From: Candidatus Hydrogenedentota bacterium
Lineage (GTDB): Bacteria > Hydrogenedentota > Hydrogenedentia > Hydrogenedentales > JAEUWI01
Direction: 5' to 3'
Length of the DNA stretch: 64,000 nucleotides
Assembly: GCA_034669905.1 (NCBI GenBank)
Contig: JAXMOL010000021.1
Coordinates: 32,001 to 96,000, forward strand
This document shows positions 1-64,000 of the stretch, one piece after another (positions within the stretch are counted from its first letter, which is position 1; the number at the start of each line of letters is the position of its first letter). The notes below the pieces were generated by a model. It ran no database searches. It had not been told where the DNA came from and was given only the letters and a program-made list of their open reading frames with translations. The position numbers and the translations under genes were made by a program.

Positions 1-1
1 C

Positions 2-808
2 CAGATGATCGGGGAGCCGGGCCGGGGCGTCCCCACCATTATTGAAATGGTGAATCATACCCGCCTCGACTGCGTCATCGGTTCGGCCGCCCTCATGCGG
101 CAGGCCCTGATGCAGGCCATTCACCACACCCGCCACCGCGCGGCCTTCGGAAAGAAGTTGGTAGACCAACCCCTCATGGAAATGGTGCTGGCGGACCTGG
201 CGGTGGAAAGCGAAGCCGCCACCACCCTCATGCTCCATCTGGCGGAGGCCTACGACAACGCCTCCAAATCCCCCGAGCACAAGGCCTATGCCCGCCTCGT
301 TTCCGCCATCGGAAAATATTGGGTCTGTAAGCGGACACCCTTCATGGTGGGCGAAGCGCTGGAATGCCTGGGCGGTGCGGGGTATATCGAGGAATCGATC
401 ATGCCCCGCCTCTATCGCGAAGCGCCGTTGAGTTCTATCTGGGAAGGTTCGGGCAATGTCATGTGTCTTGATGTGCTGCGGGCCATGACGAAAGAGCCGG
501 GTGCCGTGACCCTCTTGCGAGAACGTCTCACCTCGGGGCAAGGACAATCCGGTACCTTTGACCGCTTTCTTAAGCGGCTCAAGCAAATCATGAACGAGGA
601 AATAACCCACCCCGGTCAGGCCCGCTTCCTCGTGGAGCGTCTTGCCCTTGCTCTGCAGGGGAGTTTGTTGCTTCAACAGGCCCCGGAAAACGTGGGGACG
701 GCATTTTGTCACAGCCGCCTGGGGCGGGATCGCGGCCTCGCCATGGGGGCTGGTCCGAGCGTGAAAATGGACCGGGCCATCATTGACCGCGCCTTTGGGG
801 GCATGTAA
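2..808 (+). CDS. Acyl-CoA dehydrogenase, AidB-like (5' end outside window)
   Basis: C-terminal ACAD motifs: TRLDC, R-x-AFGKKL, EALECLGGAGYIEE, SIWEGSGNVMCLD; frame is open at the window edge. Confidence 0.85.
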   Translation, partial: QMIGEPGRGVPTIIEMVNHTRLDCVIGSAALMRQALMQAIHHTRHRAAFGKKLVDQPLMEMVLADLAVESEAATTLMLHLAEAYDNASKSPEHKAYARLVSAIGKYWVCKRTPFMVGEALECLGGAGYIEESIMPRLYREAPLSSIWEGSGNVMCLDVLRAMTKEPGAVTLLRERLTSGQGQSGTFDRFLKRLKQIMNEEITHPGQARFLVERLALALQGSLLLQQAPENVGTAFCHSRLGRDRGLAMGAGPSVKMDRAIIDRAFGGM

Positions 809-819
809 TTCCTGTCTGG

Positions 820-1941
820 TCAGCTTAAGGCAAGCCGTACAAAGCGAATCCACTCCCGGCGGTGTTCTTCGCCGCCTTCGAAGACGAGACCGATATCGCC
901 GTTAGCGAGTCGCAGGAGTGAGGAGTAGGACGAGGGGCCGGAGTGAATGAGCTTCTCGACGGGCCAGGTTTTGCCTTCGTCGTAGCTTATTTTCAGGGCC
1001 ATGCGGGTTCGCTTGACGGCTCCGTATATCTTGCCGGAAACATCGGGGTTGGCGAAAAGGAGGCGGTCCTTGTCATCTTGCCCGTCGAAGCCATAGCGGA
1101 TGATACTGGCCTGGCAAGGGCATTCGTTGAGGGCGCGGTCCCAATAGAGTTTGTCCCATGTGGCGCCACCATCCGAGCTCAGCGCAACCGCGCGGCAGGA
1201 TTCGCCCGTATTCTCGCGCATGTTGAGCATGAGGGTGCCGTCTTTCAATTCCACCGCCTGGCATTCGTTGCTGAAGATAGACACCGCATCGCCTAGCGTC
1301 CATGTTTCGCCGTGGTCGTCGCTGTAAAGAACGCGCGCATAAAGGCCGGTACGGGTTTCGGGCTCGTAGGTGCCCGTATACCCCGGTACGACGAGGCGGC
1401 CACTCTGCAGTTGAATGCTCACCCCGGGACCGGACACAAAGGAGTCGTCGTAGTTGGTGATGCGCGGTTCCAGATCGATGGGGTTGCCCCAAGTGACGCC
1501 GTTGTCGCCGCTCTTGAGCATCATGTGTCTATGGTGTCCGTGCGACCGTTTGTGGGCATCGATACCGATAAGTAAAACAGTATTGTTCGTCCGGTCCACA
1601 ACGGGACACGGATTCATGATGGCCTCGTCCCCTTCTCCCGCGACGAGGGTGTGCATGGGCTCCCAGGACTTTCCGTCGTCCAGACTGCGCTTGAGCACCA
1701 TGGCGGTCGGGCTCGCGTCTTTGATGGACTCCTTGCGGGCCTCGCAGAAAAGCAGGAGGGACTTGTCAGGAGCCACCAGCATGGCGGGGATGCGGTAGGT
1801 GTGGACCCCGTCTTCACCGGCTGTGTAGACATGACGGGTTTCTTTGATTTGGATAGTGTCCAGCGCCATTGCCCGGGGCGTGGACAGGGCCATGCCCGCT
1901 ATGCCCAAGGCGCTACTTCGTATGAACTGACGTCTCTTCAT
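820..1941 (-). CDS. Tat-exported sialidase (GH33-like)
   Basis: MKRRQFI twin-arginine signal; YRIP motif; five Asp-boxes (SLDDGKSW, SGDNGVTW, SDDHGETW, SSDGGATW, SYDEGKTW); GGAGG RBS before ATG 1941. Confidence 0.85.
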   Translation of the reverse strand: MKRRQFIRSSALGIAGMALSTPRAMALDTIQIKETRHVYTAGEDGVHTYRIPAMLVAPDKSLLLFCEARKESIKDASPTAMVLKRSLDDGKSWEPMHTLVAGEGDEAIMNPCPVVDRTNNTVLLIGIDAHKRSHGHHRHMMLKSGDNGVTWGNPIDLEPRITNYDDSFVSGPGVSIQLQSGRLVVPGYTGTYEPETRTGLYARVLYSDDHGETWTLGDAVSIFSNECQAVELKDGTLMLNMRENTGESCRAVALSSDGGATWDKLYWDRALNECPCQASIIRYGFDGQDDKDRLLFANPDVSGKIYGAVKRTRMALKISYDEGKTWPVEKLIHSGPSSYSSLLRLANGDIGLVFEGGEEHRREWIRFVRLALS

Positions 1942-2043
1942 GAGGCCTCCTGACAGGGACCTTTCGCGATGGTATAGGTGTGGAACCGCGACTCGAGAGT
2001 AACACAACCACCTGTGGGGTCCAACAACTCACGACAATGATTA

Positions 2044-4068
2044 CTACCTCGGTATCACGGGCAACTCGAGCCGCGAACCCGTAACACGCCCCGTGTGGAC
2101 CGTGATGGTGGGCACGCGGTTTGCCCCATCCGCCGGGTCGTTTGCGGGGCTGAGTTGGGGGTGAAGCCGGAAGGTGGGCCAGTCGGCGCAGGCCAAGGTC
2201 AGGCGGATGCGGTGGCCCTCTTGGAATACCCAGGATGTGGGGTGGAGGCTGATAACCAGTTCCCGCTGCACGCCGTCGGCCAGGGCACCATCCACGTAAT
2301 CCACTTCACGGTATCCATGCCACGGGAGTTCCGGCAATACGTTCACCGCCCCCGATTCAACGATGAGGTCGTTGTCCACGAGAAGGTGAAAGCCCGCACG
2401 GAGCTGTCCTTCCGTAACCAACACCGCTTCGCCCGTGGGCGTCACGTCTTCCAGGTAGACAAAGAAATCGCCGTAGGCTTCCGTAGAGGAAACCGTGATC
2501 TGCACGCTCGGGTGCCCCGTCACCTCTAAGGCGTCGTCCAGCAGGTCACCGGTAAAGGTCAGGCACTGCTGGTCTTTTTGTGCACGGTCGGGCAGGACGG
2601 ACGGGCGGCGTCCGCCGATTCCTACCCAGCGATTGCCCTTGCTGTCGCCGTAGGTGCTGCTGTGGGTGAAGTCCGCCTGATAGGGAAGGGTGCCGGGCGT
2701 GCTGGCTTCGCGCTGCAACTGCTTGTCAGCGGACAGGAAGAGGGGCGTCCGTTGTTCCCGCGCGAGGGGCCATTCTTTTTCAAAGCGCCACCCATCGCCG
2801 TGCATGGTGTAGAGGTAGATGGGGGCGTCTTCTTCGATGCCATTGTCGATGCCCTTCAGATAGCGGTCGAAAAAGCGAAAGTGTTCCCGGGCGAGCACGT
2901 CCGCCGCCGCGCCCCGGTCGTAGCCGAGGTGTTCGTAGTAGGGACCGGCCGTAACCGAATGGAATCCGGGAAACATGATGACCTTGGAGGGATTGCGGTC
3001 CTTCATGGTGGCGTAGAGTTCCATGGTGCCCCGGGCGAATCCGTCGAACCAGCCGCCCACGTTGTAGATGGGGATGCCGCCAGCCATGATGGCTTCGACA
3101 TGGGCGTTGGGACTCAGGTCGCTCAGGTCAAATCCCAGGGGAGAGGGCGCGTCGATAAAAAAGGACTCTTTGGCCCACGAATGGTAGTCGAGGTTCTTTT
3201 CGTGTTCCTTGATGGCCTGGTAGAAGACGTGGCGCGTTCGCTCGCTGCCGTCCGCATACTTCGGGGGAAAGCCATCATCGAGAAAGGTGCCATTGCCATT
3301 CTGGTCAAGGGGGACTTCGTCGGCGAGGTCACCATCGCCATCTTCATCTTCGGCAGGAAGGGTGGGGAGGACGCCCTCGTCCGGGAGGTAGTAGCTGCGC
3401 TGGGACGGGTGCATGCCGGCGGACCACATTTTCAGGAAGCCCTGGAGGTAGATGCCACCGGGGTACACCTCACCCGTGTAGCCTTCCAAGGGCACCACGG
3501 TGGGCATGATGCACTTCAGGGCTTTCGGGCGATGGAAGGCCGTGGCCGTTTGGGACCAGCCGAGATAGGAGCCGCCCATCATGCCCACATTGCCATCGCA
3601 CCAGGGCTGTTCCGCGATCCAGTCAATGAGTTCCTTGCCATCCTCCCAGAGCGCGGGGATGAAATCCATGAGCCAGCCGGTGGAAGCCCCCGTACCCCGC
3701 ATGTCGGCCCGCACCAAAGCATAACCATGGGCCACGAGGTCCATTTCCAGTTTTTTCCGGGTCAGGTTAGAGACCTTGCCGGTTTTCGGGTCCACAACCG
3801 AACGTTGATAGGGCGTATATTGGACCACGACAGGGAAGCCATCCCGCTTGGGACCCTCCTGGGGGAGGTAGATATCGACGGCCATTCGTTCGCCATCGCG
3901 CAGGGGGATATAGGTGGACGAGAAGGCGACATCGCCGTATTCCGCCTCGGAGTAGCCGGTGTAGGCCTGGGGACTGCTTTCCTGGGCCTCGGCTGTGGGG
4001 ACGAGGGCACAGAGCAACACGAGGAGAACATATTGGGGTGTCAATAAAAGGCTTCGGTACACGGTCAT
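2044..4068 (-). CDS. CocE/NonD family alpha/beta hydrolase, secreted
   Basis: Signal peptide; TPY, DMRGTGASTG, GGSYLG nucleophile, GGWFD; C-terminal PepX_C-like GHRIRL. Confidence 0.88.
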   Translation of the reverse strand: MTVYRSLLLTPQYVLLVLLCALVPTAEAQESSPQAYTGYSEAEYGDVAFSSTYIPLRDGERMAVDIYLPQEGPKRDGFPVVVQYTPYQRSVVDPKTGKVSNLTRKKLEMDLVAHGYALVRADMRGTGASTGWLMDFIPALWEDGKELIDWIAEQPWCDGNVGMMGGSYLGWSQTATAFHRPKALKCIMPTVVPLEGYTGEVYPGGIYLQGFLKMWSAGMHPSQRSYYLPDEGVLPTLPAEDEDGDGDLADEVPLDQNGNGTFLDDGFPPKYADGSERTRHVFYQAIKEHEKNLDYHSWAKESFFIDAPSPLGFDLSDLSPNAHVEAIMAGGIPIYNVGGWFDGFARGTMELYATMKDRNPSKVIMFPGFHSVTAGPYYEHLGYDRGAAADVLAREHFRFFDRYLKGIDNGIEEDAPIYLYTMHGDGWRFEKEWPLAREQRTPLFLSADKQLQREASTPGTLPYQADFTHSSTYGDSKGNRWVGIGGRRPSVLPDRAQKDQQCLTFTGDLLDDALEVTGHPSVQITVSSTEAYGDFFVYLEDVTPTGEAVLVTEGQLRAGFHLLVDNDLIVESGAVNVLPELPWHGYREVDYVDGALADGVQRELVISLHPTSWVFQEGHRIRLTLACADWPTFRLHPQLSPANDPADGANRVPTITVHTGRVTGSRLELPVIPR

Positions 4069-4213
4069 CTCCGGTAGCAGGGTGGAAGCGATGGGTTACT
4101 TGGTTTTTATAGCATATTTTGCACGCACTGGGGGAATGGGAGGACTGGTTTCCGCCGTGTGACGCCATATTGGGGTCATGGGGTCAGAGCATTCGCGTCG
4201 TCTCAATAATATA

Positions 4214-4402
4214 GAACCAGGTCGTGCCGCGCGATCCCCAAAAGGCGAGTCTCAACGAGTCCTGTCGGGGTTCGTGCGTATGGAGCGAGCATGATGGTAA
4301 GTTGACGTCGCCCACCCATGCGAGCGTCCGACACCCGCGCACGAACGTTACCCCACTCGCTCAGGCTCGCAGGGCAACGATCGCGCGGCACGTCCGGTAT
4401 TC
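4214..4402 (+). ncRNA. Candidate structured ncRNA (long rod-like hairpin, 6S-sized)
   Basis: Nested complementary arms: 4223-4236/4379-4392 (14 bp perfect), GCGAGTCT/AGGCTCGC, GTTCGTGCGT/GCGCACGAAC, GCATG/CATGC; G-U wobbles work on the + strand; TAATAT -10-like at 4207-4212. Confidence 0.5.
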
Positions 4403-4611
4403 GAAACAGGGTTACGAGTTGGTACTTGCCCAACTACGACTACAAAACCTGTAACAGCCCGCAACGCGGGTGACGGACAATCCGGGGGGCGCGGAACTGC
4501 AGGGTTGGTAATTCGGCCTGAAAGAAGAATAAAGGTCCCCGGTTAATGGTATGATCCGGGTAGACCGTGCGCGTTGCCCGGTGGAATGCCATCAAATTGG
4601 GAGATGTACGA

Positions 4612-5286
4612 ATGGCCGAAGAACAACAGCCCACCCCGACGAAGAAACGCCGTTTCGGCTGCATGCAGATCCTGGTGGCCCTCCTGGTTGCCCTGCTGAT
4701 TGGCATCGCGGCCACCGGTTGGTGGGTGAAGCGCAACGTGTATGCCTCTTCCTTCAAGACGACCCAGCTCAGCGAATCCGAACAGGCCGCCTTCTCCGAA
4801 AAGGTTGCCCGACTCGAAGCCGCCGGTGGATCGCGCGCGCCCGTCGCGGACGATGGGGTCGCTCGTCCCGAGGCTTACAGCGAAGACGGGGCCAATCGCG
4901 AAATCCGTATCACCGAGAAAGAACTCAATGCCGCCATCGATAAGAACCCGGAGTGGGCCGACAAGGTGGCAGTCGACCTTGCTGATGACCTCCTGAGTAT
5001 TACCCTGCTCCTGCCCATGGATGACGAATTCCCCCTGGTGGGCGGCACGACGGCCCGCATCACCGCCGGGGCCACCCTCCGTTTCGAAAATGACAAGCCC
5101 GTGGTGATCGTGCGCGGCATCAGCATCGGCGGTATCCCGCTCCCGTCCGCCTGGATGGGTGACCTCAAGAACAAGGATCTGGTCCAGGAATTCGGCGGCC
5201 AGGGCGGCTTTTGGGACGGCCTGTCCAAAGGGGTAGAAGCTATTCAGGTGGAAGAAGGCCATCTGTATCTGAAGCTGCGCGAGTAG
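4612..5286 (+). CDS. Membrane-anchored hypothetical protein (possibly DUF2140/LmeA-like fold)
   Basis: GGGAG RBS; basic N-terminus then one TM helix; ITEKELN and GGIPLP motifs; fold assignment is inference. Confidence 0.7.
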   Translation: MAEEQQPTPTKKRRFGCMQILVALLVALLIGIAATGWWVKRNVYASSFKTTQLSESEQAAFSEKVARLEAAGGSRAPVADDGVARPEAYSEDGANREIRITEKELNAAIDKNPEWADKVAVDLADDLLSITLLLPMDDEFPLVGGTTARITAGATLRFENDKPVVIVRGISIGGIPLPSAWMGDLKNKDLVQEFGGQGGFWDGLSKGVEAIQVEEGHLYLKLRE

Positions 5287-5381
5287 CCCCTCTACATTGC
5301 CGGGAAGGGCCGCCGCCCGTGAGCATTCCCCCGGCTGCAACGGGTTTGGCTTCTTAACCCCACCTACAATCGGAATTTCAG

Positions 5382-6893
5382 ATGAAAAGACGCTTTATCC
5401 TTCACCTTTCAACGTTCTTAACGCTCCTCGCGCCCTGGCTGACGGCCGACGCAATACAGCCGAATGTGCTGCTAATCGTGTCGGAAGATAACGGACCGGA
5501 ATTGGGTTGCTATGGCGATCCCTACGCGCAGACGCCAAATCTGGACCGGTTGGCCGCGTCTGGCGTGCGGTTTGAGAACGCCTTCGTGCCCTACTCCGTC
5601 TGCTCGCCGTCGCGGGCCTGTTTTCTGACCGGCCTCTACCCGGGGCAGAATGGGCAAATCGGCCTGGCAACACACAAATTCGCCATGTATGACCCGCAGA
5701 CGCCCAATTTTGCATCGCTTCTGAAGAAGCAGGGGTATCGGACCGGCCTGATTGGCAAGCTGCACGTGAACCCTGAATCGGCTTTTCCCTTCGATTTTCG
5801 GGCGATCCCGGGCGCAAATTTCAATCGGAAGCAAACGGTCGCGGAATACGCCGCTGAGGCCGCGGGCTTTATAGAGCAAGCGGGCGACAACCCTTGGTTT
5901 TTGTCGGTCAATTATCCCGATGCCCACCTGCCGTTTCTCCGACAAGTCAACGGGCAACCGGAGAATCCCCTGGGGGCCGATGCGGTCAAGCCCATGCCGT
6001 GGGTCGGCGTGGACTCGGCACGTCTGCGCGAGCAAGTGGCCAATTACTACAATTCGCTCGCGCGGCTGGACCACGGCGTTGGCTTGCTCCTTGCCGAACT
6101 CGAAAAGGCGGGGGAGGCAAACAATACGCTCGTTATCTATTTCGGCGACCATGGCGCCCAGTTTCCACGGGGCAAGGGCACGGTCTATGAAGGTGGACTG
6201 CGTGTTCCGCTTATCGTACGCTGGCCCGGTGTGACAAAAGCGGGGGAAGTGCGATCGGAACTCGTATCCACCCTCGACCTGCTGCCCACCGCCCTGCAAG
6301 CCGCGGGGGCCAAGGGGCCGGGTAACCTGCTTGGCCTGGATTTGCGGCCATTGCTGACGGGCGCTGGGCCATCGCAATGGCGTGAATATATATTCGGGTT
6401 TACAACGGGCTCTTTTCCCCGGGCCTGCTATGTGCAACATTCCATACGAGACGGGCAGTTCAAATTGATCTCCAGCCCGCGACCGGGAACAGCGAATCTC
6501 GATGCCGGTACCTATCTCGATGAAGAGCACCAGCATTTTGTCGTTTCCGGGGCGACCACGGAGGAACAGGCGGCATCTCCTCCTCATGTTCAGGATGCCT
6601 TCGCCCGCTGGAGCCTTCCGCCGCGATACGAGCTATACGATCTTAAAAATGACCCCAATGAGTGGCACAATCTCGCGGGTGAGCCAGCGTACGCCGAAAC
6701 TAAGACCCGACTCATCAATGCGCTGGTCACACAGCAGCAGCAGACGGACGACCCGTTCCTGGATCAGGCCAACGTGAATGCCTTCGTGGAAGAGCAACTC
6801 GCAAACGTTGATCTCGCCTACCGAAAACAGAAAAATTTTCGCTGGTCCTATCTCGCCGACTTTCCCAAATGGCGCGCAGAACAGGAGCGATAG
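5382..6893 (+). CDS. Sulfatase (N-sulfoglucosamine sulfohydrolase-like)
   Basis: Signal peptide; PNVLLIVSED, CSPSRA formylglycine motif, GKLH, DHG, ELYDLKNDPNEW. Confidence 0.92.
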   Translation: MKRRFILHLSTFLTLLAPWLTADAIQPNVLLIVSEDNGPELGCYGDPYAQTPNLDRLAASGVRFENAFVPYSVCSPSRACFLTGLYPGQNGQIGLATHKFAMYDPQTPNFASLLKKQGYRTGLIGKLHVNPESAFPFDFRAIPGANFNRKQTVAEYAAEAAGFIEQAGDNPWFLSVNYPDAHLPFLRQVNGQPENPLGADAVKPMPWVGVDSARLREQVANYYNSLARLDHGVGLLLAELEKAGEANNTLVIYFGDHGAQFPRGKGTVYEGGLRVPLIVRWPGVTKAGEVRSELVSTLDLLPTALQAAGAKGPGNLLGLDLRPLLTGAGPSQWREYIFGFTTGSFPRACYVQHSIRDGQFKLISSPRPGTANLDAGTYLDEEHQHFVVSGATTEEQAASPPHVQDAFARWSLPPRYELYDLKNDPNEWHNLAGEPAYAETKTRLINALVTQQQQTDDPFLDQANVNAFVEEQLANVDLAYRKQKNFRWSYLADFPKWRAEQER

Positions 6894-7124
6894 TCGAAAG
6901 TCCCCACTCAGGGTATAGGCAGAAGGGAGCGAGGTTATGTCAGCGTCGGGGAAAGCGGCTACTTGGTCCCCATTGTGTTGACGCCCGGCTTTTGGGGGTG
7001 GAAGTCGCTCGGATACTGCGCGCGCAGACGGGCTGCACAATCTCATAAGTAGACGACACAACGGGGTTGGGAGATTAGTGGGGACCGGTCTTTCTTCATG
7101 TCAGCTAAACGAAAAGGCAAATTC

Positions 7125-8822
7125 ATGCATCTGCACAACGTGAAACCAATTTCCATCACCTTGTCCCGAGTACGAGCAGCACTCCTGACCCTTTTGCTTT
7201 TCTTCTCGACCGTTGCGACCGCGCAGGACAGTGGCAAAAGAGGGATTGTCCTGTACCCCAGTGACATCATCTCCGTTGGGGTGCCCCAATGGATGGAATG
7301 GCTGGAGAGCAGCCGCATCAATTTGCTGGGCATCCATACCGACACACACCATGAGCCCCTTCCAAACCTCAAGGCCTTCCTCGAGAGCACAGTGGGTCAG
7401 GACTTGCTCCGTTCATGCCAGGCGTCAGGTATCGATATCGAATTTGAAGTACATGCCCTTCAAGATTTGTTGCCCCGTGGGTTGTTTGCGTCCCATCCCG
7501 AATATTTCCGCATGGATGCCCAAGGCACGCGTCAGCAGAAGTTCAATATGTGCTTCGCTTCAGAGGGTGCTTACGCCGCCATCGAAGCAGAAATTCGTGA
7601 CATAACGCAATGGATGAAACCGACCACCCACCGGTATTTTTTCTGGACCGACGATGTGCCAGATGCCTCGTGCCTTTGCCCCGAGTGCAAAGCGTATAGT
7701 CCCAGCGAACAGGCCCTGCGCTACGAAAATCGATTGTTGACGATTCTGAGGGACTTCGACCCCCAGGCCACGCTTGCCCACCTGGCCTATAACGAGACCC
7801 TTCCTGCACCCCAACAGGTAAAGCCGGACCCGGGTATATTTCTTGAATATGCGCCCATTAGCCGCAACTACGCCATGCCGTTGAGTGCGGAGCACCTCGG
7901 GCACCTGAAGAAGAATCTGGCCGTATTTCCCGCAGCGACGGCCCACGTGCTTGAGTACTGGGTGGATGTGTCTATGTTTTCATCGTGGAAGCGAGACGCG
8001 CTCCAGAAAGCCCCCTGGGTTCAGTCCCAGTGTGTGCGGGATGTCGAGACCTACCAATCCCTGGGCATCAACTCGATTACGTCCTTCGGGGCATGGATCA
8101 ATCAAAGCTACCTCACCCAGTATGGGCAGGATCACATCACCTTGATGCTGAAGGAATATGGGGAATCCCTGCTCAACGAGTTGCCGAAAAAGCTCGTGCT
8201 GCCACGGATAGAAAACGTGGATATAACACTGGACGGAAAACTCTCGGAGCCCCAGTGGCCCCAGGCCATTATTCGTTCCGACTTTGCCTACCCGTGGCGG
8301 AAGGAGACCCCACCGCCCACCACCTTTCACGCGTTCCGGGATGCAACCCATTTCTACTTCGCCTTTACGGTCGCTGATGGGGATATCGTGACGGCCACGG
8401 ACCATACGGCAGAGCTTTCCGTCGCCGAAGGGGATCGGGTCGAAATTTTTCTGGCCGGGAAAGAACGCCTGGAAAAGTACTACTGCATCGAAATGGGTCC
8501 CACGGGGAATGTGTTGGACTATCAAGCCGCCTACTATCGCCACTTTGACGATTCCTGGGACTGCCCCGGCCTGGAAGTGGGTACCCACCTATCCGCGGGA
8601 CACTACACCATCGAAGCCAGAATCCCCCTGAAAACCCTGGAAGACATGGGCGCCGTTCATGACGGAGACCAATCTACCCTGTCGATTGGCCTGTTTCGCG
8701 CTGAATTCAGTAAGAACGACGCAGGAGGGGAACCCATCGCGAGGTGGATTAGTTGGAAAACACCGGCAAGCGAAGAACCGGACTTCCATATACCGTCTTC
8801 ATTTGGGCAGTTGCAGTTCTGA
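7125..8822 (+). CDS. Secreted DUF4838-like protein fused to a CBM9-like sugar-binding domain
   Basis: Signal peptide; HPEYF, CxCxxC, HLAY..T..AP motifs; C-terminal ITLDGKLSEPQW, DRVEIFL, PDFH motifs; start could be 7098. Confidence 0.65.
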   Translation: MHLHNVKPISITLSRVRAALLTLLLFFSTVATAQDSGKRGIVLYPSDIISVGVPQWMEWLESSRINLLGIHTDTHHEPLPNLKAFLESTVGQDLLRSCQASGIDIEFEVHALQDLLPRGLFASHPEYFRMDAQGTRQQKFNMCFASEGAYAAIEAEIRDITQWMKPTTHRYFFWTDDVPDASCLCPECKAYSPSEQALRYENRLLTILRDFDPQATLAHLAYNETLPAPQQVKPDPGIFLEYAPISRNYAMPLSAEHLGHLKKNLAVFPAATAHVLEYWVDVSMFSSWKRDALQKAPWVQSQCVRDVETYQSLGINSITSFGAWINQSYLTQYGQDHITLMLKEYGESLLNELPKKLVLPRIENVDITLDGKLSEPQWPQAIIRSDFAYPWRKETPPPTTFHAFRDATHFYFAFTVADGDIVTATDHTAELSVAEGDRVEIFLAGKERLEKYYCIEMGPTGNVLDYQAAYYRHFDDSWDCPGLEVGTHLSAGHYTIEARIPLKTLEDMGAVHDGDQSTLSIGLFRAEFSKNDAGGEPIARWISWKTPASEEPDFHIPSSFGQLQF

Positions 8823-9079
8823 ATGAAACGTAGAAGTGGCGAGCGAGCCCATGGTGATAGCAGGAATTCCGCCTTCACGGGGCGGCAGATCATTTCAGAT
8901 TGACGGGGTCCCCGGGTGCAGCGTTACCCGGGATTATTCGTCCCCCTTCCATCACCATTGACCCGACCCCTATCAGAATGCGATCATGGGGCCGCAGTAG
9001 TGTGTCGGACTCCCCGTCCGTGCCACCAATCATCCATTCCATAGCGCATCACGCTTCCGCGATGTCCACCGCCGTATAA

Positions 9080-11035
<1,956 letters not shown>

Positions 11036-11156
11036 CGCAGGGACTACACCGACGTCACGTAGGGTTGAATGAAATGGTGTCGTCGTGGCCCTGCAGACCA
11101 AGGTGCCCACCAACATATACGCAATAGTCGGGGTCGTTCGCCTCGAATACAGCTTT

Positions 11157-11195
11157 AGCGCTCCGGACCGACGGAATCACGGTCCGGAGCGCTTT
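11157..11195. terminator. Intrinsic terminator between convergent thiC and metallophosphoesterase genes
   Basis: AGCGCTCCGGACCG-N9-CGGTCCGGAGCGCT followed by TTT. Confidence 0.75.
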
Positions 11196-11359
11196 TCGAT
11201 TTCGGCAGTTGGCTGACATTCTAACGACGACAGAGCGCTTTGACATTGCGATTGGCGCCCTTGCCGTGGTGCCCGGCGACTAAACGTTCCGTGCTGCAGG
11301 TCTTACCCGTCCCACGGGTTCCATAACGTCGCCAGCGCCCGTGTCGTATCACCCTCTCA

Positions 11360-12412
11360 CTACGGCAACGCCACCTCGATCACAAATTGGTGATTCTCCC
11401 GGCCCTTCACGTAGCGACTTTCGTCGATAAGCTCACCCTTCGTCGTATCATAGGTGATCACCTCGATCTGGTCCTTCGACGGCGTAAAGCGATAAATCCG
11501 CAACGGCCCCGAGGATGTGTAGTCACTGAGCAAGCCATGAACCACATTACCGTGCTCGCCCTCACGGGGGAGATACAAGGCCGACGTGCGGCTCTGGTCG
11601 CCCGAGCAGACCATGAGGAGGTTGGCATGTTTTGAATAGAGCTTCTCCCAGAGTTGCTCCGGCGTGTTGCCCCGCTCCCCGTGGCACTTTTTCCAGCGCA
11701 TACGGCCCTTGGGGTCCTCGATATAGCCTTTGTTCTCCTTGGGCTTATCCAGTGGTCCCAGGTCCATGTGGGTGCTGATGATGGCCTTGCGGTTGGCGTG
11801 TGCTGTGAGCAAGGCATTGGCCCAGGCCACCACGTTGTCGGGGGCGTTGCACTCCAGGTGCAGGAGAATAAGGTCCACGCCCTCGGCAGAGATAAGCTGG
11901 TAGCTGTTGGCATTGTTACCGGAGTGGCCGGGACGGGTTTCATCTCCCGCGAAGGCACCGCCATACCAGGGGAAATCCACGAATTGTTTCTCGGGAAAGT
12001 ACTTCTGAAAGAGGCTCGAGTCCCCGGCCCCGGTCATGTCGTGATTCCCCACCACGATGCCATAGGGCACCTTGCCGTGGAGGGCGTTCATATGCTGCTG
12101 GGCCACCGCCCACTGGGCGTCGATGTTTTTGTCCACGATATCGCCCACATGACTGACGAAGGCGATCCGTTGGGTATCAAGGTTGTCCGTAATCCACTGG
12201 ACGTGGGCCGCGAAGACGGCATTGGTCACCTCCTCGGTGCCATCGGCCGTTGATTGGGTGGCGTTGCTGCGGTACCGCTGGGTGTCGGGGATGACCACGA
12301 CGCTGAATGTCCCGTCGGTGGCCGGGGATAAGGGAGCTGCGAAGGCCGCTGAGAAGAGGGCCTGTTGTAAAACTACGCCTGCGAAGAGGAGGAAGAGGGT
12401 ACGATTGAGCAT
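11360..12412 (-). CDS. Secreted calcineurin-like metallophosphoesterase
   Basis: PDTQ, HVGDIVD, GNHD motifs; N-terminal signal peptide. Confidence 0.85.
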   Translation of the reverse strand: MLNRTLFLLFAGVVLQQALFSAAFAAPLSPATDGTFSVVVIPDTQRYRSNATQSTADGTEEVTNAVFAAHVQWITDNLDTQRIAFVSHVGDIVDKNIDAQWAVAQQHMNALHGKVPYGIVVGNHDMTGAGDSSLFQKYFPEKQFVDFPWYGGAFAGDETRPGHSGNNANSYQLISAEGVDLILLHLECNAPDNVVAWANALLTAHANRKAIISTHMDLGPLDKPKENKGYIEDPKGRMRWKKCHGERGNTPEQLWEKLYSKHANLLMVCSGDQSRTSALYLPREGEHGNVVHGLLSDYTSSGPLRIYRFTPSKDQIEVITYDTTKGELIDESRYVKGRENHQFVIEVALP

Positions 12413-12439
12413 GGTTTTTCATATACCTCAGTAGGGTGT

Positions 12440-12486
12440 AAAACAAAAAAATCCCGACGGACGATGAAGGGTGGCGTCCGTCGGGG
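12440..12486 (-). terminator. Intrinsic terminator
   Basis: TCCCGACGGACG/CGTCCGTCGGGG hairpin with T-tract on the minus strand. Confidence 0.75.
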
Positions 12487-12505
12487 GACAATAGGTAACA
12501 GCAGG

Positions 12506-12820
12506 TTATTTAGTGGTTTTTTTGGTAGCCGCTTTCTTCTTGGCGGGCTTCTTTTTCTCTGCAGCGGCTTTCGGCTTGGATTTTGCCTTCGCTTTGCTTG
12601 GCTTGGAGGGCTCAATGCCCGCGCGCTGATAGAAGAATTTCGCGGCTTCCAGGATATTCCCCAAGTTGCGTTTGCCGTGATCGTCACTCACGGGACCGAT
12701 CTTTTCGGCCTTCTTCAGGAAGGCTTCCCATTCTTCGTGGCCCCAATCACCGTTTCGCTTCGTGACAAATTCCCCCGCCAGTTCCAGTAATTTCTGTACC
12801 TCATTCTTTTTCGCAGCCAT
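12506..12820 (-). CDS. Small basic protein with Lys/Ala-rich histone H1-like tail
   Basis: AAAAGGAG RBS; 104 aa; C-terminal KPSKAKAKSKPKAAAEKKKPAKKKAATKKTTK; own terminator. Confidence 0.8.
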   Translation of the reverse strand: MAAKKNEVQKLLELAGEFVTKRNGDWGHEEWEAFLKKAEKIGPVSDDHGKRNLGNILEAAKFFYQRAGIEPSKPSKAKAKSKPKAAAEKKKPAKKKAATKKTTK

Positions 12821-12970
12821 GACTTGTCTCCTTTTCGTTGGCTTCATGCCAGTCAATCAACAACAAATCCCACCGGTGCGGCGTGTAACCCCGACACCAG
12901 AAGAATACCCCAATAAGGCCATGAGTTAACAGCGGAAAGTGGGGCGGTCGGTGACGTCGCTGGAGACAAT

Positions 12971-13007
12971 AAAAAGCGGGAAGGCTTCGAACTTGAAGCC
13001 TTCCCGC
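12971..13007 (-). terminator. Intrinsic terminator
   Basis: GCGGGAAGGCTTC/GAAGCCTTCCCGC 13-bp stem plus T-tract on the minus strand. Confidence 0.8.
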
Positions 13008-13027
13008 ACGGAATGCAGGAGGGACTA

Positions 13028-13966
13028 TTACAGCAACCAGCCGTCCGGCGTGTCGTCCGTGTCATACCAGAATTGGAATTCGGAATAGCCCCTGGAAACG
13101 GGGGACTTGCCGGGATACTTGATGAACTCCACATGACCGTCCATGTACAGCACATTACCGCCGCCAGGGATGTGGTTCATGTTGTTGGTGTTCTCGGTGT
13201 CATCCCACATGACGAAGATGGTGCTCTGCGCTTCTGAACTTCCCGCCGGATTGTTGATATCCGTGATCAGGAAACGCTCGATACCATCGCGGATGAGGAG
13301 GGCGCCGCCGACCCCTTTGGTCGTGAAGGAAGGGTTGTTGTTTGTGCCCCATTCAACCTGGATATCATTTTCGATATACGTCTTCATTGCCGCCCGGAAC
13401 GCGGGATTGAAATCACCGCCGACCGCGGTATCGAAATCACCGGCGTTGACACGGCTGGGATCCACAAAGACCAACTCGTCGCTCCAAATCTGGTTGTAGT
13501 ACAGATAGGATTTGTTCTCCAGGTCGCAGACATCGACGCCGTTGGAGGTGTCGTTGTCGATATTGAAGCGTCCGTCAAACCAGTGATCTCCGTCGCCATC
13601 GGAGGGGCATCGCATAATCAGGATGTCCGACAGATATTCCGGGTAGACAGAAGGGCCATCGGGCATTTGCTGAAACTTCGAGCTGTATTTCCGATCGCAG
13701 TTCGCGGGATTCTGACCCGCGGTCGGGACGATGGCCGCGCCGTGCCGGAACTCATCCCAGAGGTGCGTGTGCGGATACATTTCCCCTTCGGACTCGTTGG
13801 CAAACATGTGGAAAACAATCCCCATTTGCTTCAGGTTGTTCTGACAGCTTGCGCGCCGTGCCGCTTCCCGGGCCCGCGCAAGGGCAGGCAGGAGGATGGC
13901 GGCTAGAATGCCGATGATGGCGATGACCACCAGGAGCTCAATGAGGGTAAAGCCTTTTTTATTCAT
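13028..13966 (-). CDS. DUF1559 prepilin-type N-methylation / H-X9-DG domain protein
   Basis: [37 protein letters not shown]-terminal [18 protein letters not shown]. Confidence 0.93.
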
Positions 13967-14437
13967 GCGATGTGTTCCTTATGGGGTTGAATCGTGAATC
14001 GTGCGCATTCTTAAAGAGTGCATGTTGCATGTGATTCTGGCAATACAAGGTGCCTGAGAGGCCCCTGACGTAGTTGACCCGGCTATCCTCCTCTCTCCCG
14101 TGTGCACAGCACTGTTGCCAAGGATCTCAACAGGGCAAGAGTGGGTACGATCTTCGTGGTTGACTGGTGGCACTGCTGTTTTCCATAGTCTGCTAGTATC
14201 CGAGGATTGTCAAGCGAAAAGTGCGATTGTACCTTCCGCACCAAGAAAAGGGCCGGGTATAAGTGTTTTATTGGATTGTCGGTATCATTATGGAGGGCGT
14301 TGATGAGGGGGGCGTGAGGGCCTGGATAGTTTTTTGTCTGCGTGGTGGGGCGGAAACGAGGGGGGTGTACTGTGCTATTATGCCCGTGTGGGCCGGGTTA
14401 TGGGGAAGCCATCGATGGCTCCTCACAGGAGTCTCTT

Positions 14438-16678
14438 ATGTTTCGAGTGCAGCATGGCCGAATCAGGGCCCCTTTTCGACTCATCCTCTGGATGAGTACG
14501 GTCGTCACCGTCGCGTGCCAGCACGCGTGCCCGGCTCCCATGCGCGCGCCCTTACCCAGCGCGGAGGAAATCGCTGCCCTGCCGGCCGATGGTGGGGAAG
14601 CATTCAACCGACTCATCTTTGAGCGCAGCCCCTATCTCCTGCAACATGCCCGCAATCCGGTCAACTGGTATCCCTGGGGGGATGAGGCCTTCGAGAAGGC
14701 ACGCGCCGAAGGTAAACTCGTATTCTTGTCCGTGGGCTATGCCACCTGCCACTGGTGCCACGTGATGGAACATGAATCATTCGAGGATGAGGAAGTGGCC
14801 GCCTTGATGAATCAGGGCTTCGTATCGGTGAAGGTGGACCGCGAAGAGCGGCCGGATATCGATGAGATTTACATGACCGTCACCCAGGCTATGACGGGTA
14901 GTGGGGGGTGGCCCATGACGGTGATCCTCACCCCCGATCGGAAGCCTGTTTTTGCAGGAACCTATTTCCCCAAGTCGGCACAGTTCGGCCGTCCCGGGAT
15001 GCTGGAGTTGCTGCCCCAACTGACGGAAGCCTATGCTGCCGAGCCGGAAAAATTCAGGGAGGCGGGCGTCGGTATTACGGAGTTTCTGAAAGCCCAGGGC
15101 AACACAGCGTCGGGCAATTTCGACGCCGAGGTGGTACTCTCACAGGCCTTTCGTGAGCATGTGGATACCTTCGATAGTGCCGAAGGGGGATTCGGCGCCG
15201 CCCCGAAGTTCCCAACACCGCACCGGTTGATGTATTTACTCCGGTATTGGAAGCGTAGCGGCGATACCCAGGCCCTGGCCATGGTGGAAAAGACCCTGAC
15301 GGCCATGCGATTGGGCGGGGTCTACGACCACGTAGGCTATGGATTTCATCGCTATTCCGTGGATGGGGAGTGGAAAGTACCACACTTTGAAAAAATGCTT
15401 TACGATCAGGCGCTCTTGACCATGGCCTATGTGGAGGCGTACCAGGCGACGGGAGATTCTTTCTATAAGGATACCGCCCAAGAAATCATTCAATATGTGC
15501 TGAGCGTCATGACGTCGCCCACCGGCGGATTTTATTCGGCCGAAGATGCGGACAGTGAAGGGGAGGAGGGGAAGTTTTACGTCTGGACCCAGGCGGAGCT
15601 GGTGGACGTACTGGGGGATGAGGCAGCGGCAACCTATGCCGCGGTCTATCAGTTCGCCCCCGAGGGTAACTGGGAAGAGGGTAAGGTCCACCAGACAAAC
15701 ATCCCCCATTTAAGAGAGCGACTGGATGCCGTGGCCGCCGCGCGGGGCGTGTCGGTGGAAGTGCTGCGCGGGGAGCTGGAGAAGGCCCGGCTGGCCCTCT
15801 TCATGGCCCGGGAGAAACGCATCCACCCCGTTAAAGACGACAAGATTCTTACCGACTGGAACGGCCTTATGATTGCCGCCTTGGCGAAGGCCAGTCTGGC
15901 GCTGGACAACAGTGGCTATCGGATGGCGGCGACGAAGGCGGCCGACTTCATCCTGGAGACCTTGCGGATGCCTGATGGAAGGTTGATGCACCGCTACCGA
16001 GCGAGACATGCCGGTTTGCCCGCCCAACAGGAAGACTACGCGTTTCTTATCTGGGGCCTGCTGGAGCTCTACGAGGCCACCTTCGAGGTGTCCTATCTGG
16101 AGGCCGCCGTGGAACTCAACGAAACCATGACGACCCACTATGCCGATGTGCTGCACGGCGGATATTTCATGACCGCCAACGATGGGGAGGAGCTTTTGGT
16201 GCGTCCGAAAACTGCCTACGACGGAGCCATTCCCTCGGGCAATTCCGTGGCGCTTCATAACCTGATTCGACTCAGCCGGGTTACGGGCAATACCCGCTTG
16301 GCGGAACAGGCCGAAGGTACCGCGCGGGCCTTTGGCGGTGCACTGTCCAAGGGCCCTTCTAATTTCGCCGTCATGTTGATGGGACTGGACTTCGCCGTGG
16401 GGCCGTCTCATGAGGTCGTTGTGGTCGGGATCCCCAATGCGCCTGCCGTGCGGGTGATGAAATCGGCGCTCTACGATGCATTCATCCCCAATAAGGTGGT
16501 ACTCTTCCGGCCCGATGACAGCGAGGCGCCCCGGATTACCCAGTTGGCTACCTATACGCAGACCCAACGGAGTTTGGACGGGAAAGCCACCGCCTATGTC
16601 TGCCAGGATTTCGTCTGTAGTGCGCCGACGACCGATATTGAAACCATGAAGGCCCTGTTGGAAGCGACGGAGAAGTAA
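14438..16678 (+). CDS. Thioredoxin-domain YyaL/SPATA20 (DUF255) protein
   Basis: [61 protein letters not shown]. Confidence 0.93.
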
Positions 16679-16680
16679 GC

Positions 16681-17424
16681 GTGTTCAAGTTTTTGCCCGT
16701 CGATTGGCACGACAGCCTGCCATCTACCAATACCTATCTGGTGGCAGCACTCAAGGAAACCCCGAAGCTGCCATCGGGCACGGTGGTGGTGGCCCGGGAG
16801 CAACACGCGGGCCGTGGGCGTCAGCACCGTCCATGGCTTACGCCGCCCAATCAAAACCTCACCTTTTCCTTTGTCTGGCGCGAAACGATGCCGGAGCAAT
16901 ACGTGCCGGCCATGGCCCAGGCCCTGTCCGTCGGCATAGCGCAGTTCCTTCAAGGCTATGGCCTCACACCGACCATTAAATGGCCCAACGATCTCCTTGT
17001 GGAGGGTAAGAAAATCGGTGGCATCCTCTGTGAGCGGGTGAACCTGCGCGATTCCAGCCAGGTGGCCGTTGTTGCGGGGATCGGCCTCAATGTGAATCTG
17101 GATGCTGTCACCGCCGCGAAAATAGACCAGCCCGCGACCTCCATACTATTGGAAACCGGGCTCACCGGTGAGCTGCCCACGGTGCTTGACGAGCTCCTCG
17201 AGCAGCTTGTAGCTCCGCTGCACGCCTGGTCCCAGCGGGGATTCCCGGGGATCCGTGCGGACTATGAAGCATTCGGGTGGGCGCGGGGATCCGCCATTCG
17301 GGTTCGCGACGGCGAATCCTATCTCAGTGGAAACCATGGGGGCTACAACGAGGACGGTGCACTCGTGCTGAAGGTGGACGGCGGAGAGAAAATCTGCTAC
17401 TCCGGCGATATCGGATTGGCGTAG
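16681..17424 (+). CDS. birA: Biotin--[acetyl-CoA carboxylase] ligase (no HTH domain)
   Basis: STN, QHAGRGRQHRPW, KWPND, KKIGGIL, GIGLNVN. Confidence 0.93.
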   Translation: MFKFLPVDWHDSLPSTNTYLVAALKETPKLPSGTVVVAREQHAGRGRQHRPWLTPPNQNLTFSFVWRETMPEQYVPAMAQALSVGIAQFLQGYGLTPTIKWPNDLLVEGKKIGGILCERVNLRDSSQVAVVAGIGLNVNLDAVTAAKIDQPATSILLETGLTGELPTVLDELLEQLVAPLHAWSQRGFPGIRADYEAFGWARGSAIRVRDGESYLSGNHGGYNEDGALVLKVDGGEKICYSGDIGLA

Positions 17425-17598
17425 ATATCCAGGACCCAGGCAGTCTTCGTGTTCGTCTGCACCCATAACGACACCGAACGTGCCGCGCGATCGCGTTTCT
17501 GAGGCGACGCTAGTCGCGCTGGAACGCGTTCGTGCGATAAGGGCATTTTTGCTGGGTAAAACTCGCGTGTAGGGGGCACGTAAAGCCAAACTCGATAC

Positions 17599-19389
17599 TT
17601 ACAAGCCCCACACAAGCGGCGCCAACGTGGTCACCATGACGAGGACCAGCAGATTCAGGGGCATGCCGAAGCGCAGGTAATCCTTGAAGCAATAGCCGCC
17701 GGGACCGTAGACCATGAGGTTGGTCTGGTAGCCAAAGGGGGTGGCGAAGCTGGCCGAGGCGGCCACCATGATGGCCACCAGGAAGGGTGTGGGATTCGCG
17801 TCCATTGCCTCCACCGCGGAGAGGGTGATAGGAAAGACCAGCACCGCCGCCGCGTTGTTGGTGATCAGTTCGGTAAACAGGGACGTCACAACCACGACAA
17901 TAAACAGGACCAGCCAGGCTTCTCCGCCCGCCAGCCCCATGAGGCCCTCGGCCACGAATCTCGCCGCGCCGCTTTTGTCCATGGCGTCGCCCAGGCCCAG
18001 GGCGGCCCCAATGACCAGTAAGACGGACCAATCAACACTGCGCCGCGCTTCCTGGCCTGTGCAGCAGCCTGTCGCCAGCATGAGTCCACCGGCCAACAAG
18101 GAGGCATTCAGCATGGAGAGCAGGCCCGTGGCAGCTGCGACCACCATCGCCCCGAGGATAATCAGGGCCACCCAGGCCCGGTGGTGGCGACGGGGTACGG
18201 AGTCGTCGATGCTACTGACCAGATAAAAATCCTGGGTGTTGCTGTGCCGTTGGGGGAAGGAAGCGTGGCTTTCCAGCAGGAGGGTGTCGCCTGTCTGCAG
18301 GACGATGTCGCCCAACTTGCCCTGGAGCCGTTCCTGCCCCCGGGCTACCGCCAGCACAGCGGCTTCGTAGCGCTCCCGGAAACGCCCTTCCCGGATGCTC
18401 TTGCCCACCAGCGGGCAGGCCGACGATACGACGGCCTCGATGAGGCAGCGATCTTCCCGGGGGGCCGTGAGCTTGAAGATCTCCTGGGTGGCGGGCACGA
18501 TGCCGGGCATGCGGTGCAAATCGGTAACGGACTCTACAATACCCACGAAGACCAGGCCGTCATCTCCTTCGAGGACCTCATCAGAGGCCACGGCAGGTAA
18601 TACGCGTCCCTTGCGATCGATCTCGGCGAGATAGAGGCCCGGCAGGTGGCGGAGCCCCGCGTTTTCCACGGTCTTTCCCACCAGCGGGCCACCAGCTGCG
18701 ACCCGTACTTCCGCCGTGTATCGCCGTGGGTCGTCCCGGAGGTTGATGGCGCCTTCGCGGGCCGGCAGGATGCGATCCGAGAAGACGTAGATGTAGAGGA
18801 GTCCTGCCAGGGAAACGGGGAGTCCGACCCAGGCAATTTCGAAAAAGCCGATGGGCTCCAGGCCCGGTGTGGCGTTTATCAGGCCATTCACCACCAGATT
18901 CGTACTGGTGCCGATGATGGTGCAGGTGCCGCCCAGAATGGCCGCATAGGAAAGGGGGAGGAGGATTTTCGATGCGGGAATACCGGTTCGCTTGCTGAGT
19001 TCCTTCGCCACCGGGATAAACATGGCCACCAGCGGGGTATTGTTCAGGAAGGCGCTCAAGGCGGACACGAGGGGCAACAGGCGGAGCTGGGCCCCACGAA
19101 CCGTGCCGGGGTGGCCGAGCAGGGGAGTGGCCAGGCGATCCAGGGCTCCCGTATAGACCATCCCCGAGACCACCACGAATAGCAGGGCCACGGTGACGAG
19201 TCCCGAGTTTCCGAAACCGGACACGGCTTCCTGCGCGGTCGGAAGCGCGTCTGTACCCGTGAGGGATTGGGCCGTCATGAGGACGCCAATAGCGGCGAAC
19301 AGTATGTAGGTCGGCGTCGACGTGTTTCGGATGAGGGCCACCAGTACGCCCAAAACCACCAGAAGGGTCAATAAGGCTTCCCACCCCAT
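17599..19389 (-). CDS. SLC13/DASS family permease with two TrkA-C domains
   Basis: SAFLNNT, LGGTCTIIGTSTN, ITNNAAA, TPFGYQTNLMVYGPGGY; multiple TM segments. Confidence 0.92.
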   Translation of the reverse strand: MGWEALLTLLVVLGVLVALIRNTSTPTYILFAAIGVLMTAQSLTGTDALPTAQEAVSGFGNSGLVTVALLFVVVSGMVYTGALDRLATPLLGHPGTVRGAQLRLLPLVSALSAFLNNTPLVAMFIPVAKELSKRTGIPASKILLPLSYAAILGGTCTIIGTSTNLVVNGLINATPGLEPIGFFEIAWVGLPVSLAGLLYIYVFSDRILPAREGAINLRDDPRRYTAEVRVAAGGPLVGKTVENAGLRHLPGLYLAEIDRKGRVLPAVASDEVLEGDDGLVFVGIVESVTDLHRMPGIVPATQEIFKLTAPREDRCLIEAVVSSACPLVGKSIREGRFRERYEAAVLAVARGQERLQGKLGDIVLQTGDTLLLESHASFPQRHSNTQDFYLVSSIDDSVPRRHHRAWVALIILGAMVVAAATGLLSMLNASLLAGGLMLATGCCTGQEARRSVDWSVLLVIGAALGLGDAMDKSGAARFVAEGLMGLAGGEAWLVLFIVVVVTSLFTELITNNAAAVLVFPITLSAVEAMDANPTPFLVAIMVAASASFATPFGYQTNLMVYGPGGYCFKDYLRFGMPLNLLVLVMVTTLAPLVWGL

Positions 19390-19528
19390 GATCAGCGCCC
19401 TCTGCGGGGGTGAGAGCCCGACATCGCGATATCAGTGTTTTCCGTGTGCCAAGGGGAGTGTAACATGGGATGCATGCCTTTACAGGGCTTAATCGGAGGA
19501 CCGATCAGCGTTTTGGGTAGATAGGTGT

Positions 19529-19966
19529 TTAGTTAGACCCGTCGGGGGCATAACCGTCGGCCAGATCGGCCAGGGATTGCCCTTCCAGAACCGCCGCCAT
19601 TTCATCTCGGACTTGGCGCATGAAGGGGCGGATGTAGCAGTGCTCCATATCCTCGCAGCCCTCACAACAAATGGGATTACGGCTCCGGGCGCAGGTGGTG
19701 GGTGCGAAGGCACCGTCGAGTGTCCGCACCACCTCTGCGAGGGAGATTTCGCGAGGAGGACGGGCCAGCCGATATCCGCCCGCGGGACCACGCCGACTCA
19801 CCAGCAGGCCCTGCTTTCGCAAGAGGGTCAGGATACTCTCGAGAAACTTCGCGGGCGTGTGTTCCGATGCCACAATTTCCTCCACCGAGACATAGTCCTC
19901 CGCGCCATACCGGTTCGCCAGTACAGCCATTGCTTTGAGTCCATATCGTGCCTTGGAAGAGAACAT
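19529..19966 (-). CDS. Rrf2 family transcriptional regulator, Cys-rich
   Basis: SKARYGL, FLESIL..L, SRRGPAGGYRLARPP.EISL; C-terminal cysteine cluster. Confidence 0.92.
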   Translation of the reverse strand: MFSSKARYGLKAMAVLANRYGAEDYVSVEEIVASEHTPAKFLESILTLLRKQGLLVSRRGPAGGYRLARPPREISLAEVVRTLDGAFAPTTCARSRNPICCEGCEDMEHCYIRPFMRQVRDEMAAVLEGQSLADLADGYAPDGSN

Positions 19967-19970
19967 TGAT

Positions 19971-19999
19971 ATAATTCCTAGCGGAATTGTAGGGATTAT
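19971..19999. promoter_or_regulatory. Palindromic putative Rrf2 autoregulatory operator
   Basis: ATAATTCCTA-N9-TAGGGATTAT (9/10 inverted match), AT-rich, 4 nt from the Rrf2 ATG. Confidence 0.55.
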
Positions 20000-20142
20000 C
20001 CAGTGAGATGTCAAGTCCCGTTGCGTTCGGGCCTTCCATTGACCTTGCGGAGGCGATTCTGTTTCAATGCCTTGCTACACGACCATCCCATCGAACCGCC
20101 CAGGGCGCCCTTCGAGGTGTCCGAGGTCTACGGAGTCTTGCT

Positions 20143-21828
20143 ATGAAATGGCTGTCCTTGCTTCCGTGTGTAATTGTCTGCGCCGTGCTGCCCGCGCAAG
20201 AGCGTGTTCGGCACTTGTCCGCCGACGAATACGTCAGCCGTATGACCGCCGGGTGGATTGGCCAGATGGCCGGTGTGGGATGGGGGGCACCGACGGAGTT
20301 TCGTTTTAACGGACGGATGGTGCCGGAAGGGGAAATGCCCGACTGGGAGCCCGCCCTCATCAACCAGTTCTGGCAGGATGATCTCTATGTGGAGATGACC
20401 TTTCTCAAGACCCTCGAAGACTACGGCTGGGATGTGTCGTTAAAGCAGGCGGGCATCGATTTTGCCCGGAGTGGCTATCCCCTCTGGCACGCCAACGCGA
20501 CAGGGCGCGAGAATCTCCGCAAGGGCATCGCGCCGCCGGATTCGGGCCATCCCCAGTTTAATAACCACGCCGACGATATCGACTACCAGATTGAGGCAGA
20601 CTATTCGGGCCTCATCGCGCCCGGCCTGCCCAATGTGCCCATCACCCTCGGCGAGACCTTCGGGCGCGTCATGAACTATGGCGACGGCATCTACGGTGGC
20701 CAGTTCGTGGGTGGCATGTATGCCGCAGCCTTCTTCGAATCGGAACCCGAGAAAATTGTCCGCGCGGGCCTGGAATGTATCCCCGCCGAAAGCCACTATG
20801 CCGAATGCATCCGCGACGTGCTCTCGTGGTGGAAGGCCAACCCCGACGACTGGGAGGCCTCCTGGCGCCGCATCGAGGCGAAGTACAACGAAAACCTCGA
20901 TTACCGCAAGGCCTCCTGTGGTGGCGCGAAGAAGACCTTCAACATCGACGCGAAGATAAACGGGGCCTACATTGTCATGGGCCTCCTTTACGGCGCGGGC
21001 GACCCCGACAAGACCATCATTATTGCCACGCGATGCGGGCAGGATTCGGACTGTAACCCTTCCAGCGCGGCGGGCATCCTCTTCACGGCCCTGGGGCTGG
21101 AAAAGATCCCCGCGAAGTACACTTCGGCCCTGGACCGGGAAACGGTTTTCTCCCATACCGAATACTCTTTTGACGGACTCCTCGCCGTCTCCGAAACCCT
21201 GGCACGCGACGCCATCGTCCGGGCGGGTGGGAAGATTGTCGAAGACGGCGGTAGCGAGACCTTTGTGATTCCCCGCCAACAGGCGATGCCCTCGTCGCTG
21301 GAACAAAGCTGGAACCCGGGCCCCATCGCAAACAGTCGCTTCAGCGACGCCGAGATGGCGGAAAAAATACGTCCCGACGAACTCACCGATGGCCGTCCCG
21401 ACATGAAGGTAACCGTCGCTGAATTCGCGCCCGGCTGGCAGATTAGAGACTGTGGTTTGGAAATGGATCCCGGTATTCGCGCCACCTACCGGGGGCGCCA
21501 GCGGGTATTGCTGACCCACCCCGACGACGGCGAAACACCCGCCGTACTCTGGCGCGAGGTGGCTATCCCAACCGGGAGCGCGGCGGCCTTGCATCTCACC
21601 GTAAGCCACCACGACGGTGGCGACTGGCAGTTGATGGTGAAGATTGATGGGGAAGGGGTGCTCAACACCCCGGTAGGCAAGGACACTGTCACCGACGGCT
21701 GGCAGTCCGAGAAAATCGATCTCGCGCCCTATGCGGGGAAGACGGTGCGGGTAGAGCTCTTCAACCAGCCTACCGGTTGGTTTTGCGAAGCGGCTTATTG
21801 GGGAGAGATCACGTTGGCGGGGTTGTAG
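20143..21828 (+). CDS. Secreted ADP-ribosylglycohydrolase-family protein with C-terminal beta-rich domain
   Basis: GWIGQMAGVGWGAPTEF, QDDLYVE, GQDSDCN motifs; signal peptide. Confidence 0.82.
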   Translation: MKWLSLLPCVIVCAVLPAQERVRHLSADEYVSRMTAGWIGQMAGVGWGAPTEFRFNGRMVPEGEMPDWEPALINQFWQDDLYVEMTFLKTLEDYGWDVSLKQAGIDFARSGYPLWHANATGRENLRKGIAPPDSGHPQFNNHADDIDYQIEADYSGLIAPGLPNVPITLGETFGRVMNYGDGIYGGQFVGGMYAAAFFESEPEKIVRAGLECIPAESHYAECIRDVLSWWKANPDDWEASWRRIEAKYNENLDYRKASCGGAKKTFNIDAKINGAYIVMGLLYGAGDPDKTIIIATRCGQDSDCNPSSAAGILFTALGLEKIPAKYTSALDRETVFSHTEYSFDGLLAVSETLARDAIVRAGGKIVEDGGSETFVIPRQQAMPSSLEQSWNPGPIANSRFSDAEMAEKIRPDELTDGRPDMKVTVAEFAPGWQIRDCGLEMDPGIRATYRGRQRVLLTHPDDGETPAVLWREVAIPTGSAAALHLTVSHHDGGDWQLMVKIDGEGVLNTPVGKDTVTDGWQSEKIDLAPYAGKTVRVELFNQPTGWFCEAAYWGEITLAGL

Positions 21829-21882
21829 GGGATTGGCTGGTCCCACTGTTGATGGGCGTCACTCCTCCTACGTTATGCCCCG

Positions 21883-22950
21883 TCAGTCGCTTGGGTTCAG
21901 CCACGGGCAGGATTCTAGAAACTGCACGTCCTCAGGCTTCAGGCGGCTCAGCGTCAGTTCACAGGCCAGGTGCTGGAGCCATTTGCCGCCTTTTCGGCGG
22001 TCCAGGAAGGCGTAGTAGTCCCCGTTGGTGATGACCACGATGGGTGCGTCCTTTTCCTGGGCGTAGGCGTAGGCCTGTCGGCGGACGTTGGTTTGCCGGT
22101 AGGAGAGGTTGGGGTCGCCCTTGACGATGGTAACGATGGACTGCGTGCCGTCCCGGTCGCTCGTGATATCGATGCCACCGGCCCGGTAGCGGATTTCGTT
22201 GGCGTTATTGAAGCCCAGGGCTTCGTAGAATTTTCCGGCCAGGAGCGTATGGTCTCGTATTTTCCGTTCGTGCGGGAGAAAGGGCTTTTGCACCGCTTCA
22301 ATGACCGAGGCGAGCCGGTCCGGGCACTCCCCGGGCTCAACCGCGCGAAGTGTTTGGGAGGTCTGTGGTGTCCGGTCGGGGGGGCTATCCTTCGCGGCCT
22401 CAGCAAGGGGCGCGACAGGGGTTGGCGATTGCACTGCGTCTAGAAAGGCGTCCAGACTTCCGAATTGGTCGTGAATGCCGCGCAGCTTGTCCTCCGCCAC
22501 ACGTTTCAGGCTGATTAGCCGGCCCTCGGGCACATAACCCATGGCGGCGAACAATTTTTCCTTGTCGATGCGGACCCGTTCGATGGCTCTAAAGAAAAGG
22601 ACAAAATGCCACAGTTCCCCGTCTGGCCAGACCTCACGGCCGAAATCACGGGAGGGTCGTTTGCAGACCAGCTGGGCGCGGTAATCGAAGGGCGCGGAAG
22701 GAGAGGAGTCGTTGCGCCGAAACAGAATGATATCGCCCTCTTCCATCTTTTCGTAGAGAGACGGTACGCTCCGTTCGTCCCGTCGGATGATGGCCCAACA
22801 AAAGACGCCCTCCGGGTTACCCAATCGCGAGCGCAGTGCTTCGTGGTATTTCGGCCCGAAATGTTCTTTGACCAGTTCCATGGGTACGGGCTTTTCGATG
22901 GAGGCCGCCAGATCTTCCATCGTTGCCGGGCATAAGTAAAGGGCTTGCAT
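21883..22950 (-). CDS. Putative PUA/EVE-like reader fused to HsdR_N-like (PD-(D/E)XK-type) domain
   Basis: N-terminal CW...MEEGDIILF...VW...WHFVLFF; Pro-rich linker; C-terminal ALGF, IDI, QAYAYA, VITNGDYY; AGGAG RBS. Confidence 0.55.
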   Translation of the reverse strand: MQALYLCPATMEDLAASIEKPVPMELVKEHFGPKYHEALRSRLGNPEGVFCWAIIRRDERSVPSLYEKMEEGDIILFRRNDSSPSAPFDYRAQLVCKRPSRDFGREVWPDGELWHFVLFFRAIERVRIDKEKLFAAMGYVPEGRLISLKRVAEDKLRGIHDQFGSLDAFLDAVQSPTPVAPLAEAAKDSPPDRTPQTSQTLRAVEPGECPDRLASVIEAVQKPFLPHERKIRDHTLLAGKFYEALGFNNANEIRYRAGGIDITSDRDGTQSIVTIVKGDPNLSYRQTNVRRQAYAYAQEKDAPIVVITNGDYYAFLDRRKGGKWLQHLACELTLSRLKPEDVQFLESCPWLNPSD

Positions 22951-23129
22951 TGCGCTTGTCTCCTACGGTTGCGAATAGTCTCGCCAGTGCGGCCCCGCGC
23001 ATCCTGTATCAAATGGCCCATCTTGCGGGCATGCTTTATTGTTCCCCCAATGGAGGGATGGTCGTGCTGTTGCTGCGTGCCGTTCTGATGCGACGTGCCG
23101 AAGGTCCATGGGGGAGGGCCAAAGACAAA

Positions 23130-23160
23130 AAATCCTCTTCCGCAGAGCAGAAGAGGATTT
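23130..23160 (-). terminator. Terminator downstream of tRNA-Pro
   Basis: AAATCCTCTTC...GAAGAGGATTT hairpin with T-tract on the minus strand. Confidence 0.7.
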
Positions 23161-23176
23161 GGGGGCGACACATAAA

Positions 23177-23256
<80 letters not shown>

Positions 23257-23271
23257 ACCGAAATTGGTCAG

Positions 23272-23619
23272 TTATTCTTCGGGATCAAGCAAGGCCAACA
23301 TGGACCGTACTTCGCTTTCGATGCGGTCAACGAGGTCTATCGCTTCGCGTCGTGTTCGGGGTCTGCCGTCGCCGTGGAGCTCTTGTGCGATGCGAATCTT
23401 GACGCCGTCGAGGCCCATTTTTTCATGGCGCACGAGGTGCTTGATTCGGCGAACAATCTCCACATCTTTTTCAAGATAGTAGCGTCGGTTTGCCCGATCC
23501 CGTCTGGGTTTCAACTGTGGTATTTTCTCTTCCCACTGCCGTAGCAGGTGGACGGCGACGCCCGTCATTTCACTGACTTCGCTAATGCGAAGGCGTCGCT
23601 CCGAAGGAGGCGTAATCAT
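23272..23619 (-). CDS. MerR family HTH regulator
   Basis: ISEVSEMTGV..HLLRQWE, LKPRR..NRRYY; merR-tRNA-Pro(GGG) adjacency is a widespread arrangement. Confidence 0.9.
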   Translation of the reverse strand: MITPPSERRLRISEVSEMTGVAVHLLRQWEEKIPQLKPRRDRANRRYYLEKDVEIVRRIKHLVRHEKMGLDGVKIRIAQELHGDGRPRTRREAIDLVDRIESEVRSMLALLDPEE

Positions 23620-23693
23620 ATAAAAGTCCTGTGTATGAAATCAAGCATACGGACCATTATTTTATCGATTTCACCGTTTTTTTTTCTCATTGC

Positions 23694-25304
23694 TCAGTCC
23701 AGGGGCGTTCCATCTTGAGTCCATACGGTCAGGTTGGTCAGATCACGCTCTTTCTTCTTCGGGATGAATAACGCTGCGATGAACCCAACGACAAACATGA
23801 TGACGTGTCCCAGGATGCCGGAGTAGTACAGTTCCAGGGGGAAGAGCTCTTCAGGAATGAAGCCCATCCGGGTCAGGGAACAGACGAGGTTAAAGACAAT
23901 CGTGCAGCCGATGCCGACGGCAATGGCGCGGCCATCGCCGAGCTTGGTGAAGAAGCCGAGCATGAACAGACCGAGCAGTCCCGCCGCCGCGAGGGCGGAA
24001 AGGGTCGTGGAGGTATCGTTCAGGGTCTTGCCTTCAAAATACTTGAAGAGGATGGCTGAAAGAATCATTACCACACCGGCGGCGCTGGCGAAAGCGCGGG
24101 CGGCTTTCAAGTAGTGGGCGTCGTCGGCGTCTTTCTTGATGTGACGGCGATAAATGTCCACGACGCTGACCGTGGAAACCGAGTTGATGCTTGAGTCCAG
24201 GGAGGACATGGCCGCGGCCATGACAGCGGCGATAACGAGGCCCGAGACCCCGGCAGGCAACTCGTGGAATACGTAGAAGGGCAGGATGCCTTCAGCCGCC
24301 CGTTCGCCGATGAGCATTTCGGTGGTGGCCTGGGTGGGGTTGGCCTTATAGAATACGTAGAGCGCCGTGCCCAAGAACATGAAGTAGGCCCAGATCGGGA
24401 TACTTGCGCAGCAGCTGATCCACATGGCCTTCCGCGCATCTCGCGCGGAACGGGATGCGCAGTAGCGCTGCACCAGGTTCTGGTTCGACGCATACTCGAA
24501 AAGCCAGTTTACCAGGCCCACGAGCAGCATCATGGTGCCGGTCTTCCGCCAGAAGGTGACATCCCAGCTCATGGGCATAACGGTGGAGTTCCCCTCCGCA
24601 TCAAAATTGACCTCGGAAAACAGGAACTTTTTGTCCTCCAGACCTACCCGAATGATTTCTCCAAAACCACCATCCAGATGGTAGACAATGAATCCAAGGC
24701 AGATGAATCCACCAAATATAAGGACAATGGTCTGGGCCACGTCGGTCCACACCACGGCCTCAATACCGCCGAGGACGGTGTAGATAGCGACGAAGAGCCC
24801 CCCAATGACGATACAGAGATAGGGGTTGAAACCGGTCAACTCGGCTACCAGCACGGAGAGGAGGTAGAGGATCATGCCCAGCCGAATGACCTGGGTAATC
24901 AGGAAGGCGATGGCCGCGTAAAGTCGGGTTCCCGGTCCAAACCGACCTTCGAGGTATTCATAGGCTGATGTGACTCGGCCGCGTCGGAAAAAGGGCAGGA
25001 AAAAGTAGGAGGCAAACAGCACACCGATGGGCAGGGTGAAGGTAAAGAGGAGCCGGAGATAGGCGGTCTTGTAGGAGTCCGCCGGATAGGCCAGGAAGGA
25101 TACGGAGCTGATAGAGGTGCCGACCATGGAAAGTCCAATGGCCCAGGCGGGGAAGTTCCGGCCGCCTAGAAAGTAGTCCTCCGTATTCTTATTCTTCTTC
25201 TTGGCGAAATAGATACCAGCGACCGTGATGGCACCGAAATAGGCAAAGATCACGACCAGGTCGAGGATCCGATCCCCCCAAGTCATTACCTGCGCTTCAT
25301 CCAT
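23694..25304 (-). CDS. Sodium:solute symporter (SSS, SiaT-like)
   Basis: EDYFLGGR, TSISSVSF, SAYEYLEGRFG, GGIEAVVWTD, QNLVQRY, AAAMSSLDSSINS. Confidence 0.93.
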   Translation of the reverse strand: MDEAQVMTWGDRILDLVVIFAYFGAITVAGIYFAKKKNKNTEDYFLGGRNFPAWAIGLSMVGTSISSVSFLAYPADSYKTAYLRLLFTFTLPIGVLFASYFFLPFFRRGRVTSAYEYLEGRFGPGTRLYAAIAFLITQVIRLGMILYLLSVLVAELTGFNPYLCIVIGGLFVAIYTVLGGIEAVVWTDVAQTIVLIFGGFICLGFIVYHLDGGFGEIIRVGLEDKKFLFSEVNFDAEGNSTVMPMSWDVTFWRKTGTMMLLVGLVNWLFEYASNQNLVQRYCASRSARDARKAMWISCCASIPIWAYFMFLGTALYVFYKANPTQATTEMLIGERAAEGILPFYVFHELPAGVSGLVIAAVMAAAMSSLDSSINSVSTVSVVDIYRRHIKKDADDAHYLKAARAFASAAGVVMILSAILFKYFEGKTLNDTSTTLSALAAAGLLGLFMLGFFTKLGDGRAIAVGIGCTIVFNLVCSLTRMGFIPEELFPLELYYSGILGHVIMFVVGFIAALFIPKKKERDLTNLTVWTQDGTPLD

Positions 25305-25454
25305 AACTCTCTCCCAATGGTTTCCGTTTCTGGTGCCGAACAGTTTCAGCCTTGCAGTAGGGCTCTAAGAATGCCGGTTGAGCAATGACATCGGTCACTG
25401 TTCAACACGTTAGCCAACCCGGAGTATCTCAAACACGCGGATGTATCAACGGTA

Positions 25455-27035
25455 TTAGTCGACAGGCTCTCCGTCCTGCGTCCACACCGTAAGATTCTCC
25501 AGATCATCCCGTTTTCCGGGCAGGAAACAACCCACCGCGTAACCAACGAAGAACATGATCAGGTGGCCGAAAAGGCCCGTATAATAATTGTGGTTCAGCG
25601 ACATGCTGTCGGGCAAGACACCCAGTCCGATGAACGTCATATAAAGGGTGTATCCGGCTGCGAAGAGGATGGCGACGAGGATACTCCGGTCATCACCGAC
25701 ACGGGTGAAGAATCCGAGGGCGAAGAGACCGAGCAGCCCACCTGAGGTAAGAGCGGTCAATACGGTTGCCACGTCGAGCAGGGTCTTGCTTTCATAGCGG
25801 TACAACACCACCGCACCTACGATCATGATAACCGCCATGAAGATACCGACGCCCTTGGCAAAGAGCACGTAGTGCTTGTCAGACTTATCTTTGGCCACAT
25901 GCCGGCGGTAGACGTCCACCAGTGAGACGGCTGACACGGCGCTGATACTGGAGGAAAGGCTCGACATGGCCGCCGAAAGGACACCGGCGATTACCAGCCC
26001 GGTCAGCCCCATGGGTAATTGCATGGTCACAAAGAGGGGCAGGATGCCTTCCGACTTTTGCTCGCCACTCAACATCGCCTGGGCGTCTGGGTTCGGGAAC
26101 TCCTGATAAAATACATAGAACGCCGTTCCCAGAAACATGAACATCGCCCAGGTGGGGACGCTGAAACAGGTGCACACCCACATGGCGATTCGGGCCTGCT
26201 TCGTACTCTTGGAGGCGGCGTAGCGCTGAACTACGTTCTGGTTCGCACTGTATTCCATGAGCCAATTGCCCAACCCGACAATCAGCAGCAGCCAGATGAC
26301 CTTTTCATCGATGCCGCCCCAGAAGGGTACGGGGGACATGGTCGTGTCCGTGGGCTGAAGGAAGTCGTAGAGCCCGAACTTGTTGTTCGCCGAACCTACC
26401 TCAATAATCTGGCCCAGTCCGCCGGGCAACTTAAACATGATCACGACCAGACAAATCAGCGCGCCGCCCCACAACACGATGGCCTGGATGAAGTCGGTCC
26501 AGATTACGGCACGAATGCCCCCCAATACGGTGTAGAAAGAGGTAATTATCCCACCAGCCAGGATGGCGACATAGGGATCGATGCCGGTAATGGTTGCCAG
26601 GAGGACCGATACGAGGTAGAGGATCATGCTGACCCGAACGACCTGCATGATAATAAAGGCGATGGCGGCGTACATGCGCGTGATGGGGCCAAAACGGGTT
26701 TCCAGGTATTCATAGGCCGAAGTTACCCGGGCCCGCCGGAAAAAGGGCAGGAAAAACAGGGCCGCGATGAGGATGGCGATGGGCATGCTGTAGTTGGGGA
26801 TCATCCGGTACCAGGCGGTCTTGAAGGAGTCACCGGGATAGCCCAGAAAGGCGATGGAACTGATAGAGGTGGCAAACATGGAGAAGCCGATGAGCCAGCC
26901 TGGAAAGGAACGATCCCCGAGGAGGTAGCCTTCCGTGGTCTTTCCCTTGCTGGCGAATAAGGGGCCCAGGGCCGCCATGCCGCCGAAATACAGCACAAGG
27001 ACTATAATATCAAACCAAGTAAAATGTTCTGCCAT
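25455..27035 (-). CDS. Sodium:solute symporter (SSS), tandem paralog
   Basis: SAYEYLETRFG, GGIRAVIWTD, QNVVQRY, SAAMSSLSS. Confidence 0.93.
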   Translation of the reverse strand: MAEHFTWFDIIVLVLYFGGMAALGPLFASKGKTTEGYLLGDRSFPGWLIGFSMFATSISSIAFLGYPGDSFKTAWYRMIPNYSMPIAILIAALFFLPFFRRARVTSAYEYLETRFGPITRMYAAIAFIIMQVVRVSMILYLVSVLLATITGIDPYVAILAGGIITSFYTVLGGIRAVIWTDFIQAIVLWGGALICLVVIMFKLPGGLGQIIEVGSANNKFGLYDFLQPTDTTMSPVPFWGGIDEKVIWLLLIVGLGNWLMEYSANQNVVQRYAASKSTKQARIAMWVCTCFSVPTWAMFMFLGTAFYVFYQEFPNPDAQAMLSGEQKSEGILPLFVTMQLPMGLTGLVIAGVLSAAMSSLSSSISAVSAVSLVDVYRRHVAKDKSDKHYVLFAKGVGIFMAVIMIVGAVVLYRYESKTLLDVATVLTALTSGGLLGLFALGFFTRVGDDRSILVAILFAAGYTLYMTFIGLGVLPDSMSLNHNYYTGLFGHLIMFFVGYAVGCFLPGKRDDLENLTVWTQDGEPVD

Positions 27036-27284
27036 TTCTGAACCCTCTCTCCATGAATCAATAAAATGCAGGATAGCATCGTAGCAGCAGGACATGTTTG
27101 GATCAAGTTAGCGCGGCGCTGTAGACATTTGATCGAAATTGAAGGGGCATTCGGTGGTTTGGCCCCCACCAACCCGATAAACCGCGGCCTTCGTCGGGCC
27201 AATTTTGCGGAATACGGAAGCCAGGGCGATAGAATTTAATCGCCGTCAGATGCCAGGAGGGCCATGGCCCCGGTTCATTCGCGA

Positions 27285-27686
27285 TTATTCCGGAGACGGT
27301 GAGAGGCGCGCATCAATGGGGAGCTCCATGGCGGGCGCGGTTACGGGTTTAGAGGGGAGCGGGGGCGCCGTTTGCGGGGCGGGGTGCCCGTAGTTGGCGG
27401 CAAGGATGAGCCCCACACATCCCAGGAAAAGCAATCCGGCCAAGGCCACGGGAAGGCGACACGCCCAGCGTGCCAGGGTCTTGCGCTCAAAGTGCCGTCC
27501 CAGCCACCAGATGACGAGGGCCAGGAAGCCTGCGAGGATCTGCCATCCAAAGAAGGAGGTGACCCGATTGAGCCCCCGGGTAAACCCATCGCCGGTCGCT
27601 TCCGTTAGAAAGAGGGAAGCGAAGGACCATAAATAGATGAGGAGCCAGAGCGACAGGAGAATCCAGGCGAGTTTACGAAAGTTCAT
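27285..27686 (-). CDS. Small three-TM hypothetical membrane protein
   Basis: Hydrophobic helices; ATGDGFTRGLNR loop; Pro-rich tail. Confidence 0.75.
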   Translation of the reverse strand: MNFRKLAWILLSLWLLIYLWSFASLFLTEATGDGFTRGLNRVTSFFGWQILAGFLALVIWWLGRHFERKTLARWACRLPVALAGLLFLGCVGLILAANYGHPAPQTAPPLPSKPVTAPAMELPIDARLSPSPE

Positions 27687-27716
27687 GAAGGGTTGACTCC
27701 TGGAGTAATCCTTTGC

Positions 27717-28931
27717 CTACTTTTCCCAGATGACACGGGCGAGATAGGTCGCGCCGGTGGCGGGTCCCTTGCGTGCGGCTTCGGTAAATATCCCTTCCGA
27801 CACGGTGACCCACGATTCGTTGGGGCCGACAGACGTTACGCCAAAGTTTCCGAGTCCCGCGCTGCGTTCGGGAACGAGAATTTTCTCGGTAGCACGCATG
27901 ACCTGCAAGGAGTGGGGATTGACCTGGGCGATGAAAAGGGGCGCACGGCTGCGAAAGATGTGGTCATTGTCGGCGCCCCGCCGGGTATAGCAGAGAAAGA
28001 GGCCGCCCGCAGGCGCCACCGCCCAATGCTGCTGCGTATTGTAGCTGCCCAGTTCTTCGCCATCGTCGAAGGTCCACGGTTGGATGGGTTCATAATGCAG
28101 CCCGTCTTTACTGGTGGTGACATAGGCACGCTCATCATTACGAATGGTTAGATAGTAGGTTTCGCCCAGTTTTACCAGGGAAGGCTCCACCAGCCCCCGC
28201 ACCAGGTCAAGCTCCATTTCGGTGCCATGGCGCAGGTAGCTAAGTTTCTTGCCGTCGAAGGCAAATTGAGCCACCGTGACGGAATGGGGTACCTGCTCGG
28301 AGGTGGCATAGTAAAAGGGCAGCAGCACCGTGCCGTCTTCATGGGTGATCCATTGGGCGCAGGCCGAACGGGCCACGTCGAATTTGTCGTCCGCGGGCAT
28401 TTCCACCCGCTGCAGGGGTGTCCACTGCTTAGACTTGGGGTCATACACGGTGTAGGTCGTCTGATGGGCCCGTTTCACATCCGCCAGTTGCAATCCCTCC
28501 GGCGAATACCGCACCTCGGCGCCCACGTTGAGCACGGTGCCGGTGGGGGCGTGCCAGCCGGGCGTCATGTCCGCCGGGGAGGTATTCACGCCCTTCTCGT
28601 CTTTAACCCAGGCCAATTCCTCGGGAGTCACCGTTTCCGACCAGGTCTTGCCGCCGTCATACGTGGTCTTGTAGCTGAGGCCCGAGTAGTAGTCGGAAAC
28701 GAAGAGGTGTTTCTGAAAGGTCATGATGGCCGCCAATTGGCCATCATGCCCCTGCCCGGGCAATTCCGAGGCACGTGGATGGAACCAGAGGTAGTCGCCC
28801 CCGTTGTATTCCATGATGGTGCTGAGTTCTATGGAAAAGGGAATGACAGGCACCTCGTCAGCGGCTTGGACGGAAAGCCCAGCCACGAGGAGCGCTGTGG
28901 TGCCGAGAAGACAATGAAGAATTGTACGCAT
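27717..28931 (-). CDS. Secreted sialidase-fold (BNR) protein
   Basis: Signal peptide; TYDGGKTW and SKDGLHY boxes, RGLVEPSL, SYNTQQHW; no FRIP motif. Confidence 0.75.
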   Translation of the reverse strand: MRTILHCLLGTTALLVAGLSVQAADEVPVIPFSIELSTIMEYNGGDYLWFHPRASELPGQGHDGQLAAIMTFQKHLFVSDYYSGLSYKTTYDGGKTWSETVTPEELAWVKDEKGVNTSPADMTPGWHAPTGTVLNVGAEVRYSPEGLQLADVKRAHQTTYTVYDPKSKQWTPLQRVEMPADDKFDVARSACAQWITHEDGTVLLPFYYATSEQVPHSVTVAQFAFDGKKLSYLRHGTEMELDLVRGLVEPSLVKLGETYYLTIRNDERAYVTTSKDGLHYEPIQPWTFDDGEELGSYNTQQHWAVAPAGGLFLCYTRRGADNDHIFRSRAPLFIAQVNPHSLQVMRATEKILVPERSAGLGNFGVTSVGPNESWVTVSEGIFTEAARKGPATGATYLARVIWEK

Positions 28932-29155
28932 GGAAATGCCTTTCTGGTAAATCGGATAACCTATCCTAGCACAGGGAGTCTTCGTGATGGAGGCCATAAT
29001 CGCGTATTCGACTTCGTTACAATGTTTTCCCGGTGCCCGGAGTCCTTTAGGTCCTCGCGCCCGGGGTGCTTGTGGCACTCGCGGCCCCTTACCTATAATG
29101 ACGGTTCGTATCAAAATGACGCGGACCAACCCGTTCGCAGCGGAAGGAATCATCT

Positions 29156-30403
29156 ATGAGCAATTTTAAACTGGGAATCATCGGTGCGGGATTCATCTCG
29201 CGTTTTCATGCAAAGGCCATGCAGTTGGTGCGGGGTGTTGAACTCGCGGGCGTCTACTCGCCCAATAGCGGCCCCAAACTCGCCGCGTTGGCCGCCGAAT
29301 TGGGCGTGGGGGAATGCACGGTCTACGACAGCATCGCCGAACTTTGCAACAACGTAGATGCCGTCTGTATCTTCAGCCCCAACTACACGCGGGTGGACAC
29401 GATGGGCGCCGTGGTGGATGCGGTGAAGGCCGGTGCCGCGCTGAAGGGTATCATCATCGAAAAACCCCTGGGTCGCACGGTGGCGGAGGCCCAGACCCTG
29501 GTGGACCTCGCACAAGAAGCGGGCGTTCCCACGGCCTACTTTGAGAATCAGATTCATATGAAGGGTATTCGCGCGGCCCTGGCCCAACTGAAGCCCCAGC
29601 AGGAAAGCATGGGCCCCCTCTCGTTGGCCCGTAGCTCCGAGGAGCATTGCGGGCCCCATGAGCCCTGGTTCTGGGACCCCGTCCGCCAGGGGGGCGGCGT
29701 GTTGAGTGATATGGGCTGTCACAGCATCGCCGTGGGCTGGTATGTCCTCACGCCCTACGGAAAACCCGTAGATTTCCTGAAGCCCATCTCTGTGAGCGCC
29801 GACACAAGCCTCTTGAAATGGGGCACCAGGGAAGGGCGTAAGAATCTAATGGACCGCATGGGTGTCGACTATGCCAAGGCCCCGGCAGAAGATTTCGCCA
29901 CGGGTATTGTGACCTTCGAGAACCCGGAGACCGGTCAGCAATCCAAGGCCCAGTTCACCAACTCCTGGATGTATGACAAGCAGGGCATGCGCCTCTTTAT
30001 GGATGGCATGGGACCGGGCTACGCCTTCGAGTTAAATACCCTTCAGACGCCTCTCCAGGTTTTCGTGGGGGATGAGGCGGCCGACGCGGTGGCCGACGCC
30101 GAAACGGCCCTTGAAAAATCGACGGCCACCCGAGGACTACTCACGGTAGAGCCCAACGAAGCCGACCTCTATGGCTATGTAGATGAAATTGAAGACGCGA
30201 TTCGTTGCTTCTCGGCGGGCCATGATGCGTTTCTGAATTTTGAGTACGGCCTTGAGATTACCCGTCTTTGCCAGGCGGCCTACATGGCGGCGGAACGGGG
30301 CGTGACCCTCGATCTGCGTGATGCCCAGGTACAGGCCGATTTGAAGACCTACACCTCGCTTATTGCGCAGGGGCGTGGCCGCGAAGTATTGCACGTTCAA
30401 TAG
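29156..30403 (+). CDS. Gfo/Idh/MocA family oxidoreductase
   Basis: GIIGAGFI Rossmann motif, EKPL, GGGVLSDMGCH. Confidence 0.92.
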   Translation: MSNFKLGIIGAGFISRFHAKAMQLVRGVELAGVYSPNSGPKLAALAAELGVGECTVYDSIAELCNNVDAVCIFSPNYTRVDTMGAVVDAVKAGAALKGIIIEKPLGRTVAEAQTLVDLAQEAGVPTAYFENQIHMKGIRAALAQLKPQQESMGPLSLARSSEEHCGPHEPWFWDPVRQGGGVLSDMGCHSIAVGWYVLTPYGKPVDFLKPISVSADTSLLKWGTREGRKNLMDRMGVDYAKAPAEDFATGIVTFENPETGQQSKAQFTNSWMYDKQGMRLFMDGMGPGYAFELNTLQTPLQVFVGDEAADAVADAETALEKSTATRGLLTVEPNEADLYGYVDEIEDAIRCFSAGHDAFLNFEYGLEITRLCQAAYMAAERGVTLDLRDAQVQADLKTYTSLIAQGRGREVLHVQ

Positions 30404-30439
30404 TGCCAGCACGGAAACGGAAGGAGACAAGTACCCGTT

Positions 30440-31678
30440 ATGCATCTTTTCCTGGCAGGCGCGCTTTGTGCCATGGCGTTCACCGCAGCACCGCAGTTTT
30501 ATGAAGAGCATGTGTTTCCACCCGAGAAGGTTCACAACCACAGTTCCACGATCGTGGAGACGCCGAATGGCAATCTGCTCGTCGCCTGGTTTCACGGTCG
30601 CGGCGAAAAAACGGATGACACACTGATCCTTCTCGGTGCCCGGAAAGAAAAGGGTTCCTCTCAATGGAGTCGTCCATTCCTATTGGCGGATAACCCCGGG
30701 CTCCCGGATCAGAATCCGGTGTTGTTTATCGATCCCCAGGGGAAGCTCTATCTCTGGTGGATTTCTTCGCTGGCCAATACGCGGGAAAGCTTCCTGCTGC
30801 AATACCGCACGTCCATGGACTACGAGGGACCCGGGGTGCCGGAGTGGGACTGGAATGGAACCATTCTCGAGCAGCCCATAGACCTGGCGGGGACCATGGA
30901 AAAGATGGCAGCCGGTGTGGAGGCCAAATTTGGTGCGCACTTTGACAGCGCGTCAAAATACCGCGAGCGCCTGCAGCACGGCGTCCACATGAGCCAGATT
31001 GACAGCACCTACCTGAGCGAATGGAAGGAGCCGGTCTTCGGCCGCCTCACAGGCATGCTGAGTTGGATGCCCCGTACGCCGCCCATCATGCTGACGGAAA
31101 AGCGGATGGCTATTGGCCTCTACTCGGATCTCTATCTTACTTCCGTGACCGGTTTCACCGAGGACGGCGGTAAAACGTGGGCGTATGGTGCGCCTATGGC
31201 GGACTATGGCCTTATCCAGCCGGCACTCATCGCGCGGAAGGATGGCACGGTGGTGGCCTACGGCAGAGACAAGAGTCCAAACAAAAAAGTAAGGGTGGCC
31301 GAGTCCGACGACGGCGGTGTGCACTGGAATCGATTTTACGATCTCGCTATTCCGAACCCCGATTCCAGCGTCGCGGTACTCAAGCTGGCCGAGGGGGCCT
31401 GGGTCATGATTTGCAATGACCTCGCGGGCACCGATGGACGTCATGGCCGTTCGCGGCTCAGCGCCTACTTGTCGGAGGACGAAGGGAAGACCTGGCCCGT
31501 GCGGCGTGTTATAGAAGACAGCACGAAAGGCCCGACCTACCGTCCCCACGCTTCTTACCCATCCGCAATTCAGACATCCGACGGGCTGATTCAAGTCACC
31601 TACACGTACACGCTGGATTCCGGGGAATGCATAAAGCGCGTCGCCTTTAACGAAGACTGGGTTCGCGCGGGAAAGTAG
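30440..31678 (+). CDS. Secreted BNR_2 sialidase-fold protein
   Basis: HSSTIVETPNG.LLVAWF, NPVLF, SDDGGVHW, SEDEGKTW, SYPSAIQ. Confidence 0.82.
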   Translation: MHLFLAGALCAMAFTAAPQFYEEHVFPPEKVHNHSSTIVETPNGNLLVAWFHGRGEKTDDTLILLGARKEKGSSQWSRPFLLADNPGLPDQNPVLFIDPQGKLYLWWISSLANTRESFLLQYRTSMDYEGPGVPEWDWNGTILEQPIDLAGTMEKMAAGVEAKFGAHFDSASKYRERLQHGVHMSQIDSTYLSEWKEPVFGRLTGMLSWMPRTPPIMLTEKRMAIGLYSDLYLTSVTGFTEDGGKTWAYGAPMADYGLIQPALIARKDGTVVAYGRDKSPNKKVRVAESDDGGVHWNRFYDLAIPNPDSSVAVLKLAEGAWVMICNDLAGTDGRHGRSRLSAYLSEDEGKTWPVRRVIEDSTKGPTYRPHASYPSAIQTSDGLIQVTYTYTLDSGECIKRVAFNEDWVRAGK

Positions 31679-31770
31679 GAACAAGGCCAATCGCGCCGTG
31701 CTATAGTAGAAAAAAGGATGTATCCAGATGGTGGATGGATGTGGGTTTAACGGTCGGATTATGAGCGACA

Positions 31771-32508
31771 ATGAAGCTTGAGTTGAACCGAGAAGAAGTC
31801 GAGGACGCCATTCATCTGGGTGACGTATCGGACCCCTGTCCCTACTTGCCCGGGGAGTCGGCTACCTTTCGTTTCGGGAACGGCTACCTGATTGATGGCC
31901 ACTACCAGGAGCTGCTGGATTGGGGCTATCGCCGCAATGGCCGCTATGTGTACCGGCCCGTGTGCAGCCAGTGCCGGGAGTGTTGGGTGATGCGGGTGCC
32001 GGTGAAGGAATTTCGGCGCAGCAAGTCGCAGCGACGCATTTGGAATAAGGGTAAGCGCATCTTTTCCGTGAAGTGGGGGGCACCGTCTTATACCCCCGAA
32101 AAGGCGGCCCTCTACGCCCGCTACCTGGCCTTTCAGCACGAGACCGAAGAGGCCCCCATGGACCGGGAACGCTACGCCTCGTTCCTGGTGGACAGCTGTC
32201 TGGAATACGCAACGCTTGAATTTCAATACCACATCGGGGACCGCCTTGTTGGCGTTGGCATCGTGGATCGTCTGGAGAATGCCTTGTCGACCGTCTACTT
32301 TTATTTTGAGCCGGATGCGGCGGAGTACAGTCCGGGCACCTGGTCGGCCCTCTTTGAATTGGAGCTCGCGGCGAAGTGGGGGTTGGATCACTATTATCTG
32401 GGCTATTATATCGCTGCCTGTGACGCGATGAACTACAAAGCGCGCTTCCAGCCTGCGGAGATCAAGCAACCGGACGCCACGATCTGGGAACGGGTTGTGC
32501 CGGGATAG
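31771..32508 (+). CDS. ATE1-like arginyl/leucyl-tRNA protein transferase (Bpt family)
   Basis: CPYLPG, GYRRNG..YRP.C..C..C, SQRR, LSTVYFYF, YYLGYYI..C..MNYK. Confidence 0.9.
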   Translation: MKLELNREEVEDAIHLGDVSDPCPYLPGESATFRFGNGYLIDGHYQELLDWGYRRNGRYVYRPVCSQCRECWVMRVPVKEFRRSKSQRRIWNKGKRIFSVKWGAPSYTPEKAALYARYLAFQHETEEAPMDRERYASFLVDSCLEYATLEFQYHIGDRLVGVGIVDRLENALSTVYFYFEPDAAEYSPGTWSALFELELAAKWGLDHYYLGYYIAACDAMNYKARFQPAEIKQPDATIWERVVPG

Positions 32509-32622
32509 TGGTCCCGGGATACTCCTCCGGCTCTGCAGGTGGGCCTTCATCAGGCGTGGTATAATCCGTCAACATGGGCTGACGGTCTGGTGGAATATAG
32601 ACGCTTAGTAACGGGCGACCAC

Positions 32623-32650
32623 CGTCGTTCCTGCGAAGGCGGGAATCCAG
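32623..32650. repeat. REP-like palindromic element
   Basis: CGTCGTTCCTGCGAAGGCGGGAATCCAG resembles the common GTCATTCCCGCG.AGGCGGGAATCCAG intergenic repeat type; single copy here. Confidence 0.6.
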
Positions 32651-32730
32651 CGTGTGGGCGGTTTGTGTCGCACCACGGGGCCCTTCTAAGGCGCGCGCCC
32701 TCATCCCACAGGCGCTGCGGGTGCCTGCCG

Positions 32731-32777
32731 ATTCCCATAATGAGACAGAAAACTGTCCCATTATGGGACTTGGGACA
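32731..32777. promoter_or_regulatory. Putative bacterial enhancer-binding protein sites (UAS)
   Basis: 36-bp near-perfect palindrome 32733-32768 made of two TGTCnCA-N3-TGnGACA-like sites, 100-145 bp upstream of a -24/-12 box. Confidence 0.6.
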
Positions 32778-32876
32778 CGTGCGCGGTGGCCGGGTCCGGG
32801 TGGTGTTGCGGGCGGTAGGCCTCTAAGTCGTTCCATATCAGTGCATTGTGGGTGAGATTGCTGATGTGCTGTTTTT

Positions 32877-32892
32877 TGGCACAGCCATTGCA
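32877..32892 (+). promoter_or_regulatory. Sigma54 (-24/-12) promoter
   Basis: TGGCAC-AGCCA-TTGCA matches the TGGCAC-N5-TTGC(A/T) consensus. Confidence 0.75.
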
Positions 32893-33126
32893 TAACTATT
32901 CCCATACGGAATAATCTCCGGTGAGGAATGTTGACCCCCAACCGGGAGTCAATGGGTATGGACGCAGGAATGCGGGGGCATTCCTGCGCTCCAGTTCGGG
33001 CTGCGGTTCTCGGGCGGTTGGGGACACGGGTACGGTTTGAACGGACCTCAAACTGCGCCGTACAATGGCCCGTGTCGCCCCAGTGGCCCACAGCTACACC
33101 ACCAACTGCCCGCACCAGGACCCGCT

Positions 33127-35337
33127 ATGCATCGCCTCCGTTTTTTCTGTGCTATCTTTCTGTTTTCTTGCCTGTCAGTCACACCCTCCCTGCAGGCCCA
33201 AGAACATCGTCCGGAACGGGTGGGGCACGCCCTGGAGGCGGTGGATCTCGAAAACCCGCGCGCGACAGTTAAGACGTTCTTTGAGGCGATGCGTGGGTAT
33301 AAGGCCGGCAATGCAGCCCGACTCGTTGACGCCACCCAATGCCTTTACCTTGGTGCCGATCTCAGTCCCGAGGAACGGGTCAATGCGGGGAGTCCCCCGG
33401 CCCAGACGCTTTTCGCGGCCCTGGACGGCATTCAATTTGAGATGGATGCCATCGAGGTACCGACTTCTGCCCGAAACCTGGACGTGACGCTGGGGGAGGG
33501 GGAAGATCAGTTCGTCCTCCACCTGCGCCAGTATGATGACGGATTGTGGCGTATCAGTTCTCAGAGTCTGGAGCCATCCTATCTGGCCGCTCTGGACGAG
33601 ATCATCTCCCGCCGCAATGACGCGTTGAAGGCGTCCGAGAGCGAATTCGTGCATGGGCTGCGCTCTCCCCGTGAGGCCATAGAGGCCTTTATCAAGGGGA
33701 TGAATGGGGAGGACGGTTTTACCCAGGCGGACGCGATAAACACCCTTGAACTCAGTCATGTGACAGAAGTGGATCGCGCAAGTGTAGGGGCCGGTGCGGC
33801 TGCTGATCTCAAGGCGCTTATCGACCGCATTAAGCTGGTGGAATTTGCAGAGATTCCCCCCGAATCCAACCGGGAAACCTACGTGTTTTTCCAGGACCCC
33901 AGTGGTATCGGAAGCATCGTGCTGGCCCCGGTTCCGGATGATAGAGAGCCCGAGCTGAAGGCATGGCGCTTTACCAAGGGGACACTGGATAGTCTGGAAG
34001 ACCTGTATTTTCATTACAAAGACCGCCCACTGGTTCGGGGGCTGGCGCGCAAGCAAGAGATGCAGCCGCTGGCGAATCGCATTCGCGATTGGACCGGCAA
34101 CAGCTATCCGGGTTTGCTCGAGGCCCCCTTCTACCTGAAGAACTACCAGTGGTTGGGGCTCCTTATCCTGGTTTTTCTCGGGGTGTTCATCAGCCGAATT
34201 CTGACCTTGCTCATTGGGGTGTTTATTCGCTACTGGTTTCGGCGAAAAGGCTATGCCTACGACGCCCGGCTGGAGCGGGATTTTATACGGCCCATTCGTA
34301 TCGCCCTCATGGCCTGGGTCTGGCTCTATGGCCTGACGTTACTGGGCTTGAATCCCGATGCGCTCAAGTTGCTCCGCATTGCGGCGTTCTTCGTTACCCT
34401 GGTCGGTGCCGTATGGGCCGCCTATTGTCTCGTCGACATTATCGGGAAATACATGACCGAAAAGGCCCTGAAATCGGTCAGTAAACACGACGATTTGCTC
34501 GTACCGATTGTCGTGCGCACCTTGAAAATTTTTATCGTGTTGGTGGGGCTCGTTGCGCTGGCCTTCCAGGTGAATAAGAATCCGGCCAGTCTCCTGACGG
34601 GATTGGGGCTCGGCGGTCTTGCCTTCGCGTTGGCGGCCAAAGATGTGGTGGCCAATGTCTTCGGCTCGGTGACGATTCTGAGCGACCGTCCCTTCCGGAT
34701 TGGGGACTGGGTGACCGTTGGAAGTATTGACGGCAGCGTGGAGTCGGTCGGGATTCGAAGTACACGGATCCGCACGTTCTACAACTCGCTCATTACCGTT
34801 CCCAATTCTGAGTTGACCAATGCCCACATCGACAATATGGGGGAGCGGCGCTATCGGCGGGTGAAGACCAATCTGGGCGTGACCTACGACACGCCGCCCG
34901 AATCGATCGAAGCCTTTTGCGAGGGAATCCGGGAGCTTATTCGGGCCCATCCCTACACCCGTAAAGACTACTATCATGTCTACCTCAACGGATTCTCAGA
35001 ATCCTCACTGGACATCCTGCTCTACTGCTTCGTTGAGACACCCGATTGGGGGACGGAGTTGCGGGAGAAGCACCGGCTCTATCTGGATATCATCCGTCTT
35101 GCCAAGACCCTCGGGATCTCATTCGCGTTCCCGACGCAGACACTTTTCATTAATCAGGACACGGCCGAGGACGCCAGTGCCCCACCGAGGAGCCAGGGGC
35201 CTGGCCGCGGGGTTTCGGCGGCACGGGAGCTTATCGCCGACTCGTGGGGGCAAGACTCCGAGTGCCCGCCTCCAGTAACGTTTCACGGCCCCGATGACCT
35301 GTCGAGCCGTACGATGAAGGACAACGACCATGAATGA
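33127..35337 (+). CDS. MscS family mechanosensitive channel with large periplasmic N-terminus
   Basis: Signal peptide; two PR.T/A...F repeats; GLGLGGLAFALAAKD, DRPFRIGDW, GIRSTRIRT, SFAFPTQT. Confidence 0.92.
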   Translation: MHRLRFFCAIFLFSCLSVTPSLQAQEHRPERVGHALEAVDLENPRATVKTFFEAMRGYKAGNAARLVDATQCLYLGADLSPEERVNAGSPPAQTLFAALDGIQFEMDAIEVPTSARNLDVTLGEGEDQFVLHLRQYDDGLWRISSQSLEPSYLAALDEIISRRNDALKASESEFVHGLRSPREAIEAFIKGMNGEDGFTQADAINTLELSHVTEVDRASVGAGAAADLKALIDRIKLVEFAEIPPESNRETYVFFQDPSGIGSIVLAPVPDDREPELKAWRFTKGTLDSLEDLYFHYKDRPLVRGLARKQEMQPLANRIRDWTGNSYPGLLEAPFYLKNYQWLGLLILVFLGVFISRILTLLIGVFIRYWFRRKGYAYDARLERDFIRPIRIALMAWVWLYGLTLLGLNPDALKLLRIAAFFVTLVGAVWAAYCLVDIIGKYMTEKALKSVSKHDDLLVPIVVRTLKIFIVLVGLVALAFQVNKNPASLLTGLGLGGLAFALAAKDVVANVFGSVTILSDRPFRIGDWVTVGSIDGSVESVGIRSTRIRTFYNSLITVPNSELTNAHIDNMGERRYRRVKTNLGVTYDTPPESIEAFCEGIRELIRAHPYTRKDYYHVYLNGFSESSLDILLYCFVETPDWGTELREKHRLYLDIIRLAKTLGISFAFPTQTLFINQDTAEDASAPPRSQGPGRGVSAARELIADSWGQDSECPPPVTFHGPDDLSSRTMKDNDHE

Positions 35338-35581
35338 ACAAGAGCAATTGGAAGCCCAGTACCGGGCCAATGCGACCCAGGGGGAAGTGCCCCGCGACGA
35401 TCCCTTCCCGCGCATGATCATCGTTTGCGTCGGCATTACCATGTTTTTGTTGATGGTAATATTGGGCTTTCTCTTTGTGGACTTTATCGTCGGCCAATCA
35501 CGCCAAAATGTGCGCCCTCCCGCAGGGGTGGTGCAGCCCGCGTCGCCGGTGGCACCCGATGCGGCTGATGCGGCTGAATAG
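35330..35581 (+). CDS. Small single-TM hypothetical protein
   Basis: Overlaps the mscS stop, AAGGA RBS, one long hydrophobic segment. Confidence 0.6.
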   Translation: MNEQEQLEAQYRANATQGEVPRDDPFPRMIIVCVGITMFLLMVILGFLFVDFIVGQSRQNVRPPAGVVQPASPVAPDAADAAE

Positions 35582-35609
35582 GTGTAAAACCGAGAAAGTC
35601 GTTAAACTC

Positions 35610-35638
35610 TTGACAAGACTGTGATTTCATGCTAGGTT
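35610..35638 (+). promoter_or_regulatory. Sigma70-type promoter for the kinase pair
   Basis: TTGACA-17 bp-TAGGTT with extended TG. Confidence 0.55.
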
Positions 35639-35659
35639 CAGCTATAATACAAGATATAG

Positions 35660-37987
35660 TTGAGCGCAATATTGGAATCACAACGGATGGTAGAGCACGT
35701 CGGCCAGGCTTCCCTCATTGGGCGGTCACTCGGAAATTATGCCGTAGAAGCACTCCTCGGAAGGGGTGCTACCGGGGCCGTGTACCTCGCCAAGGACACC
35801 GCGCTGGGAAGACCGGTTGCGCTCAAAGTCCTCCTTGGCAGTCTCGCGCGCAGTCCGGAGCAGGTGGCCCGTTTTCTCGAAGAAGCGCGGGCCGTAGCGC
35901 CCCTGCAACACCCCCATATTGTCGGGGTTTATGAAGCCGGCATACGGGACGGGACGCCCTTCATCGCGATGGAGTACATCCAAGGCGAGGCCCTGGACCG
36001 CTTTCTTCGCCGTAATGCCCCGTTGAATTGGCGGCATGCCCTCTATATCGCGAGCCAAGTGGCAGGGGCGTTGCATTGCGCCCATGACGCGGGCATTGTG
36101 CATCGGGATGTGAAACCAGCCAATATTCTGTTGGATCGCCTGGGGCACGTGCGCCTGACGGATTTCGGTATCGCCCGCGTCCAGGAAGAGGTGGTGCCCC
36201 ACGGGCAAGGCTATTCCTTTTTCGGAACGCCCGACTACATGTCTCCGGAGCAATGCGGAAGCGGCGCACCCATCGGAAGGCGAAGTGATTTTTTTGCGCT
36301 GGGCGTTATGCTCTTCGAGATGATGACCGGCTCCCTGCCCTTTACCGCCGAGAGTATCCCCGCGAGGATTCAGCAAATCGTCCATGAGGAGGTGCCCCGG
36401 CTCAACCGCGTCCGGGAGGATATTCCCGATGTGGTGGCCCGGTTGGTAGCGGTCATGTTGGAAAAGTCGCCCCAGCGGCGCCCGGCAACGGGTGAAATCA
36501 TCCACGCCGAAATCGTGCGCATTCAGCAGCAGGATGGCGACGCATCCGCCGTACCGGCCGCACTGAACGCATTCATACGTGAAATGGCCGTGGTACCCGA
36601 AGGCCGGGCGGACACGCCCCTTCCCGGGGAGCGACGCCCATTGCGGGCCCCCCAGATGCGGTTGCGTCCCGAACAAAAACGACTGGCCCCCATCAGTTTC
36701 TTCGCGCAGAGCATGCTCGTGTTGTTTATCCTGCTGGGAATGGTGGGGGTTTCGTACTGGCACATCGTGGAAGCGCCACGCCCCATCCCCAGGGCGGTGC
36801 TCCTCGACTCGGAGCTGCTCCACGTGGACGCGTCGGAGCATCTTTGGGTCCAGCTCCCCGCGCCACACTGGATGGTAGCGCGCATGGCCTGGGTCGGCGA
36901 TCAGGAGGTTGCCCTTGTGTCCGTCAAGGGACGTCCCGGGACGGCCTATGATGGCAGTACAGGCATACTCGCCGTGGATGCGGAATCAAGACAGGTCTGG
37001 AGTGTGGGTGCGCCCGTTGGCCCCTTATTCGATACGGGACTCAACAGCGGACACCTGGTGTCCGTGTTGCCAGGTGCCATGCCCGCAGGTGGCGCGTCTG
37101 CGCCCTTGGCGAACGCCTTCGTAGTGCCCTTCTTTTCGGGCAAGGTAAATGGGGAAGGCGGCTATGGTTTAATTCAGGCCCTGGCCCAGTCCTGGGAATT
37201 CTCCGCACCGGGCGATGAACTCTTGTTTCAAATGGACGCGTCGGTGGTTGCCCCGGCCCCGCCCGAAGAGCGCTGGGCGTCAACGCCCCCCACGGTTCCC
37301 GTGGCGATTCATCCCAATGGATATACCCTTGCCATGTTGCTGTATGACGTCCCGTCGGGGAATCGCTACATTGCAGAGCGGGATGTACGTTGGCGTGACC
37401 CTGCTCGTATCGGTCGGCGTCTCACGACCACGACCGATGCCATTACGGGCCATTCCATGCGCTACAGCGACAACGGAGAACGGCTGGCCTACTTGCGGGG
37501 TGACGGAACGGCGGAACAGAGTCTTTGGGTCATCGACACCCGGGATGCCGTGCCCAACGGGGTGCCGGTTGCGACGGGACGTCTGGGGGGCTATGCCTTC
37601 AATCCCGATGGGACCCGTGTTGCAGTAACCCACGAGCGGGATGGTGAGAGCCACATTTTATTCGTCGATACGGTGCGGGGGCGCATCGAGGGAAGTGCGG
37701 GGCCCGGACGTTGTGACGCGGCTTCCTGGCACCCGACCCAGGACTATCTGGTGGTGCAGGCTCCGGACGATGATTCTGGAGCGCCACAACTATGGCGACT
37801 GGATACCACGCCACCCTATGTGCGAACCCGGCTGACCCAATTGGAGGCGGGCGCGCAGCAGCCGGCTTCCCTGTCGCGGAGTGGCCGTTGGCTGGGTACG
37901 GCCTCCGATACAGACCAGGGGCCCGCCGTCTTGTTGGTGCCCCACCGGGATCAAGAATTTTCGGGGCAGGAGAGGAACGCGCTATGA
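35660..37987 (+). CDS. Membrane Ser/Thr protein kinase with C-terminal TolB/WD40-like propeller
   Basis: GRGATG, VALK, HRDVKPAN, DFG, GTPDYMSPE; one TM; repeats such as YSDNGERL, FNPDGTRV, WHPTQDYL; start may be ATG 35687. Confidence 0.9.
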   Translation: MSAILESQRMVEHVGQASLIGRSLGNYAVEALLGRGATGAVYLAKDTALGRPVALKVLLGSLARSPEQVARFLEEARAVAPLQHPHIVGVYEAGIRDGTPFIAMEYIQGEALDRFLRRNAPLNWRHALYIASQVAGALHCAHDAGIVHRDVKPANILLDRLGHVRLTDFGIARVQEEVVPHGQGYSFFGTPDYMSPEQCGSGAPIGRRSDFFALGVMLFEMMTGSLPFTAESIPARIQQIVHEEVPRLNRVREDIPDVVARLVAVMLEKSPQRRPATGEIIHAEIVRIQQQDGDASAVPAALNAFIREMAVVPEGRADTPLPGERRPLRAPQMRLRPEQKRLAPISFFAQSMLVLFILLGMVGVSYWHIVEAPRPIPRAVLLDSELLHVDASEHLWVQLPAPHWMVARMAWVGDQEVALVSVKGRPGTAYDGSTGILAVDAESRQVWSVGAPVGPLFDTGLNSGHLVSVLPGAMPAGGASAPLANAFVVPFFSGKVNGEGGYGLIQALAQSWEFSAPGDELLFQMDASVVAPAPPEERWASTPPTVPVAIHPNGYTLAMLLYDVPSGNRYIAERDVRWRDPARIGRRLTTTTDAITGHSMRYSDNGERLAYLRGDGTAEQSLWVIDTRDAVPNGVPVATGRLGGYAFNPDGTRVAVTHERDGESHILFVDTVRGRIEGSAGPGRCDAASWHPTQDYLVVQAPDDDSGAPQLWRLDTTPPYVRTRLTQLEAGAQQPASLSRSGRWLGTASDTDQGPAVLLVPHRDQEFSGQERNAL

Positions 37988-40116
37988 ATCCGGCGGACAG
38001 CAGTGCCACCTACACCTATGCCCTCGGTGGTTATGAAATAACATCGGCCGCAGGTGCCGGCGGAATGGGCGTTGTCTACAAGGGGATCGATCCGGCCCTG
38101 GGACGTCCTGTGGCGATTAAGGTGTTGAAGGACGAGTTGCAAACGCACGCGGCCGTGGTGGCCCGATTTCGGCGTGAAGCCGAAGCGATCGCCACCTTGA
38201 GCCATCCGAACATCGTCCGGATTTATGCGGTAGGGGATCGGGATAGCCTGCCCTATATTGTGATGGAGTATGTGGAGGGGGCGCCCCTCAGCGACCTGCT
38301 CATCGAGTCGGGATCGCTGCCCTGGGAGGAAGCCCTCGACATTGGTGTTCAGGTGGCGGACGCCCTGGCGTGCGCCCATGAATGCCAGGTAATTCACCGG
38401 GATATAAAGCCCGCCAATATTCTCATGCGTGAGGATGGGGTGGTGAAGGTGACCGACTTCGGGATAGCGAAAGTGTTGAACGCGTCGACCCAGTTGACGG
38501 TTGACGGGGCGCGAATTGGCACGCCCCAATACATGTGCCCGGAACGGTGTAAAAATCTCCCCATCACACCCAGCAGCGATATTTACTCCTTGGGCGTTAT
38601 GCTCTTCCAATGCATTACGGGGCGACTGCCCTTTGAAGCAAATAGCTCGGCGGAGCTGATCAATAAGATTTCTGCCGAGGTGCCCCGGAGAGTTCGTGCG
38701 CTCAAGCCCGAGGTCCCCGAGTCCGTTGACCGTCTCATCGCCTACATGTTGGAGAAAGACGCTGCGGACCGGCCGGCGGACAGCCACGTTTTGCGTGAAC
38801 TGATGGAGCGGGTGCGAAGAGGCGAGTGCGTCAACGACGTACTGCCGATGGATCGTGCCCTGGAAGCCATCCGTGCGGAAACACCCCTGCCACCGCCGCC
38901 AACGGCCGAAGCAACGACCGTCGAGTCGTGTGGCTGGTGGGCGCGTCTTCGAGGACAGTGGTTTTCCCTGCCTTCGTGGCTGCGGATAGGGCTCGCGACC
39001 GGCGTTGCCGCCTGCATTGCCATCGGGGCCGGGCGGGCCTTTCTGCCTGCCATGGAAGCGCGGGAAGATCTGACCCAACGCTTCGCTGCCCGTGCGGAGT
39101 CGGAGCGCTGGACCGAACGTAATTCGCTGGCCTATTTTGAAACGGAGTCAGGGTCTGTTGTAACGGGAACGTTGCAATTGCCGGATGTCGCGCTGGCGCA
39201 GTTTGTATGGATAGGCGGAGCCGATGGCGCGGTCGCGCTGCTTGACGGGCAGGCCGGCGCATCTCGTGAAGGAGCACGCTCCCTGTTGACGATGAATCCC
39301 TATTTGCGGCAGGTCAATGTTTCGCTGGCCCCCTTTGGCTCACCCAAGGTCCCCAGTGACTTGTGTCTGTTGGGCGCGGGCAATGGCAGGGCCGGAACGT
39401 CGGGCATGGTGTTGACCCAGGACGGCGCGACGTGGTTTCTGAAAACGATCCCGGGTGCCGTTCCGGAAATGATTGCGCCCTGGCCCGCGACCGTGGCAAC
39501 CCTGCTGACCGGGACAGATCGTGATGTGTTGTTATTTCTCAAGGAGGACGGCGTCGGCCGTCTCGTACGGGTAGATGAACGTCGTCCCGGGGTATTTTCC
39601 CAGGAAGTCTCGTTGGATGGCGTGGTACAGCAAATGGCGGTGGACGCGGGTGGGGAGACGCTTGCGCTCTGGATTCGTAACGGGACCGGGGAACGAATCG
39701 AATGGCGCGCGATGAATCGCCTGGACGATGCGGGCACGGTGGTGGCCGAGGGTGCCCTGCATCTCAGCCGCCGAGCCATACAGCCCGAGGGCGGGGGGAT
39801 TGCCGTGGTAAGCGATGTGAACGGGGGGATCGGACAGGCGGTTATTCAATCCCGTTTCAACCCCAATGATCGTCGCGTGCTCGGTGAGGCCAGCGAGGTG
39901 GCATGGCGACCCGGGGCAGACGAGCTAATCCTGATGGCCCCGGACCATGCGGGGCGGCGTCAGCTATGGCGCGTGCCGGCCGCCCAGCCTGATGGGCGCA
40001 CCCAAATTACATTCCTGGATTCCGGGTTGGGGACTTCCTTCTGCATCGCGGATGACGGGGCCTATGCCGTGGCCAATGTGCCTGACTCCAATCGTTTTGT
40101 GATTGTCGCGTTGTAG
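37984..40116 (+). CDS. Membrane Ser/Thr protein kinase with C-terminal propeller-like domain
   Basis: GAGGMG, VAIK, HRDIKPAN, DFG, GTPQYMCPE; one TM; ATGA overlap with the upstream kinase stop. Confidence 0.9.
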   Translation: MNPADSSATYTYALGGYEITSAAGAGGMGVVYKGIDPALGRPVAIKVLKDELQTHAAVVARFRREAEAIATLSHPNIVRIYAVGDRDSLPYIVMEYVEGAPLSDLLIESGSLPWEEALDIGVQVADALACAHECQVIHRDIKPANILMREDGVVKVTDFGIAKVLNASTQLTVDGARIGTPQYMCPERCKNLPITPSSDIYSLGVMLFQCITGRLPFEANSSAELINKISAEVPRRVRALKPEVPESVDRLIAYMLEKDAADRPADSHVLRELMERVRRGECVNDVLPMDRALEAIRAETPLPPPPTAEATTVESCGWWARLRGQWFSLPSWLRIGLATGVAACIAIGAGRAFLPAMEAREDLTQRFAARAESERWTERNSLAYFETESGSVVTGTLQLPDVALAQFVWIGGADGAVALLDGQAGASREGARSLLTMNPYLRQVNVSLAPFGSPKVPSDLCLLGAGNGRAGTSGMVLTQDGATWFLKTIPGAVPEMIAPWPATVATLLTGTDRDVLLFLKEDGVGRLVRVDERRPGVFSQEVSLDGVVQQMAVDAGGETLALWIRNGTGERIEWRAMNRLDDAGTVVAEGALHLSRRAIQPEGGGIAVVSDVNGGIGQAVIQSRFNPNDRRVLGEASEVAWRPGADELILMAPDHAGRRQLWRVPAAQPDGRTQITFLDSGLGTSFCIADDGAYAVANVPDSNRFVIVAL

Positions 40117-40159
40117 AATAGTCTTTCGAGGGGGGCTGGTGGTGTCCCGGTTTTCGCGG

Positions 40160-41092
40160 TCAGTTGTTTTCCTCTTCCACCTGCAGGCCTTTTCCCCACT
40201 GGTGGATGGCGCCGCCCTTATCGCCACCTGCCGTCTTGGCCTCGGCCAGGGATTCCTCGAGGCGTGGAAGGACGATTTCCAGGGTGTCTCCGTCATCGGG
40301 CAGCTGCAGTAGACTTGCCGAAAAGGTCAGGTCATAGCCCGCCACAGCCATGGCGATCGTGCCGAGTTGTTCCTGAATACGACGAACCAGTATGAGCGCC
40401 CCTTCACTGGGGGTCTCGGGTAGAAACAGCAGGAACTGCCCTCCCTGGTAGCGCCCGGCAATGTCCATGGCACGGATGCTGGTCAAAATCACGCCGGAGA
40501 GGCAGGTGAGGAGTAAATCCCCCATGGAAACGCCGCTTTCGGTATTCACTTCGGTGAAGGAATCAATATCGATCAGCACCAGGCTGGCCGTACGCTTGTA
40601 ACGGGCTACCCGACGGAGTTCGTCAATCAGATCCTTTTCCAGTGCCGGCCGATTGAGGAGTCGGGTGAGCGGATCGACGCGCACCATTTCCTCATAGGAG
40701 CGGCGACGCTCAATGACCGCCTGCACGTGGGCCACCAGAATGACCGGATCAAAAGGCTTCACCAGACAATCATCCACGCCGCTGCGCAGGGCGCGGACAT
40801 GGGTTTCTACCTGACTTCCGTCGATGAGAAACAGAAAGGGGATGTCTCGGGTGAGGGGACTGAGCATGCACTTTTCCCGGAGGCGGGCCCCATCGATGGC
40901 GGCCACCCCATGTTCGGATACGACCACGTCCACGGGACCGTCCTTTAACCGTTTCAGGGCCTCCCAGCCATCCGCAGCGGATCGGACATGAAAGTTCGCA
41001 CGGCTCAGGTATTCCCGCATGAGATGCAGTGCATTGGCATCATTTTCAACGAGTAGCACATTCCGTTGACGCATCGTGGACTTTATGGACAT
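40160..41092 (-). CDS. REC-GGDEF protein with both domains degenerate
   Basis: REC fold (LLVEND...KPF) with Glu at the phosphoacceptor position; DPLTRLLNR, DID, RAMD I-site, QGGQF in place of GG(D/E)EF. Confidence 0.85.
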   Translation of the reverse strand: MSIKSTMRQRNVLLVENDANALHLMREYLSRANFHVRSAADGWEALKRLKDGPVDVVVSEHGVAAIDGARLREKCMLSPLTRDIPFLFLIDGSQVETHVRALRSGVDDCLVKPFDPVILVAHVQAVIERRRSYEEMVRVDPLTRLLNRPALEKDLIDELRRVARYKRTASLVLIDIDSFTEVNTESGVSMGDLLLTCLSGVILTSIRAMDIAGRYQGGQFLLFLPETPSEGALILVRRIQEQLGTIAMAVAGYDLTFSASLLQLPDDGDTLEIVLPRLEESLAEAKTAGGDKGGAIHQWGKGLQVEEENN

Positions 41093-41127
41093 GGGGTGAT
41101 TGGTTTCCCTCTGGGCAGTTGCTGGAT

Positions 41128-42561
41128 TCAGTGGTTGTCAGGGGTGTCGGGTGTGTCGGAATCGGTGTTGTGTGAGGCCCCGATCAGGATCAAGGTCCCG
41201 ATGGTGCCTGCAACGATACTGGCGATGAGCGTGCCTACTTTTGAACCCGCGAGGTAATCGGCCATGTGACTGGCGGATTCCACGGCGCCGTGTCCCGCGT
41301 CGTGTCCGATAGGGAAGGCGAGGCCACCGATAAAGAGAGACATGGTAAAGCCGATGCCCGCGAGCCAGGTCACGCCATAGATTTGCATCCACCGGACTCC
41401 TTGGGGGAGTTCGGCGAGGCCAGCCTTTACGGTGAGCCAACTGGCCCCGAAGATGCCCACTTGCTTGCCGACGATCAGGCCGAGAATAACACCCCAGGTA
41501 ACCCGTTGATTGAAAATCTCACCAATATGGCTGAAGTCCAGATGGACCCCGGAATTGGCAAAGGCGAATACGGGCATGATGAGGAAGGCGGTGAGGGGGT
41601 GGAGCTTGTGTTCAATACGCTGCAGGGGGGCTTCCACGTGGATACACTCGGCTTCAATGGCACGCACGACGCGCTGTTGCCGGGAATTGACCAGGAGTGG
41701 ATTCACATTGTCTTCCGCCTGGTGGAAGCGTTGGAGCAGCTTGTTAATACGGCTGATGAACAAGGGCGTTTCATACCGGGCATCCGCCGGCACAGTAAAG
41801 GCAAAGAGAACGCCTGCGATGGTGGCATGCACCCCGGAGAGGAAGAATTCGACCCAGATGACCCCCGCCATCATGACGAATACCAGGGCATTCCGAACGC
41901 CCATCCGGGCAAAGATAAAGGACAGAATGATCATGGCCAGGCCTACCATAAGTGGGCGCATGGTAATGGCTTCCGTGTAGAAGAGGGCAATGACGGTGAC
42001 GGACCCCAGATCATCCACAATGGCCAGGGCTATCAGGAATACGGCGAGGCCGGTGGGTATCCGTTTGGAGAGCAGTCCCAGCACACCCGCCGCGAAGGCA
42101 ATATCGGTGGCCATAGGAATGCCCCAGCCAATGGAGGTCTCACTGCCGTAGTTAACGAGTGAATAAACGAGCGCCGGGCAAACCATGCCGCCGATGGCCG
42201 CTGCAATGGGAAGCAGGGCCTTCCGGAAGGAGGCGAGTTCGCCCACCAGCAGTTCACGCTTTATTTCCAGCCCGACAATGAAGAAGAAGATGGCCATAAG
42301 TCCATCATTGATCAGGTGATGCAGTGATTTAGAGATGACTTCGCCGTGAATATAAAAGCCCAGATCCAAATGCCATATATCCGCATACCACTCGTATAAG
42401 GGGCGTCCATTTATTATCAATCCACTGTTCGCCATGAAAAAGGCGGCGGCGGCGGCAAAAAGCAGAAATATGGCCGCCATGGCATCATGGTGCAGGATTT
42501 TTTGAAGGGTGGACACTTGCTCCAACTCGGGGATCGTGGTGCCTTTTTTCTTTTCACTCAT
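41128..42561 (-). CDS. nhaA: Na+/H+ antiporter NhaA
   Basis: INDGLMAIFF, GWGIPMATDIAF, LAIVDDLG, SGVHATIAG, GIGFTMSLFI; start could be 42579. Confidence 0.95.
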   Translation of the reverse strand: MSEKKKGTTIPELEQVSTLQKILHHDAMAAIFLLFAAAAAFFMANSGLIINGRPLYEWYADIWHLDLGFYIHGEVISKSLHHLINDGLMAIFFFIVGLEIKRELLVGELASFRKALLPIAAAIGGMVCPALVYSLVNYGSETSIGWGIPMATDIAFAAGVLGLLSKRIPTGLAVFLIALAIVDDLGSVTVIALFYTEAITMRPLMVGLAMIILSFIFARMGVRNALVFVMMAGVIWVEFFLSGVHATIAGVLFAFTVPADARYETPLFISRINKLLQRFHQAEDNVNPLLVNSRQQRVVRAIEAECIHVEAPLQRIEHKLHPLTAFLIMPVFAFANSGVHLDFSHIGEIFNQRVTWGVILGLIVGKQVGIFGASWLTVKAGLAELPQGVRWMQIYGVTWLAGIGFTMSLFIGGLAFPIGHDAGHGAVESASHMADYLAGSKVGTLIASIVAGTIGTLILIGASHNTDSDTPDTPDNH

Positions 42562-42973
42562 GGAGTGTGTGTTCCTCATGCGTTCCGTCGGTGCGGATTC
42601 GGTCAATGTGTTCAGGGATAGCGCTGTTCCGTGAACTGGGAACAGGCCCGCTTCATGGGGAGCGTACGATTCTTATTTTTCAGGATAGGCGGTCTTTTTG
42701 TCAACTAATTTTGGCAAATAGCGGGAAATGAAGGGCCCACAGAACCCGTCAACGTGCGGCCAAAAGGGCGATCAGGCGGTCCTTGTATGCGTGGCGTCAA
42801 TGCTTAAGGGGGGCCATTGCACTCTACAGGGGGCATTGTATATACTTCCTGTTCGCTTAGTTTTTGGGGATTCTTTGAATCATAAATCTTTTTTTGGGAG
42901 GTATTTCCGCCGCGCTATTAATGGCGTAGCGGTTGCATCGCCCTTCGTAACAGCAAGCAGCATGGAGAACGCG

Positions 42974-44233
42974 ATGAGTATGGCCCATCTTTCGTTGGAT
43001 AGCAACAAGTATGAGTTTCCTACGTTTGCTGGATCAGAAAATGAGGTTGCGATAGATTGCAGCACGCTTCGGAACGCAACCGGAGCGATAACCTATGATC
43101 CAGGCTACGGCAACACCGGCTCCTGCAAGAGTGCCATCACCTTTATTGATGGGGAAAAGGGAATACTCCGGTATCGCGGCTATCCCATCGAAGACTTGGC
43201 CGGCAATCTGAAGTTTTCACAAGTCGCTTACCTCCTTATTCATGGTGAACTGCCGAACGCCACCGAGTTTTCCGCCTGGCGCGAAGAGCTGACCCGGAAC
43301 AGCCTGGTTCACGAGAGCCTCCTGAAGTTCTTCGACCACTTTCCTGTTACGGCCCACCCCATGAACATCCTGGCCTCCATGGTCTCTTCCATGTCCTCCT
43401 TCTACCCCTACGATGGGGAAGATGAAGAGCACATCAATCTGAACATCATGCGCCTCATGGGGCAAGTCAAGACCTTGGCCGCTATCTCCTACAAGAAATC
43501 GGTCGGTCAGGCCGTCATTTACCCCCGCTCGGATCTGAGCTACTCGGCCAACTTCCTTCGCATGATGTTCGGAACGCCGACCGAAGACTATGAAGTTTCC
43601 CCGGTCCTCGAACGGGCCTTGGATGCCCTCCTCATTCTCCACGCCGACCACGAGCAGAATTGCAGCACGTCGACGGTGCGCATGGTGGGCAGCAGCCGCG
43701 CCAATCTCTACGCCTCTATTTCCGCCGGAGTCAATGCCCTGTGGGGCCCGCTCCACGGCGGCGCCAACCAGGCAGTGCTGGAAATGCTGGAGATGATCCA
43801 GGCAGATGGGGGTAATTATAAGAAATATGTAGAAAAGGCGAAAGATAAGGACGATCCCTTCCGCCTGATGGGCTTTGGGCATCGGGTGTATAAGAATTTT
43901 GATCCCCGCGCCCGTTTGCTGTGCAAGGCGGCGGATGAGGTACTCAACGAACTGGGCATCTCCGATCCGCTCCTGGATATTGCGAAGAACCTGGAAGAAA
44001 TTGCCCTTAACGATCCCTTCTTTGTGGAGCGCAAACTTTACCCCAACGTGGACTTCTACAGCGGTATCATCTATCGGGCCATGGGAATCCCCACGGAAAT
44101 GTTTACCGTGCTCTTTTCCATCGGTCGGATGCCGGGCTGGATTGCCCATTGGCTCGAAATGCGCAACGACCCCGACGGTCGTATCCACCGCCCCCGGCAG
44201 ATTTATACGGGTCCCACGGAACGACGTCTCTAA
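42974..44233 (+). CDS. gltA: Citrate synthase
   Basis: YDPGY.NT.SC.SAITFIDG, LHADHEQNCST, GPLHGGAN, GFGHRVYK, YPNVDFYSG; GGAGA RBS. Confidence 0.97.
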   Translation: MSMAHLSLDSNKYEFPTFAGSENEVAIDCSTLRNATGAITYDPGYGNTGSCKSAITFIDGEKGILRYRGYPIEDLAGNLKFSQVAYLLIHGELPNATEFSAWREELTRNSLVHESLLKFFDHFPVTAHPMNILASMVSSMSSFYPYDGEDEEHINLNIMRLMGQVKTLAAISYKKSVGQAVIYPRSDLSYSANFLRMMFGTPTEDYEVSPVLERALDALLILHADHEQNCSTSTVRMVGSSRANLYASISAGVNALWGPLHGGANQAVLEMLEMIQADGGNYKKYVEKAKDKDDPFRLMGFGHRVYKNFDPRARLLCKAADEVLNELGISDPLLDIAKNLEEIALNDPFFVERKLYPNVDFYSGIIYRAMGIPTEMFTVLFSIGRMPGWIAHWLEMRNDPDGRIHRPRQIYTGPTERRL

Positions 44234-44252
44234 TATCCTTTACTGTTTTTGT

Positions 44253-44285
44253 CGCCCCTGCTCGCCTTCGAGTGGGGGCGTTTTT
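44253..44285 (+). terminator. Intrinsic terminator of gltA
   Basis: CGCCCC..CTCG/CGAG..GGGGCG hairpin plus TTTTT. Confidence 0.65.
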
Positions 44286-44431
44286 GCAGGGGGCATGGGG
44301 CGAATAAAAAGGTCGCTTTGCGGGTAGGTCCCTTACGGCCGGTGCGTTGAACCCGTTGGAGCTACCGGGTATCATCGTTGTTGGAACACGTCGCGTGATG
44401 TGAAGTCGTTTGGGATAAGGGAAACAGGTCC

Positions 44432-45073
44432 ATGGAAGCGCTAACCCTCTTGGGCACGGTATTTGGCCTCGGCTTTGTGTCGGGACTCAACCTCTACGCT
44501 ACGGTGATTAGTGTGGGGCTTATCGTCCGTTTGAATCTGGCGACGCTGCCGGAATCCATGGCAGGGCTTGAGGTGATGGGCCATCCCACGGTCATGATCG
44601 TCGCAGGGATACTTTTCGGGGTAGAATTTTTCGCTGATAAGATCCCCTGGGTGGACTCGACATGGGATAGCATCCACACGGTGATTCGACCGGTGGGTGC
44701 TGCGGTTGTCGGGGGATACGCGTTGACCGGGGGCGACCCCGCGATTGAGACGGCCCTGGCACTTGCCTGCGGTGGTGTGGCCCTGACGAGTCATACGACG
44801 AAGGCCAGCACCCGTGTGATGGTGAACGCCAGCCCGGAACCGGTCTCCAACGGATTCCTCAGTCTCTTTGAAGATGTCGTGGTGGTTGTGGGTGTGGGGT
44901 TAACCTTTCTTGCCCCCATGGTTGCACTGGCGTTGGTTGTCATCTTTCTTCTCTTTTTCCTGTGGCTGGCCCCAAAGTTCTATCGCATTCTCAAAGGAAC
45001 TGCGGGCTATATCGGTCGCTTTCTGCGTCGGCGGGATCCGGTGCGCCCGCCAGAACAGGACCCGAGTTCCTGA
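44432..45073 (+). CDS. DUF4126 membrane protein
   Basis: SGLNLYA, EFFADKIPWVDS.WD.IHT.IRP, SPEP.SN..LS..ED. Confidence 0.88.
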   Translation: MEALTLLGTVFGLGFVSGLNLYATVISVGLIVRLNLATLPESMAGLEVMGHPTVMIVAGILFGVEFFADKIPWVDSTWDSIHTVIRPVGAAVVGGYALTGGDPAIETALALACGGVALTSHTTKASTRVMVNASPEPVSNGFLSLFEDVVVVVGVGLTFLAPMVALALVVIFLLFFLWLAPKFYRILKGTAGYIGRFLRRRDPVRPPEQDPSS

Positions 45074-45203
45074 GCCACACCCATCTAATCACGCTCGAAT
45101 CTTCCCCTCATGGTTGCCACATGGTTTAGGGCTATCCTGCGCTACGGTGTTTGTTTCAACCGTAGGCCACGGGGCAAGAGCCTCCAAGGGATAGGGCGAC
45201 TCG

Positions 45204-46400
45204 ATGATTGGAAACGCGTTAAGCCAGTTTGGTTTTAAGATGGTCCATAGCCGGAACCTGGTATACAACACGTGCTGGGAAGATCCCCGCATTGACCGCC
45301 AGGCCCTCGAACTCCGCGCTGATGACTCGGTATTGGTTATTACGTCGGCGGGCTGCAATGCCCTGGACTATGCCCTGGCCGGCGCGGGACGTGTGCACAC
45401 GGTCGATATGAACCACCGTCAAAATGCCCTGTTGGAATTCAAACTCGCGGGTATCAACGCACTCACCTATGAAGACTTCTTCGCCCTCTTCGGGCGCGGA
45501 CGGTTGGCGGGCTTCGAACGGATCTATCGCCGGACGCTTCGGCCGCTACTCAGCGCGACCGCCCAGGGGTATTGGGATCGTAACTGGGTATTCTTCGACC
45601 CGGAGCACTCCACCCGGAGCTTTTACTTTCGGGGAACGTCGGGTTCCTTTGCCTGGCTAATCAACCGCTATCTGGATCACAAGCCGGTGTTACGGGAAGG
45701 TATCGACGCTCTGCTGGCCTCCACGTGTGTGGAAGAGCAAAAGGCGCTCTACTTCAACGAGATTCGGGAGGTCTTCTGGAACCGCTATGTGCGCTGGTTC
45801 ATCGGGCGGGACATGACCCTCAGTATGCTCGGTGTGCCGCGGCGACAGCGGGAGACCGTGGAGCAGTGTCATGAAGGGGGCATCGCGGGCTTTGTGGAAG
45901 GGTGTCTGGACGCGGTATTCGGCCAACTGCCGCTGCAGGATAATTATTTCTGGCGGGTCTACCTGACGGGTACCTACACGCCGACCTGTTGTCCTGCCTA
46001 TTTGACCGCCGATGGATTCCAAGCCCTGAAGAACGGTGCCTCGGAAGTGGTTTCGGTCAATACGGGCACGGTGCGCCATTTCCTGGAAGGCTATGACGGA
46101 ACCATTTCCCGGTTTGTGCTCCTCGATCATATGGACTGGCTCTGGCAGGATCCCAACCGGGAGCTTACCAGGGCGTGGCAGGCCATTGTGGATAAGGCGA
46201 CCGATGATGCCCGAATCATCTGGCGTAGTGGCGGCACCAACACGGCGTTTGTGAACGCGCTGGAAGTAAAACGGCATGGGAAAACCTGCCGGGTGGAAGA
46301 CCTGCTCCGTTTCGACAACGAGAAAGCAGAAGCCTTACACCGGGAGGATCGCGTGCACACCTATGGCAGTTTCTACATTGCTTCCATGGCCACCGGCTGA
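45204..46400 (+). CDS. btaA: SAM:diacylglycerol 3-amino-3-carboxypropyl transferase (DUF3419)
   Basis: YNTCWEDPRID, ITSAGCNAL, VDMN..QNALLEFK, DNYFW, LDHMDW, DRVHTYGSF. Confidence 0.85.
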   Translation: MIGNALSQFGFKMVHSRNLVYNTCWEDPRIDRQALELRADDSVLVITSAGCNALDYALAGAGRVHTVDMNHRQNALLEFKLAGINALTYEDFFALFGRGRLAGFERIYRRTLRPLLSATAQGYWDRNWVFFDPEHSTRSFYFRGTSGSFAWLINRYLDHKPVLREGIDALLASTCVEEQKALYFNEIREVFWNRYVRWFIGRDMTLSMLGVPRRQRETVEQCHEGGIAGFVEGCLDAVFGQLPLQDNYFWRVYLTGTYTPTCCPAYLTADGFQALKNGASEVVSVNTGTVRHFLEGYDGTISRFVLLDHMDWLWQDPNRELTRAWQAIVDKATDDARIIWRSGGTNTAFVNALEVKRHGKTCRVEDLLRFDNEKAEALHREDRVHTYGSFYIASMATG

Positions 46401-46411
46401 GCGGGACTACC

Positions 46412-47137
46412 ATGCGCGAACTGATGACGCTCTACCACATGCTGCTTGGTTCCGTGCGGGGTGACTCGCACGCAGAGCGATTGGAGGCATTCTACGGGCC
46501 GCAGGCGTCACACTATGATAGCTTTCGCAAACGGCTGCTGCATGGGAGGGAGTCCATGTTTGAAGCCCTTCCCGTGACACCGGCACAGACGTGGGTTGAC
46601 CTCGGCGCAGGAACGGGAGCATCGCTGGATTTCATGGGCGATCGCACACAGAGCTTTGCCAGTATCCAGTTGGTCGACTTGTCTGCAAGCCTGCTGGCTG
46701 TGGCCGAGGAGCGGATTGCGCACCGTGGCCTGAAACAGGTGAGCCTTCACGAGGAAGACGCCACAACCTTCGTGCCAGAAGGGGGGAAAGTGGATCTGGT
46801 TACCTTCAGCTATTCGCTGACCATGATTCCCGACTGGTTTGCGGCACTGGAGAACGCCCGTCGCATGTTGAAGCCCGGTGGGCATATTGGCATCGTGGAT
46901 TTTTATGTTGCACGCAAACATGCGGTGGACCCCGCGCGACATCACGGTTCATTCACCAGGCATTTCTGGCCATTCTGGTTTGCCAATGACAACGTCTTCT
47001 TGAGTCCGGACCATCTGCCCTGGTTGACTCATCATTTCCAGGAAGTCGCTCGGAGGGAATCCTGCGGGAGCCTTCCCTACCTGCCCATCACGCGCGTACC
47101 CTACTATTATTTTATCGGTACACCCCGCCCGTCGTGA
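46412..47137 (+). CDS. btaB: BtaB-like SAM methyltransferase (betaine lipid N-methylation)
   Basis: LEAFYGPQA..YD..RKRLLHGRE, DLGAGTG, FSYSLTMIPDW, VDFY; directly after btaA. Confidence 0.8.
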   Translation: MRELMTLYHMLLGSVRGDSHAERLEAFYGPQASHYDSFRKRLLHGRESMFEALPVTPAQTWVDLGAGTGASLDFMGDRTQSFASIQLVDLSASLLAVAEERIAHRGLKQVSLHEEDATTFVPEGGKVDLVTFSYSLTMIPDWFAALENARRMLKPGGHIGIVDFYVARKHAVDPARHHGSFTRHFWPFWFANDNVFLSPDHLPWLTHHFQEVARRESCGSLPYLPITRVPYYYFIGTPRPS

Positions 47138-47159
47138 GAGTACCAGCGAATCGGACGGG

Positions 47160-47708
47160 CTACGAATCCGAGCCTTCACGGGCGCCTGAGGACCGCGCTT
47201 GCTCGGTCTCGGACACGGCCTTGTGTAGACGTCGCTTGACGAACTTCACAAACCAACGAACCACCGGTACGCGCTCGTAGACATAGTCGCCCATGTCGAA
47301 GTAGTCCCGGTGTGAAACGACCTTGTCACCCTCACCGAATACGATGCGGGAGGTGCCGTCCACGGAAAAGGGACGTCCCTTGTTCAGGCCCTTGGTCTGG
47401 AGGGTCATGGTCCAATAGAGGGCATGGGTGTCGCCGTCGATGACTTCGTCCGTGTATTTCCAGTGAATCTCTTCGACGTACTGGTACATGGCCTCCATGT
47501 AGACCTTGAATTTATCAAGGCCGCGCATTTTTCCCAGGGGATCTTCGAAGACCATATCCTCGGCGTAGAGGTCGTCCAGCAAGTGCAGGGTGTCTACACG
47601 GACTTCGGTGAAGGTATATCGAATGCGTTCTGAGCGGGTCATAGTACTATCCCCATTGGCGGTCTCCATGGTGCCCAGGACAACAAGGCTGAGTGCGAGG
47701 GCGGTCAT
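47160..47708 (-). CDS. NTF2/SnoaL-like protein
   Basis: LYAEDMVFEDP, WTM, HRDYFD...VYERVP; ATGA coupling with the upstream gene. Confidence 0.82.
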   Translation of the reverse strand: MTALALSLVVLGTMETANGDSTMTRSERIRYTFTEVRVDTLHLLDDLYAEDMVFEDPLGKMRGLDKFKVYMEAMYQYVEEIHWKYTDEVIDGDTHALYWTMTLQTKGLNKGRPFSVDGTSRIVFGEGDKVVSHRDYFDMGDYVYERVPVVRWFVKFVKRRLHKAVSETEQARSSGAREGSDS

Positions 47709-48757
47709 GACAATGCCGCCACGACGGGGTGTTTTCTCCGTGGTGTCGCGGTGGGTGTGGGAGAGAGCAAGTAATGTCCCACGTGCCATTCGGTACCCTT
47801 GTTGTAGGCGAAGAGTTCCTCGCAGGCCATAAAAAACATACGCCAGCGCTGGAGTTGGACCTCGGGCGGGGCGGGATTTGTGCCATCGCTGAGCAGGGGT
47901 AAGAGCATTTCCCGATTGGCATCAAGACGGGCAAGCCAATCGCGACAGGTACGGGCATAGTGGGTGCCATTGACAACCCAGGACTCGGTTTCTGAGAAGG
48001 GTGCCGACAGCGTGTTGAAATAGTGGTGGGAAGGCATCATCCCGCCACTGAAGAAATGGCGGGCCATCCAATCGCTGTCGCCGCGATCTTCGTAGTCGTA
48101 GGTGTAGGCCCGATGGCAGAATACGTGTATAAACAATTTGCCTTCAGGCTTCAGCCACTGGTGGACGCGCTCTAAGAGGGCGACATGGTTGCGCACGTGC
48201 TCGAACATCTCCACGGAGACCACCCGGTCGAATTTCTGCTCCGGCCGGAATTGGTTGATGTCCGCGGTTTTTACCACGACGTTTGTCAGACCACGTTCGG
48301 CGGCCAGCTTTTCGATGGTCGCCCGCTGGGCATGGGAATTTGAAACGGCGGTGATGGAACTCTGTGGATAATGCTCGGCCATCCAGAGGGTTAGGGAGCC
48401 CCAGCCACATCCCAGTTCGAGGATGTCCATGCCATCCTGCAGGCCAGCGCGGCTGCAGGTTCGGGTTAACATGGCCACCTCGGCTTCTGCGATGGTGGAT
48501 TCCGAATGGTCATACCAGCAACAGCTATACTTTCGATGGGGACCGAGTACCGTCTCGAAAAAAGCGGGACTCACCTCATAGTGCTGTTCATTGGCGGCCC
48601 GTGTTTCCACGGCAATGGGCGTCAAATCGCTGGTGGCGCGCACGGCGTCGGACCCGGCAATTTCTTTCAGGCGTTGGGCGAGCAATCGGCGGATACCCGT
48701 TCGGACGAGGGTGTCGGGAAGCCATTGTGTTTCGGCAAGATCAATTAAGAGTCCCAT
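47705..48757 (-). CDS. Cfa/CNMT-like SAM methyltransferase
   Basis: ANEQHYE, KYSCC, LELGCGWGS, VSVEMFEH, WMARHFFSGG. Confidence 0.88.
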   Translation of the reverse strand: MGLLIDLAETQWLPDTLVRTGIRRLLAQRLKEIAGSDAVRATSDLTPIAVETRAANEQHYEVSPAFFETVLGPHRKYSCCWYDHSESTIAEAEVAMLTRTCSRAGLQDGMDILELGCGWGSLTLWMAEHYPQSSITAVSNSHAQRATIEKLAAERGLTNVVVKTADINQFRPEQKFDRVVSVEMFEHVRNHVALLERVHQWLKPEGKLFIHVFCHRAYTYDYEDRGDSDWMARHFFSGGMMPSHHYFNTLSAPFSETESWVVNGTHYARTCRDWLARLDANREMLLPLLSDGTNPAPPEVQLQRWRMFFMACEELFAYNKGTEWHVGHYLLSPTPTATPRRKHPVVAALS

Positions 48758-48780
48758 CGTTCAATTCTCCAGTTGTTTGC

Positions 48781-50043
48781 TTAGAGGCGGGCGCGAAAGC
48801 CGGGGCGGGCGTAGACGAGCTGCGATACGCCGGTGAGGTGTTCTTCGAATCCGGCCTGGCAATAGCACAGGTAGAAATTCCACATGCGCCGGAAGGACTC
48901 GGAGTAGCCGAGGCCAGCGATGTGGTGTTCGTTTTCCAGGAAACGTTCCCGCCATATGGCCAGGGTCTTGGCATAGTGCGGGGTCATATCGTCAACCCGG
49001 GTCAGTGAGAAATCACTGTGTCGGGTGGCCACGTGACAGAGGGTGGTGAGGGATGGCAGGCAGCCGCCGGGAAAAATGTAGCGCTTAATAAAGTCTACAT
49101 TTCTCCGGGCGAAGTGGTAGTGCTGGTCCCGGATAGTGATGGCCTGTAATCCGAGGAGTCCGTCTTCCTGGAGCAGGTGCATGCATTGCTTGAAGAAGGT
49201 GGGGTAAAACTGATGTCCCACGGCTTCGATCATCTCGATAGACGCGATTTTGGAGAAGGTCCCTTCAATGTCCCGGTAGTCACAGAATTTGGCTGTGACC
49301 CGATCTTCCAGGCCCTCATCACGAATGCGTTGGCGGGTGATCGCGAGCTGCTCGCGGCTGATGGTCACTGTGGTCACACGGCAGCCATATTTCTTCGCCG
49401 CGTGACAGGCGAAGCCTCCCCAGCCACTCCCGATCTCCAGCAAGTGGTCGTCGGCATGGAGCTGCAGTTTTCGACAGAGTCGGTCAAACTTGTTGATGCT
49501 CGCCTGGGCCAACGAGTCATTGTCCCGTTCAAAATAGCCGCTGGAGTAGGCCATAGTGTCGTCGAGGAAGGTCTTAAAGAAATCGTTCCCGAGATCATAA
49601 TGGGCCGCAATGTTTTTTCGACTGCCATCCCGACTGTTCTTATTCAGTGCATGGTAGCAGTGGAGGAGCGGCGCCTTCAGGGCACTCATGCGCTTCTCCA
49701 TGGCGCTCAGGGTTGCTCCATTGTGCGCCAGAATCCGGCAGAGCCCGGCCAGATCGTCCGTTGCCCAGTCGCCATCCATGTAGGATTCGGCCGCTCCAAT
49801 AACGCCGCCCATGGCAATACGGGAGTAGAAGCGGGGGTGAAACACCCGTACGGTGGCACTCACGGGGAAGTCATCGTGATAGGCCCCGAAAAGGTGCTTT
49901 TGGTGCCCATCGCGTAGCGTGAGGGCACCTTGCTTCAGTTTCGACAAACGTTTCAGGACGATGGTCCGGCAGAGGTTGTCGAGCTTTCCTGCTTTTTGGA
50001 CGGTGCTTTGCAATAGGGTGGTATCAAAGGCAGAGTATTTCAT
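48781..50043 (-). CDS. Cyclopropane-fatty-acyl-phospholipid synthase / UfaM-like fatty acid methylase
   Basis: NIAAHYDLGNDFF, LEIGSGWG, SIEMIEAVG, FIKRYIFPGG, WNFYLCYC. Confidence 0.92.
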   Translation of the reverse strand: MKYSAFDTTLLQSTVQKAGKLDNLCRTIVLKRLSKLKQGALTLRDGHQKHLFGAYHDDFPVSATVRVFHPRFYSRIAMGGVIGAAESYMDGDWATDDLAGLCRILAHNGATLSAMEKRMSALKAPLLHCYHALNKNSRDGSRKNIAAHYDLGNDFFKTFLDDTMAYSSGYFERDNDSLAQASINKFDRLCRKLQLHADDHLLEIGSGWGGFACHAAKKYGCRVTTVTISREQLAITRQRIRDEGLEDRVTAKFCDYRDIEGTFSKIASIEMIEAVGHQFYPTFFKQCMHLLQEDGLLGLQAITIRDQHYHFARRNVDFIKRYIFPGGCLPSLTTLCHVATRHSDFSLTRVDDMTPHYAKTLAIWRERFLENEHHIAGLGYSESFRRMWNFYLCYCQAGFEEHLTGVSQLVYARPGFRARL

Positions 50044-50813
50044 GGGGCGTTATGCTCCTCCCACAGATCGTGCTTTTTGGGGTGTGGTTGAAAGGAATTC
50101 CCCTTCCACCAGAGGCGGAAGGCTTCGTAGTAGATGGCCAGAAAAATCATCATGGTCATGAAGGGGTATTGGATGAGGATGGCGGCAAGATTGCGGGTGC
50201 ACCAGGCGCGCCGGGTCATTACCATGCCGGCACCGAAAACCACGGTGCCCTTTTGTTCATTCTCAAGATGGACGGCGAGTTCCTGGCCGGGCTCGTTGAG
50301 GCGACAGCGATAGAGGTGATCCATTTCCATGAAGGGCGACACATGAAAGGCCTTGGCGCAGCGGTAGGGGCTTTCCGGATCGCGGCATACGTCGCCGGGC
50401 CACAGGTAGACATGGCGTTCATTCCATGGGGTGTTGTGCACTTCGGCAAGGACATGTTCGACCTGGGTATCTTCCGCGTCGTAGCAGTAGTAGAGGGAGA
50501 TGGGGTTGATGTAAAAGCCGAAGTAGCGGAGCTGGGTCAATAATCGGATGGGGCCCGTCGGACGTGCGCCGGTAGCCGCTTCGATGGTATCCCGCACCGT
50601 CTCTGCAAGGACTTGGTCCTTTGGGCCATAGTGGTCTGAGCGTCGAAACCACGCCAGCGTGGGGAAGCGATGGGACCAGGCCACCCTTCCGGAGAAGGCC
50701 TCGTCCAAGTGATCCAGGTCGAGCCAGGTCATGAAGAGCCGATAGCGAAAGGCGTGGGGGCGCGGGCCATAGCGCGCGTGCCACACGGTGCCGGTGTAGA
50801 GCGCGGATTTCAT
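50040..50813 (-). CDS. DUF1365 protein (UfaO-like)
   Basis: SALY.G.V.H.R..P..H.F.Y, NPISLYYC, EVHNTPW.ERH, KAFHVSPFM. Confidence 0.92.
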   Translation of the reverse strand: MKSALYTGTVWHARYGPRPHAFRYRLFMTWLDLDHLDEAFSGRVAWSHRFPTLAWFRRSDHYGPKDQVLAETVRDTIEAATGARPTGPIRLLTQLRYFGFYINPISLYYCYDAEDTQVEHVLAEVHNTPWNERHVYLWPGDVCRDPESPYRCAKAFHVSPFMEMDHLYRCRLNEPGQELAVHLENEQKGTVVFGAGMVMTRRAWCTRNLAAILIQYPFMTMMIFLAIYYEAFRLWWKGNSFQPHPKKHDLWEEHNAP

Positions 50814-52060
50814 ACGAGTACCCCCGCGTCAAACCAGGCACAGGCGTCGAGGGCACTCTTCACGCCGTCTTCATGGAACCCGTAGCCCCAATAGGCCCCG
50901 CAGTAATGGGTGCGATTCACCCCACTGATTTCGTGGTGGCGTGCCTGCGCGGCCACCGATGCGGCGCTGAAGGCGGGGTGGCTGTAGTTAAAGTGGTCGA
51001 TTTGGTGTTCCGGGGCGATGTGCCCATCCTGATTCAAGGAAACGAGAAAGTCACAGGGGGCGTCCAACGACTGGAGACGATTCATGTGGTAGGTCAGGTA
51101 GGCCTGGCTCTTGGTCTTCGGATCCATCCGGTAGTTCCAACTGGCCCACGCCCGTCGGTTACGTGGAAGAATGGACGTGTCCGTGTGGAGGGCCACGTCA
51201 TTGGCCTGGTAGGGAATGGCGCCCAGAATTTCGCGCTCCCCATCACTTGGGTCTGCCAGCATGCGGAGGGCCTGATTGCTGTGTACCGCCAGGACCACCT
51301 GGTCAAACTTCATCAGCTCCTCGTTGGGCAACTTGATGGTGACGTGGTCGGGGTGACGAATGATCTGATGCACCGGGGAACGGGTGTGAATGCGATCCGA
51401 GAACCCCCGTATGAGGGGGGCGATGTAGTTGCGGGAACCACCCGTGATGACCCGCCACTGGGGCCGGTTCTTCAGATTCATCAGTCCGTGGTTTTCGAAG
51501 AAGTGAAGAAAGTAACGGGCGGGCAGTTCGCCCACGGTTCCACAACCAGCGGACCAGATGGCGGAAATCATGGGGATGAGGTAGCGTTCCAGGAAAACCG
51601 TAGAGTATCGGCCACGCTCGAAGAATACGGAAAGGGGCACTTCATCGTGGCAGTCCTGCAGAAAGGCCGGCCCGTCCTTGCTGAAACGTACGATATCCCA
51701 GAGCATCTGGTAGAAGCGGGGATTGAAGGCGTTGCGCTTGTGGGCGAAGAGGCCGTCCAGTCGGGGGGCGGCGTAGGCAAAGCCCGATGCCGGGTCGGAC
51801 AGCGCAAAAGACATGTCGCTCGCTTGGGTGGCCACGTCGAGCCGGGAAAGGAGTTGGACAAAGTGGGGATAGGTCCAGTCGTTGTAGACGATAAAGCCCG
51901 TGTCTACGGCGAAGCGTTGCCCTCCCCGATGCACATCCACCGTGTGGGTGTGGCCGCCGATATAATCATTGGCTTCAAAGACCGTCACCTCGGCCTTATC
52001 CTGTAGCTGATAGGCCGCTACCAAGCCCGAAATGCCACCACCGATAACCGCAACCCGCAT
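50810..52060 (-). CDS. FAD-dependent amine-oxidase-type oxidoreductase (UfaD-like)
   Basis: AVIGGGISGL, GGHTHT, VDTGFIVYN, WASWNY, GYGFHEDG; AAGGAAGG RBS. Confidence 0.92.
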   Translation of the reverse strand: MRVAVIGGGISGLVAAYQLQDKAEVTVFEANDYIGGHTHTVDVHRGGQRFAVDTGFIVYNDWTYPHFVQLLSRLDVATQASDMSFALSDPASGFAYAAPRLDGLFAHKRNAFNPRFYQMLWDIVRFSKDGPAFLQDCHDEVPLSVFFERGRYSTVFLERYLIPMISAIWSAGCGTVGELPARYFLHFFENHGLMNLKNRPQWRVITGGSRNYIAPLIRGFSDRIHTRSPVHQIIRHPDHVTIKLPNEELMKFDQVVLAVHSNQALRMLADPSDGEREILGAIPYQANDVALHTDTSILPRNRRAWASWNYRMDPKTKSQAYLTYHMNRLQSLDAPCDFLVSLNQDGHIAPEHQIDHFNYSHPAFSAASVAAQARHHEISGVNRTHYCGAYWGYGFHEDGVKSALDACAWFDAGVLV

Positions 52061-52096
52061 CTGAACCTTCCTTTCTTGCACCCAAGGTACACCTAA

Positions 52097-52125
52097 AGCG
52101 TATCATTGTGTCTAGGTTTTGTCAA
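52097..52125 (-). promoter_or_regulatory. Sigma70 promoter overlapped by 11-bp-spaced TnGACA direct repeats (CarH/LitR-like operator)
   Basis: Minus strand TTGACA-AAACC-TAGACA-CAATGA-TACGCT, 17-bp spacing between -35 and -10. Confidence 0.6.
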
Positions 52126-52133
52126 ATAGAAAA

Positions 52134-52162
52134 TGGACACGAGGTCGGCGGTGAGGTATACT
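52134..52162 (+). promoter_or_regulatory. Divergent sigma70 promoter for the CIA30 gene
   Basis: TGGACA-17 bp-TATACT. Confidence 0.55.
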
Positions 52163-52223
52163 CATAGAGGGGTGGACGATGCGCGCGGTGATGGGCAGGT
52201 CTGTCACCCAACCAAAAGGAACA

Positions 52224-52853
52224 ATGGCTATGGCGACACTGGTGGTATTGACGGGATTGGCGGCGTTGTTGGCTGGGGCCGCTGCGGATGTGGAAGAGAA
52301 GCAGGCCGCGCCTGCGAAGGAGACGCCCATGATTTCCCTCTACGATTTCGACGGTGATGCACAGCGGTGGCGTATTGTCGATGACGGTGTCATGGGAGGG
52401 CGCTCCCAGGGTAATTGGGACTCAAGCGCGGGGGTGGGCGTCTTTTCTGGCACCTTGTCGCTGGAGAACAATGGGGGCTTTTCATCGGTGCGCTCCGACA
52501 ACGTAGTCGCATCGTGCGCAGGGGCGACGGCCTTCCGCATTCGGGTCAAGGGCGACGGGCGCACCTACCAGTTTCGGGTGCGGAGCAGCGCGGCCTTTGA
52601 CGGTGCGAGCTACCGCATGATGTTTGACACGAAGGCCGGGGAATGGCAAGAGATTGACCTGCCCCTGGAAGACTTTGAGGCGTCCTTTCGCGGACGCGTG
52701 CTGGGAGACTATCCGGCGCTGGAGGGTGAAAAGGTGGTGACGGTGGGATTCTTGTTGGCCGATAAGAATCCGGGGGGCTTCCAGCTGGAAGTGGACTGGA
52801 TAAAGGCGAAGACGACGGGCACACCGGACGCTGCGCCTGCGGAAACCCCCTAA
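52224..52853 (+). CDS. CIA30 family protein
   Basis: WRIVDDGVMGGRS, SLENNGGFSSVR, KGDGRTY, FRGR; signal peptide. Confidence 0.9.
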   Translation: MAMATLVVLTGLAALLAGAAADVEEKQAAPAKETPMISLYDFDGDAQRWRIVDDGVMGGRSQGNWDSSAGVGVFSGTLSLENNGGFSSVRSDNVVASCAGATAFRIRVKGDGRTYQFRVRSSAAFDGASYRMMFDTKAGEWQEIDLPLEDFEASFRGRVLGDYPALEGEKVVTVGFLLADKNPGGFQLEVDWIKAKTTGTPDAAPAETP

Positions 52854-52893
52854 ACGGTTGCACCGCTGTTGGGACGCGAAGAAGCGCCCGTGC

Positions 52894-54336
52894 CTACGCG
52901 AGCAACTCGTGGATCACTTCACCGAAGACATCGGTGAGTCGGAAGTCCCGTCCCTGGTAGTTATAGGTCAGGCGCTCATGGTCCATCCCCATGAGGTGAA
53001 GAATGGTGGCCTGCATGTCGTGGACGTGTACGGGCCGCTCCGTGACATTGAAGCCGAGCTCGTCGGTGGCGCCGATAGTCTGACCGGGCTTGATGCCGCC
53101 GCCCGCAAGCCACATGGTGAAAGCCTGGGGGTGGTGATCTCGGCCCATGCTGCGGCCCAGCGCGGCGATAGATTCGACCATGGGGGTGCGGCCAAATTCG
53201 CCGCCCCAGACGACCAGCGTGTCTTCCAGCAGGCCCCGGCGTTTTAAGTCGGTAATCAGGGCCGCGCAGGCCTGATCGGTTTCTTTGCACTTACCTTTCA
53301 GCCCACCGGCCACATCGCTGTGGTGATCCCAGCTTCCGTGGTAGCAATTTACGAAGCGGACACCCCGCTCCACCATACGGCGTGCGAGCAGGCAGTTGTT
53401 GGCGAAGGACGGCTTGCCCGGATCGGCCCCGTAGAGGTCGAGGGTTTCCTGGCTCTCCTGTCCGAGATCGATGAGATCAGGGGCGCTGCTCTGCATCTTG
53501 TAGGCCATTTCATAGGCGTTGATGCGGGCGGTAATCTCGGGGTCGGCCAGAGAGTCGAAGCGGTGCTGGTTCAGCTGGTTGATGAGGTCGATGTTGTTCC
53601 GCTGCAAGGTCGCGTCGATGCCGTCGGGGCTGTTCACATTTAAGATGGGACTGCCCTGGCTGCGGAATGGCACCCCCTGGTACTCGGTGGGCAGGAAGCC
53701 ACAGCCCCAGTTGTGGGCCCCGGCGCTGAGTCCGGCACCTGAATTAAGTACCACGAATCCGGGCAGGTCGTCTGCCAGACTTCCGAGGCCATAGGTCGCC
53801 CAGGAGCCAATGCAGGGGCGCCCCTGGAGGGGAGAGCCCGTGTTGATGAAGAGCTGGGCGGGCGCGTGGTTAAATTGGTCGGTATGCACCGAGCGCACGA
53901 TGGCGAGGTCGTCGGCCACCTTGGAGAGGTGGGGGAGTAACTCGGAAAGCTCCGCGCCGGACTGGCCGTGACGCGCAAAGGCGAAGCGGGAAGACATGAG
54001 GGCGGCGTCGGGCTGAATGAAGGCGTAGCGCTGGTCTTTGACCAGGTCGGCGGGGATAGGCTGGCCGTCATATTGGGTGAGCACCGGTTTGTGGTCGAAG
54101 AGATCGAGTTGGCTGGGGGCTCCCGCCATGAACAAATAGATAACGTGTTTGGCCTTGGGCTCAAAGTGGGACGCTCTTGGCGCGAGGGGATTCGCCGGGG
54201 CAGCGGCTTGGGCAGTACGGCCACACAGCAGGGAGGCCAGGGCAATTTTGCCCACGCCTACCCCACATTCCCGGAAGAAGTGGCGCCGGGTGGTCTGGCG
54301 TAGGGGATGATCGCGTCTCGTTGCTTGGTCCGTCAC
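52894..54336 (-). CDS. DUF1501 domain protein (Tat signal)
   Basis: [51 protein letters not shown] start with GAGG RBS (ORF extends to 54363). Confidence 0.92.
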
Positions 54337-54340
54337 AGTA

Positions 54341-57300
54341 CTAACCTCGGGTAATGGTTTCATCCAGATTCAACACGGCCCGGCTGATAAGGGTCCAGAG
54401 GGCCTGTTCGACCTGTTGCTCGGTGTCCGTCGTCTCACCGCCCGCACTCAATGCCTGAAGCAGTTCGGGCGTCTGTGCCCGAAGGAGGGTGCGTTGCGTC
54501 GTGAGATAGTCCATCATGGCGTCCCGTTCCACCTCATCGGGGGTGCGTGCAAGACACCGGAGAAACAAGGTTTCGATGCGCTGTGCGTCATCCTGTGGGA
54601 CCTCTTGAAGCAGAGTCGCGGCCATGCGCCGGGCGGCCTCCATAAAGACCTCGTCGTTCAACAGGGTGAGGGCTTGCATGGGAGTGTTGGTGCGAAGGCG
54701 TCGCACACAGACCATGTCCCGTGCCGGCGCGTCGAATACCGCAGCGGTCGGGTAGGGCAGCATACGCTTCCAATAGGTGTACATCCCCCGACGGTGTCGG
54801 TCGGCACCTGTGTCGGTCTTCCACTGGAAGCCCCCATAGACAAACTGAAGCAGGCCATCGGGTAAGGGGGGAAACACGCTGGGCCCCCCAACGGAGGTAT
54901 CCAGCGAACCACTGGAGGCCAGGGCGATGTCGCGCACCAGCTCGGCATCGACCCGGAAACGGGGAGCCCGGGCGAGATAGACGTTGGTGGGATCCAGGGT
55001 CTGGTGCTCGGCGGTAATTCGTGCCGATTGGCGATAGGTGTTGGAGGTGACGATGAGGCGCACCATGTCCCGCGTGCTCCAGCCCCGACGCATGAACTCG
55101 ACGGCGAGCCAGTCGAGCAATTCCGGGTGGCTGGGTGCTTCGCCCATGATGCCAAAGTCTTCGGTGGTGTTCACGATGCCCCGGCCAAATAGCTGCTGCC
55201 AGAGGCGGTTCATCGTGACGCGGGCTGTCAGGGGATTCTCTTCGCTCACCAGCCACTTCGCCAGGGTCAGGCGATTGCGTGGGGCAAACTCGGGCAGGGG
55301 GGGCAGGACCGCCGGCACGTCGGGTTTCACGGCCGCCCGGGTTTCGAGGAACTCACCCCGGTGGTGGATGTGGCTCGTGCGCACCCGTTCCCGCTCTACC
55401 AGGGCCAGCGTCGTGGGCTGTTGGGGACGGGATTTCTCAAGCTGTTCGATTTCCTGCTGGATCTCGGCCAGGAGCGGTGTGTGGGCCAGGAAATAGTGCT
55501 CGAGGGTCTCCCGTTCCGATGGCGTGTGAGTCGTTTGGAGGAGGAGCCGTTCAATGGGGGCTGGCACGCCCGAGGCCATAGGGGCCGGGTCGTTGGTCAC
55601 CGAGAGGCGGAAGCGCCCGAGGGTGTGTTGGTGGATGTATTTCTGTTCCAGGGTGACATGAAACTGGGTGCCGCTGGGGAAACCGATGGGCGACGCGAAG
55701 GGGTAGACCGCCGCATGGGCCTTTCCCTCGCCCCCGTGGATAGACCAGCCCGTATCGGCTTTGCCATCGAGAGATTGGGCCGCCGTCTTGTCGCCGTTGG
55801 CGAAGCTCTCGGTGGCGCCGGTGAGGGAGACTGGAATCTTCGTGGCAGGGTCGTTCCAGGGGGATGCGGTTATCTTGATGCCTGTAAGCAAAAAGTCACC
55901 TTCCGAGAGGATAACGCCCCGTCCCGGACCGTTTCCGGGCAGGCTTTCATGGGGGAGTACTTCGAGTCGGAGTCCGGTAATGCCCTCCACATCGGTGCGG
56001 AGACTCAGGTCGTAAATATCGTTGTTGGGCAAGTCGCCGGTGGCGAGGATGGAATCGTCGGGAAGTCGGACCAGGGTTGTGTGTTTTTGGGCCGTCATCT
56101 CCAGGGGGGTGAGGGGCTGCCAATCCTGGCTTTTGGTCGCCACGTCTGCGGCCCACGCCTCAAATTGTTCCGAGAAATAGGCGGCCCGCCGGGTGGCTTC
56201 GGGTACGGTAGAATCGGGCACCTGGCGCGTCAATCGTTCCAAGCGCACGTTGCCGAGGGTATGCTGGTTACCAAACTGTTGCACCAGATGGATTTCGATG
56301 GGCTGGGCTTCGGCGAGTTCCAAGGGGTGTTCAAAGTAGAAGACGGCACGTCGGTCTCGCTGCACACCTTCCGGATCGCCTGCGATACCCCAGCCCGTGT
56401 CCATTTTCCCGTCTATTGCAGCACTGATGGGGTAGTTTTCCTGGGAGAAATCTGCCTCGGCGTGGGCGAAGCGCAGGCTGCTGCGGGTGTCGCCATCGAG
56501 GCGATAGCCGGTGAATTCACTTAAGACGAAATTACCATGGGCCGAGCGGCCCGGGCCCGAGTCGCCCTTCAGGACGTGGAGGACTAGGCCATCCACCCGC
56601 CCGGCGGGCAAGGTGATCTGAAGGATGTAGGTGTTCTTTTCTGCATCGGCGGCCTGAACGTCTACCACACCATTTTCCAGAATCGGGAGCGTGCCCCCGG
56701 TCTCTGCGCGGGCCACATTGGGTGTCAGGGGCGTTGATTGGTTCTCCGGCGGCCCGGCGGGAAAACGGTCTCGCAAGGAAGCGCGAAGGGCGTCGATACG
56801 CGCTTGGTGGGCCTCCTGCTTCGCCGTGATGACCGGGTCAGGCACTTCAAGGGTGATGTCATCGGTATTGTTGAAGAAGGCAAAGAACTGGAAGTATTCC
56901 CGCTGGGTGATGGGATCATATTTGTGGGTGTGGCACTGGGCACAGCTGAAGGTCAATCCCAAGAGGGCCGTGGCGGTTGTATTGGCCCGGTCCACCACGT
57001 TTTTGTAGCGGAATTCCTCCACATCGATGCCACCTTCTTCGTTGAGCATGACGTTGCGGTGAAATCCCGTGGCAATGCGCTGGGACAAGGTGGGGGACGG
57101 CAACATGTCGCCCGCGATTTGTTCGATGACGAAGCGGTCGAACGGCATGTCATCATTAAAGGCATCGATGACCCAGTCGCGGTAGGGCCAGATACTTCTC
57201 GGTCGATCTTTTTCGTAACCGTTGGTGTCGGCGTAGCGGGCTGCATCCAGCCATGTGATGGCCTGCCGTTCGCCGTAATGGGGTGAGTCGAGAAAGGAAT

Positions 57301-57961
57301 CTACCAGGGCTTCATAGGCGTCGGGCCGGGTATCCGCGATAAAGTTACGCACTTCCTCGGGCGTCGGGGGCAGTCCCCGCAGATCGAGGCTGAGACGCCG
57401 AATGAGGGTGTGGCGGTCGGCTTCGGGAGAAGGACTCAGACCGTTCTCCGCCATGCGCTGGAACACGAAGGCGTCGATGGGATTGGCCACCCAGGAATCG
57501 TCCGGGAGTGTTGGCGGCGCTTTGGGCTTTGGCGTTTCGAAGGACCAGAAGGTGGGCGCTTCGGTTTTCCGGGTGGGGTCGGCTTGGGTGCCGTAGGGGG
57601 CACCGGCTTCGATCCAAGTGCTTAGTGTTTCGATGGCTTCCTTCGGAAGGGCGGGACCCTTCGGGGGCATTCGCAGGGCGTCATCCTCGGAGAGAATGCG
57701 GTGCAGAAAGGGGATGTGTCCTTCTGCATCCTTGATGAACGGCGAGGCCCCCGCGTCGCCCCCCAGGTGGGCATCGTCCCCATTGCTGAGGCGTAAGCCG
57801 CCCTTTCGTTTCGTGGGGCCATGGCACTCAAAACAATGGGCCTCCAGCAGGGGTGCTATCTGGGCCTGGAAATCAACGGATTCACCGATCGCGGCACCAG
57901 GTGTGAGCAGCAGTAGTAGTGCGGTAACGCTCAGAATCCGGTCTCGTGCACTGCAATTCAA
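54341..57961 (-). CDS. PSD1/planctomycete cytochrome c protein (DUF1549/DUF1553)
   Basis: CFECH and CAQCH haem-type motifs, [33 protein letters not shown] start after GGAGGT (ORF extends to 58048). Confidence 0.92.
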
Positions 57962-58280
57962 ACTCCTACCTCCAAGGTGGGCTGTGGGGTGCAACCGTTG
58001 CGCACCCCGCGCCATCCAGAATAGCAGATTTCCCATCGAGAGTCCCAATCGCAGTCCACGACGATCTCATGAAAAAGCGTAACGAATGGAGACAGATTTC
58101 GCGTCGCGCGATCTTCACCACACGAGTCGAAAGGACGTTGCTGGGGTTCGTTTGCTTGGAGCACAGGGGCGCTGAGCGGTTAAGGGATTGCCCGGGACGC
58201 GCGCCCGAGTTGAATCAGGATACGTTTAATGCAGTGGCCCTGAATCGCGCGCAGTGCTTCTCGGCGCCGCGAAGGGACCA

Positions 58281-58316
58281 AAAATAAAAAACGCTGCGCG
58301 CGAAATGCGGGCAGCG
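58281..58316 (-). terminator. Intrinsic terminator of the 35-aa sORF
   Basis: CGCTGC..GCAGCG hairpin followed on the minus strand by a T-rich tract. Confidence 0.7.
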
Positions 58317-58341
58317 GTAGGTGCAAGACGGCTCTTCGGAA

Positions 58342-58449
58342 CTAGAGGTTGACCCCGAAGAAGCTCAGGAAGACAATGAGTGCTTCGAAGATGTTGATGA
58401 ATTGCGTGATCTCTGCGATGAAGGCCAGCAGTTGGTCGAGTACAGTCAT
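58342..58449 (-). CDS. Unannotated 35-aa hydrophobic/amphipathic small protein
   Basis: MTVLDQLLAFIAEITQFINIFEALIVFLSFFGVNL*; AAGGAG RBS; mostly C/G third positions; terminator 25 nt downstream. Confidence 0.7.
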   Translation of the reverse strand: MTVLDQLLAFIAEITQFINIFEALIVFLSFFGVNL

Positions 58450-58779
58450 GGTAAATCAAGGCTCCTTGTTAGCGTAATGTGGGTTGCAGGGGACACCCGC
58501 TCGCTGGGTCCACCTGTTAAGACTACGGACGGAACACCGTGGGCATCAAACGAGGCCCTATGGTACCAGTCCCCCGTAGTAGATTTCACTACCGATGTGC
58601 ACGGCCGCAGTCGTCGTGGCGGGCGGTGTGAGCGGTAACACCGACGTTGTCCGCTGGCGGACGCTTGAAGCGGCGAGGCGTTCCAGGTTTCTCAGGGGGG
58701 GGGGCTGGAACCGGTTGTGCGCCCCTTGCTATCCTCCTGTAGTTTTACCAAATCAAGGGCGAGGAGTCTTTACCCTGCT

Positions 58780-59571
58780 ATGAAGCGATTTCAACTGGTT
58801 GAGCTGGAGGACCTGCCATGGTTCCCCAGGCATCTTCGTGATTACATTACAGATTTTCTTCGTTTTGTGGTGGGGCAGATGGATTTCTACGCCGCCATTC
58901 CTTCGTTGGTGCTCCGTGGGCTTGGGAAGGGGCCATCGTCGCAGATTGTTGATCTCGCATCTGGCGGCGGCGGGGGATGGCCATCTCTGATAGCGCGGGT
59001 GCGCGAGCTCCGTCCAGACGCTTCCGTAATTCTTACGGATCGCTATCCGAATCTTCGGGCTTTCGAGCAACTGACGGCCCAGGCCATCCCAGGTCTGGCG
59101 TGTTGTCGAGACGCTGTCTCCGCGACGGCCGTCCCCGCTGACATGAAAGGCATGCGGACGCTGTTTCTCTCTTTTCACCACTTTTCGCCTGAATTGGCGC
59201 AGGGTATCCTGCAGGACGCGGTAACGAGGGGCGAGGCAATTCTGATTGTGGAGATACAAACCCGTAGCCTCGGCGATTTCATGAAGCACCTGTTGTCTCC
59301 GTTGCTTGTATTGATTGTCACACCTTTTATTCGCCCCTTTCGTCTGGGACGTCTTTTTTACACCTACGTGGTGCCCCTGTTGCCCCTGGTGCTCTGGTGG
59401 GACGGCGTGGTATCGGTGTTGCGAAGCTATCGCGTGGACGAGTTGGAAGCAATGGTGGGCCGACTGGAAGGTGGGGAGCACTATGCCTGGGAGATGGACA
59501 GGGACGATTCCGGGAGGGCGCCGGTGCATTATTTGTTGGGTGTGCCCCAAGGGCGGGATGGCGCTGCGTAA
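58780..59571 (+). CDS. Class I SAM-dependent methyltransferase
   Basis: IVDLASGGGG, LTDRYPN, SFHHF, WDGVVSVLRSY; GAGGAG RBS. Confidence 0.85.
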   Translation: MKRFQLVELEDLPWFPRHLRDYITDFLRFVVGQMDFYAAIPSLVLRGLGKGPSSQIVDLASGGGGGWPSLIARVRELRPDASVILTDRYPNLRAFEQLTAQAIPGLACCRDAVSATAVPADMKGMRTLFLSFHHFSPELAQGILQDAVTRGEAILIVEIQTRSLGDFMKHLLSPLLVLIVTPFIRPFRLGRLFYTYVVPLLPLVLWWDGVVSVLRSYRVDELEAMVGRLEGGEHYAWEMDRDDSGRAPVHYLLGVPQGRDGAA

Positions 59572-59788
59572 CGGTCACGCGATTGCTCCAGGGGGTGTAT
59601 CGACGCGTCCCCGTTCTTGCGGCGGGTGGGGACGGCGCGGCATCCGACCGTCTGTACCATATAGACGCCTTCCCCGTATATTGCCGGCGGGCCGTTAGTG
59701 CTCCATAGCCTGGTCGTTCTTGTACTGTGTCGGCGGGCCGTTAGCGCCTTCTGGTGGAGCCTCGGCTATTTTTTTGGGGGCTTACTGC

Positions 59789-59829
59789 AAAAAGAAAAAC
59801 CGCGATAAGACCGAAGTCTTATCGCGGTT
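59789..59829 (-). terminator. Intrinsic terminator
   Basis: AACCGCGATAAGAC-CGAA-GTCTTATCGCGGTT 14-bp stem plus T-rich tract on the minus strand. Confidence 0.8.
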
Positions 59830-59848
59830 GGATGTTACTGGAGGGATA

Positions 59849-61591
59849 TTACAGGGAGCTGAAGGCTTTCTGGAAGCCCGTTTCACCTTCCATGGCGACC
59901 TGACGTTCGGCGAGGGCCTGGATTTTTTCTTCAAAGCCTTCCACGCGGCTGGCGACGATCTTGTTCTCGATCTCCGTCTTCGCGGCGGGGGAGAGGTCTT
60001 CCATGAAGCCCCAGGCGGGATCTTCGCCCGTACCCTGGTTGGTGAATACGCCGATGTTCTTACCGTCGAAGGTGCGGTAGCTGACGCTGTGGTTGCCGTT
60101 CATGACGCATTCGGCCCACTTCGTTACGCGGGAACCGTAGGAGTCAATGACAGGAATCTTGCTGTAGAAGTATTCCTGCGACTGGGAGATGGCCAGTTCT
60201 TTCAGGTAGAGGCTCGTGTAGGCTTCCTGCAGGGCAGGGGCAACCCACTTGGCACCCGCTACCTGATCGCGCAGGGATTCTACGGCCGCGATGCGGGCAT
60301 TGCGGTCATACTTCTCCGGGGTCAGGGGAAGACCTTCCTTGATCTGAATGTAGAGGCGATCCACCGCGTGTCCCAAGGCTTCCTTGGTGGCGGCCCGGCG
60401 GGCGTCGGCATCTTCAAGCTGTCCAACCTGATTGGTCAGTCGCTCAACTTCGGCCGAGAGACCGCGCTGACGGGCTTCCGTGATGGAGAACTGATTGTTA
60501 AGCGTTTCGAACTCTTCGTTCCGCGCAACAAACAGGTCGTTCTTTTCGGAAAGCTCGGATTCGGTCCGCTGGAGAGCCGCTGTCTTTTCGGAAAGCTGAG
60601 ACTCCGTTGCAGCAAGTTCCGCTGCCGCTGCCTGAACATCGGTCTTCAGCTGCTCGAGCGCTTCGGGAGAGATGTCCTGAGCGACATCCGGGTTGATATC
60701 CCGGTAGGTCTCGAGTTCACGTTCCAGTTTGCTGACCTGACCATTCAAGCGGGTGACACTGGACTCTGCTTCGGCAAGTTTTTCCTTACTGGGATTCGGG
60801 AGGAATCCGAGCATGTCGGCGGCGTAGGGGCCGGCCACAATACCGATAATCAGGGCAATCACGGCCGCGATGACCAATGCGAGGGGGCTACCGCCTTTAC
60901 CACCGGAAGGCTCGGAAGCCGCCGGCATGCCGCCCATAGGCGCCCGCATGTCGGTGTCGGGGGAGAAGTCGGGTGCCGGGGTGCCCGCTGCGAAGGAAGG
61001 CGCAGCGCCTCCACCGCCGAAGGCGCCCGCATCAAAGCCGGGCTGGTCGCCGCCGCCCTGACCAAACATGGGGGTTTCCATGGCCTGGGTCGGAGCACCG
61101 GTACCCGTGCCGCTACCAAAACCGGAACCGCTTCCGCCACCAAAGGCGCTGTCAAACATGGGGGTGTCCACGTTCGAGTCGGGTCCCGGTCCAATTTCGG
61201 GGGTTTCGGGTGAGAAGTCGCTGTCGGCGGCCAGATCCTGGAATCCGGAGCCCACAGGACTCATGCCTTCGCTCGGCGTATGTCCGGCGGGCGTATCGAT
61301 GCCGGGCGTGCCTGAGGAGAAGGTGTCGGTGACCGCGCTGTCAAAGCCGGGGGGCTTTGGTTTCACGTTGCCGCCGGTGGGCTGGGGTGTTTCCACCTGG
61401 ATGTCGCTGATGGGGGGCAGGCCCGCGGAATCGGATGGCGTGCCACCCGAATCAAAATTACCTAATGGAGGCAAGCCACCATCGGAGTCCATGCCACCCG
61501 AATCGAAATCACTCAAGGGCGGTAGATTGCCCAAACCGGAATCGCCTGGAGTATCTAGATTGTCTTCGGGTTCGTTTTTGTCTTCAGCCAT
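59849..61591 (-). CDS. Bitopic membrane protein: acidic low-complexity N-terminus, TM, coiled coil, C-terminal globular domain
   Basis: About 260 aa G/P/D/S/T-rich with LPP repeats, TM LALVIAAVIALIIGIVAG, heptad-rich region; GGAG RBS. Confidence 0.8.
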   Translation of the reverse strand: MAEDKNEPEDNLDTPGDSGLGNLPPLSDFDSGGMDSDGGLPPLGNFDSGGTPSDSAGLPPISDIQVETPQPTGGNVKPKPPGFDSAVTDTFSSGTPGIDTPAGHTPSEGMSPVGSGFQDLAADSDFSPETPEIGPGPDSNVDTPMFDSAFGGGSGSGFGSGTGTGAPTQAMETPMFGQGGGDQPGFDAGAFGGGGAAPSFAAGTPAPDFSPDTDMRAPMGGMPAASEPSGGKGGSPLALVIAAVIALIIGIVAGPYAADMLGFLPNPSKEKLAEAESSVTRLNGQVSKLERELETYRDINPDVAQDISPEALEQLKTDVQAAAAELAATESQLSEKTAALQRTESELSEKNDLFVARNEEFETLNNQFSITEARQRGLSAEVERLTNQVGQLEDADARRAATKEALGHAVDRLYIQIKEGLPLTPEKYDRNARIAAVESLRDQVAGAKWVAPALQEAYTSLYLKELAISQSQEYFYSKIPVIDSYGSRVTKWAECVMNGNHSVSYRTFDGKNIGVFTNQGTGEDPAWGFMEDLSPAAKTEIENKIVASRVEGFEEKIQALAERQVAMEGETGFQKAFSSL

Positions 61592-61656
61592 GGAAGCCAG
61601 TCTCCGTAACTAGTTTGAATATAACTGTACTACGCCGGTGCGTAATCATCTGGGGC

Positions 61657-61685
61657 ATTCTAGCATGGGCCGGGCAGGGTGTCAA
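61657..61685 (-). promoter_or_regulatory. Near-consensus sigma70 promoter
   Basis: TTGACA-17 bp-TAGAAT with extended TG. Confidence 0.65.
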
Positions 61686-61831
61686 GAAAACTCCCAGCTC
61701 ATTTTTCTTTTTTTTTGAGGGCCCGAAGTCGACTAACTGCAGGCCCAATTTATAGTTAGAATTTTTCCCCTTTCGGGGGTGATTCCTTGGAATGAGGTTC
61801 TAATACTGCGATTACGTCGTTAATAAGCGGG

Positions 61832-62248
61832 CTAATCCAGCCGAACGCCAATGGTCAGCAGGAGATTGGCGTAAATCCGTTGTTCCCCCGTCACGATGCA
61901 GACACAGGTATCCGGACCCGACGCCGCGTCATAAAAGGCGTATCGGTCCAGGGGAGAAAGGCTCAATTCCGGGAGCCGGTCGCGAAACTCGGAAAAAATG
62001 GGGGGCTCGGAGCCATCATCGGGCACCATGACATGGGCCGCTTCCACCGGGATGGCGGTGGTCAGGGTTTCGAGCACATCGGTGACGGTGGGAAGGCCGG
62101 GCCGCAAATTGAGGTATACCAACTCGCTGTTCTCACCACACTTGGTGCTCGCCGGGTAATTGCCGTCGGCAATCAGGATGCGGGAGCCGTGGCCCGCCGC
62201 GCCAATGGCTTCCAGGAGTGTGGGATGAATCAAAGTATGCTGCAGCAT
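61832..62248 (-). CDS. RbsD/FucU family pyranase/mutarotase
   Basis: HP.LL...GHGS.ILIADGNYP, RYAFYD, TGEQRIYANLLLTIGV. Confidence 0.9.
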   Translation of the reverse strand: MLQHTLIHPTLLEAIGAAGHGSRILIADGNYPASTKCGENSELVYLNLRPGLPTVTDVLETLTTAIPVEAAHVMVPDDGSEPPIFSEFRDRLPELSLSPLDRYAFYDAASGPDTCVCIVTGEQRIYANLLLTIGVRLD

Positions 62249-62291
62249 AGGTCGTACTCTTTCGTTTGGTTTGGATTTCTCGTGGCCATCC

Positions 62292-63983
62292 CTACCGACG
62301 TACTCCAAAGGGCAAGGGTTCCCCGCGAAGGATGGCACCGCTTCGGCTGGCAATGCTGGGATCCAGCGTATTCGCCTGTTGAAAAGCCTGGTTGGCCCGT
62401 CCGTAATCTCCGAGGGCCAGGTAGCACTCGCCCAATCCCAAAGCGGCCTGGGCGGCATCACTCTTAAAATTCGGTTGCTGGGCAAGTCCCGTCAGACGAC
62501 CAAAATGGGGGATGGCCTTCTGGTACTCGCCCTGTCGCAGCAAGACTTCCGCGAGGGAAAGGCGAATCGGTATTTCTTCGGGAAGCATACCGTCTTCCGG
62601 GTTGTCGTAGCGCGCGAGCACTTCTTCATAGTGACGTCGCGCACCGGCGAGGTTCCCCTCGAGGTAGTCATAGGTCGTGGCCAGGTTGGTGTGCACGCGA
62701 ATCGTATCCGGGTTTTCGGCGAGGGTCGCGCGGAAAATGGCCTCGTTTGATTGCCAGTCCTGATTCCGCACGATCGTGCTGTGGAGAAAGACGACGGCGA
62801 GCAGGGTCGCCAGGGCGGGCACGAGCAGGCGCAGCTTGACGGTCTTCGACAGGAGCAGCAGCAATTCCAGGATCGCCCACCAGAAGCCAGCCATGGGGAC
62901 ATACATCCAGTGTTCGGCCATGGGGGCATTCAAGGGGAAAATACCGGAGATGGGCAACCATGCTGCGAGAAACCAAGCCAGGCCCAGGGCGATCCGGTAC
63001 TGCGCTTTGCGATAACTTAAGACGATTAGGCCGAGAACCAGCGCGAGGGCCAGCAGCCCGAGTGCGGCCGTCCAAACCGGGACGCCTACCAGGGTCTGCT
63101 CCATATGAAGGCCGGAGGGAATGAAGAGGGTCTTGATGTAAAAGGCAAAGGCCTGGCAGGTTTCCACCAGCCGTTGCCCCAAACCGGCCCCCGTGCTTCC
63201 GCCCCCTTCTGCAAACTTGAGCACCGTCGCGCGCAGGGCGCCATAACCCACAAGCAGGGCCACAGCGACCGCCAGGGGGAGGCTACGGGCCTTCCAATCC
63301 GCCCGTGTGGGGGCACTGCCATCTTCTCTGGGCGCCAGGGCAATGACCAACGCGAGGAGCACGGGATAGATCATGGTCGATTCTTTGCTGCACAGGCCGA
63401 GCACAAAAAAGACACCACTTGCGACGAGTCCCGGGGTTTTCCACCTTGCCCCCACCGGAATGGTGGCGCAAAGGAGTGCGGCGAGTATGAAGGTGGCGGA
63501 CATCATGTCGGCCCGACCGCTGATATAGGCGACCGCTTCAGTATGCATCGGGTGGAGCACGTAAAGCAGGGGGGTGACGGCCTGAATCATACGCGGTGCC
63601 TGGAGGCGCACCAGGAGAAAGAACAAGAGGATGGCGGCGGCGAGGTGCCACAGTAGATTACTCAGATGAAATGCGAAGGGCTTTACGTCGGGGTAGCCCT
63701 TGGCTTCACTGCCGTCGAGGGTCGGGCTGTAGGAAAGCCAGAAATCGACCATGAAACTGACCGAAACCAGCGGGCGGTAAAAGTTGCCCTGGCCCCGTCC
63801 AAAGGCGTGCTGGTCTTCCTGGAAGAGTTGAAAGAACTGGCCGGGGTCGTGCACGTTCTGGTGGAGCAGCACGGAGGAGACGTCGTCCCAGACCCAGTCA
63901 CCGGCAAAGGTGTTGGCGTAGGTCAGAAATCCCAGCAAGGCGGTGGCGCTTACAATAACCGCAGCGAATTGATTTTTGCTCAT
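62292..63983 (-). CDS. TMTC-like (GT-C) membrane glycosyltransferase with C-terminal TPRs
   Basis: WVWDD, FYRPL, HPMHTEAVAYISGRAD, SKES, AEHWMY, RNQDW; many TM segments; TPR helices. Confidence 0.8.
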   Translation of the reverse strand: MSKNQFAAVIVSATALLGFLTYANTFAGDWVWDDVSSVLLHQNVHDPGQFFQLFQEDQHAFGRGQGNFYRPLVSVSFMVDFWLSYSPTLDGSEAKGYPDVKPFAFHLSNLLWHLAAAILLFFLLVRLQAPRMIQAVTPLLYVLHPMHTEAVAYISGRADMMSATFILAALLCATIPVGARWKTPGLVASGVFFVLGLCSKESTMIYPVLLALVIALAPREDGSAPTRADWKARSLPLAVAVALLVGYGALRATVLKFAEGGGSTGAGLGQRLVETCQAFAFYIKTLFIPSGLHMEQTLVGVPVWTAALGLLALALVLGLIVLSYRKAQYRIALGLAWFLAAWLPISGIFPLNAPMAEHWMYVPMAGFWWAILELLLLLSKTVKLRLLVPALATLLAVVFLHSTIVRNQDWQSNEAIFRATLAENPDTIRVHTNLATTYDYLEGNLAGARRHYEEVLARYDNPEDGMLPEEIPIRLSLAEVLLRQGEYQKAIPHFGRLTGLAQQPNFKSDAAQAALGLGECYLALGDYGRANQAFQQANTLDPSIASRSGAILRGEPLPFGVRR

Positions 63984-64000
63984 GTAATCCTCAACAACAC

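Follow-up and report, generated by a model that had tools for sequence, protein, structure and literature searches.

A conserved gene for a 35-residue acidic amphipathic peptide in Hydrogenedentota, possibly a leaderless membrane or surface peptide that bundles with itself

A 64,000-nucleotide stretch of a Candidatus Hydrogenedentota bacterium genome (assembly GCA_034669905.1, contig JAXMOL010000021.1, positions 32,001 to 96,000; hereafter the window, lying in genome G000) holds a short minus-strand open reading frame at positions 58342-58449 which, judged by sequence comparison among relatives, is a real, conserved and stand-alone gene. Its 35-amino-acid product, leaderless, acidic and amphipathic, is referred to here as peptide A and its homologs as family A. 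As a small-protein family it is new and has no name yet, and it belongs to a repertoire of peptides not described before; its function is one that we infer. The reading we favor, to which we give a probability of roughly 40%, is that peptide A acts as a leaderless, self-bundling membrane- or surface-active peptide, analogous in its working to the staphylococcal phenol-soluble modulins (PSMs) without being a member of that group. Among the options listed in the initial annotation of this locus, a "polymerising or surface peptide" would suit it best.

As first annotated, the frame running from 58449 to 58342 encodes a peptide with three acidic residues (D/E) and no K/R, and an AAGGAG Shine-Dalgarno (SD) motif (58467-58462, minus strand) stands 12 nt upstream of its ATG. 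The terminator claimed at the same time was also recovered on the minus strand (58280-58316), with a single predicted direction, as a hairpin (58316-58292) followed by a U tract (-15.5 kcal/mol, z -4.2, equaled by 0 of 200 shuffles); a strict terminator scanner, which listed no terminators, missed this hairpin. Ahead of the gene, an extended -10-like box (TG.TA[AC]CAT, 58560-58568, minus strand, with the -10 hexamer at 58565-58560) is found at -97 to -116 from the ATG in all eight genus genomes, preceded by 18-19 nt in the same eight by a similar -35-like hexamer (58584-58589, minus strand), and both boxes are kept while the remaining leader diverges. Together they would form a sigma-70-type promoter, with transcription predicted to start at about 58553 and, given the terminator, to yield a monocistronic mRNA of ~270 nt on which the SD is probably open enough. 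An SD-like motif precedes 21/21 orthologs and a terminator-like element follows 17/21 on the sense strand; the start is fixed behind the SD in all 21 genomes, with the initiator methionine first and no cleavable leader. Codon use in the peptide A gene showed no resemblance to that of ribosomal proteins (p 0.85), and this comparison found no signature of high expression, while its F, I, N and Y codons end in C rather than U at 12:1, a bias that the ribosomal genes of G000 do not have.

Iterated profile searches in which every match was inspected placed family A in 21 of 135 genomes of the phylum, namely, eight of nine in the genus, five of six others in the family and five of six in family f10, plus G022, G025 and G081. 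Among the genus relatives, a DNA search detected the gene in 4/8 and protein profiles in 7/8; in G006 (93% complete, 580 contigs), neither peptide A nor its flanks were found. The product has 35 residues in 15 of the 21 genomes and 29-36 in the rest. Distant members were accepted at E values of 3e-5 to 0.04 together with an ATG, an SD and the expected length, and a shared neighbor (a glycosyltransferase, a DUF1549-type gene or a methyltransferase) backs them except in G025, G035, G036 and G081. Matches that fell inside long proteins, such as one of ~670 aa that recurs in many genomes and those in G023:C53, G037:C41, G072, G108 and elsewhere, were left out of the count, as were short frames lacking a start (G074, G015 and G039). 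When 1.84 billion representatives were searched with a profile, 10 proteins of the same build came back, nine without a name and one called "hypothetical." The gene is a single copy kept vertically at one locus, and no sequence paralogs were found in G000. Comparison of homologs, which the initial annotation had proposed as one of its checks, indicates a conserved reading frame under purifying selection: dN/dS was 0-0.26 in 16 of the 17 estimable pairs (of 28 within the genus) and 0.68 in one, which rests on three differences, with silent sites saturated in 11/28 pairs. In the genus alignment, the first, second and third codon positions vary in 23, 8 and 34 of 36 columns, respectively. Frame conservation, dN/dS, the SD, the promoter-like motif and the terminator thus bear out the earlier description of a stand-alone small-protein module.

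Genes around peptide A change between relatives. In the window, its neighbors are a divergent gene for a 263-aa protein (58780-59571, plus strand) and a DUF1549/DUF1553 gene downstream. The 263-aa protein had no match in Pfam and a weak one to PRK06202; a glycine-rich, methyltransferase-like motif was noted in it by eye, and its gene also adjoins peptide A in G004 and G007. A 580-aa protein encoded at 59849-61591 (minus strand) begins with an extended N-terminal region that is acidic and rich in Pro and Gly, and also has a single hydrophobic segment and a coiled coil; its Pfam matches were all below cutoff. Elsewhere, a Pmp3-family proteolipid gene lies immediately upstream of peptide A on the same strand in 7/21 genomes (G003, G001, G002, G008, G010, G013 and G014), as checked with Pfam PF01679 for G003 (L020:1751-1915) and by eye for the other six; it is absent beside peptide A in G000, G004, G005 and G007. 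Positions 58099-58164 carry a dispersed repeat of ~65 nt with 12 matches in G000, six in G007 and none in 19 other relatives searched. This repeat, which is not adjacent to other peptide genes and has no tie to peptide A, looks like a lineage-specific MITE/REP-type element.

The AF2 model of peptide A is a single helix over residues 3-30 (pLDDT 90). All 28 aligned family A sequences are net negative and 22 have no K/R; they are strongly hydrophobic (GRAVY 1.2-2.0, best 19-residue Kyte-Doolittle mean 1.6-2.3). No residue is invariant among them and the acidic positions are not fixed; what is invariant is the pattern itself, in which polar residues return every 3-4 positions over the entire helix. 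The helical hydrophobic periodicity that had been claimed for this peptide was confirmed by its maximum amplitude (0.55 versus 0.29 in shuffles, p 0.0002; p 0.047 at a fixed 100 degrees). On the Fauchere-Pliska scale, the peak of the polar stripe lies at 105-107 degrees per residue in every member, a 3.4-residue period (104-107 on Kyte-Doolittle), which counts as one observation rather than 28 since the members are kin. At 98 degrees the amplitude was 0.36 of its maximum, and patterns simulated at 98 or 100 degrees were recovered at 97-101. Plotted at 106 degrees, columns 2-31 split into a polar or mixed arc from 44 to 194 (~150 degrees) and a hydrophobic one spanning ~200 degrees. According to PMC4786415, a straight helix has 3.63 residues per turn, a lower period reflects left-handed supercoiling and 3.33 is an assumed limit. 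As its polar period of 3.4 residues falls below 3.63, peptide A helices may pack against one another in a bundle rather than lie flat on a lipid surface. A complex prediction with four copies scored 0.19, giving no answer either way.

A composition scan and a profile revealed seven further stand-alone acidic hydrophobic ORFs in G000, all with SDs and 30-48 aa long. One is a peptide of what we call family B (G000:C15:31129-31242, L031), between trxB and a Cys-rich gene; the others lie at C11:90231 (minus), C45:19089 (minus), C37:34233 (plus), C1:176637 (minus), C77:20050 (plus) and on C20, ending at 96140 (plus). When five peptide sets were tested in five genus genomes, four were present in 5/5 and the C77 set in 3/5, with two weak matches to the latter representing the C20-type paralog. 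Family B itself occurs in 7/8 genus genomes and in 39/135 genomes by a single-protein query, while its profile matched 74/135, also catching other leader-bearing peptides. Among 72 homologs, those with names are hypothetical proteins, six labeled Hydrogenedentes/Hydrogenedens and one FCB group. Most lineages of family B have a basic leader, and in nine genomes the member at the same trxB-side locus starts with its methionine at the core. Tandem family B genes occur in G010 and G022. In G010 (G010:C31, L132:1006-1822), four consecutive genes for amphipathic peptides of 33-40 aa adjoin a carboxypeptidase-like gene, and two of the four are followed by terminator-like hairpins. Many orphan peptides with the same basic leader were seen far from the peptide operon described below (L177, L179, L180, L182, L183, L184, L185 and L186); that at L177 has a His/Asp-rich tail and sits beside a metal ABC transporter-like cluster.

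Families A and B have the 106-degree geometry in common, and B is alone in sharing this peak with A, the five non-B sets tested peaking at 92-100 degrees. Sequence kinship between the two is plausible, at somewhat less than even odds. In an ungapped register, peptide A and leaderless B share 11 identities over 31 positions; hhalign gave a probability of 44%-48% over 3-24 columns, and HMM cross-scores were 11.3 versus 6.0 and 12.7 versus 8.0 bits (real versus pattern-kept shuffles), with reversed B at 10.5. The ungapped profile test, from which five B rows lacking the anchor motif were left out, returned p 0.16 and a best pair of p 0.13, and reversed A scored equally high.

On another contig of G000, unlinked to the peptide A gene, the C9 operon encodes five small ORFs with basic leaders, two GNATs, a CPBP protease, an ABC ATPase, a permease and a SPASM-type protein with a weak GNAT match. 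Type V transporters rank first against the model of this permease (pLDDT 74), with PmtD at rank 15, all at E > 0.001; on these generic matches, the permease would be a type V-fold exporter. The operon shares with peptide A its genome and small helical hydrophobic cores, and family B links the operon leader to stand-alone peptides: in 6 of the 16 regions fetched, small ORFs preceding GNAT genes matched the B profile, which did not match the peptides of G000's own C9 operon. The C9 peptides carry a basic leader at the N terminus that ends in a P-x-x-A-type motif, whereas 21/21 genomic family A members lack it; of 13 operon-linked cores, with peaks between 89 and 120 degrees, none has its peak at 106; and the kinship of A with B is not statistically shown.

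Searches of Pfam, NCBIfam, PHROGs, PDB sequences, Foldseek and the ESM Atlas gave no usable match for peptide A, the ESM Atlas scores of 0.77-0.80 falling inside the shuffled range. A literature search on Hydrogenedentes small proteins, RiPPs, amphipathic or PSM-like peptides and CPBP/GNAT systems, covering titles and abstract openings with few subscription journals and no supplements, found nothing on these peptides. Each staphylococcal genome is described as encoding several PSMs, which are short, helical and amphipathic, leaderless and encoded apart from their exporter (PMC9974410, PMC9171771, PMC12607899); that exporter, PmtCD, is reported as a type V ABC transporter taking PSMs from the membrane, into which they partition (PMC9974410, PMC7527219). 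PSMs also form cross-alpha tubes according to PMC9171771, and PMC12607899 reports that they are still turning up as unannotated small ORFs. Peptide A likewise begins at its initiator methionine with no cleavable leader and is predicted to form an amphipathic alpha-helix along its length, and elsewhere G000 encodes a putative type V-fold transporter that may export helical peptides. Unlike PSMs, family A is almost devoid of K/R, has a wider hydrophobic arc and a 3.4-residue period, comes from an unrelated phylum and, at 29-36 aa, falls between the length classes given for PSMs (alpha, 20-26 aa; beta, ~45 aa; PMC9974410, PMC9171771). PSM sequence families did not match peptide A; the best hits came from one relative, with E 0.025 for PF19693 (PSMdelta, 10 residues) and E 0.18 for NF033392.

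If peptide A does act as a self-bundling membrane or surface peptide, a formyl-methionine start would spare it any leader removal, and the hydrophobic arc of ~200 degrees would drive both membrane entry and helix-helix packing. The peptide would then self-associate in left-handed bundles and have a structural role in the envelope or at the surface. Its export, the weakest step of this proposal, might use the putative type V ABC exporter encoded in the C9 operon; leader-bearing family B peptides would pass through it too, once cleaved by CPBP and acylated by GNAT. Several observations speak against this favored reading. Peptide A is more hydrophobic than a free surfactant needs to be; its codon use is not ribosomal-protein-like; and the exporter is unlinked to its gene, with fold matches at E above 0.001. 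Hydrogenedentota cells, moreover, are built with two membranes, and no outer-membrane exit was identified.

Small membrane accessory and regulatory proteins are common, and peptide A could be an inner-membrane subunit or regulator whose helix packs on a larger membrane protein. Its single, vertically inherited copy, the constancy of length and a best 19-residue hydrophobicity in the range given above agree with such a role, which we consider unlikely but still a serious contender: a pattern conserved with no invariant residue, the 22 of 28 sequences that lack positive-inside residues, neighbor genes that change between genomes, and polar residues recurring throughout the helix all count against it. 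A homo-oligomeric pore or ion-leak modulator, in which bundles span the bilayer and the acidic stripe lines a cation path for the cell itself, would make sense of the 28-residue predicted helix and its narrow acidic/polar stripe of left-handed period, and of the Pmp3-family gene directly upstream in a third of the genomes (7/21). This neighbor, however, is missing from four genomes including G000, the acidic positions are not fixed, and the leader and SD analysis described below detected no tight translational control, so that we regard a pore as distinctly improbable. Pmp3/YqaE proteolipids (PF01679) are themselves small, hydrophobic, acidic membrane proteins, but peptide A has no PF01679 match and one predicted helix, in contrast to the Pmp3 hairpin. 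The same leaderless, membrane-seeking helix might instead serve as a bacteriocin-like antagonist of other microbes, as the several different peptides per genome (including the four-gene array in G010) might suggest. Leaderless bacteriocins are typically cationic, though, whereas family A is net negative in 28/28 sequences, evolves slowly and vertically, and has no immunity or export gene beside it; an antagonistic role appears very unlikely.

Less probable still is a type I toxin kept silent by the structure of its leader and by an antisense RNA, or a riboswitch-controlled gene; toxin/antitoxin function and riboswitch control had both been raised in the initial annotation. The two hairpins described there can indeed be drawn, on stretches chosen post hoc. 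That at 58487-58516 (minus strand, in the predicted 5' UTR; -13.6 kcal/mol, z -2.0, 5/200 shuffles) has a counterpart at a similar place in G007 and is not alignable across the genus. The ACTACGG/CCGTAGT stem at 58522-58580 (minus strand; z -1.5, 14/200 shuffles) is not conserved beyond G007 and probably has no function as an RNA element: 68% of leader shuffles contain a perfect inverted repeat of 7 bp, and the ACTACGG arm (58580-58574) falls between the -35-like and -10-like boxes and is therefore predicted to be untranscribed, the start at about 58553 placing both this arm and the inner GGGC arm upstream of the transcript. The leader as a whole is not unusually structured, contrary to what had been proposed (z +0.63 for 58440-58720; z +1.1 for the predicted UTR, 58447-58553), and no leader structure was conserved across relatives. 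Predicted UTRs in 20 relatives span 25-123 nt (z -1.5 to +1.7), lengths that follow from the best -10-like site and, outside the genus, from best-of-scan picks; the SD unpaired probability ranges from 0.05 to 0.83 in these relatives, with no common structure. Across 21 orthologs, SD complements in the leader extend to no more than 4-6 nt, there is no conserved anti-SD, and antisense terminator-like sites occur over the leader in 2/21 and at the 3' end in 2/21, none of them in G000; an Rfam search of the locus gave no match below E 1. Owing to these variable, unstructured UTRs, the missing anti-SD, the rarity of antisense terminators and the lack of an Rfam match, neither the toxin/antitoxin nor the riboswitch proposal found support. 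Peptide A does resemble membrane-associated type I toxins (Ibs, ShoB, TisB, ZorO and Fst/Ldr) as a short hydrophobic helix of less than ~60 aa with its own promoter and terminator, and the genus has a predicted UTR of ~100 nt. Most type I toxins have positive C-terminal residues according to PMC8309996, which lists IbsC, ShoB and DinQ as exceptions that, like most of family A, do without. PMC8594479 treats SD/anti-SD pairing as a key determinant for the mRNAs of type I toxins, one that T1TAdb uses, and peptide A has no conserved SD-sequestering structure or conserved antisense unit; it is, besides, a single vertically inherited copy with no match in Rfam, Pfam, NCBIfam or PHROGs. The gene is also very short, as a chance ORF or artifact would be, a reading refuted by the conservation data, in which the pattern across codon positions, the dN/dS values, the fixed start and stop codons, the SD and the terminator all hold across genomes whose flanks diverged.

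Hydrogenedentota are known almost entirely through metagenomes, and family A opens the way to a set of hidden genes for amphipathic peptides that numbers at least eight in this one genome. Within family B, the leader-present and leader-absent versions at one locus provide a natural test of whether formyl-methionine can replace RiPP processing. A broader and rather speculative possibility, which we consider unlikely, is that these genes form a phylum-wide system of anionic helical peptides. Formyl-methionine (A) and leader removal with N-acylation (B and the operon) would then be interchangeable routes to the same N-capped product, a type V exporter would deliver the peptides to the envelope, and members with the 3.4-residue period would polymerize into tight left-handed bundles or tubes. 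If true, this would be a modulin-like coat or surfactant that evolved independently in an uncultured phylum far from staphylococci. Should the peptides prove to be exported and to assemble, modulin-like biology would extend far beyond staphylococci, and they would offer natural helices near the lower limit of the coiled-coil period that could be tested with cheap synthetic peptides.
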